Shown here one piece after another: positions 1-26,531 of a stretch of DNA of 26,531 nucleotides. Numbering within the stretch: position 1 is the stretch's first letter; each line of letters opens with the position of its first letter. Under the pieces are notes generated by a model. That model worked only from the letters and a program-made list of their open reading frames with translations. It was not told the origin of the DNA and searched no databases. Source of the stretch: Thermoproteota archaeon (GTDB lineage: Archaea; Thermoproteota; Nitrososphaeria; Nitrososphaerales; Nitrososphaeraceae); the NCBI GenBank assembly GCA_046733815.1, contig JBKPPX010000296.1:1-26531 (forward strand), read 5' to 3'. Made by a program: the position numbers and the translations under genes.

Positions 1-19
1 AGATGTGTATAAGAGACAG
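1..19 (+). other. Tn5 mosaic end / Nextera adapter remnant (library artefact)
   Basis: Exact AGATGTGTATAAGAGACAG at the very start of the window. Confidence 0.97.
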
Positions 20-57
20 CAATAAAATCGTCCTTAAGCAGTTAAAGATGTACTTCG

Positions 58-870
58 ATGGAGATCCAGGATATTCATAGTAGAGCGCTTGCCGAGACAA
101 TCTTCAAACGTAGTATATTTTATAGCCTGTACGAACGACGACTTGAATCAGAAATTGTAAGAAATTCACTTCCTAATCACATTGCGATCATCCTAGACGG
201 AAATAGAAGATGGGCAAGATACCATTTTGTTGGTTTGAAAAATGGTCATTTAATAGGTGCAGACAAGGCAGAGGAGCTTTTGAATTGGATCCATGATCTA
301 GGAATTAAGATAACAACTCTGTATGTATTGTCAAATGAAAATTTAGAGAGAAGAGGAGAAGAAATCGATACTATTTATAAATTGCTACAAATTAAATTAG
401 AAAAATTATACAATGATTCTCGGATCCATAGAAGGCAGATGAAGATAAAGGCAATAGGAAATATTAAAATATTGCCAAAGGAACTGCAAGAAATTCTGAG
501 CAAGTTAGAACGTGAGACTGCAAATTACAATAACATGTTTTTGAATATAGCCATCGCCTACGGAGGACAGAAAGAGCTTGTTGATGCTATAAAAAAAATT
601 GCAACGATGGCAAAAGCTGGCGATATACATGTGGATGATATAGATGAAACTCTAATTGAATCCTGTTTATATACATCACATTTGCCTCAGCCAGAACCCG
701 ATTTGATATTGAGAACATCAGGTGAAAAGCGTCTTAGTGGGTTTCTAATATGGCAGAGCGCGTATAGTGAATTAGTATTCATGGATGTGTTTTGGCCTGA
801 ATTTCGTAAAATTGATCTCATGAGAGCAATCAGGACTTATCAACGTAGAATAAGGCGATTTGGAAAATGA
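58..870 (+). CDS. uppS: cis-prenyltransferase (polyprenyl/undecaprenyl diphosphate synthase)
   Basis: HIAIILDGNRRWA, H..GA, LSNENLER, AIAYGG and RTSGEKRLSGFLIWQSAYSEL motifs. Confidence 0.96.
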   Translation: MEIQDIHSRALAETIFKRSIFYSLYERRLESEIVRNSLPNHIAIILDGNRRWARYHFVGLKNGHLIGADKAEELLNWIHDLGIKITTLYVLSNENLERRGEEIDTIYKLLQIKLEKLYNDSRIHRRQMKIKAIGNIKILPKELQEILSKLERETANYNNMFLNIAIAYGGQKELVDAIKKIATMAKAGDIHVDDIDETLIESCLYTSHLPQPEPDLILRTSGEKRLSGFLIWQSAYSELVFMDVFWPEFRKIDLMRAIRTYQRRIRRFGK

Positions 871-941
871 TATTTTGATGCCGTTACACGTGCTTCGTAT
901 CATTTATTAATTACAAAACAGAGAGAAATGAAGTATAGAAT

Positions 942-1142
942 ATGCCTGAGCATGGCGATTATAATGAAGAATTACTCAGATGGTATTGTAGCTACTGGAT
1001 AACAGCGGAAGAATGGGAAGATATTCATGATTACGCACCTTCGTCTTTTTTGGACCTGGCTACTGATAAAAAGACTAGTGATGATCATAAACGAACAAAA
1101 ACACAGAGACAACAGGAATTAACACAAAGCAGCAAAAACTAA
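942..1142 (+). CDS. Small hypothetical protein
   Basis: 66-aa ATG ORF filling the gap between two co-oriented genes; no motif recognised. Confidence 0.45.
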   Translation: MPEHGDYNEELLRWYCSYWITAEEWEDIHDYAPSSFLDLATDKKTSDDHKRTKTQRQQELTQSSKN

Positions 1143-1179
1143 CAATTCGTAATAAGTCGAAAGGAGTTAGATAAAACTA

Positions 1180-1623
1180 GTGAATATGAAAGGACCGGCA
1201 AAAGAACGCTCGGCTGGGGCAGTAGTATTTAATTTGGATAGCACAATAGGCGAAATAGAGTACTTATTATTAAATTATACAGCCGGTCATTGGGATTTTC
1301 CAAAAGGTAATATAGAAGTTGGAGAGGATGAAATTCAGACAGCACGTCGAGAAATACGTGAAGAGACCGGAATAGACGACATTGAGTTCTTCAAAGATTT
1401 TAAGAACAAAATACAATACTATTATAGGCATGATCAAAGACTAATTCAAAAAGAAGTTATCTTCTTTATAGCGAGAACAAACATCAAACAAGTTAGATTA
1501 TCACATGAGCATAATGCATATTCATGGGGAGTATATGACAAGGCATTGGCTTTGCTCACTTATAAGAATGCGAAAAAAGTTCTTATTGAGGTGCAAGGCT
1601 TTTTAGAAAAAAATTCTCTATGA
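1180..1623 (+). CDS. NUDIX hydrolase, Ap4A hydrolase-like
   Basis: Perfect Nudix box GNIEVGEDEIQTARREIREETGI preceded by HWDFPK; LSHEH near the C-terminus. GTG start at 1180, alternative ATG at 1186. Confidence 0.92.
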   Translation: MNMKGPAKERSAGAVVFNLDSTIGEIEYLLLNYTAGHWDFPKGNIEVGEDEIQTARREIREETGIDDIEFFKDFKNKIQYYYRHDQRLIQKEVIFFIARTNIKQVRLSHEHNAYSWGVYDKALALLTYKNAKKVLIEVQGFLEKNSL

Positions 1624-1625
1624 TA

Positions 1626-2384
1626 CTACACATTAGTAGAGATCTGCTGCTTTATCTTTCTAACTACCTGTAAAGGATCTTTGGATTCAATTATAGACCG
1701 ACCTATAATAAAAAAACTTGTACCATTTTTAGCGGCCTTTGCTATTTCGCCGCCTTGCTTACCTATTCCTGGTGAATAGATTGGTATTCTCGTAAGACCG
1801 GATAATTCCTTGAGGATTTTATATTGTGTGGCGCCAATTATAATGCCGTCGACATGAGATTTAGATGCATAATCAAAAAATAGCTTGTACATCTGACTGA
1901 CGTTCTGACTAGCAGTCACCTGTTTTTTATCAATTACATTTACGCCGAATCCTTGTTCTGCTCCTGGATGACTCATATAGACTAATGCAATAATTCCAAA
2001 GTTAATCTTATGAGCTAGTTTTGAAGCAAGTCGCAATTCATCATTTCCCATAAATGGATTTACTATTACAGCATCAAATTTCATGATCGATAGATATTCT
2101 ATAGCGATCTCATTTGTGCTTCTGATATCATTTAATTTTAAATCTGCAATAGATACTAAACCGTAGCGATGGGCTAGTCTATTTATCTCAGTTAATTCAG
2201 AAAAAGAAAGAGGCAATATAAGATGAAAATTCATTTTAATTGCACAGATATGATGCTGCAAGAGGCTGATCATAGATTTAACAAAATTTTTTAAATCCTT
2301 TCGTGGAGTGGCATCAAGAGCTAAAATGATGTGGCTCTTTTTTCTTTTTGAACTATTAATGATTCTCTGACGATATGAATTCGA
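1626..2384 (-). CDS. pyrF: Orotidine-5'-phosphate decarboxylase (start codon unresolved)
   Basis: Catalytic DLKLND, plus SPGIG and IIGRSI. The frame stays open upstream of the ATG at 2273 and encodes the expected N-terminal IILALD strand, but there is no ATG/GTG/TTG upstream. Confidence 0.93.
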   Translation of the reverse strand, partial: SNSYRQRIINSSKRKKSHIILALDATPRKDLKNFVKSMISLLQHHICAIKMNFHLILPLSFSELTEINRLAHRYGLVSIADLKLNDIRSTNEIAIEYLSIMKFDAVIVNPFMGNDELRLASKLAHKINFGIIALVYMSHPGAEQGFGVNVIDKKQVTASQNVSQMYKLFFDYASKSHVDGIIIGATQYKILKELSGLTRIPIYSPGIGKQGGEIAKAAKNGTSFFIIGRSIIESKDPLQVVRKIKQQISTNV

Positions 2385-2385
2385 T

Positions 2386-3099
2386 TTATTCGTTTATTCC
2401 CACCAGCGGATGTGCATTCGCTAATCTAATCAATTTGAGATAAATATATCCATGCTCATCTAACCTGCCACAAAAAGATGGTTGTTCGATTTTCTGGCTA
2501 GAATATCGTAAAAAATGATCTTTAGGTTCTTCATTGAGAATTACATAGTAAAAGTAAGATTTAGTTTCAGATTCATTCAAACTCATCGTAGCTCCTACAA
2601 TAAGCCTTGAATTGCTATGATTAACGGTGCTCCCATTACGGTTATGGTCTTTGAAAAGAAACAAAGGTAAAGGTGGCTCGTCATATATTGTTTTATAAGC
2701 AGCAACTTTTGCAAGACTAGAGAGGTCCTTTAACCTTATCGCCAAATAGCCTGATTTTTTTTGCACACGAGCTATTTTTGCCAAAGCAGGAGGAAATTTG
2801 TCTATATTTATAATCGGAGAATAAACAAAAGAAGGATTGACAATAGAGTCCACTACCATAACTTCTTCGATTCCTCCAATGATTCTATATGCAAGATATT
2901 GTCCGTCTCGATGTTGTGGGCTATGTACAAAATAAATTACTGGCCTACCATCGATGAAATCAGTCTGAACTGCAAATATATATTCGTTATTCATTAACAA
3001 TGAGAAAGCTGGTAAAGGAGCACGTTCTAGTGCACATACTAGTCTGCCGAAATCTTTCATATCAGATAATTCTACATAACAGGGATATTTCAGTCGCAA
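2386..3099 (-). CDS. Hypothetical protein
   Basis: 237-aa TTG-start ORF of globular composition; its stop directly abuts the extended pyrF frame. Confidence 0.8.
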   Translation of the reverse strand: MRLKYPCYVELSDMKDFGRLVCALERAPLPAFSLLMNNEYIFAVQTDFIDGRPVIYFVHSPQHRDGQYLAYRIIGGIEEVMVVDSIVNPSFVYSPIINIDKFPPALAKIARVQKKSGYLAIRLKDLSSLAKVAAYKTIYDEPPLPLFLFKDHNRNGSTVNHSNSRLIVGATMSLNESETKSYFYYVILNEEPKDHFLRYSSQKIEQPSFCGRLDEHGYIYLKLIRLANAHPLVGINE

Positions 3100-3192
3100 T
3101 TTATATAACTATTCATTAAATGAATACTATTAAAATCATCCGCAGGGATTGGGACTAAAATTATTACTTGGGAAAAGCAAACAATAGATGAG

Positions 3193-3588
3193 ATGAATGA
3201 CTCGGACATAAAAAATAAAATTAGACACTTGCTAAATCTTGCAATTATAAATCTTGATAGCTGCTCTTCAGCTGGCAATGATAGCTCTATGCTATTATGG
3301 CGCGCTTATGTTAATATTGAATATGCCATTTTGATTTTGAAATTAACTTATAACAATAATAACAGTAAGAATGAAATTCAGCCACAATCTATGGCAAACA
3401 ACAGAAATTCCAAAGATGCAATTGTGACAAAGAGTATGATGAATTCCCAAGATAAAAATGATTTAATTAAAAGACTTAAATTTATTCTTCAGCATCTGAA
3501 TTTTCAAGATAAAAAATTGTTACTAAGGCAACTGAGATTACACAGAAACCTTATAAAAAATTGGTTGCAAAAAAAAGAGTATCAATAG
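3193..3588 (+). CDS. Hypothetical helical protein
   Basis: 131-aa ORF in an otherwise empty interval; central Asn/Ser-rich linker. Confidence 0.65.
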   Translation: MNDSDIKNKIRHLLNLAIINLDSCSSAGNDSSMLLWRAYVNIEYAILILKLTYNNNNSKNEIQPQSMANNRNSKDAIVTKSMMNSQDKNDLIKRLKFILQHLNFQDKKLLLRQLRLHRNLIKNWLQKKEYQ

Positions 3589-3636
3589 TATGATAGTGTA
3601 ATATCATGGGCCCTGATCCAAAATCTGAGTGCTCTC

Positions 3637-4662
3637 TCAGTGTTCTGCCCGACGATCAATTGTATTGTTCAATTCAGCACCTGTTCCTATTAATACAACT
3701 TTTACTCCTGTCTCGGCTTCTATATTTTGAATAAATTCTTTCGCTTCATATGACAACTTGTTAAATTCCCTTATACTTCCATCTTCCGGGAAAATGACAT
3801 CGAGCTTAGTAACGGCCAGTTGTGTAGCACTATTCAATCTTATGGCTTTCTTTGCTAGGTTCATATCAAACGGTGATGCTCTTCTCTCTCTGCCTGTAAC
3901 GCTTCCATATTCAAGCCACCCCCTTTTCTTTGCCTCCTCGCGACTAACCTCATTTTGCAACGGACCGCCTCCAACACGTGTGACATAAGATTTGAATACA
4001 ACAAGTACTTCATCTATCTTTTTCGGACCGATACCAACATCCGAACATATTCCTGAAGCAGTCACATCCTTAGAGGTTACATATGGATATTCACCATAAT
4101 AGAGAGATAGGAAGGTACCTTGAGTACCCTCCACAATCACATTTTCTTTGTTGTCCAAGGCGTAATTAACAGAGGCGCTTACATCTTCAAGATATAAAGA
4201 CAGCTCATTAATATCTCGAGCAAGGCTTAGGAGTCGAGAAGCACGATCGGCGTTTGCGGGGCCTGTTCCACTTCCTGTCGTACCTATAAAGGCTTTAAAG
4301 TGGTTCTGTACAGTATCTTTTTCTATGTGTTTTTGATCAATTATTCCGCACTGGGCGTCAATAAAGGTCCTATCGCCTGCATTGAATATTTCTATTTCTT
4401 TTAGTAATATATCAGGATTAATCAGAACGCCCGCACCTATCAACAATCGCGTCGAGAGGTTTATTGCTGCACTAGGCAACATTCTAACTTTGTAAATTTT
4501 ACCTTCGTGAACGAATGTATGGCCTGCGTTAGGCCCTACTCCGCCTCTAACAGCAATTGAATAGTTATCTTTTTTGGCAAGATATGCTATTATTTTTCCC
4601 TTACCTTCATCGCCATAGAATCCTCCAACTGTTACAATAGATGGCATATAAAATCGGTTCAA
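3637..4662 (-). CDS. purA: Adenylosuccinate synthetase (short archaeal form)
   Basis: GGFYGDEGKGK, GPNAGHT, GTTGSGTGPA, EGTQG, YPYVTS, TRVGGGP, TGRERR and TKLD motifs. Likely start is the ATG at 4647 (MPSIV). Confidence 0.98.
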   Translation of the reverse strand: MNRFYMPSIVTVGGFYGDEGKGKIIAYLAKKDNYSIAVRGGVGPNAGHTFVHEGKIYKVRMLPSAAINLSTRLLIGAGVLINPDILLKEIEIFNAGDRTFIDAQCGIIDQKHIEKDTVQNHFKAFIGTTGSGTGPANADRASRLLSLARDINELSLYLEDVSASVNYALDNKENVIVEGTQGTFLSLYYGEYPYVTSKDVTASGICSDVGIGPKKIDEVLVVFKSYVTRVGGGPLQNEVSREEAKKRGWLEYGSVTGRERRASPFDMNLAKKAIRLNSATQLAVTKLDVIFPEDGSIREFNKLSYEAKEFIQNIEAETGVKVVLIGTGAELNNTIDRRAEH

Positions 4663-4726
4663 AGAAGTGGCTATTTAATCCTAATTTTGTTATACAACGT
4701 TTGATGTCTTGTTTTAAGCTTTTATA

Positions 4727-5212
4727 ATGAAATATAGAGAGTATATCTCTGTGTCAGTCGATCAAAAAGCTTCTGTTGACATTCTGCAGATTGTGGCGAA
4801 CCTTCCGGAGTTCTTAAGAAAGCCGATAATAACAAAAAAGCTCAACGAATTCTATTCGCTAGACGAACCGAGCAAGTTTGAAACAATATCTATGATCCTA
4901 AGAGGTAGCTCTTCAATTGAATCAAATAAGTTATATCCATTGATAAAAACCTGGCTAGAGATTTTAACAGAATTAGAAAGTAATCAAGTAACTGAAATAT
5001 TTAGAGTCTATTGTGAAGTTTTGCTCATTAATAATATTTGTTTAGAGAAATTGAATATTAGGCCTCTCGTTGATGCCTACCTAAAGCTTGAAAACAAGAA
5101 CAAGAAGAAATTGTCGGACTGTTTGAAAGAAGTAATTTTCTTATTTCCCAATAGGACAGAAATTACTAAGGCAATCCCACAATTGATCTTAGAACAGCTC
5201 AAAATTGTATAG
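4727..5212 (+). CDS. Hypothetical helical protein
   Basis: 161-aa ATG ORF, amphipathic-helix composition. Confidence 0.75.
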   Translation: MKYREYISVSVDQKASVDILQIVANLPEFLRKPIITKKLNEFYSLDEPSKFETISMILRGSSSIESNKLYPLIKTWLEILTELESNQVTEIFRVYCEVLLINNICLEKLNIRPLVDAYLKLENKNKKKLSDCLKEVIFLFPNRTEITKAIPQLILEQLKIV

Positions 5213-5218
5213 ATTTAT

Positions 5219-5479
5219 CTAAGGTTGAGGCCTTTTCTCAGGATTCTTTTGTAGCTCACCTTCTCCTTTTTCTAGTCCAAAGAAAACCTTTTCATATTTT
5301 CGGAGGAGTTTTCTATGTTCTGGTAACGACATATCTAGTCTCATTTCATTCATAACCATTACTGCCTGAGTTGTCCACTCTTTCCAACAATCGGCACAAG
5401 AAGGATATTTTTCAGCAGATGGATCATCGACAGTCTTTTCATCAAATGCTTTACCACACTTTAGACAGCTTTTTGTCAT
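5219..5479 (-). CDS. yggX: YggX-like Fe(II)-trafficking / Fe-S protection protein with two CxxC motifs
   Basis: W..W....M..NE..L.M...EHRKLL pattern of the YggX family; CLKC and CADC. Confidence 0.8.
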   Translation of the reverse strand: MTKSCLKCGKAFDEKTVDDPSAEKYPSCADCWKEWTTQAVMVMNEMRLDMSLPEHRKLLRKYEKVFFGLEKGEGELQKNPEKRPQP

Positions 5480-6000
5480 CTCAGAATTATATTTGAAGCG
5501 GTCGTTATTTTATTCTTTATTCTTCACGCCGTAGGATACTAAGAGGACTTTTGATATGTTTTTAGAATTATATTACTTTCTTTCTTTCTTTCCCTTCGTA
5601 CTCTTTTCTCTCAATTTCATCAAGCTAATGCCAATATTGTATGTATATCTAAAGGAATAAGAAAAGATCATCGCAATACAGTGTTTTGCAGTCAACTATA
5701 ATATCAGCTGAATCGCTGGTTATAGATACTGTATTCATTGCTGAAGTTTAGAAGATTCGCTATCAATCTCTAATTATATACAATATTCAGATCAATTGCT
5801 TTACGAAGAAATGAAACATTTTGGTAAAAAGATCATCTTTATTTATGGATTGAACGCATAAATTAAAGAAGGTCAAAAAGAGGACATGAAGTTTGTTCTA
5901 AATCAATAAACTAATATTCATCTTCTCAATGGTGCTTAATTTTTGCCAGTTATGTATATGGCTAGTAAAATAAAAAAAGTGGAGTGATTACGGTTCTTGA

Positions 6001-7191
6001 TTATCCTGTTGTATTTTGGGCTTGTTGTTCAACCATTGTTGCTGGTGCGCCGCTTTCCGTCATCGTTGCTGATTGTGTTCCAGTTTGATTGCCTGTCATT
6101 AATGGTTGCACCGTTGCCAATGTTGAATTACTGGCCACTACACTTGAGCTGCCTTTCGGAGCTACTGCTGTGCCTGGTGGTTGGTCTGTTAGAGTTGAGT
6201 TGTTTGCAGCAACCACTGCAAGTGCACCACCCTTGTATACATCCTTCATAGCATGGTCAACACCTACATAGACGCCCTCTTCTGGAAATGTGGTTTCAAT
6301 TACAGAACCTGAGCCTGCCGGGATCCACCATGTTTCATCATTTAGCAATGTAGTGCCATATCTGTTCTTGATAAAGCCATCGCGTACTGCGTCAAGCATA
6401 CCGGAGATGAAATGGAATGCTACTCCGTCACTGGGGCCATAGTCTAGAACATACCATCTTGTCAATTCACCTGGTTTGACCTTGAAGGGTTGGGCATCAG
6501 GATTAAGGACAACTTTGACTTCTTCACCGATGGAGGGTACATATTTGTGAGCCATACCATTAGTCAGAACGAGAGTTGCATTGCCGTTGAGGAATTTTTG
6601 CAAATCAAATGACCCTGCTTTAGAAGCGTCGGCTACATCACTATAGATTTCACCAAATGCCAAATAGAACTCTTTTGCTGGTTTTTCATTCTGAGGATGT
6701 ACTACAATTCCGCCGGCCATACCATTTGCAATATGTTCCCATACACCAAATAATCCGTCAGCACCGCAGTGATACAAGAAGAAACCTGGAGTATTAGCAT
6801 GTAACGTATATGTCTTTGATTCGCCTGGTTTTACATTACCTGATACCACGTTACTTGGGCCAATTCCTGCATGGAAGTCCATACTATGGATGACTTTACC
6901 ATCATTTCTGATTGTAATTTCCAGTGTGTCACCTTGATCAACTGCAACTACCGGACCTGGGATTGTACCATTCCAGACCATCGCATTGTATCTAACCCCG
7001 CCCGGATGAAGGGCGTTATCAGGAGCCACTTGGACTTCTTTTTCACTTCCGATTAATAGAACTTTTTTTGTAACACCTGTAGATTGTACTTGCGCTGCTG
7101 CGCCTGGAATTCCTCCCGAATTAAAAGGAGCAAAAATGAATCCTGCTATCAGAACACCCGCAATTATACCTGCGATAACGACGTTGTTCAT
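6001..7191 (-). CDS. nirK: Copper-containing nitrite reductase (AOA type)
   Basis: N-terminal hydrophobic anchor. HSMDFH, YHC...HIANGM, AFHF and VDHAM supply the type-1 (H,C,H,M) and type-2 (H,H,H) Cu ligands plus the catalytic Asp/His. Confidence 0.92.
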   Translation of the reverse strand: MNNVVIAGIIAGVLIAGFIFAPFNSGGIPGAAAQVQSTGVTKKVLLIGSEKEVQVAPDNALHPGGVRYNAMVWNGTIPGPVVAVDQGDTLEITIRNDGKVIHSMDFHAGIGPSNVVSGNVKPGESKTYTLHANTPGFFLYHCGADGLFGVWEHIANGMAGGIVVHPQNEKPAKEFYLAFGEIYSDVADASKAGSFDLQKFLNGNATLVLTNGMAHKYVPSIGEEVKVVLNPDAQPFKVKPGELTRWYVLDYGPSDGVAFHFISGMLDAVRDGFIKNRYGTTLLNDETWWIPAGSGSVIETTFPEEGVYVGVDHAMKDVYKGGALAVVAANNSTLTDQPPGTAVAPKGSSSVVASNSTLATVQPLMTGNQTGTQSATMTESGAPATMVEQQAQNTTG

Positions 7192-7392
7192 TGACGCGAG
7201 GTAAGTTTATTCCCTATTAAAACCTAACCTTTTAAATCATAAACTACTCATAATAAACTATCATAGAGAGATTACTTAATACTAGACAATTATTGCTGTA
7301 ACAAAATAATGTTAAGAGTGATGTTTGTTTAATTGGTGCATTAATAATAGCAACTATTTTTTAGTGGGTGAGGCCTATATATTATAAATTAC

Positions 7393-7833
7393 TTGAGGCT
7401 CTTCCAAAAGAAAAAAACCATATACTGTTCTAACTGTAATAAGGAGCTCAAATATAAATATAAACCGGCCAAAGAATGGAATATAGAAGGTTATTTATGT
7501 GGAGACTGTCATATCGACAAAACAAAGGAATTTATCGCTAGAAAGCAACAATATGAAGAAACTCCCGACAACTGTGTAATATGTGAAAAAGAACTTAAAT
7601 CTGAATCAGAAAAAAAGAAACCTCGATGGCAATGGAATATGGATTCAGGAAGGTTATTGTGTACTGATTGTTTTAAGAAGAAAGAATTGAGTTATGAAGA
7701 AAGGCAGAATTTTTGTTCTATGTGCAACAAAAAAATAGGATTCATACGTTATAATCCCAAACCCAAGTGGAAAATAGATGGACAACTATGCAAAAATTGT
7801 TGGGATAACAGAAATAAAAAGGCGGTGCAATAA
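7393..7833 (+). CDS. Protein with three tandem (CxxC...W...G.LCxxC) Zn-finger repeats
   Basis: Six CxxC motifs in three homologous repeats; TTG start. Confidence 0.85.
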   Translation: MRLFQKKKTIYCSNCNKELKYKYKPAKEWNIEGYLCGDCHIDKTKEFIARKQQYEETPDNCVICEKELKSESEKKKPRWQWNMDSGRLLCTDCFKKKELSYEERQNFCSMCNKKIGFIRYNPKPKWKIDGQLCKNCWDNRNKKAVQ

Positions 7834-7838
7834 CAGGT

Positions 7839-8060
7839 TTGTTTAAGAGACATATCTGTGAAAGGTGTGGAAGGAAGTTTAGGAAGATGGAGGAAATAAT
7901 GCAGCACACACAACTTATACATGGTAATCCTTTATATGACTGTAAGAAGTGCAATTTGAGCTTTGAGGGAATGGAACAAATGCGTGATCACATTAAGAGA
8001 TTCCACTCCTACAATAAAATCGTAGAACAGAGAAATAATAAAAAAAGTAATAATGATTAA
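7839..8060 (+). CDS. Small protein with two C2H2 zinc fingers
   Basis: CERC..KF.....I.QH...IH and CKKC..SF.....M.DH...FH; 5 bp after the previous gene. Confidence 0.88.
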   Translation: MFKRHICERCGRKFRKMEEIMQHTQLIHGNPLYDCKKCNLSFEGMEQMRDHIKRFHSYNKIVEQRNNKKSNND

Positions 8061-8644
8061 CTAATTATTTAGGATACTTAGAACTCGGTGAAGTGTTGTA
8101 TTTAATTGGGGCAGTATTATGCTATGCTATTACAATTAGAAGTTCTGAACTAATCGACACCCTGTAGATAATATTTCAAGTACTATATTAGACGTTTATA
8201 TGATCACAACGATAAACACCATTTTTACTACAAGAACATTCAATGATATTCCAGTAATAAACCCCTGTAGACATAATTGTGATTTGATAAAGGCATTTTT
8301 AACACAAAATTACGCAAATAGATATGTGGAACTTGAATAATATAACTATTATTATTGCACATCCTCTAGTTACATGCATCTTCTATAATTGTAGGATAAA
8401 AGAGAGAAAACATATCTGTATGTGACGATACTTTTCTTGTAGAAACTAATTGTTTTAATCTAGCCAATATACGATCGAAAGTATTGAAAATATCTTTAAT
8501 TGTTTTGTACTTCTTTTATATTGGGAATTGTGCTTTTTCATGCTTGAACAGTATAATTTTATTTGTATATTGAATATGAGTTAAAGAAGATTCCACAATA
8601 TTTAATAAAAACAAACTTTATTTTCTCATCAGGTATTTTGTGTT

Positions 8645-8989
8645 ATGAAGAAAATCGAGGCCGTAATTCCGCATGCTAGACTTGGAAGTGCATTTGCAGC
8701 CATGGAAGAACTTAAACTAGGCGGTCTGACATATTATGAGTCAAAGGGCAGAGGACAAATTCCTAGACCTGAAATGCATTCAGGAAGAGGCACTTCGACG
8801 TATAGACCAGAGTTTAATGTAAATGCGACGGTGGTAATAATAGTTAAGGATTCTATGGTAGATAAGGTTGTAGAAAAGATTCTTAGCAGTACAAGTACAG
8901 GTCTTGCAGGAGAGGGCAAGATTTTTGTATCGGATGTCGACGACGCAGTAGATATAGGATCAAAACAACGGGGAGAATCCGCTGTTTAA
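8645..8989 (+). CDS. glnB: P-II family signal transduction protein (non-canonical)
   Basis: MKKIEAVI start, KG.G, T-loop, TG..GEGKIFVSDV; 114 aa. Confidence 0.93.
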   Translation: MKKIEAVIPHARLGSAFAAMEELKLGGLTYYESKGRGQIPRPEMHSGRGTSTYRPEFNVNATVVIIVKDSMVDKVVEKILSSTSTGLAGEGKIFVSDVDDAVDIGSKQRGESAV

Positions 8990-9023
8990 AGGCGTTAGAT
9001 GAATTGAATCGAAGAGTATTTTA

Positions 9024-9158
9024 TTAATCTGTCTTTAGTATATCGTCAATAACTTGAGCGGCATTGAGCATACCTTTGGTTTTTGCATAATTTTCTATAA
9101 ACTTCAATTGCTCTTGTGAGAAACATACGGGCATTGTTTTTTCACTATTATCACTCAT
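9024..9158 (-). CDS. Small ribbon-helix-helix/CopG-like protein
   Basis: MPVCFSQEQLKFIENYAKTKGM.NAAQVIDDIL has a strand-helix-helix pattern. The ATG at 9158 is preferred over the ORF start at 9218. Confidence 0.55.
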   Translation of the reverse strand: MSDNSEKTMPVCFSQEQLKFIENYAKTKGMLNAAQVIDDILKTD

Positions 9159-9274
9159 ATGGTTTGGAACACTTTCCAAGATTATAATTGTTCCTATTTC
9201 TGAGCAATATATATGCAAAAAGTAGGCAGAGGATAATGACTTTTACTAACTTAGAATTCTAGGTTATAAAAAGC

Positions 9275-9667
9275 TTAAGCTTTGACTCTTGCAATTTTTA
9301 TTCTTTCCATAACCTTCCAATACTCTACCTCTCCTCCTTGCCTGATCTTGTCTCGGATTTCATCCTCGACTGAAGAGGTTTCAAAGACTTCGAATGTCTC
9401 AAGATCCATAATTTGAAGCGTCTGGTCAGAAACCGAAATTATTTGACCATTTCGTTTATCTATTAGAGGTACTTCTACATTCGCCGATACAGGAGATACA
9501 AGACTATGTCTTGATCCATCGAAAACTCCTATTGCTGCTACTCTTGCTTTTGCTGAACCGTGCTTTCCGGGTTTGCTATGGTCATATGAAACTATCCTGC
9601 AAGGCTCGCCATCTATCATAATATAAGAACCAACTTTAAGGCTGCCAAGATCCATTGGCCTGCTCAA
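9275..9667 (-). CDS. eif5a: Translation factor aIF-5A
   Basis: Hypusination motif SKPGKHGSAKAR; TTG start about 20 nt after a TATA-like AATATAAG. Confidence 0.98.
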   Translation of the reverse strand: MSRPMDLGSLKVGSYIMIDGEPCRIVSYDHSKPGKHGSAKARVAAIGVFDGSRHSLVSPVSANVEVPLIDKRNGQIISVSDQTLQIMDLETFEVFETSSVEDEIRDKIRQGGEVEYWKVMERIKIARVKA

Positions 9668-10091
9668 TATTTATCAGATTTTTAGGACTTATATTCATAT
9701 TTAGGTATATCTATTGCCACTAAAATAATTATAAGGATAGGATGTGCTAATAATTATTGTTTCTCGTATTGAACTCAGGTGAACAACTCACAATAAAATT
9801 TAAACCTTAGATTCGGATTTAACAAATTTAAATCGTAAATCTGTCTACTTTCGTATTTTAGCTTTACAAGGATTCGGATACAGCGCTACTTTGTAGGACT
9901 AACTCACAAGACTGATTAATAATTGGAATGTACTAACCATGCATTCCAAAGTATAATGAATATGATATAGTAATAAAGCTAGAAGTAATTGATCGTTACT
10001 AAGGTTAAAATATCCTATACATATTGATATTGATATAATACACAGGTAGACAGGATAGAGATATTTGAGTCTATTTTTGCGAGAATAGATT

Positions 10092-11153
10092 TTAACTGTC
10101 TTCGCGAACTATCTGAGGTGAGATTGCTTTGAATATAGCATAGATATGGTCGCCCATTTCGATACCGAGATCATTTCGAGCTTTTTCTGTAATCCTTGCT
10201 CTCAAGTGTAAATAGTCCGTCTGAAGGTATACATCTGTTAGACTAACTTGTCGTACCAATTTAATTACTTGAGCTCTTATAACATTGCGTGCGCTTGTTT
10301 TAACCGCATCTTTTGAGAGAAGTATATCCTCCGGTCTTAACAAAAGTCCAATTCTAGATCCAGCAGTATAATCACCTAATGTCTCAACAAAGTGTGAGCC
10401 TACTTCAATAATTGTAATACCACCTTTAGATTCTATTACTTTTCCTTCTATGTAATTGGCTCCTACAAATGTCTCTGATATAAAATGAGAAGAATGTGAT
10501 GAGAGGATTGCTTCTAACTTGCCTTTGTTCTCTATTTTACCGTGGCTTAATACCACTACTGAATCGGCAAGAGAATAGACCTCGTCCTCTAAGTGAGTTA
10601 CATATATCACCGGAACACCATATCTCCTGAGGACATGCCTAAACTCTATTCTCAATTTTCTCCTTGTAGGAGGATCTAGATGAGCCAAAGGCTCATCCAT
10701 CAATATGATCTTGGGCTGTATTGCAAGCATTCTTACCAATGAAACCTTTTGCATTTCACCTCCGCTAAGTCCTTGAATCTTCCTATCGCAAAGGTGAGAA
10801 ATCTCCATCTCGTCCAAGAGTTTTTTTATATAGAGCTTTTTTGCTTGCTCATCCCTTTTTTTGAGTCCGAAGATAATGTTCTCATAAACATTAAGATGCG
10901 GAAAGAGAAAAGGTGTCTGAAAAGAATATCCAACTCTTCTAGACTCTATAGCCAGACGCGTTATCTCTGAGCCGTCTAGTATAACAGATCCATTGTCCGG
11001 TCTTATGATTCCAGAAATGAGATTGAGAACCGTTGTTTTTCCACTTCCCGTTAACCCGACGATCACTAAGATTTCATCTTTGACCTTCAAATCTAAAGGT
11101 CCAAGGGTGAATCGTGGAAATCTTTTAGTCAGTCCGATGAGTTCTAACTCCAA
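10092..11153 (-). CDS. wtpC: Tungstate/molybdate ABC transporter ATPase with C-terminal TOBE domain
   Basis: GLTGSGKT, LSGGEMQ, LMDEP, YVTH; C-terminal KTSARNVI typical of Mo-binding TOBE domains. Confidence 0.88.
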   Translation of the reverse strand: MELELIGLTKRFPRFTLGPLDLKVKDEILVIVGLTGSGKTTVLNLISGIIRPDNGSVILDGSEITRLAIESRRVGYSFQTPFLFPHLNVYENIIFGLKKRDEQAKKLYIKKLLDEMEISHLCDRKIQGLSGGEMQKVSLVRMLAIQPKIILMDEPLAHLDPPTRRKLRIEFRHVLRRYGVPVIYVTHLEDEVYSLADSVVVLSHGKIENKGKLEAILSSHSSHFISETFVGANYIEGKVIESKGGITIIEVGSHFVETLGDYTAGSRIGLLLRPEDILLSKDAVKTSARNVIRAQVIKLVRQVSLTDVYLQTDYLHLRARITEKARNDLGIEMGDHIYAIFKAISPQIVREDS

Positions 11154-11158
11154 TCAGG

Positions 11159-11980
11159 TCACCAGAATGGTTTCAAATCTTCTTCTCTTCTCCTCAGAGT
11201 ATAAAAAATAACTAATGCAATTATGGATAGAACAATAACTAACAAAATGGCAGGAAGAGCGTTTGAAAGCCCTCCGACTGCATTGTCTTCAAAGACCTGA
11301 ATCGAAATAGTATGGGGGTTATAAGCCATCATCATAGTTGCTCCTAGCTCTCCCACAGACCTCACCCAAGCCATAATGAATCCTACAAGAATCCCTGTCT
11401 TAGCCAGGGGAAGCGTAACATGAAGGAATGTCTCCAGCCTATTCTTTCCTAGGATCCTCGCTACCTTTTCATATGACTCATCAACAGATTCGAATGATGC
11501 TTGACTTGGAAGAATCATGAAAGGAGAAGCAACATAGGTTTGTGCGATTATAATTCCAAGTATGGACTGAGTGAACTCCAGCGGAAAAGCTTTTCCTAAT
11601 ATTGAGTGAGGACCGAATACTCCTAAAAGTAGTGCTCCACTTGCAAGTGGAGGGAGAACGAGTGGGACGATGATTATTAGTCTTACCAGAAATTTACCCT
11701 TAAAATTAGTTCTCGCTAATGAGTATGCTAATGGTATTCCAAAAATTGCTATAAGAAGAGTTGAAATTGTTGCAGTGACCAAGCTAAGTAGAAAGGCGTT
11801 AGCCACTTCGGTTCTTAGCATGGATTCTAGAAACGTTGTAGGCTTCAGTAAAGTGAAGATATTGACAATAGGATATGATACATAAGCAACCATAGCTCCT
11901 GCCAATACTAAAAGTATCATGTCGAACCGGCTACGCTTTGATCTGCCAGAAGGATTATTTGTCAGAGTTGTATCCTTCAC
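11159..11980 (-). CDS. wtpB: Tungstate/molybdate ABC transporter permease
   Basis: Multiple TM segments, PLVLPP, EAA-like loop (SVDESYEKVARILG), WVRSVGELGAT; GTGA overlap with wtpA. Confidence 0.9.
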   Translation of the reverse strand: MKDTTLTNNPSGRSKRSRFDMILLVLAGAMVAYVSYPIVNIFTLLKPTTFLESMLRTEVANAFLLSLVTATISTLLIAIFGIPLAYSLARTNFKGKFLVRLIIIVPLVLPPLASGALLLGVFGPHSILGKAFPLEFTQSILGIIIAQTYVASPFMILPSQASFESVDESYEKVARILGKNRLETFLHVTLPLAKTGILVGFIMAWVRSVGELGATMMMAYNPHTISIQVFEDNAVGGLSNALPAILLVIVLSIIALVIFYTLRRREEDLKPFW

Positions 11981-12978
11981 TTCTGATCTCCAGCAACAAC
12001 AGATTTAATGACAAGAGGGATTTTTTCAAAATCTTCCTCTATACTAGCTTTGATCGGATTTAATCCATCGTTTTTAAGTAGACGTTGTCCTTCCTCAGAC
12101 AGTAGCAATTTAACAAAAGTTATAGATCCATCAATGTTTCTGCTTGTCTTCGATATCGTATAAGAGAATAAGACTGGCTCCCCAAAGATTGTCTGACCGC
12201 TCAGAAGGCTGTAGAAGGCTTGTCTATAAAAGTTGGAGAATGTGGCATTGCTAAGGTTTATTTCTTGTGGCAGCGTTATATAAAGAAGTCCTCGTGAAAC
12301 AGCTTTATGTTTATAAGAAGCAGCGGCATCTATCTGACCTGACTCCAATGCGGTCTTGAGTGCCTCTTGCGGGAAGACCTGATCGGGATTCCTGTCGTCA
12401 TCCAGAATTCTTTCTTTAATATTCTGATTACTGTAATATAGGTTAGCGAGCTTGGTAGTTATGATCGTGTAGTATCCCATTGGATCCAGCTCCGGATCAT
12501 TTCTTCCAAATCTAAAGCGACCATTAGAGAGAACTTCGTACCACGGAAGCTGACCATTCCTAGCTTTTTCTAAATTATTAAAGAAGGCGCTATTAGGCGT
12601 GTAAGCGATAACTATCTCAGCTAAAGCAAACTTCACTAGCCATTGAGCCAGAGCAGAATTGTGATGAATTAACTTCAGAATAGGGATCGTCCCTATACTT
12701 ATGAATACATCCGGCCTTCGTTGTTCGTCTATTATCATATTTGCTATTTGTAACGAACCCCTACCTTCACCAAGGTAGCCGTAACCAGTGTCTTTTTGGA
12801 ACGCTGGACCCAGCACGCTCTCAAATGTCTTTACTAGAGAGCCAGCATACATTACGAAAACCTTTCTCCGATTGAGTTCATGTAGGTCAGCTTCAACTAG
12901 GAACCATGTACTAATAGCTAAGGATATTGCAGGTACTGTCAATAGTACAATAGCAGACTGTTTCTTGAGCCGAATCAA
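11977..12978 (-). CDS. wtpA: Tungstate/molybdate ABC substrate-binding protein (WtpA/archaeal ModA type)
   Basis: N-terminal anchor, YAGSL, EGRGS, DPELDPMGY, PQE...LESG.ID and ITLP.EINLS motifs. Confidence 0.88.
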   Translation of the reverse strand: MIRLKKQSAIVLLTVPAISLAISTWFLVEADLHELNRRKVFVMYAGSLVKTFESVLGPAFQKDTGYGYLGEGRGSLQIANMIIDEQRRPDVFISIGTIPILKLIHHNSALAQWLVKFALAEIVIAYTPNSAFFNNLEKARNGQLPWYEVLSNGRFRFGRNDPELDPMGYYTIITTKLANLYYSNQNIKERILDDDRNPDQVFPQEALKTALESGQIDAAASYKHKAVSRGLLYITLPQEINLSNATFSNFYRQAFYSLLSGQTIFGEPVLFSYTISKTSRNIDGSITFVKLLLSEEGQRLLKNDGLNPIKASIEEDFEKIPLVIKSVVAGDQK

Positions 12979-13248
12979 TATTGGTGTAACCTCTGCTATT
13001 TTTAAATAGTGCTAACATGTCATATTACCTGCCTGAGCACTGCACCGTCTTGAACTATGATGTTTGCAATATCTCTCTTATCGATGATATCAAAGATGCT
13101 TACCACGCTACCAGTCATTTTTAAGAGCAATATTTATCAGCTTTTATTTTAATATTCAATGCAGTTTTCCTACCGCTTTGATCTGAAATATTACCTAGCT
13201 GAAGTATAAGACAGGCAAGAAATATCGAATACATATTTGCAATGCTAA

Positions 13249-13851
13249 TTACTTTAATTTTTCTAATATAGAAAAGCTCATCAGATTATTTAGAGAAATT
13301 CCCTTTCTAGCCACGTCCCGTCTGGTTCTTTCACAATATTTTTTGTCGCTCTGGTGTGTTTTTTGTCCTTCTATTTCAAGCACTATAACATTCTTTGAGT
13401 AAGGAAAAGTAAACTTTAATTGCTCTGTTGTTAAAATTCGAATATTTGCTAAACTTGCTCTTTGTACGCGCTCGCTTTTAATTATTACGTCTGCAACATC
13501 TGATATCTCCATTCCACTGTAACTGTATTTCGTAAAATATATCGAAATATAGTTCAGCTTTTTGCCGCAACGCTCAAATAAAGCACTATCTAGTGTGAAA
13601 ATGAAAGATAAGCTATCCGTATTTTGCTTTCTAATGTCTTCTAAAACAATCTGCATATTTGTAAACGATGCAAGGATATAATGATATGCCCTCTTTGGAA
13701 AATATGGAATAGTTTCATCAGAGAATGTTGCTGTGACAAAATAAATTTCAAAAATATTGCTATTTTCTCTCCACTGATCTATTAAGGAGCCGTATCTTTT
13801 TTCATGTGGTGTACACACATATCCCAGCACGGCTCCGACCGCCGCAGCCAA
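13249..13851 (-). CDS. Hypothetical protein
   Basis: 200-aa TTG-start ORF with globular alpha/beta composition. Confidence 0.75.
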   Translation of the reverse strand: MAAAVGAVLGYVCTPHEKRYGSLIDQWRENSNIFEIYFVTATFSDETIPYFPKRAYHYILASFTNMQIVLEDIRKQNTDSLSFIFTLDSALFERCGKKLNYISIYFTKYSYSGMEISDVADVIIKSERVQRASLANIRILTTEQLKFTFPYSKNVIVLEIEGQKTHQSDKKYCERTRRDVARKGISLNNLMSFSILEKLK

Positions 13852-14428
13852 CCCGATTTCCTTTGTTTTGCTAACGTATATATATTATGAATCGACTGAA
13901 AATTTTTTTGAAACATTTTAGTGGTAATGATGATTATCTTGAGCATGTGTCGAAGTTAGTTTTTAATTTGCCACGATTGCCAACTGTTATGCATGATTTA
14001 TTATAACAAGTTGTATATCACATTATCGATCAAGCAGATCAGAACAAGTGCTGCATATTAGAACATACATGTAAGTAAAATCAACTAACATTGAAAGCCA
14101 CAAGAATTCCGGTTCATTTGGCAGAATGATAATTATACCTGGATTTTAATTTTTTTATGATCACAATAATTTCAAGTTAAGCTAATACTTCTTTTCTTTC
14201 TATCAGAGATAATACCAAGTGTAGGTAGGCTTCACCGCTTTTCATGATCATAACATGAAAAGAAGATGTAAAGTAAAAGATAAGGATTTTTATCCACATT
14301 TTCTTTCGGACGTGTATAAATCATGTATTTACTTTTTCGTGGAGAATTTAGACTATAGACTATCTCTAATATTTCTTCAGATTAGAAGATGTTCATAAGC
14401 ATTATGCGGACGGTATTTGAATAAGAAA

Positions 14429-15325
14429 TTACAGCCGCACTTTATAATCAAATGCTTTTGTACTATCGGCTGTATGCCACTTTGCCGATCCCGCTTCTTT
14501 TATTTTAAATTTGTAATAGGGAAGTGTTGCGTAGCAAATCATAACACACAAACCCCCGATCGGATCATGAATATAATTGCGCACTGCTTCAATAAGAGCA
14601 ATTTTTAAAGGAAGATTAATCTTGAATTTGGAATAATAAGCATGAATCTGCTTGTGGCCAAGAGCTGCCCTAATAACCTGTGAAGCAAAGTCAAGTAGCT
14701 TGTTCGCAGGTAGAAAATAAATTAATGCACTATCATTATAAACGATGTTTAAGCCAAATTCAAGGATCTTACACTGAAGGTATAGATCTATAGCGATTAC
14801 GTTCTTCGGAATAATTATTTTTTTCGCAACTTCCGAAGTCACTGAAAGTGCTCTTCCCATGACAGTATATTGTGATATACCGTGTTTCCTAACTGAACGA
14901 ATCCAATATGCTATGAATGAAGATGCCTTCCCAGATATACCCTTAACTTGAGTAGGTTGAGGATTAGAGGCGCAAAGACCTATTCCATTTTTTAGACAGG
15001 AGACAAGTTGTGCTGTGGTATATTTATCGATAACAATATCAGCATCATATAATACAATGACATCTCCAGTCGATGCATGAAAGATCTCATTCCAAGCTGC
15101 TGCAGCTCCTCTTCTTTTATCGTGATGCATCAAATTGATTGTAATGTGCGAATTTTTCTTGGCAAAGTTTTGGACGAGTTCTGGTGTACTATCAGTCGAA
15201 TCATCTGATATTATAATCTCTGCAATTAAATAGTCTTTTGAAGGTCGAGCAACCAGAGAATCTAAAAGGCTGATTATATTCCGTTCCTCGTTGTATGAAG
15301 GTATACCAATTGTTACGCTCTTCAT
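14429..15325 (-). CDS. Glycosyltransferase family 2
   Basis: VTIGIPSYNEE, IISDD.STD, RRGAAAAWN, VLYDAD (DxD). Confidence 0.93.
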   Translation of the reverse strand: MKSVTIGIPSYNEERNIISLLDSLVARPSKDYLIAEIIISDDSTDSTPELVQNFAKKNSHITINLMHHDKRRGAAAAWNEIFHASTGDVIVLYDADIVIDKYTTAQLVSCLKNGIGLCASNPQPTQVKGISGKASSFIAYWIRSVRKHGISQYTVMGRALSVTSEVAKKIIIPKNVIAIDLYLQCKILEFGLNIVYNDSALIYFLPANKLLDFASQVIRAALGHKQIHAYYSKFKINLPLKIALIEAVRNYIHDPIGGLCVMICYATLPYYKFKIKEAGSAKWHTADSTKAFDYKVRL

Positions 15326-16038
15326 GCGTTAGATCAAGGATTTCATTCTGTACATATGTATTTTATGTCTTAGCATAATCAATGAACTAATGACATATCT
15401 TTTTAATTGACTGATAGTCGTGTTTTCAGATATCTTTAGTAATTTGTTTTGTATGAATGTATGTAGGCCAAAGGTTTTAGCAAATAAGTTAAAGTCAGTA
15501 GCTGTCCATCTTCTGTTTCAAAACACTCTATAAGCAAGACCATGAAAACATGTCTCTTGACGGCAACACCGAATAAGCGTTATTGTTTCTGTAGAAATAT
15601 CGTCAATAGCAAGATTAGTAGTCTCTCAATTCAGAGGATGCCAAATGAGTCTCATTTTCAGAGCCTTATAAGACGTTCTTTGTTTATCGGCCTGATCATA
15701 GACAAATTACAGAGCATTTTACAGTGTGGAATAAAAGTGTATAGCGACCATTCTTTTCATATACCGTTTGTAATATACTATTGTAATTAATCCATTGACT
15801 TTTCGAAAGTATTTTTAATGATATATCAAAAAAGATATCTTACATTCTTTATAATTGATATAACAAGATATATAGAACAAACAAACGATTAATGAACCAG
15901 AAAACCAATTGGATCCTAAATTTTAAGGTAGTGTCCGTTGGCAAAATAGCAGGTTAAAAATTTGAAATATTGTATTTTAATACAGTACGACACGCGCTAA
16001 GCATTCATATTCCTGCAAAGATATAATAGCCGATATCT

Positions 16039-17010
16039 GTGCAGACATATAGCGTCGATCCTGATACCATTTATCATAGAGCTTGTAGTGAAGTAAGATT
16101 ACTTAAGAAGGACATGATTTTTCCCATTTTTATTCAGGAGCATGGAACAAAGCTTCAGCACGTCAATATGATGCCTGGTACGACAACAATGCCTTTATCG
16201 GAAACCATCAACCAAGTACAGAAGGTGTTGGATGCTGGAATTTCATCAATAATTATTTTTGGTATTCCTACTAAGCGCGACCATACTGGTTGTCATGCTT
16301 CAGATAAAAATGGAATAGTACAGCGAGCATTGCAACTAATCAAGAACAAATTTGGAAACTTAATCAATGTGACTACTGATGTATGTCTATGCCAGTATAA
16401 TTTCTCTGGTCATTGCGGTGTTTTGTTTGATAATGGTAAAATAGACAACGACTCTACATTACGACTTCTCTCTGAGATCGCTCTGAGTCACGCACAGGCA
16501 GGAGCCGATATAGTTGCACCCTCTTCAATGATGGATGGTCAAGTGCTTTCAATAAGAAAATCACTTGATAAATACGGTTTTACAAAGACTAGAATTTTAT
16601 CTTTTTCAGCGAAATTTCATTCATCACTTTACGGACCTTTCCGATCTGCCATCTTCTCAAAAAAATGTAATTATAAGAAACTAGATAAATCCTCTTACCA
16701 AATAGCATATACAAATCAACAAGAGACAATGAGGGAAATCCAAAATGACATTAAAGAGGGAGCGGACATGGTTATGATAAAACCTGCAATGGCGTACTTG
16801 GATATTATTTATATGATAAAAGAAAAATTGAAATTTCCTCTTGCTGTTCAGAATGTCTCGGGTGAATATGCTATGGTAAAGGCTGCATCCAGAAGAGAAT
16901 GGATAGAGGAAGAGAATGTCAAAATTAACTCTATTGTATCGATGAAAAGAGCCGGAGCAGACAAAATTATATCGTACTTTGCTATGGATATAGCAAGATA
17001 TTTAGAATGA
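16039..17010 (+). CDS. hemB: Porphobilinogen synthase (Zn-type ALA dehydratase), atypical N-terminus
   Basis: DVCLCQY...GHCG, APSSMMDGQV, AKFHSSLYGPFR, KSSYQ, MIKP, QNVSGEYAM. Confidence 0.95.
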   Translation: MQTYSVDPDTIYHRACSEVRLLKKDMIFPIFIQEHGTKLQHVNMMPGTTTMPLSETINQVQKVLDAGISSIIIFGIPTKRDHTGCHASDKNGIVQRALQLIKNKFGNLINVTTDVCLCQYNFSGHCGVLFDNGKIDNDSTLRLLSEIALSHAQAGADIVAPSSMMDGQVLSIRKSLDKYGFTKTRILSFSAKFHSSLYGPFRSAIFSKKCNYKKLDKSSYQIAYTNQQETMREIQNDIKEGADMVMIKPAMAYLDIIYMIKEKLKFPLAVQNVSGEYAMVKAASRREWIEEENVKINSIVSMKRAGADKIISYFAMDIARYLE

Positions 17011-17023
17011 TTCCCAGTCACGA

Positions 17024-17031
17024 TTATATAT
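17024..17031 (+). promoter_or_regulatory. TATA box of tRNA-Tyr
   Basis: TTATATAT ending 23 nt before the tRNA 5' end. Confidence 0.6.
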
Positions 17032-17054
17032 CATTCCTACAACAATCGAACTGT

Positions 17055-17223
17055 CCCGCGGTAGCTCAGCCTGGTAGAGCTTTCGGCTGTAGATGTCGGC
17101 TTACTCTCTCATTAGCTGACCACGAGAATCAGCCTATTGGGCGTACAACTTGCAGTAACCGAAGAGTCGCAGGCTCAAACAAACATAGTTAAAACTATGT
17201 TGGAGTAGATCCTGCCCGCGGGA
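17055..17223 (+). tRNA. tRNA-Tyr(GTA) with two introns (17093-17157 at 37/38; 17179-17208 at 58/59)
   Basis: Exons 17055-17092, 17158-17178 and 17209-17223 join into a 74-nt cloverleaf. Acceptor CCCGCGG/CCGCGGG (C1:G72, A73), D-arm GCTC/GAGC, anticodon stem TTCGG/CCGAA, T-stem GCAGG/CCTGC. BHB central helices CUGU/GCAG and GCUC/GAGU. Confidence 0.95.
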
Positions 17224-17286
17224 TACAATTTAGTTCCAGATTTATTAGTTATTATATATGAATATCAGATATACAACAGTTAAAGT

Positions 17287-18681
17287 ATGTCAAATACAAT
17301 AGAAACAATTAATCCAGCAAGCGGCAAAGTAATTGCGACTTACAATAGCATGAGTGTCGAAGAAGTCAATCAAAAAACTAAAAATGCTAGGAATTCTTTT
17401 GAAAATTGGAAAAAGCTGGATATCTCAGAACGATGCACATATATGCGACGCCTTGGGAGAGTCATGAAAAAAAACAAAGAAGATTATTCAAAATTAATCA
17501 CAGAGGAAATGGGTAAACCAATAAGACAGTCACTGGCTGAGATAGAAAAGTGTGCATGGGTTTGCGATTATTACTCAGAACACGCAGAATCTTTTTTAAG
17601 AGATGAATTGATTCCAACAGAGTTTAGAAAAAGTTTTGTGTCTTTTGAACCACTCGGAGTTATTGCCTGCATTATGCCATGGAATTTTCCTTTCTGGCAA
17701 GTAATGCGTTTTGCTGTTCCCGCATTAACAGCAGGAAATGTAGGAATACTTAAGCATTCAAGCATATGTCTAGGAACAGCCATCCAAATAGAACAGGCAT
17801 TTAAAGACGCAGGATTTCCTGAGAATACTTTTCAATCCATAATTGGAGATTATAGAGCAGGAGAAGCCCTAATACAGTCAGATATAGATGCTGTATCAGT
17901 CACCGGCAGTGTTAACACCGGAAAGAGAGTGGCAGAACTCGCAACGAAGGACTTAAAAAAGTTTGTTTTGGAACTTGGTGGAAGTGATCCATTTATAGTT
18001 CTTGAAGACGCAGATTTAAGTCAAACAGCTCATATGGCGGCTCAATCTAGACTTCTGAACAATGGTCAAAGTTGCATCGCTGCAAAAAGATTTATCGTCG
18101 TAAAAGATGTAGCAGACAAGTTTACTAAACTTTTTGTCGAAGAAACGGAATCAGAGGTGGTTGGAGAGCCAATGGATTCAAAGACGACCGTAGGACCTTT
18201 AGTTCGGGATAACCAAAGAGAGGCACTTGCAAAGCAGGTGGATGATGCCAAAGCTAAAGGCGCATCAATTTTAACCGGAGGAAATTCAATCAAGAGAGAT
18301 GGTTATTTTTACGAACCGACCATAGTATCTCGCGTAGACCATAGTATGATGATTATACGAGAAGAAGTATTTGGTCCTGCGGCGCCTATCCTTGTTGTGA
18401 ACGACGAAGAAGAAGCCATCAGGGAAGCGAACAACTCAGAATTTGGATTAGGGGCCAGCATATGGACAAATAATATTGAAAGAGGTATCCGTCTTGCAAG
18501 AAGAGTTCAGAGCGGCATAGTCTCTGTAAATGAGATGGTACGATCTGATCCACGACTTCCTTTTGGTGGAATAAAACATTCTGGTATAGGACGAGAACTG
18601 TCTGAAGTAGGCATTAAGGAGTTTGTTAATGTAAAGTCTGTAGTAGTAAAAGACATCACTAGCAAATTACTCGTAGAATAA
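17287..18681 (+). CDS. gabD: NAD(P)-dependent aldehyde dehydrogenase, succinate-semialdehyde dehydrogenase type
   Basis: IMPWNFP, ILKHS, VTGS, ELGGSDP, NNGQSCIAAKR, EEVFGP, PFGGIKHSG; TTATATAT about 27 nt upstream. Confidence 0.9.
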   Translation: MSNTIETINPASGKVIATYNSMSVEEVNQKTKNARNSFENWKKLDISERCTYMRRLGRVMKKNKEDYSKLITEEMGKPIRQSLAEIEKCAWVCDYYSEHAESFLRDELIPTEFRKSFVSFEPLGVIACIMPWNFPFWQVMRFAVPALTAGNVGILKHSSICLGTAIQIEQAFKDAGFPENTFQSIIGDYRAGEALIQSDIDAVSVTGSVNTGKRVAELATKDLKKFVLELGGSDPFIVLEDADLSQTAHMAAQSRLLNNGQSCIAAKRFIVVKDVADKFTKLFVEETESEVVGEPMDSKTTVGPLVRDNQREALAKQVDDAKAKGASILTGGNSIKRDGYFYEPTIVSRVDHSMMIIREEVFGPAAPILVVNDEEEAIREANNSEFGLGASIWTNNIERGIRLARRVQSGIVSVNEMVRSDPRLPFGGIKHSGIGRELSEVGIKEFVNVKSVVVKDITSKLLVE

Positions 18682-18699
18682 TTCTTTCTTTTCTTTTTT
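18682..18699 (+). terminator. Oligo-T/pyrimidine tract after the aldehyde dehydrogenase
   Basis: T-rich pyrimidine run directly after the stop codon, like an archaeal intrinsic terminator. Confidence 0.45.
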
Positions 18700-18709
18700 A
18701 TGATTTTTC

Positions 18710-19240
18710 CTATGCAGATGCCAGCCTAAGTCGCTTTGCCATCTTCAGTCTTGCATCAATCACATTGATTTGTTCTTCTAAAAGTTTCTTATATCCAATT
18801 AATAGTCGCTCTTGTTCGCCATAGCGTTCTTTTCGTATATCGGTCATTATATTTTCAAAAACAGTGATTATGCTTTCAATATTGTCTCCCAGCTTCTGGA
18901 TGTCACGTGCATCTTTTCTAATATCGAGGTTAACTGTTTGAGCGGCTTCGGCCTTTAAATCTGTAGTTTTTTCATAACTTATAGCCTTTGCTTTTTGGCC
19001 CAGATATATAATCAAATCTTTCAAGGATTGTCCAGCATCCTTTGCTTTGGCGGAGAGCGATTCTTCTTCAGAAGAGGGTTTTATCTCAGAACTCTTATAT
19101 TCTACCTTTGAAGGAGTTGCTAGTATCATTTTATCCTCACCATGACTTGGAGGCAAAGAGTCGTTAGTGGTATTTGAAATACGTTCTTCTTTTATATGCT
19201 TCCTCTGAGACTCTATAGCATTATCTTCGTCATTACTCAC
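18710..19240 (-). CDS. Hypothetical protein, charged/coiled-coil
   Basis: 176-aa GTG ORF; disordered N-half, helical C-half. Confidence 0.7.
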   Translation of the reverse strand: MSNDEDNAIESQRKHIKEERISNTTNDSLPPSHGEDKMILATPSKVEYKSSEIKPSSEEESLSAKAKDAGQSLKDLIIYLGQKAKAISYEKTTDLKAEAAQTVNLDIRKDARDIQKLGDNIESIITVFENIMTDIRKERYGEQERLLIGYKKLLEEQINVIDARLKMAKRLRLASA

Positions 19241-19647
19241 GCTCTATTAAAGTATCTAATACTTATAAGAAGTTCATATCTGCTTTCTTGATTACGAGAG
19301 ACTTCAATAATCGATAACGCCTTAGATACTACAGGCGCATACTAACTGAGGACGCTATTTAATGGTGTGATTCCTATTATAATCAATTTGCGCGGCTATA
19401 TGAGATTATCAAAATATAATATGTACTCTCCACTGCAAGCTGAGTTTACTAATCCGCGTTGTATTAGATTTACTATAATCTTTCTCTTTATACCTTTCAT
19501 GATCTCTGATCTAAGCCATAGATGGGGCACAATTTTTTCTAAAAACGATAAAATTAGGCCTTAAGATCTGATGATGATAAAAGTAATATCAACAGCAACA
19601 CGCCAGATAAAAATTTATATAGCTTGTGTCAGGCCAATGTGTAAGAC

Positions 19648-19932
19648 ATGAACAAAAACAATCAAACAAACAATATAACCCTGTCTTCATCTGTCATCTA
19701 CGCAGTACTAATCGTGTCATCCTTATATGTAATCAGTAATGGCGTATTGGCAACTACTGCAGCAGCGCAAAATATGACTGGCGAAAATGCAACTGGTACC
19801 GAGTTTATGGGAAGCACTGTTAACACAACTAATGCTACTTCTTCACCTCAAGGCTCAATGGGAATGTCAGGTGTGACTGAACTCACTCAGGGTAACATGA
19901 CAACAGGTAACTCTAGTAGTCCAACTCCATAA
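19648..19932 (+). CDS. Small secreted low-complexity (T/S/G/N/M) protein
   Basis: Hydrophobic signal segment ending AAAQ, then six N-x-S/T sequons. Confidence 0.7.
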   Translation: MNKNNQTNNITLSSSVIYAVLIVSSLYVISNGVLATTAAAQNMTGENATGTEFMGSTVNTTNATSSPQGSMGMSGVTELTQGNMTTGNSSSPTP

Positions 19933-20414
19933 TATTGTATCAAAGTCGAAGATGGCATCCAATAATCTTTTTTATACTTATTTTCCGTCCAAATCATGGA
20001 AAGTTCTATGTCGGTTAAAATAATTCATTTCATACTCTGACAGTGTATTAGATCTCGAGCCTATTCTTGCGAGAATTCAAACATCAAATTATTGCTCGGA
20101 AAGCAAGCCAACAGGGATATGCAATGGCCCAAATTACATTACTAAGGTAAAGAGAAACTGCGAAACGATAATCAAATAGAGCAATCAAAGCTTCTAATGC
20201 TATATCAACCACTACGAATAGAAGTAAATGATAGACTTGCAATAATCTTGTAACATCTGGTATGAAATATGATTGATAGTCAATACCGTTGTTAATTATG
20301 TATTTCTTTGGTATTTTGATAATAGGCAAAAAATAAAAAACACCAGACTAGCCAATCAAAACTTGATCCCAGAATCCTGCACTTGCTCATGCTGGCCGCC
20401 TTTAGAAGTTGCGA

Positions 20415-20729
20415 TCACTTCATTCTAACTTTAATAATATCAGTATGATCTTCTAATCCAATTTTCAGCCTGAAGCGCAGCCATCTCCATGAACTTACAG
20501 CAGTACTTATAATTTTGCCAGCTTTGAGTTCATCAAATGCTTGGTTAACCTGATCGAATTTATATTTTCCACAGACCACTGATTGAATTTTTCCAGACCT
20601 TGCCAGAGCGACTAGGTTCACCAAATCGGCAAACTTATTCCTGTGCGCACGTATCCTCAGTTGCTTTCTAAATAAATTGATAGCTAATGTTCTATCTAAA
20701 AAAATATCTGAAATGCAAGAACTTGGCAA
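20415..20729 (-). pseudogene. C-terminal remnant of a Zn-dependent (MDR) alcohol dehydrogenase
   Basis: FADLVNLVALARSGKIQSVV..KYKFDQVNQAFDELKAGKII..AV matches the C-terminus of MDR ADHs; the catalytic N-terminal three quarters are absent. Confidence 0.7.
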
Positions 20730-20742
20730 GCACTTAGCTATA

Positions 20743-20750
20743 TTTATAAG
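20743..20750 (+). promoter_or_regulatory. TATA box of the C/D sRNA
   Basis: TTTATAAG ending 21 nt before the sRNA terminal stem. Confidence 0.6.
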
Positions 20751-20771
20751 AATAATTTGCTTGAGATTTAA

Positions 20772-20859
20772 GGGATGCTGATGAAGATTCGGAAGAGCCG
20801 ACTGATGAGTAGTAATTAAACTAGCAAATGACGAGGATTATGAGTTCCTGAGGCATCTC
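20772..20859 (+). ncRNA. Dual-guide box C/D methylation-guide sRNA
   Basis: Terminal stem GGGATGC/GCATCTC; C box TGATGA 20779-84; D' CTGA 20802-05; internal hairpin TAGT/ACTA; C' ATGACGA 20828-34; D CTGA 20848-51; both guides match recognisable RNA targets. Confidence 0.88.
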
Positions 20860-21229
20860 ATTATAAATAGGACTAGATTCATACTAACAAAGACAACTAA
20901 GGACAGACCAGAAAAAAGGAAGAATTAGAACTAATTCCTTTGGGCTACAATTAGTCAACAGATAACACAGTTATTAATTACAAGATTATGCAAAATAAAT
21001 TTCAAGAATCCAGCGTTTGAATTATCTGCTGTAGTAGACATGAAAAACACATATTATTATAGCAAATAAACGGGACCTCCTTATCTATTATTATGTCAAA
21101 GGGCATAAGTGACGATAAATTTATGAATTATACTTTATAAAGAAAATTTCTTTATTACTTTAAAATAGGGTTTATTTTTGTATAACACATTGAGGAACTG
21201 ATCTAATCTAATGAGATCCAGACAAATAA

Positions 21230-21370
21230 GATAATAATCACCTCGTAAAATACTTCTACAAGAACATGATGGCATTAGATATTCTGAATATTGGACAGGT
21301 AGTCAGACAAACAGAAGACAACATCGTTATATCTAGTCAATACAATTATAGTTTTAATGTCCCAGATTAG
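21230..21370 (+). pseudogene. Possible remnant of a small beta-barrel (PRC-like) hypothetical gene
   Basis: Open frame YKNMMALDILNIGQVVRQTEDNIVISS..YSFNVP looks protein-like but is preceded by an in-frame stop. Confidence 0.3.
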
Positions 21371-21527
21371 AGATAGATAAAACAAATAGATAGGTATGAA
21401 TATTATATTAAACATAGAATATATGGAATTATTGAAGTATAAAGTAGATAGGATGCATCATTATCTACATTAGAACTCTTCCTGCTTGGTCTAATAAAAT
21501 ATAGGTGCGAGCGCATATTTGGTAATT

Positions 21528-22772
21528 TCAATTCGGTCGCAGAGCTTCAATAGGTGTAACTCTTGACGCTTTCCAAGCAGGAAGAATCCCTGCTACTATA
21601 CTAAGTCCAACAGAAATTAGCCACACAGTAATCATATCAAGCGGAAGATAGACAGGATCAAGGGGTGGACCGTTTCCAGGACCAGCCCTGGTTAATAAGT
21701 AGCCACCGCCAACACCAGCTAGTAAGCCAAGTGTCGCTCCCATAATACCAATTATCAAAGCTTCAGCTAAAAAAAGAGCAAGAATATTACTTTTCTGTGC
21801 ACCAAGAGCCTTCAAGGTTCCAATTTCTCGTATTCTCTCGATAACTGATGTATAGAGTGTTGTAACTATTCCAACCGCACCAACAATCAATGAGATAACA
21901 GCAATACTTAATAGAAATGCATTAATTCCTCCAGTAAATTCTTGAACTGTCTTTAATATGGCTTTGACAGTGGTGATTCCTATATCATTACCATAAAGAC
22001 TTCTGATTTCCTCTTCTACTACATCTACAAATTCACTTGACTGAGCTACTACGAATAATGAATCAAACTTACCTGATTTTTGAAGGAAGGCATTTCCTGC
22101 ATTGGTATTGATGATGACAGAGTTATCTATTGTAGGATTTCCAGTAGCTTTCATAACTCCTGTTACAACATAATTCTTTGATTCTTCTTGAGACTCGCCT
22201 GTTTTGTCGTCTACAAAGGAATATTTTGCTCTGACACTCTGCCCTAAACTTATAAAGGGTGTTGTTTCCCCGGGTGGATTGGCCACGTTCTCAGCTACAA
22301 CCATGGCAGAAGGATCATTTTGTCTTAAGCTGGAACCGTCTACAAGTTCCAGTGTTGGAGCAATTACAAATATCTTTTGAGGATCTATGGATAAAACTGA
22401 GTTGTTTTTGGACTCACCCTGAGACTCTAAGGTGATTTCTGCTTGATATGAGGGAATGACCTCATCTATAAATGGAAGCGATCTTAGCCTTTCAATCACA
22501 GCAGCATTTAATGTTATTTTTGGTGCGGTTGGAGTTCCTGCTCCCCCTACCGGTGGACCATTCTGTGCTTGCTGTACACTGCTTACGAATAGTATATTTG
22601 GTGCGAGATTATTAAATTGATTGCTAAAAAACTTTTCGAATCCTGCACCGAATCCATTAACTGCAATCAACAAACTGCTCCCTGCCATAACCATCAAAAT
22701 AGTAAGTATAGATCTTACTTTTCGTTCCTTAAGGGCATCAAGCGATAGTATGAATACTTCTCTAATATCCAT
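21528..22772 (-). CDS. ABC transporter permease, MacB/FtsX family
   Basis: RKVRSILTILMV, large extracellular loop, SVIERIREIGTLKALGA, PAWKASRVTPIEALR. Confidence 0.94.
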   Translation of the reverse strand: MDIREVFILSLDALKERKVRSILTILMVMAGSSLLIAVNGFGAGFEKFFSNQFNNLAPNILFVSSVQQAQNGPPVGGAGTPTAPKITLNAAVIERLRSLPFIDEVIPSYQAEITLESQGESKNNSVLSIDPQKIFVIAPTLELVDGSSLRQNDPSAMVVAENVANPPGETTPFISLGQSVRAKYSFVDDKTGESQEESKNYVVTGVMKATGNPTIDNSVIINTNAGNAFLQKSGKFDSLFVVAQSSEFVDVVEEEIRSLYGNDIGITTVKAILKTVQEFTGGINAFLLSIAVISLIVGAVGIVTTLYTSVIERIREIGTLKALGAQKSNILALFLAEALIIGIMGATLGLLAGVGGGYLLTRAGPGNGPPLDPVYLPLDMITVWLISVGLSIVAGILPAWKASRVTPIEALRPN

Positions 22773-22797
22773 TAGTCTCTATCCTCTCTTTCCTTGA

Positions 22798-24783
22798 TTA
22801 GTCATTTTGACTTTTTTTATCATTTGGTCCACTTAGAAGAGAATGAATATCCTCTTCTCCTTCCTCGTTCTTTATGCTATTCCTGCCTGACCCTAAGATC
22901 TTGGAAAGTTTTGATTTTGATCTTCGTTTTTTGAGCACAAATATAGTCACTATTATTATAATAGCGACTGCCAGTATTATCAATATAAAAATTATAGACG
23001 AATTCTTTGTATTGTCCTTACTAATATTACCGATTGCAAAGATGCTTTGTCCTTCGTGAGTTGTTTGTTGTATAGGTTTGAAGTCGACTGATCCATTCAT
23101 TGTTATTTCGTGGAGTATTCTTAGGTCGTCTCTATATGCAACTCTAAGATGTACAGGATATGTACCAGCTTTAGTACCGTTCTCTATCGTAAGTGGAATG
23201 CTGAAAGGTAGAGGAGAATTTTCTGAAAGATCACCAAGATACTGTTGGGAGGGAAATTGTTTAACAAGGCTTTTTTCTTTTGAGAATGGAGATTTGATCA
23301 TCTCTACAGTGGTAAAAAGCGCAACAGTATTTCCTTCATTTAAGAGATTTCCAACAAGGTTTGGCCTATTACCTATAATATTAATGTCAAGATCGTATAA
23401 TTTTACGGTGATTTCTCCCTCTACATAAGATCCTATGAGAATAGTCTCTGTTTTTGATTGCTCGTCTGACACATATTGTATCTTTACTGAAAATTGTATT
23501 GGCTTACCAATAACATCTTCTGATGCAAAGACAGTGCTAGATAGATTCAGTTCAGATGCTGGCATCAAGTTCTCAAACATCCATTTCGAGTTTCCAAGAA
23601 TTTTAACTGTATCTGTCTGCGAGGCAAGAGTGATCACTAGATCGGCTACCGGTTGTTTGCCTTCGTTGGCAACGGTGAAGCCGATATTTTGGATCTTTCC
23701 TGCTTTTAGAAAAATGGAAGAATTTTGGTTATTCGAAGAGAGACCTGGCTTAGCATTTAAAATTGATTGTGGAACTTTCGCAGATATGATAAAGCCTACT
23801 GATTCATCAGAGCTCTTTATGTTACCATAAGCGTCTGCATATGATATGTGAAGAGCAAGATTCTGCACGGTCTCAGCAGCTGAGTTACTTGGATAAAGTA
23901 ATGGATTTATGTCGGCTGTTCCGTTAGTAGGAATAACACCAATATCAAAGGTACTATTTCCTATATTTACCAGTGAAATAGATTCTGTTGCACCACCTCC
24001 ATCATCAGCAATAGATGACAAATTCGTACTAGAAGGAGAATCACTTGCACTAGTAGCCCCGTCGACTGAAACTATGACACCGCTAGCGTTTGCAGTACCC
24101 TTATTCTTAATACTTATCTTGACTGTGTTAGAAGAGCCTGGAATCAAATGATTATTTTCTGATAATACATCTAAAACTACCTTTCCCGTTATACGAAAAG
24201 GTATTGCAATATCTTTTACTGTAATTTGTCCGGTTTCGAGCACCTTAGAGTATATCAGATCAAGTGAAGCAGTGTACCACCCTACACCTGCATTGCTTAA
24301 TACATTCATATCAAAATAAAGAGTAAACGTGTCTCCCGATTTGACAATTGAATTATAACTGTCTACTGAATAATGTAAAGACTCTGATGTATTATTACGT
24401 ATGTCATGTGGTATTAATCCAATGGCATTGAAGCCAGGTGGGAGACTCAAATATCCTTTCACTGCAGTAATATCAGAGCGAGCTTTGTTAACTAGAACTA
24501 CGGCAAGTGTAGCCGCGCCTTCTCCCGGACCAACTTCCCTCTTGACAGGATCATTAGTGCTAGTGTTAGATGAAGATATTGCATTATTGTCTGTCCAGTA
24601 GGAGTCTTGGAAAGCAGGGTCTTTATCAGTCTGAGCATTTGCATTTGTCATTGTCCAAGCAGAGGGAAGCAATAACATTGTACTGACAAGAAAATAAACA
24701 AGGAGTGTCGATGATTTTTTTGTTTGACAAGATATTGTATGCCGCTGCTGATGTTTTTTGTAAATAAATGCTATATTCATCAT
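22798..24783 (-). CDS. COG1361-type S-layer-domain membrane-anchored protein
   Basis: Signal peptide, repeated Ig-like beta units (IKNKGTANA, VANEGKQ, LLNEGNT, PSQQYLGDL), C-terminal TM helix followed by KKRR. Confidence 0.85.
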   Translation of the reverse strand: MMNIAFIYKKHQQRHTISCQTKKSSTLLVYFLVSTMLLLPSAWTMTNANAQTDKDPAFQDSYWTDNNAISSSNTSTNDPVKREVGPGEGAATLAVVLVNKARSDITAVKGYLSLPPGFNAIGLIPHDIRNNTSESLHYSVDSYNSIVKSGDTFTLYFDMNVLSNAGVGWYTASLDLIYSKVLETGQITVKDIAIPFRITGKVVLDVLSENNHLIPGSSNTVKISIKNKGTANASGVIVSVDGATSASDSPSSTNLSSIADDGGGATESISLVNIGNSTFDIGVIPTNGTADINPLLYPSNSAAETVQNLALHISYADAYGNIKSSDESVGFIISAKVPQSILNAKPGLSSNNQNSSIFLKAGKIQNIGFTVANEGKQPVADLVITLASQTDTVKILGNSKWMFENLMPASELNLSSTVFASEDVIGKPIQFSVKIQYVSDEQSKTETILIGSYVEGEITVKLYDLDINIIGNRPNLVGNLLNEGNTVALFTTVEMIKSPFSKEKSLVKQFPSQQYLGDLSENSPLPFSIPLTIENGTKAGTYPVHLRVAYRDDLRILHEITMNGSVDFKPIQQTTHEGQSIFAIGNISKDNTKNSSIIFILIILAVAIIIIVTIFVLKKRRSKSKLSKILGSGRNSIKNEEGEEDIHSLLSGPNDKKSQND

Positions 24784-24786
24784 ACT

Positions 24787-25527
24787 TTAGTTGATAGCCT
24801 CTTTCTCTATTATTCCATCCTTTAGGTGGATAATCCTATCAGTTTCTTTGGAAAGATCAGGATTATGGGTCACCATTATTATAGTCCTCTTAAACTTGTT
24901 TGAAAGCATCTTTAATAAATTAAAAACATCCTGTCCTGTCTTGGTATCGAGATTACCAGTAGGTTCGTCTGCAAGAATAACTGCAGGATTATTCATAATA
25001 GCTCTTGCTATTGCTACTCTCTGCTGTTGTCCGCCACTTAGATTAGAAGGGGTTGATTTGGCCTTCTCTTGTATTCCGAGAATATCTAATAACTTTAATG
25101 CACGGGCAATCCTTTCATTCTTTTTTGTTCCAGCCAATATTCCTGGAATTTCAACATTCTTCAAAACAGTCGTTCTGTTAATTAAATTGTAGGATTGAAA
25201 TATAAATCCTATTAGATTGTTCCTCAGTAGAGCAATTTCATAATCATCTAGTGAAAAAATATCTATATTTTTTAAGTAGATCTTGCCCACGGTAGGTCTA
25301 TCTAAAGCTCCCAGAATGTTCAATAAAGTTGATTTTCCACTGCCAGAGGGTCCCACGATAGAAACAAATTCGCCTTTCTTTATTCTAAAGTTAACATTAT
25401 TAAGCACAACAATACCACCCGCAGGTGAATCAAAAACCTTAGATATGTTTTCAACGCTTAAGATGTATGCATCTCTCTCATCATTATTCCAGTTATTTGT
25501 CTTGTTATTATTAGTCATCTGTACCAT
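24787..25527 (-). CDS. ABC transporter ATPase, LolD/MacB family
   Basis: [51 protein letters not shown]. Confidence 0.96.
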
Positions 25528-26442
25528 GACCCTTTTTTTGTCTATACACTATTTGATGTCCTTAATTTAATTAATTTAGAATGTATTTCTGTTTTTCATT
25601 TGTTTTGCTGATCTTCGTAGCAACTACTGAACTCTTACATACTTGTAAATTAAAGTCGATTACTAAATCAACGTCAGCATAATCAAAACAGTTTTCTCTT
25701 TTTCTTACTACTAAATTATCCTTAGTCATCTCGAAATATATATCATATCCTCTGTCATTATTGATAAAAATTCTTCGTCCAATATTCTGACTTTTATGTT
25801 ATTTGGTTCGCCATGAACCTGGTTGCGGCTGGCTATGTCACGACGTTGCGATAGCCTCCACTACTGCCATAAAGGATAATAGTTTTGTATACAACATAAC
25901 ATTATCACGTACTCCTCAATCTGTGTTATTAAACATCTCAAAAGTCAATCAATAAAAGGAAAATCGTTTCAATGTTTCCGGAAATAGTAGTCATCTCCAA
26001 AGGAGACAAAAAAGGGTTTTGAATTTTTCTATTTGCTAATTTCGTTAAATATTAAATATCACTAAAGCCAGTTCATTGCTTATCATTTTGTTGTCAAACC
26101 CATAAATGTTATGTATTTCTCGACCCATGCTGAACTAATTAATATAAATTGCATCTATTTTTAGGTGGAAAAGCTATTTTGATAAGACAAATTATTTCTC
26201 TGAATGCAATAATCTCTAGATCTCTTATCATTAACATTGATGTTCTTAGAGCACTTTGACAAGACTATTTCTTAATTAATCTTTATTCAACGAGTGAAAA
26301 GATATTAATTGATTTAATCAGATCGACATTCATACAGACATAAGTTAAATCATTGTCAGTATTTTTTCTACTATATTGTCGTCATACATTGTCTAACAGT
26401 CTTTTATTAAAAAATTCAAACATAAAAAAGTAGGTCAATGAT

Positions 26443-26531
26443 ATGAAGAATAGATCCGAGATAGAAATCATGGCTGCCATATTGCGTTGTGCAACAGCTA
26501 ATTGGGAATATAAAACTACTATTATGAATAA
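26443..26531 (+). CDS. Winged-helix DNA-binding protein, N-terminal part (truncated by window end)
   Basis: MKNRSEIEIMAAILRCA....YKTTIMN resembles the R-S-x-x-E-I...IL......KT.IM start of archaeal wHTH regulators. Confidence 0.7.
   Translation, partial: MKNRSEIEIMAAILRCATANWEYKTTIMN

Follow-up and report, generated by a model that had tools for sequence, protein, structure and literature searches.

In archaeal box C/D sRNAs, believed to be scarce in mesophiles, spacers of ~12 nt are typical of the class without being strictly defining. Canonical dual guides usually address two rRNA sites no more than 100 nt apart or combine a tRNA guide with an orphan guide, and in most tRNA-targeting archaeal sRNAs the second guide is an orphan (PMC6009581, PMC7994747). 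Box C/D-guided formation of Cm34 in tRNA-Met has been documented in haloarchaea (PMC4033218), whose guide RNA sR-tMet (RF02163) is credited to Joardar et al. 2011, as cited in PMC4033218 and PMC6601510. A guide for Cm34 of tRNA-Met has been predicted in Pyrococcus (PMC7994747), and Cm34 of human elongator tRNA-Met(CAU) has been shown to be guided by a box C/D RNP, that of SNORD97/SCARNA97 (PMC6601510). On the rRNA side, SNORD49A and SNORD49B guide Cm4456 (Cm4426) of human 28S rRNA (PMC9941101).

We analysed a 26,531-nt stretch of DNA (the window) from the 2.26-Mb, 72%-complete assembly of a soil archaeon of the Nitrososphaeraceae type, in which a candidate element occupies positions 20772-20859 of the plus strand. 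On comparative sequence grounds, this element is highly likely to be an independently transcribed box C/D guide sRNA, a single-copy member of a family conserved across the ammonia-oxidising archaea, that would direct 2'-O-methylation of the LSU rRNA nucleotide equivalent to C2510 and of C34 in tRNA-Met. We infer its transcription, its assembly into an RNP and the two methylations from the features described below. Ammonia-oxidising archaea are globally important nitrifiers, and with the element they very probably possess a genuine small guide RNA that had so far escaped cataloguing. When the whole window was scanned at Rfam gathering thresholds, no family reached its threshold. A permissive scan returned only sub-threshold box C/D matches (16.8-19.6 bits against gathering values of 37-54), all short of family membership: SNORD49 (RF00277; 19.6 bits, E = 0.012, gathering 37), of which only the guide and the boxes aligned, Pyrococcus sR41 (RF01126; 18.6 bits, E = 0.018, gathering 54), and sR-tMet (16.8 bits, E = 1.4, gathering 50). 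Rfam 15 holds no family matching the sRNA, the searchable literature yielded no prior description of it in Thaumarchaeota, Nitrososphaera or Nitrosopumilus, and no catalogued C/D sRNA for ammonia-oxidising archaea was found in Rfam 15 or in full-text literature.

A covariance model built from 14 copies of the element matched exactly positions 20772-20859 with 96.7 bits, which delimits a predicted sRNA of ~88 nt; no open reading frame of 30 or more amino acids covers it. The ends are joined by an 8-bp terminal helix, the C-stem of the C/D k-turn, formed by GGGAUGC(U) at 20772-20779 and (G)GCAUCUC at 20852-20859. In an alignment of 41 sequences, 94% of the cells of this helix were paired and changes on both sides were seen at seven of the eight pairs, with variants such as GGAUGC/GCAUCC, GGACAC/GUGUUC, UGAUGU/ACAUCA, and GGAUCC/GGAUCC. 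None of 500 shuffles showed pairing and covariation as good, and pairing dropped to 26-46% in slid controls. The preliminary description of this DNA had recognised seven pairs (GGGATGC, 20772-20778, with GCATCTC, 20853-20859) but missed the eighth, 20779:20852, which is UA, UG or CG in all 41 homologues (UA in 14, UG in 14, and CG in 12 of the 40 distinct rows). The eighth pair fixes the register of the k-turn, and box C is therefore AUGAAGA at 20781-20787. The TGATGA at 20779-20784 that had been taken for box C is indeed present at that position, but it is an overlapping look-alike ruled out by the covarying pair, and the register built on it had to be abandoned. Boxes D' (20802-20805), C' (20828-20834), and D (20848-20851) lie where they had been placed.

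In the revised register, the helix is followed by a 3-nt bulge (G80-A81-U82), the sheared pairs G83.A51 and A84.G50, and the Watson-Crick pair G86-C48, so that boxes C and D can form a k-turn closed by a helix, as in archaeal box C/D sRNAs. The A, U, G, A, n, G of box C are invariant, as are the RAU of the bulge and the GA, in 41 of 41 homologues, and box C has the same form as box C' (AUGACGA; nUGAnGA in 41/41 homologues). Box D' of the window is CUGA and reads CUGA, CCGA or CAGA in the 41 homologues, while box D (CUGA) has an invariant GA preceded by two variable letters (CUGA, CCGA, AUGA, and UUGA). The internal boxes, and with them the order C-D'-C'-D, are kept in every homologue. The D'-C' linker (20806-20827) is 22 nt long and variable. 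The internal hairpin previously proposed to close D'/C' does exist there, but its 4+2 bp are weak (MFE -1.2 kcal/mol) and represent a lineage-specific expansion: the linker ranges from 3 to 33 nt among homologues, the Nitrosopumilaceae-type copies of family f13 having no more than 3 nt (a K-loop). In the k-turn register the D' spacer (20788-20801) measures 14 nt and the D spacer (20835-20847) 13 nt, rather than the class-typical ~12 nt; most members of the sRNA family likewise have 13-14 nt between boxes C and D'.

Boxes of just 4-7 nt might assemble by chance in AT-rich intergenic DNA, and the G+C content here is 35%. A strict pattern requiring four boxes and a stem of at least 5 bp nevertheless had this locus as its single match in the 2.26-Mb genome and gave no matches in 10 shuffled genomes. 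Order-wide conservation and the compensatory changes seen both within the helix and between guide and rRNA refute a chance constellation, to which we assign next to no probability.

In a BLAST search of the locus against 60 relatives, the element was found in four same-genus genomes (86-93% identity) and in no fewer than 10 further genera (71-78% identity). Outside the genus, similarity starts and stops at window positions 20773-20857, i.e., at the borders of the sRNA. The similarity of contig X25 (~92% alike) ends at 20867, in keeping with the 3' boundary of the element. The covariance model matched 76 of 151 genomes of the order, with one match per genome in nearly all of those; by family, it matched 22 of 23 genomes in the window's own family and 23 of 23 in the Nitrosopumilaceae-type family f13, where the element measures 66-68 nt compared with 88 nt in the window. 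A scan of ~185,000 species genomes for the combination of two guides and boxes recovered at least 119 loci. Among the matches listed, all titles were thaumarchaeal (Nitrosopumilus, Nitrosopelagicus, Nitrosotenuis, Nitrosarchaeum, Cenarchaeum, Nitrososphaera, Nitrososphaeraceae, and Thaumarchaeota). The comparison with relatives that the preliminary description had proposed as a check thus came out in its favour: BLAST and the covariance model showed boxes, both guides and helix conserved across the order. The family is order-wide, single-copy and easily annotated, and the covariance model could serve to annotate it in genomes of the order. In one genome of the same genus (G006, L005:1501-1582), only the 5' half of the sRNA gene was present, up to box D'; box C', box D with its tRNA-Met guide, and the spacer that separates the sRNA from the FtsX gene were absent. 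This half gene may reflect the natural loss of a dispensable RNA or a faulty assembly.

The element is preceded by a TATA box, TTTATAA, at 20743-20749 (+), i.e., at -29 to -23 relative to the helix start, which we predict to be the sRNA's own promoter; the element itself had been noted earlier, but the gap to the helix is 22 nt, and not 21 nt. TATA-like elements at -26 to -31 were found in most homologues from several genera. The host also encodes the three proteins expected of an organism with box C/D RNPs: fibrillarin (294 bits) has Nop5 (228 bits) as its neighbour on contig C423, and genes of the L7Ae family occur on contigs C278 and C57.

The sRNA is divergent from a gene of the zinc-dependent alcohol dehydrogenase (ADH) family, which flanks it at 15 or more loci from at least four genera. 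At those related loci the ADH gene is intact (350-367 amino acids). In the window it is reduced to a remnant on the minus strand (20496-20648) comprising only the last 51 of ~367 codons; ~950 bp of the ADH region has been lost, and the deletion ends ~110 nt upstream of the sRNA TATA box. The "decayed zone" in which the element had been said to lie is to this extent borne out, namely for the ADH gene. A paralogue 59% identical to the ADH is present on contig C262. Downstream on the plus strand there is no gene for ~670 nt, and the next gene, coding for an FtsX/MacB-type permease, is convergent; the element is therefore not a 5' leader. Segment 21250-21453 is ~75% identical to the same-genus genome G005 only and has no clear coding frame.

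This neighbourhood bears on whether the element could be an L7Ae-binding k-turn that regulates a neighbouring mRNA instead of a trans-acting guide. L7Ae binds mRNA k-turns in some archaea (PMC5539422), and the divergent arrangement with the zinc-ADH gene is conserved at the loci counted above. The sRNA, however, lies on the strand opposite to ADH behind its own TATA box, has no mRNA to lead on its own strand, and has been kept in the window despite the ADH deletion, while both of its guides have conserved, covarying targets. An mRNA-regulatory role accordingly appears to us highly improbable.

The source genome's own rRNA is absent from the 72%-complete assembly, and the rRNAs of relatives from its genus and its family were therefore used as targets. 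The D' guide, GGAAGAGCCGA (20791-20801, with G20797 as the N+5 nucleotide), forms 11 of 11 Watson-Crick pairs with the LSU rRNA of G003, G005, G020, and G010 (two same-genus genomes and two from other genera), in which its sole perfect complement is ...GAUG-UCGGCUCUUCC-CAUCC.... Judged on these relatives' rRNAs, the duplex covers the 9-10 nt or more of complementarity to a stable RNA, at a sensible N+5 position, that a guide should have. Against the 16S and 23S rRNAs of G003 and the source genome's own tRNAs, the LSU match scored 22; the best of the alternative rRNA or tRNA targets scored 12 and was rejected, and shuffled D' guides reached 22 in two of 1000 trials. In the annotated E. coli 23S rRNA, the homologous CUCGAUGUCGGCUC begins at position 2499, and the control positions A2058-A2062, A2451, and U2552/G2553 agree. 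With the numbering so anchored, the N+5 nucleotide is E. coli C2510; the site is beside the peptidyl-transferase centre (PTC), just 3' of the PTC nucleotides G2505/U2506. The rRNA target foreseen in the preliminary description was thus located, as the equivalent of C2510 in the LSU rRNA of same-genus relatives. The gap between GCC(G/A) and box D' is exactly 1 nt in every homologue, so the register of the LSU guide is invariant. The guide and its target change together between families: family f1 combines guide GGAAGAGCCG with LSU rRNA CGGCUCUUCC, and family f13 combines guide GGAAAAGCCG with LSU rRNA CGGCUUUUCC. This change (GAG/CUC versus AAA/UUU) is a compensatory co-variation, and the pair provides a clean example of guide-target co-evolution.

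The D spacer, GGAUUAUGAGUUC, contains a tRNA-pairing part at 20836-20846 that is complementary to nucleotides 30-40 of elongator tRNA-Met. This guide, GAUUAUGAGU, has its complement, ACUCAUAAUC, in the source genome's own tRNA(CAU) (G000:C75:912-988), with which it would form 11 bp, 10 Watson-Crick and one G.U. The tRNA has a GCCGGGG acceptor stem of the G1-C72 type and a UUCGA/UCGAA anticodon stem; because of these two stems it is not an initiator, and it is distinct from a second CAU tRNA found in relatives, which has a tRNA-Ile-like GGGCCC acceptor. We infer that it is the elongator tRNA-Met, whose anticodon loop would be the tRNA target that had been anticipated. With a score of 21, it was the best target of the D guide, and shuffled guides reached this score in nine of 1000 trials. 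tRNA-Ile(GAU), which shares the anticodon arm, scored 17 and was rejected, G34 producing a G.G clash. The core of the D guide, GAUUAUGAG, is conserved order-wide.

Several peculiarities of the tRNA partner were seen in relatives. Elongator tRNA-Met carries introns in some of them: in G020 (L057:1501-1594), one of ~17 nt follows position 37/38, and the guide matches the pre-tRNA at 12 of 12 positions and the spliced tRNA at 11 of 12; in G093 (L059:1501-1597), a non-canonical intron interrupts the anticodon stem in its 5' strand. In genus g5 (L028 and L029; tRNAs L066 and L067), the D guide is GGGUUAUGAG, which would match perfectly the second CAU tRNA with its GGGCCC acceptor, probably tRNA-Ile2, and tRNA-Met via a G.U pair. 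One g5 guide may thus serve two tRNAs.

The position of C34 relative to box D differs among homologues. Of the 41 aligned homologues, 24 have a 12-nt D spacer, with 2 nt between GAG and box D and C34 at N+5, as do 64 of the 79 parsed loci. The separation is 3 nt in the window and in 17 of the 41 homologues; it is shared by the window's genus and by several further genera of the Nitrososphaeraceae, and it makes G20842 of the window face C34 at N+6 and A20843 face U33 at N+5. The N+5 register for C34 is thus not supported in the window's lineage, where a 1-nt insertion shifts it to N+6. One locus (L035) differs from its genus mates in this respect; the insertion therefore arose more than once, and it is a natural test of the N+5 rule.

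It is conceivable, though rather unlikely, that the RNA works as a C/D guide in a lineage which, for all its additional nucleotide, obeys N+5 strictly, methylating U33, or nothing, with the RNA then acting only as a chaperone or placeholder, and leaving C34 alone. The geometry of the window and of the 17 homologues is what this reading predicts, and guides that pair with their targets while mismatched or inactive are known in Pyrobaculum (PMC6009581). Against it, the insertion has occurred repeatedly while the guide otherwise stayed the same, a sign that function was kept, and C34 is at N+5 in most homologues (the 64 of 79 given above). U33, moreover, is not known to be 2'-O-methylated, and the U-turn is supported by its 2'-OH. 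The reading that we prefer for the lineage with the additional nucleotide is that C34 would still be the substrate, for example if a single guide U adjacent to box D were bulged out; in the window's D guide, with one of its two U's extruded, C20847 could pair with G30. A different solution, which we consider unlikely, is that in lineages with a 13-nt D spacer the RNP picks a nucleotide other than N+5, producing either Cm34 from N+6 or a previously unknown Um33. If it did, the archaeal "N+5 ruler" would be flexible in vivo, and the single-nucleotide guide differences among close relatives would constitute a natural experiment on its operation.

Related C/D sRNAs were found outside the order, in another family: G242 (L083:40-110, minus strand) and G228 (L084:44-107, minus strand) resemble the window sRNA in terminal stem and C box and share its LSU guide (GAAGAGCCGU before CUGA), joined to unrelated D guides. 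Two of the four phylum-level matches (G282 and G283) were weak, without both guides, and were set aside. Because G242 and G228 share the LSU guide without the tRNA-Met guide, the LSU half appears older than its combination with the latter. The tRNA-Met guide probably joined the LSU half in the ancestor of the ammonia oxidisers, giving what PMC6009581 terms a "composite" sRNA.

The two sRNAs from outside the order, in which stem, C box, and LSU guide persist with unrelated D guides, also suggest that the D' half, apparently the older, is able to work without the tRNA guide, and raise the question of whether only the LSU guide of the window sRNA is functional, the tRNA-Met match being coincidental or a relict. 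Across the order, however, the D guide core equals the LSU guide in conservation, the guide is centred on a wobble base that is methylated by C/D RNPs in other archaea and in humans, and a match of equal score arose in less than one in a hundred shuffles (the nine of 1000 mentioned above). We therefore regard an sRNA with a single working guide as very improbable. The dual-guide box C/D sRNA with one rRNA and one tRNA target put forward in the preliminary description is supported: both targets were found, the boxes, both guides, the helix, and the TATA-like element are conserved across the order, and the machinery is encoded.

By analogy with the established pathway, L7Ae would bind at two places, the C/D k-turn at the terminus and the C'/D' motif in the interior, and Nop5 and fibrillarin would then assemble on the RNA. 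In the resulting RNP, the D' guide would pair with 11 nt of LSU rRNA and lead to 2'-O-methylation of the C2510 equivalent, i.e., the SNORD49 site. The D guide would pair with nucleotides 30-40 of elongator tRNA-Met, leading to 2'-O-methylation of wobble C34; this predicted task is that of haloarchaeal sR-tMet, the Pyrococcus tRNA-Met guide, and human SNORD97. The family thus predicts two 2'-O-methylations, at LSU C2510 (E. coli numbering) and, as Cm34, in elongator tRNA-Met. That a single RNP combines one guide for the PTC region of the rRNA with another for the wobble base of tRNA-Met might possibly reflect a meaningful co-regulation of the two marks and not a historical accident.

Like the canonical dual guides of Pyrobaculum, Sulfolobus, and Pyrococcus (PMC6009581, PMC4644070, PMC7994747), the window sRNA has the order C-D'-C'-D, k-turn and K-loop motifs, and guides immediately upstream of D and D', and by analogy it would depend on L7Ae, Nop5, and fibrillarin. 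It differs from them in size (88 nt, with 13-14-nt spacers, as opposed to ~50-60 nt, with 12-nt spacers), in pairing with one rRNA and one tRNA site, and in being found in mesophiles and conserved across a whole order. The preliminary description had called such a mixed rRNA/tRNA dual guide unusual, in agreement with published surveys (PMC6009581, PMC7994747).

With sR-tMet and sR41, the window sRNA shares a D guide (..UAUGAG..) directed against the anticodon loop of elongator tRNA-Met and placing wobble C34, and the Rfam models of both align to the window's D guide and boxes. In the Rfam consensus alignments, however, the D' regions of sR-tMet and sR41 do not align to the window's LSU guide; the D' guide of the window sRNA has a conserved LSU rRNA target, and the window copy has one additional nucleotide before box D, which places C34 at N+6. 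Some relatives resemble H. volcanii in having an intron-containing tRNA-Met. SNORD97/SCARNA97 is likened to the window sRNA by target alone, the predicted guided Cm34 of elongator tRNA-Met(CAU); it is eukaryotic and resides in the nucleolus and Cajal bodies.

The D' half, in turn, resembles SNORD49, whose guide GGAAG(U/A)GCCG-N-[D' box] pairs in the same register with the universally conserved ...GUCGGCUCUUCC... of LSU rRNA; in the Rfam alignment, the SNORD49 guide, GGAAGUGCCG-U-CAGA, takes the register of the window's D' guide. From the sequence correspondence, human Cm4456 would be the equivalent of E. coli C2510. SNORD49 is eukaryotic and intron-derived, and its other half differs and carries no tRNA guide. 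The two guides are possibly of common descent; alternatively, they may have converged on the same conserved rRNA site. One archaeal RNA would unite the predicted tasks of SNORD49 and of sR-tMet/SNORD97, and the fact that in humans the two sites are served by separate snoRNAs, SNORD49 and SNORD97, bears on the age of these guided marks.

Follow-up and report, generated by a model that had tools for sequence, protein, structure and literature searches.

A box C/D sRNA of Nitrososphaeraceae with a D' guide predicted to direct ribose methylation at the C2510 equivalent of 23S rRNA

Which RNA is read by an 11-nucleotide element that stands directly before a CUGA box in a contig of the Nitrososphaeraceae, and what would it do there? 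The window analysed here is the whole stretch of 26,531 nucleotides, which corresponds to contig C296 of a 2.26-Mb incomplete Nitrososphaeraceae metagenome-assembled genome (MAG; 464 contigs, 72% complete). It holds an 88-nt dual-guide box C/D sRNA on its plus strand at 20772–20859. The first-pass annotation had proposed that the element aims at a segment of the large-subunit rRNA, that it would place a 2'-O-methyl group on the equivalent of E. coli C2510, and that it may be a deep archaeal counterpart of the eukaryotic snoRNA U49/SNORD49. Here, we argue from comparisons with related 23S rRNA genes, an alignment of homologues, genome surveys and Rfam models that 20791–20801 probably serves as the D' antisense element in a box C/D sRNA of an uncultured, ammonia-oxidising soil archaeon, that this sRNA has a gene and promoter of its own, and that it directs formation of Cm at the C2510 equivalent of 23S rRNA. 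The sRNA is previously uncatalogued, and the mechanism of guided methylation that it would use is already known and remains unchanged. A search of the literature for a catalogue of box C/D sRNAs of ammonia-oxidising (thaumarchaeal) archaea found none.

Architecture and genomic setting of the sRNA

The box order C–D'–C'–D is complete, and D' and C' are conserved in position in 30 homologues. The RNA, all features of which lie on the plus strand, is closed by a terminal stem in which GGGAUG (20772–20777) pairs with CAUCUC (20854–20859). RNAfold pairs 20772–20779 with 20852–20859, and in homologues the stem is preserved by compensatory changes on both strands (GGAUGC/GCAUCC, UGAUGUC/GACAUCA, GGAACGC/GCGUUCC, GGAUCC/GGAUCC and GAAGCC/GGCUUC). 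Box C, CUGAUGA (20778–20784), begins with C where the consensus (RUGAUGA) has a purine, and its counterparts in homologues read CUGAUGA, CUAAUGA or CCAAUGA. The spacer between box C and box D' comprises 17 nt (20785–20801), of which the 5' part, AGAUUC (20785–20790), has no complementarity to 23S rRNA and the remainder is the D' guide GGAAGAGCCGA (20791–20801), so the extra bases adjoin box C. Box D' (CUGA, 20802–20805) reads CUGA in 26 of the 30 homologues and CCGA in the other four, in the same place after GCCGN. It is followed by a D'–C' linker of 22 nt (20806–20827), predicted to fold into a small hairpin that pairs 20810–20813 with 20820–20823, and by box C', AUGACGA (20828–20834), which is represented in the same place by GUGAUGA, AUGAGGA or GUGACGA in homologues. 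The second half is completed by the D guide GGAUUAUGAGUUC (20835–20847), a 13-nt spacer, and by box D, CUGA (20848–20851), assigned from the sequence and its homologues. A UGAUGA that overlaps box D' was considered as a genuine C-type box and rejected, as homologues do not have it.

Archaeal sRNAs are usually about 50–70 nt long with spacers of about 12 nt (PMC7994747; PMC7229835), and the loop that corresponds to the linker typically measures 3–9 nt. The present sRNA is longer (88 nt), its two spacers measure 17 and 13 nt, and its linker extends over 22 nt and contains a hairpin. It thus falls outside the compact format, from which the 17-nt spacer and the 22-nt linker are a real departure, and its own format is mildly unusual and resembles that of eukaryotic snoRNAs. 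According to an older study, as cited in PMC7229835, spacers longer than 12 nt are inhibitory. This is contradicted by the Sulfolobus solfataricus C/D RNP, which is fully active with spacers of 21 and 23 nt (PMC7229835), and we therefore do not count the 17-nt spacer against function.

Upstream of the RNA lies a TATA-like box, TTTATAA (20743–20749, plus strand), with its centre about 26 nt from where the terminal stem begins. Homologues carry A/T-rich TATA-like motifs at a comparable distance upstream, and TTTATAA is thus likely, as judged from its sequence and position, to be the archaeal promoter of a stand-alone sRNA gene. The sRNA sits in a region of about 1.6 kb (19933–21527) in which neither strand has an open reading frame of 105 aa or more; the longest frame there, of 104 aa with a TTG start, runs on the minus strand at 20415–20729. 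A strict pattern scan of the window returned no other C/D candidates. No Rfam family reaches its gathering threshold in the window, and the sub-threshold matches are to SNORD49, sR41, sR-tMet and sR1.

Is the machinery to use such a guide present in the host? The genes for fibrillarin (294 bits) and Nop5 (228 bits for the Nop domain) lie next to each other on the same strand of another contig of the host MAG (C423, 832–2534), which is the usual arrangement of the archaeal Nop5–fibrillarin operon. Genes of the L7Ae family are represented in the host by matches of 68 and 39 bits. The host therefore encodes the enzyme that a guide of this kind would need.

Near-identical or related copies of the sRNA occur in public records labelled Nitrososphaeraceae, Nitrososphaera, Nitrosocosmicus and Nitrosopolaris, and the copy from the same genus stands in a record labelled only "Nitrososphaeraceae archaeon". 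The public sequencing runs that contain the window are soil metagenomes, which are DNA-like data sets. For the runs that contain the 101-nt RNA region the kind is unstated; they hold it on one or two short contigs at a depth of about 2–9, with no usable read ends or depth profile.

The D guide aims at a different RNA. It pairs with positions 30–40 of the host elongator tRNA-Met over 11 bp, including one G–U pair; the tRNA gene lies on contig C75 (912–988) and contains GACUCAUAAUC, which places the pairing in the anticodon arm. This is the only good site found for the D guide, and a comparison with rRNA gave no convincing one. In the window, N+5 falls on U33 and N+6 on C34. The core of the D guide, GAUUAUGAG, is conserved in homologues, and among those that carry it the gap between core and box D is 2 nt in 52, which puts N+5 on C34, and 3 nt in 24, including the host genus, which puts N+5 on U33. 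The 2-nt gap is also found in the Rfam consensus of Pyrococcus sR41, and the 3-nt gap looks like a one-base insertion specific to a lineage, on the evidence of these alignments. The closest known relatives of the D guide in function are the tRNA-Met Cm34 guides Pyrococcus sR41 (RF01126), Haloferax sR-tMet (RF02163) and human SNORD97/SCARNA97. The D half of the window sRNA contains (G)AUUAUGAG, which can pair with the CUCAUAAU anticodon loop; both sR41 and sR-tMet are weak Rfam matches to the sRNA. C/D-guided formation of Cm34 in elongator tRNA-Met is established in human (PMC6601510). Compared with these Cm34 guides, the register of the window sRNA is off by one base, with N+5 on U33.

Two public MAG contigs labelled Nitrososphaeraceae or Thermoproteota (L044 and L069) have a 5' half like that of the window sRNA, with the GGAUGC stem, box C, the D' guide and the D' box, combined with a D spacer that is wholly different and longer. 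In these RNAs, the rRNA guide has been kept and the second guide swapped.

The D' guide and its 23S rRNA target

The element GGAAGAGCCGA lies directly 5' of CUGA and is the exact complement of UCGGCUCUUCC, as had been read from 20791–20805 in the first-pass annotation. The 23S rRNA gene is absent from the host MAG assembly (72% complete, 464 contigs), and the guide was compared with the 23S genes of eight relatives: three members of the host family, one of which also shares the host's genus, and five representatives of other families in the order. Each of the eight genes contains a single site, within GAUGUCGGCUCUUCCCAUCC, that pairs perfectly with the D' guide (11/11 Watson–Crick pairs) and corresponds to E. 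coli 2506–2516. A register-aware scan of the relatives' 23S rRNA in which G–U pairs were allowed found no other D'-guide site of similar quality.

The fifth base before box D', G20797, pairs with C2510, and the N+5 pair is a G–C pair. The segment GAUGUCGGCUC is standard 2502–2512 in the annotated E. coli 23S rRNA, again with C2510 as the N+5 partner; the annotated copy runs one base behind the standard numbering, an offset revealed by the Um2552/G2553 landmark. The distance from C2510 to G2553 of the A-loop is 43 nt in E. coli and in the relative from the same genus alike. On these two grounds, the earlier assignment of the segment to E. coli 2502–2512 and of N+5 to C2510 is confirmed.

Where is this nucleotide in the ribosome? 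The earlier description placed the target in the peptidyl-transferase loop. In the sequence, CGGCUC at 2507–2512 is complementary to GAGCUG at 2576–2581, and from this complementarity and the standard 23S structure we take C2510 to lie within the 5' strand of helix 90. U2506, the first base that is paired by the guide, is presumably the sole paired base within the peptidyl-transferase ring. The placement in the loop thus holds for U2506, while C2510 itself would lie in helix 90, beside the ring. In archaea, helices 90–93 have been reported as a hotspot of guide-directed methylation (PMC4644070).

Could the complementarity be a coincidence, or could the real target be another RNA? The host genome contains one more copy of UCGGCUCUUCC, in the sense strand of an ilvN-like open reading frame on contig C142, and the corresponding mRNA would be a candidate; by chance, however, any 11-mer is expected to turn up about once in this genome. 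For a fixed 11-mer, the probability of a perfect site in ~4.45 kb of rRNA is only ~0.001. Moreover, the guide is invariant in at least 12 genera and several families, for which the invariant 23S site is the common feature. We regard both a chance match and a different target as very improbable, and take 23S rRNA as the target in the following.

Conservation, distribution and predicted function of the guide

To follow the D' guide through evolution, we aligned 30 distinct homologues from 12 genera that had been selected via the D half only (D guide and box D), so that the D' guide was not fixed by the search; by BLAST, homologues are found in many genera of the family. Counting backward from box D', positions 3–10 of the guide are invariant (30/30), and G occupies position 2 in 28 homologues and position 11 in 25. 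Position 1 may be any of G, U and A. Further toward box C, spacer positions 12–15 and 17 are variable, while 27 of 30 have G at position 16, and the C–D' spacer itself is 17 nt long in 27 of the 30. Linker and 7-nt C' box together measure between 11 and 41 nt, and their length varies without any conservation of sequence. For archaeal and eukaryotic C/D RNPs, the duplex between guide and substrate has been measured to be no longer than 10 nt (PMC7229835). As far as can be read from the alignment, the conserved positions 2–11 match this 10-bp pairing footprint exactly, and the D' element is very likely a functional guide.

Two homologues from one genus of the family (g10; L165 and L166) have GGAAGAGCCAA before CUGA. 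Their spacer is 20 nt long, and a G-to-A change at position 2 puts a mismatch opposite C2507. In four MAG contigs labelled Nitrososphaera (L071, L091, L106 and L118), the linker has grown by repeats of the GAUGAUGA or GACGAC type into a long hairpin, for instance tgatgatcatcatgatgatgacgactacgac. These repeat expansions show that large insertions are tolerated in the D'–C' linker.

The alignment also bears on the identity of box D'. The bases at 20798–20801 read CCGA, a variant that some homologues do use as box D', and a minimal-length parse picks it in the five homologues that have A at position 1, as in the window. Were this the true box, AGAUUCGGAAGAG would be the guide. It would pair with 23S rRNA over no more than 7 bp, which is too few, and would shift N+5 to the equivalent of U2514. 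In 23 of the 30 homologues, position 1 is G or U and such a box is impossible; the conserved box is C(U/C)GA after GCCGN, and the conservation of 20798–20801 as guide positions would be left without a reason. A box D' at 20798–20801 is therefore extremely doubtful, and CUGA at 20802–20805, with C2510 as the N+5 partner, is retained as box D'.

How widespread is the guide? With the search pattern ATGA, 2–8 nt, GAAGAGCCG, N and CNGA, matches were found in 141 of 401 sampled genomes of the order, among them 94 of the 111 genomes of the host family and also members of several other families; a control with the reversed pattern gave about 10 matches. The pattern occurs in 0 of 112 genomes of another large family of the order (f13), and a relaxed search in five complete genomes of that family returned one match, which lacks a C box. 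An apparent second paralogue ("class B") was rejected: it is the single copy of a Nitrosocosmicus-labelled genus, in which the two matches per genome overlap at one site. The RNA of this Nitrosocosmicus type is shorter, at about 65 nt. In a phylum-wide sample of 150 genomes, the guide was found outside the order only in one family (f31; 3 of 5 genomes), as compact sRNAs with 12–13-nt spacers and 3-nt loops like those of a record labelled Bathyarchaeia. A scan of public genomes listed archaeal matches that are almost all from Nitrososphaerales. Bacterial matches in the same scan numbered at least ~35, against ~30 estimated by chance, and those listed are without a C'/D half and resemble ordinary, often coding, sequence.

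Does the element direct methylation, or does it only pair? It might act mainly or only as a folding chaperone that pairs with 2506–2516 of pre-23S rRNA and, during assembly, keeps the 5' strand of helix 90 open; methyl transfer would then be slight or absent. A pairing footprint would be conserved in the same way for pairing alone as for pairing with methylation, and conserved guide–target pairings without methylation have been discussed for Pyrobaculum (PMC6009581). However, the Pyrobaculum cases that are taken as chaperone-only have a mismatch at N+5 (PMC6009581), while N+5 is a standard G–C pair in every homologue of the sRNA studied here, and methylation of this ribose has been measured in human and Arabidopsis, where an equivalent guide is present. 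A 17-nt spacer could reduce catalytic efficiency, if the older observation cited in PMC7229835 applies, yet the S. solfataricus RNP works with long spacers (PMC7229835). Methyl transfer is favoured by the invariant N+5 G–C pair and by the methylation measured at this ribose in eukaryotes, and we consider a role restricted to folding unlikely.

We thus return to guided methylation as the preferred reading. The analysis shows the sequence and its unique complementarity to the 23S rRNA of relatives, the position of the target in E. coli numbering, how the guide is conserved and how widely it occurs, and the presence of the protein machinery; we infer that the sRNA is expressed, that it is assembled into an RNP and that it directs methylation. 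The sRNA would assemble with L7Ae, Nop5 and fibrillarin, and the D' spacer would pair with U2506–C2516 (E. coli numbering) of nascent 23S rRNA ahead of helix 90 formation. About 10 bases (positions 2–11) would be in use, with the 5–6 extra spacer bases next to box C left unpaired. Fibrillarin would then methylate the 2'-OH of the cytidine opposite the fifth guide base before box D', giving Cm at the C2510 equivalent, while the other half of the sRNA would be aimed at the anticodon loop of elongator tRNA-Met.

What would such a guide mean for the organism and for the guide system? A Cm at the C2510 equivalent is predicted beside the peptidyl-transferase ring in a mesophile, which is expected to have few guides. 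The footprint of positions 2–11 is an independent, natural match to the 10-nt pairing limit that was found in vitro, and, with its conserved 17-nt spacer, a natural archaeal lineage seems to tolerate long spacers and to retain them.

Comparison with known guides at the site

Other archaeal guides are known for the same stretch of 23S rRNA. Methanopyrus kandleri sR45 and Thermoproteus tenax sR150 are compact C/D sRNAs whose D guides pair with 2506–2516, inside the methylation hotspot reported for helices 90–93 (PMC4644070, supplement). Their register, by our own count, is shifted by one, with N+5 on the 2509 equivalent and not on C2510, and their spacers of ~12–15 nt and short loops differ from the 17-nt C–D' spacer and 22-nt linker of the window sRNA. 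We recomputed the targets from the sRNA sequences in the supplement of Dennis et al. 2015 (PMC4644070), and a search with the guide strings GGAAGAGCCG and their neighbours found guides for the 2509 equivalent only, with none in the C2510 register in the seven species covered. Closer in register are the compact Bathyarchaeia-like guides (L095 and L194–L196), which have the same GAAGAGCCG core, followed by one base and CUGA, and the same N+5, but differ in the 12–13-nt spacer, the 3-nt D'–C' loop, the terminal stem and the D guide. No description of these compact C2510 guides was found in the literature searched.

In human, Arabidopsis and Plasmodium, the equivalent position is methylated and has been assigned to U49/SNORD49. 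For human 28S Cm4456, formerly numbered Cm4426, the assigned guide is SNORD49A/B (PMC9941101). In Arabidopsis, RiboMeth-seq detected 25S Cm2880, for which the assigned guide is U49; it precedes G2923 of the A-loop by 43 nt (PMC8053127), which equals the spacing between C2510 and G2553. Plasmodium PFS9, with 28S Cm3240 as its site, is matched in a published list to human Cm4426/U49 and to AtU49, with no yeast counterpart (PMC2656528). U49/SNORD49 (Rfam RF00277) resembles the window sRNA in having its antisense element in the D' (5') half, on LSU CGGCUCUUCC, with the same cytidine as target. In the Rfam alignment, the D' box of the model falls on CUGA at 20802–20805, and the guide register is the same. 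The human, Arabidopsis and Plasmodium sites and the model alignment together bear out the earlier statement that U49/SNORD49 guides the same site in the same register. The C2510 equivalent is accordingly one more predicted site of ribose methylation common to archaea and eukaryotes (human, plant and Plasmodium).

Is the archaeal sRNA also related to U49 by descent? SNORD49 is the best sub-threshold Rfam match in the window, but its 19.6 bits fall far short of the gathering score of 37. The model recurs on two homologues (20.7 and 19.7 bits), of which one is of the Nitrosocosmicus type and one is compact and Bathyarchaeia-like. Boxes and guide account for all of the likeness, with nothing alike outside them, and even within the guide the Rfam consensus has U at positions 1 and 6 where the window has A. 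The archaeal RNA differs further in having a second functional-looking guide, to tRNA-Met, and a putative promoter of its own, whereas human U49 is listed as intronic (PMC2656528). A guide is dictated by its invariant target, and likeness of the guides, which supports functional equivalence, would arise from common descent and from convergence on that target alike. The suggestion of a deep archaeal counterpart of SNORD49 stands as far as function is concerned; as a claim of homology it is not supported by a score far below threshold and a likeness that consists of boxes and a forced guide.

A bolder reading would derive the C2510 guide of Nitrososphaerales and Bathyarchaeia and U49/SNORD49 from one guide RNA of the archaeal ancestors of eukaryotes, with the format seen in Nitrososphaeraceae showing how a compact sRNA may have grown toward a snoRNA. 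Such a eukaryote-like format would comprise the 17-nt spacer, the long structured D'–C' linker, the length of 88 nt and the combination of a U49-like and a SNORD97-like guide in one RNA. We consider this scenario of common descent quite unlikely. In conclusion, the comparison of targets and registers supports the archaeal RNA as a probable functional equivalent of U49/SNORD49, with the same cytidine of the large-subunit rRNA read from the D' half of a box C/D RNA in both.

Follow-up and report, generated by a model that had tools for sequence, protein, structure and literature searches.

Which ribose, if any, does a box C/D guide select when its complementarity to a tRNA is clear and its register is off by one? 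The question is raised by a 26,531-nucleotide stretch of DNA from a Thermoproteota archaeon (GCA_046733815.1, JBKPPX010000296.1; contig C296 of host genome G000), hereafter called the window. The initial annotation read positions 20835–20851 as a D guide antisense to the anticodon arm of elongator tRNA-Met, in which the strict count of five nucleotides from box D (N+5) falls on U33 rather than on C34, and it proposed an unusual Um33, a shifted register, or a chaperone role. Both the antisense relationship and the count stand on the tRNA that the host encodes. Comparing the guide-to-D spacing in orthologous sRNAs, as the initial annotation had suggested, uncovered two classes, with 12-nt and 13-nt spacers. 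These comparative data frame the choice among the three options without settling it. Wobble guides for tRNA-Met are already a known kind; the spacing variation and its recurrence are new.

Anatomy of the sRNA

Positions 20835–20851 comprise a 13-nt D spacer (20835–20847, GGATTATGAGTTC) and its D box (CTGA at 20848–20851), which lie within a complete box C/D sRNA on the plus strand at 20772–20859. The elements are as follows.

20743–20749 (+): TATA-like box TTTATAA; the first G of the sRNA follows 22 nt downstream
20772–20859 (+): whole box C/D sRNA, about 88 nt; covariance model R1, 73 bits, E = 2.7e-20
20772–20779 (+): terminal stem, 5′ strand GGGAUGCU, pairing with 20852–20859
20778–20784 (+): C box CUGAUGA; AUGA is invariant in alignment A1
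20785–20801 (+): D′ spacer, 17 nt, guide core GGAAGAGCCG(A), antisense to 23S rRNA GUCGGCUCUUCC
20802–20805 (+): D′ box CUGA, from sequence and ortholog alignment
20806–20827 (+): D′–C′ linker, 22 nt, with a small hairpin, UAGU 20810–20813 / ACUA 20820–20823
20828–20834 (+): C′ box AUGACGA, aligning with the C′ box of Rfam sR-tMet
20835–20847 (+): D spacer, 13 nt, GGAUUAUGAGUUC; 20836–20846 antisense to G30–C40 of elongator tRNA-Met
20846–20847 (+): UC between GAGU and box D; a single base here in 12-nt orthologs
20848–20851 (+): D box CUGA, then R + GCAUC(C), as in orthologs with a GGAUGC-type stem
20852–20859 (+): terminal stem, 3′ strand GGCAUCUC, pairing with 20772–20779

The layout has the features of an archaeal box C/D sRNA: C and D boxes with a terminal stem of up to 8 bp (20772–20779/20852–20859), D′ and C′ boxes, and two spacers of at least 12 nt. 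Five of six stem pairs keep pairing through two-sided changes in the 69-sequence alignment, and the distance from the TATA-like box to the sRNA, as read in the window, fits an archaeal promoter. The architecture is nonetheless unusual for archaea in its 17-nt D′ spacer and its long structured linker of 22 nt, both of which exceed the usual archaeal lengths; the linker of orthologs is about 4–33 nt long. A D box read one base further upstream was considered and rejected, as only CUGA (or CCGA) followed by R and the stem strand is conserved. No Rfam family matched across the window at the gathering threshold, and at a relaxed threshold only sub-threshold C/D families appeared. Neither ARAGORN nor Rfam (gathering threshold) found a tRNA in window positions 1–26531.

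We interpret the locus, the D guide of the window included, as a candidate for a genuine dual-guide box C/D sRNA with its own transcription in a Nitrososphaeraceae archaeon; the sRNA would assemble with Nop5 and fibrillarin and presumably also with L7Ae. The host genome (2.26 Mb, 35% GC, 72% complete) encodes fibrillarin (294 bits) and Nop5 (228 bits) in adjacent genes on contig C423, and the sequencing runs containing the locus are soil DNA metagenomes only. The host genome was also searched by two regex scans and, at relaxed stringency, with a covariance model, and no other convincing box C/D sRNA appeared. Guides may be scarce in this organism, or their boxes may be degenerate. Likewise, no second, correctly spaced tRNA-Met guide was found in the host, where no other 10-mer site precedes a D box.

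Pairing with elongator tRNA-Met

ARAGORN reported 10 tRNAs in the host assembly and the Rfam tRNA model 25, and the latter set was used. The relevant CAU tRNA (C75:913–987) has the acceptor stem GCCGGGG and the arm UUCGA-CUCAUAA-UCGAA, and its gene is without intron. Thus the CAU elongator foreseen by the initial annotation exists and pairs with the guide, but the arm deduced from the guide, GGA-CUCAUAA-UCC, is not the encoded one, and the predicted 13-bp duplex shrinks to 11 contiguous base pairs. These span G30–C40 and consist of U·G30 plus 10 Watson–Crick pairs (A31–C40), with C29 and G41 mismatched to the guide. Numbering upstream from box D, nt 1 is C20847, nt 2 is U20846, nt 3 is U20845, nt 4 is G20844, nt 5 is A20843, and nt 6 is G20842; nt 5 lies opposite U33 (N+5) and nt 6 opposite C34 (N+6). 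The duplex is therefore longer than the 10 bp to the elongator tRNA-Met anticodon arm looked for in a Cm34 guide, whereas the second property of such a guide, C34 opposite the fifth guide nucleotide, is present in 12-nt orthologs and absent in the window.

The assignment of C75:913–987 as the elongator follows from the separate existence of the other CAU tRNAs. A related complete genome (G007) carries an elongator-type tRNA and a separate Ile2-type CAU tRNA (GGGCCCA..., arm ACCGG/CCGGU), and the host initiator lies on contig C43 at about 3660–3800 (AGCGGGG...CCCCGCU, arm GCGGG-CUCAUAA-CCCGC, apparently with two introns). This initiator-type tRNA was missed by both ARAGORN and the Rfam tRNA genome search. 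No elongator tRNA-Met gene other than C75:913–987 was seen in the host. Initiator and Ile2-type tRNAs have G31–C39, whereas the elongator has A31–U39, and the guide mismatches the former two at position 39. The conserved U and A of the guide opposite positions 31 and 39 thus indicate that the elongator is selected over the G31–C39 tRNAs.

The tRNA-Met arm is identical in 28 of 30 genomes of the family, and the paired stretch G30–C40 in all 30. The initial annotation had supposed that the guide would see only a spliced tRNA. This does not apply to the intronless host gene, nor does it apply to a relative with an interrupted gene (G020; L246, G020:C1:336030–336161), in which a 17-nt intron follows the anticodon loop. 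The precursor of that tRNA still reads GACUCAUAAUC, and the intron opens with AUC, as does the 3′ exon. The guide can therefore pair before and after splicing, and the splice site is ambiguous by sequence. Among the outgroups, tRNA-Met was found only in family f4 (G093), where the arm is CCAGA/UCUGG, an intron lies in the 5′ strand region, and G30, A31, U39, and C40 are kept; the patterns used did not recover the tRNA-Met of the small-genome family f13.

Considered alone, the pairing is weak evidence (p about 0.04): of 1,000 shuffled guides, 44 also find an 11-bp match somewhere in tRNA and rRNA loci totalling 13.9 kb. The exact 10-mer target ACTCATAATC occurs about seven times in the host genome, which is the chance level, and its frequency is similar to that of a control word in each genome examined. 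Conservation, rather than pairing alone, is what raises the D guide above chance. Across five relatives, the 10-mer recurs at a matching locus only in the tRNA-Met gene and in the sRNA gene itself. It has no site within the rRNA of these relatives, and its matches lie nowhere near rRNA operons, so the better rRNA target for which the initial annotation left room did not emerge. Because the host assembly is without 23S rRNA, the 23S sequences of relatives served for the rRNA checks.

An order-wide sRNA family with two spacings

The family search combined BLAST with a pattern scan across 185,579 species genomes and with a covariance model from 69 unique sequences. It detected the sRNA in 107 of the 151 genomes sampled from the order, with a presence of 22/23 in the family of the host and 23/23 in a family with genomes of 1.1–4.3 Mb (mostly about 1.6 Mb). 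This is a new, uncurated, order-wide sRNA family of ammonia-oxidising archaea that couples a tRNA-Met guide with a guide to the peptidyl-transferase region. The pattern scan that yielded the 69 unique members required the 10-nt core GAUUAUGAGU, so the invariance of the core among them is by construction. With BLAST and the covariance model, which did not require it, GAUUAUGAGU was unchanged in most genomes, and variants appeared in four genera.

The 69 unique members fall into two spacing classes. In type A (42 members), the D spacer has 12 nt and reads N-GAUUAUGAGU-N before box D; nt 2–11 are complementary to A31–C40, nt 1 and nt 12 are freely variable, and C34 sits at N+5. In type B (27 members, and the class of the window's sRNA), the spacer has 13 nt and reads N-GAUUAUGAGU-(U/C)-N. 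Spacers of 11 or 14 nt were absent from the orthologs examined, and the tRNA target stretch G30–C40 is identical across the two types. Nucleotide 2 is U or C in 27/27 pattern-defined type B members. It is A in G144 and G018, where it is unable to pair with G30 and the sole 10-bp duplex is A31–C40. Read from its sequence, the type A layout matches point for point the duplex in crystal structures of the archaeal enzyme, in which nt 2–11 form 10 bp capped at both ends by two Nop5 C-terminal domains, and the unpaired nt 1 and nt 12 contact Nop5 helix α-9′ (PMC9670817).

To place the two types on a phylogeny, we used a maximum likelihood tree of concatenated Nop5 and fibrillarin from 42 genomes. 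The A/B state changes seven times on this tree, with six changes forced by well-supported branches; as the tree comes from a quick method and two proteins, the exact switch count may shift. The non-monophyly of type B should not, as enforcing monophyly costs 552 log-likelihood units (p-AU 5e-49). For example, G144 (ACCUGA) is nested in a type A genus that otherwise reads ACUGA, G009 is nested in type A clade g15, and the type B genus g18 is the sister of the type A genus g14. All outgroup families (f13, f6, and f4) are type A, and the complete genomes G007 and G020, of two genera, have the 12-nt form. Slippage is suggested by the inserted base, which is mostly a second copy of a U (GAGU becoming GAGUU) or of a C (CUGA becoming CCUGA); positions 20846–20847 mark the site of the 1-nt insertion in the window, as 12-nt orthologs carry one base there. 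Type B showed no consistent correlation with C-box flanks, linker length, or a possible extra K-turn-adjacent pair. Apart from G013, every one of the 17 type B genomes on the tree has an intact core (16/17).

Some relatives depart from this picture. G017 (L281, G017:C10:13245–13335) keeps the D′ guide and carries an unrelated D spacer, UUUAGAUAGAGGAUAC; G013 (L032, G013:C179:285–366) has a C opposite A35 in its D guide; and in G006 (L030, G006:C244) the sRNA is interrupted after the D′ box and its 3′ half is disrupted. In these three, the D guide is lost or decaying. G151 and G015 have a mismatch at nt 2.

A D′ guide with a fixed register

The second guide addresses the large ribosomal subunit. 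Its target stretch, GUCGGCUCUUCC, adjoins the peptidyl-transferase centre, and the 23S target CGGCUCUUCC has a single occurrence in the 23S rRNA of each of four relatives. The D′ guide would place the C of CGGC*UC at N+5, a nucleotide that we take to be the equivalent of E. coli C2510. The D′ register, core + 1 nt + D′ box, is invariant in 69/69 members, with no indel. The fixed D′ register against the free D register means that selection treats the two guides differently. Family f13 (L271–L275, L267) has a compact 69-nt version of the sRNA, with a 4-nt D′–C′ linker and the D box AUGA, and its D′ guide is GGAAAAGCCG in place of GGAAGAGCCG; a matching change in the 23S rRNA is implied.

The D′ guide resembles that of U49/SNORD49 (RF00277), in which GGAAG(A/U)GCCG + 1 nt + box is antisense to the same stretch of the large subunit. 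The window's sRNA is not a member of that family (19.6 bits against a gathering score of 37). As the likeness is limited to the D′ guide and the boxes, convergence is indistinguishable from common descent.

Relation to known tRNA-Met guides

The closest counterpart of the D guide is found in the haloarchaeal sR-tMet (RF02163), whose D guide directs Cm34 of elongator tRNA-Met (Joardar et al. 2011, as cited in PMC6601510). Both RNAs have the C′ box AUGACGA followed by a D guide antisense to the anticodon loop of elongator tRNA-Met, and the cmscan alignment matches the 3′ half of the window's sRNA box for box. The D′ halves differ, and the score of 16.8 bits (E = 0.66–0.99; gathering score 50) does not make the window's sRNA a member. 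The spacer of sR-tMet has 12 nt (..CUAUGAGUG + CCGA) with C34 at N+5, whereas the window's sRNA has one base more before box D. In Joardar et al. 2011, sR-tMet is reported to pair with an intron-containing precursor. Its consensus guide, GCCCUAUGAG, fits the exon–intron junction, whereas the guide of the window matches the mature intronless AUAAUC.

In the compact C/D sRNA sR41 of Pyrococcus (RF01126), the D guide reads GCCCUAUGAG + 2 nt + CUGA and puts C34 at N+5. By its consensus, sR41 appears to be the Pyrococcus tRNA-Met wobble guide that is described in summary in PMC7994747. It has a 12-nt spacer and a K-loop-sized linker, as opposed to the 13-nt D spacer, 17-nt D′ spacer, and 22-nt structured linker of the window's sRNA, which scores 18.6 bits against a gathering score of 54 and is not a member. 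The sub-threshold cmscan alignments to sR41 and sR-tMet alike show one base inserted just before the D box of the window.

Human SNORD97/SCARNA97, whose D-box antisense element selects C34 of elongator tRNA-Met (PMC6601510), are box C/D guides of the same functional class. They are eukaryotic, intron-encoded, and much longer, place C34 at the fifth position, and have no detectable sequence relationship to the window's sRNA. Human Cm34 protects the anticodon loop from cleavage and is dispensable in human cells (PMC6601510). By its complementarity, then, the D guide would share the function of sR-tMet and SNORD97/SCARNA97, and of sR41 as far as the sR41 consensus tells, as a putative tRNA-Met wobble guide.

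Two comparisons with Pyrobaculum place the family further. Orthologous guides in that genus keep their interaction region while an indel moves the predicted site, a phenomenon termed target migration (PMC6009581). Those cases concern rRNA sites in a single genus, whereas the shift described here concerns a tRNA anticodon loop, with the wobble base on one side and the U-turn uridine on the other, and has occurred at least six times across a family. As far as the summary in PMC7994747 goes, Pyrobaculum tRNA guides are typically partnered with an orphan guide; the window's sRNA instead joins an rRNA guide and a tRNA guide in one RNA.

Which ribose would be methylated

The ancestral function would be that of a C34 guide, because the 12-nt orthologs put C34 at N+5, in agreement with the crystal-structure duplex, sR-tMet, and sR41. 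The 13-nt form has probably kept this function. What the sequences show is how the sRNA is built, what it would pair with in the host, that two spacings exist and have been exchanged repeatedly, and that the D′ register is fixed; protein assembly, any methylation, and the nucleotide that receives the methyl group are inferences. Our tentative preference, held at somewhat less than an even chance, is that the methylated ribose in the 13-nt form is most likely still that of C34, with the extra base bulged or bridging to box D. The D guide would unwind the anticodon arm of elongator tRNA-Met and pair with it. A one-base insertion beside box D, the duplicated U, would have made the spacer 13 nt, and the same 10-bp duplex as in the 12-nt form (A31–C40, now guide nt 3–12) would occupy the Nop5-capped channel. 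The weak terminal U·G30 pair would be frayed, and two unpaired bases rather than one would bridge to box D. In the host, this shift of frame from nt 2–11 to nt 3–12 swaps a terminal U·G for a terminal G–C. In G144 and G018, where nt 2 cannot pair, only the A31–C40 duplex can fill the channel. Site specificity, moreover, draws on both K-turns (Hardin and Batey, PMC1635284).

Several points run against methylation at C34. The N+5 rule is experimentally robust: the site is set by the distance from box D/D′, slack is taken up by looping at C/C′, and in reconstitutions the methylation site stays in place however far the pairing extends (PMC7229835); taken strictly, this distance rule targets U33. 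Most 13-nt lineages have a U or C at nt 2 that can pair with G30, which fits the canonical nt 2–11 frame. That the D′ register never varies suggests a register-sensitive enzyme, and the dispensability of Cm34 in human cells (PMC6601510) makes drift possible.

The strict ruler would have the RNP of the 13-nt lineages, which comprise several soil ammonia-oxidising genera, make Um33 on elongator tRNA-Met. The canonical nt 2–11 frame would pair with G30–U39, and the two extra 5′ bases would loop out on the C′ side. We regard this as unlikely, although it has much to recommend it: U33 is the N+5 nucleotide, the published reconstitutions fix the site from box D/D′ (PMC7229835), all 27 pattern-defined 13-nt members have a U or C at nt 2, and Pyrobaculum offers a precedent for indels that shift the predicted site in a conserved interaction region (PMC6009581). 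The weightiest reason for favouring Cm34 is that Um33 would remove the U-turn hydrogen bond that the 2′-OH of U33 donates to N7 of purine 35, here A35 (PMC5372741). With a single elongator tRNA-Met gene seen in the host, a modification crippling that tRNA should not arise and persist six or more times, and yet the origins of the 13-nt form number at least six, and whole genera are fixed for it. Nor does nt 2 of G144 and G018, unable to pair with G30, fit the canonical frame. The literature searched makes no mention of "Um33" as a tRNA modification, and it is not known to have been reported in any tRNA. In Ashraf et al. 1999 (RNA 5:503), an anticodon stem-loop with Um33 is reported to barely bind ribosomes. 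If Um33 were nevertheless made, it would amount to ribose methylation of the universally conserved U-turn uridine through a guide slipped by one base.

Somewhat more doubtful still is that the 13-nt form directs little or no methylation, whether through neutral drift, because the pairing serves a chaperone or sequestering role, or because the sRNA is maintained simply on account of its D′ guide. As the D′ guide already requires boxes C and D, the conservation of these boxes is uninformative about the D guide. Decaying D guides in G013 (mismatch to A35), G017 (replaced), and G151 and G015 (mismatch at nt 2) are in keeping with this reading, as is the strictly fixed D′ register beside a free D register; this contrast of registers, however, does not discriminate among the Cm34, Um33, and little-methylation readings. 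Human cells without Cm34 show no growth phenotype (PMC6601510), and conserved Pyrobaculum guides mismatched at N+5 suggest interaction-only roles (PMC6009581). On the other side, the core is intact in nearly all 13-nt lineages, among genera whose Nop5 is ~55–65% identical to that of the host, which argues against neutral drift, as drift should have eroded the core. Moreover, the spacers have only 12 or 13 nt, lengths that are reported to be the working range of the enzyme (Yang et al. 2016, PNAS).

It is very improbable that the complementarity to tRNA-Met is not the functional target and that the D guide acts on another RNA (initiator, Ile2, or an mRNA) or has no target at all. In favour of this are the weakness of the shuffle test by itself, the loop CUCAUAA common to the initiator and Ile2-type tRNAs, which can form 9–10 pairs including two G·U, and the Cm34 reported in the initiator tRNA of M. 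maripaludis and P. furiosus (PMC7668247). Against it, the conserved guide positions opposite A31 and U39 discriminate the elongator from the initiator and Ile2-type tRNAs, the 10-mer recurs at a matching locus only in the tRNA-Met and sRNA genes of five relatives, and sR-tMet and Pyrococcus sR41 have the same layout.

A milder alternative is that the archaeal C/D enzyme may position its target by the 10-bp duplex and not by a strict count from box D, so that the 13-nt form would be an "N+6" guide. The family amounts to a natural spacing experiment in which the same guide and the same tRNA sequence are combined with 12-nt and 13-nt spacers that have been switched at least six times. Given this recurrent switching next to a fixed D′ register, one of three possibilities must hold: an extra base next to box D relaxes the N+5 rule; these lineages tolerate Um33, a modification that is unreported and supposed to be harmful; or it is of little consequence to elongator tRNA-Met which site is methylated, or whether any is.

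Neighbouring reading frame

Upstream of the sRNA, an adjoining open reading frame of 104 amino acids lies on the minus strand (20415–20729) and has a weak, sub-threshold match to the C-terminal part of a zinc-type alcohol dehydrogenase. It accompanies the sRNA at 26 related loci and could represent either what is left of a gene or a conserved small protein.
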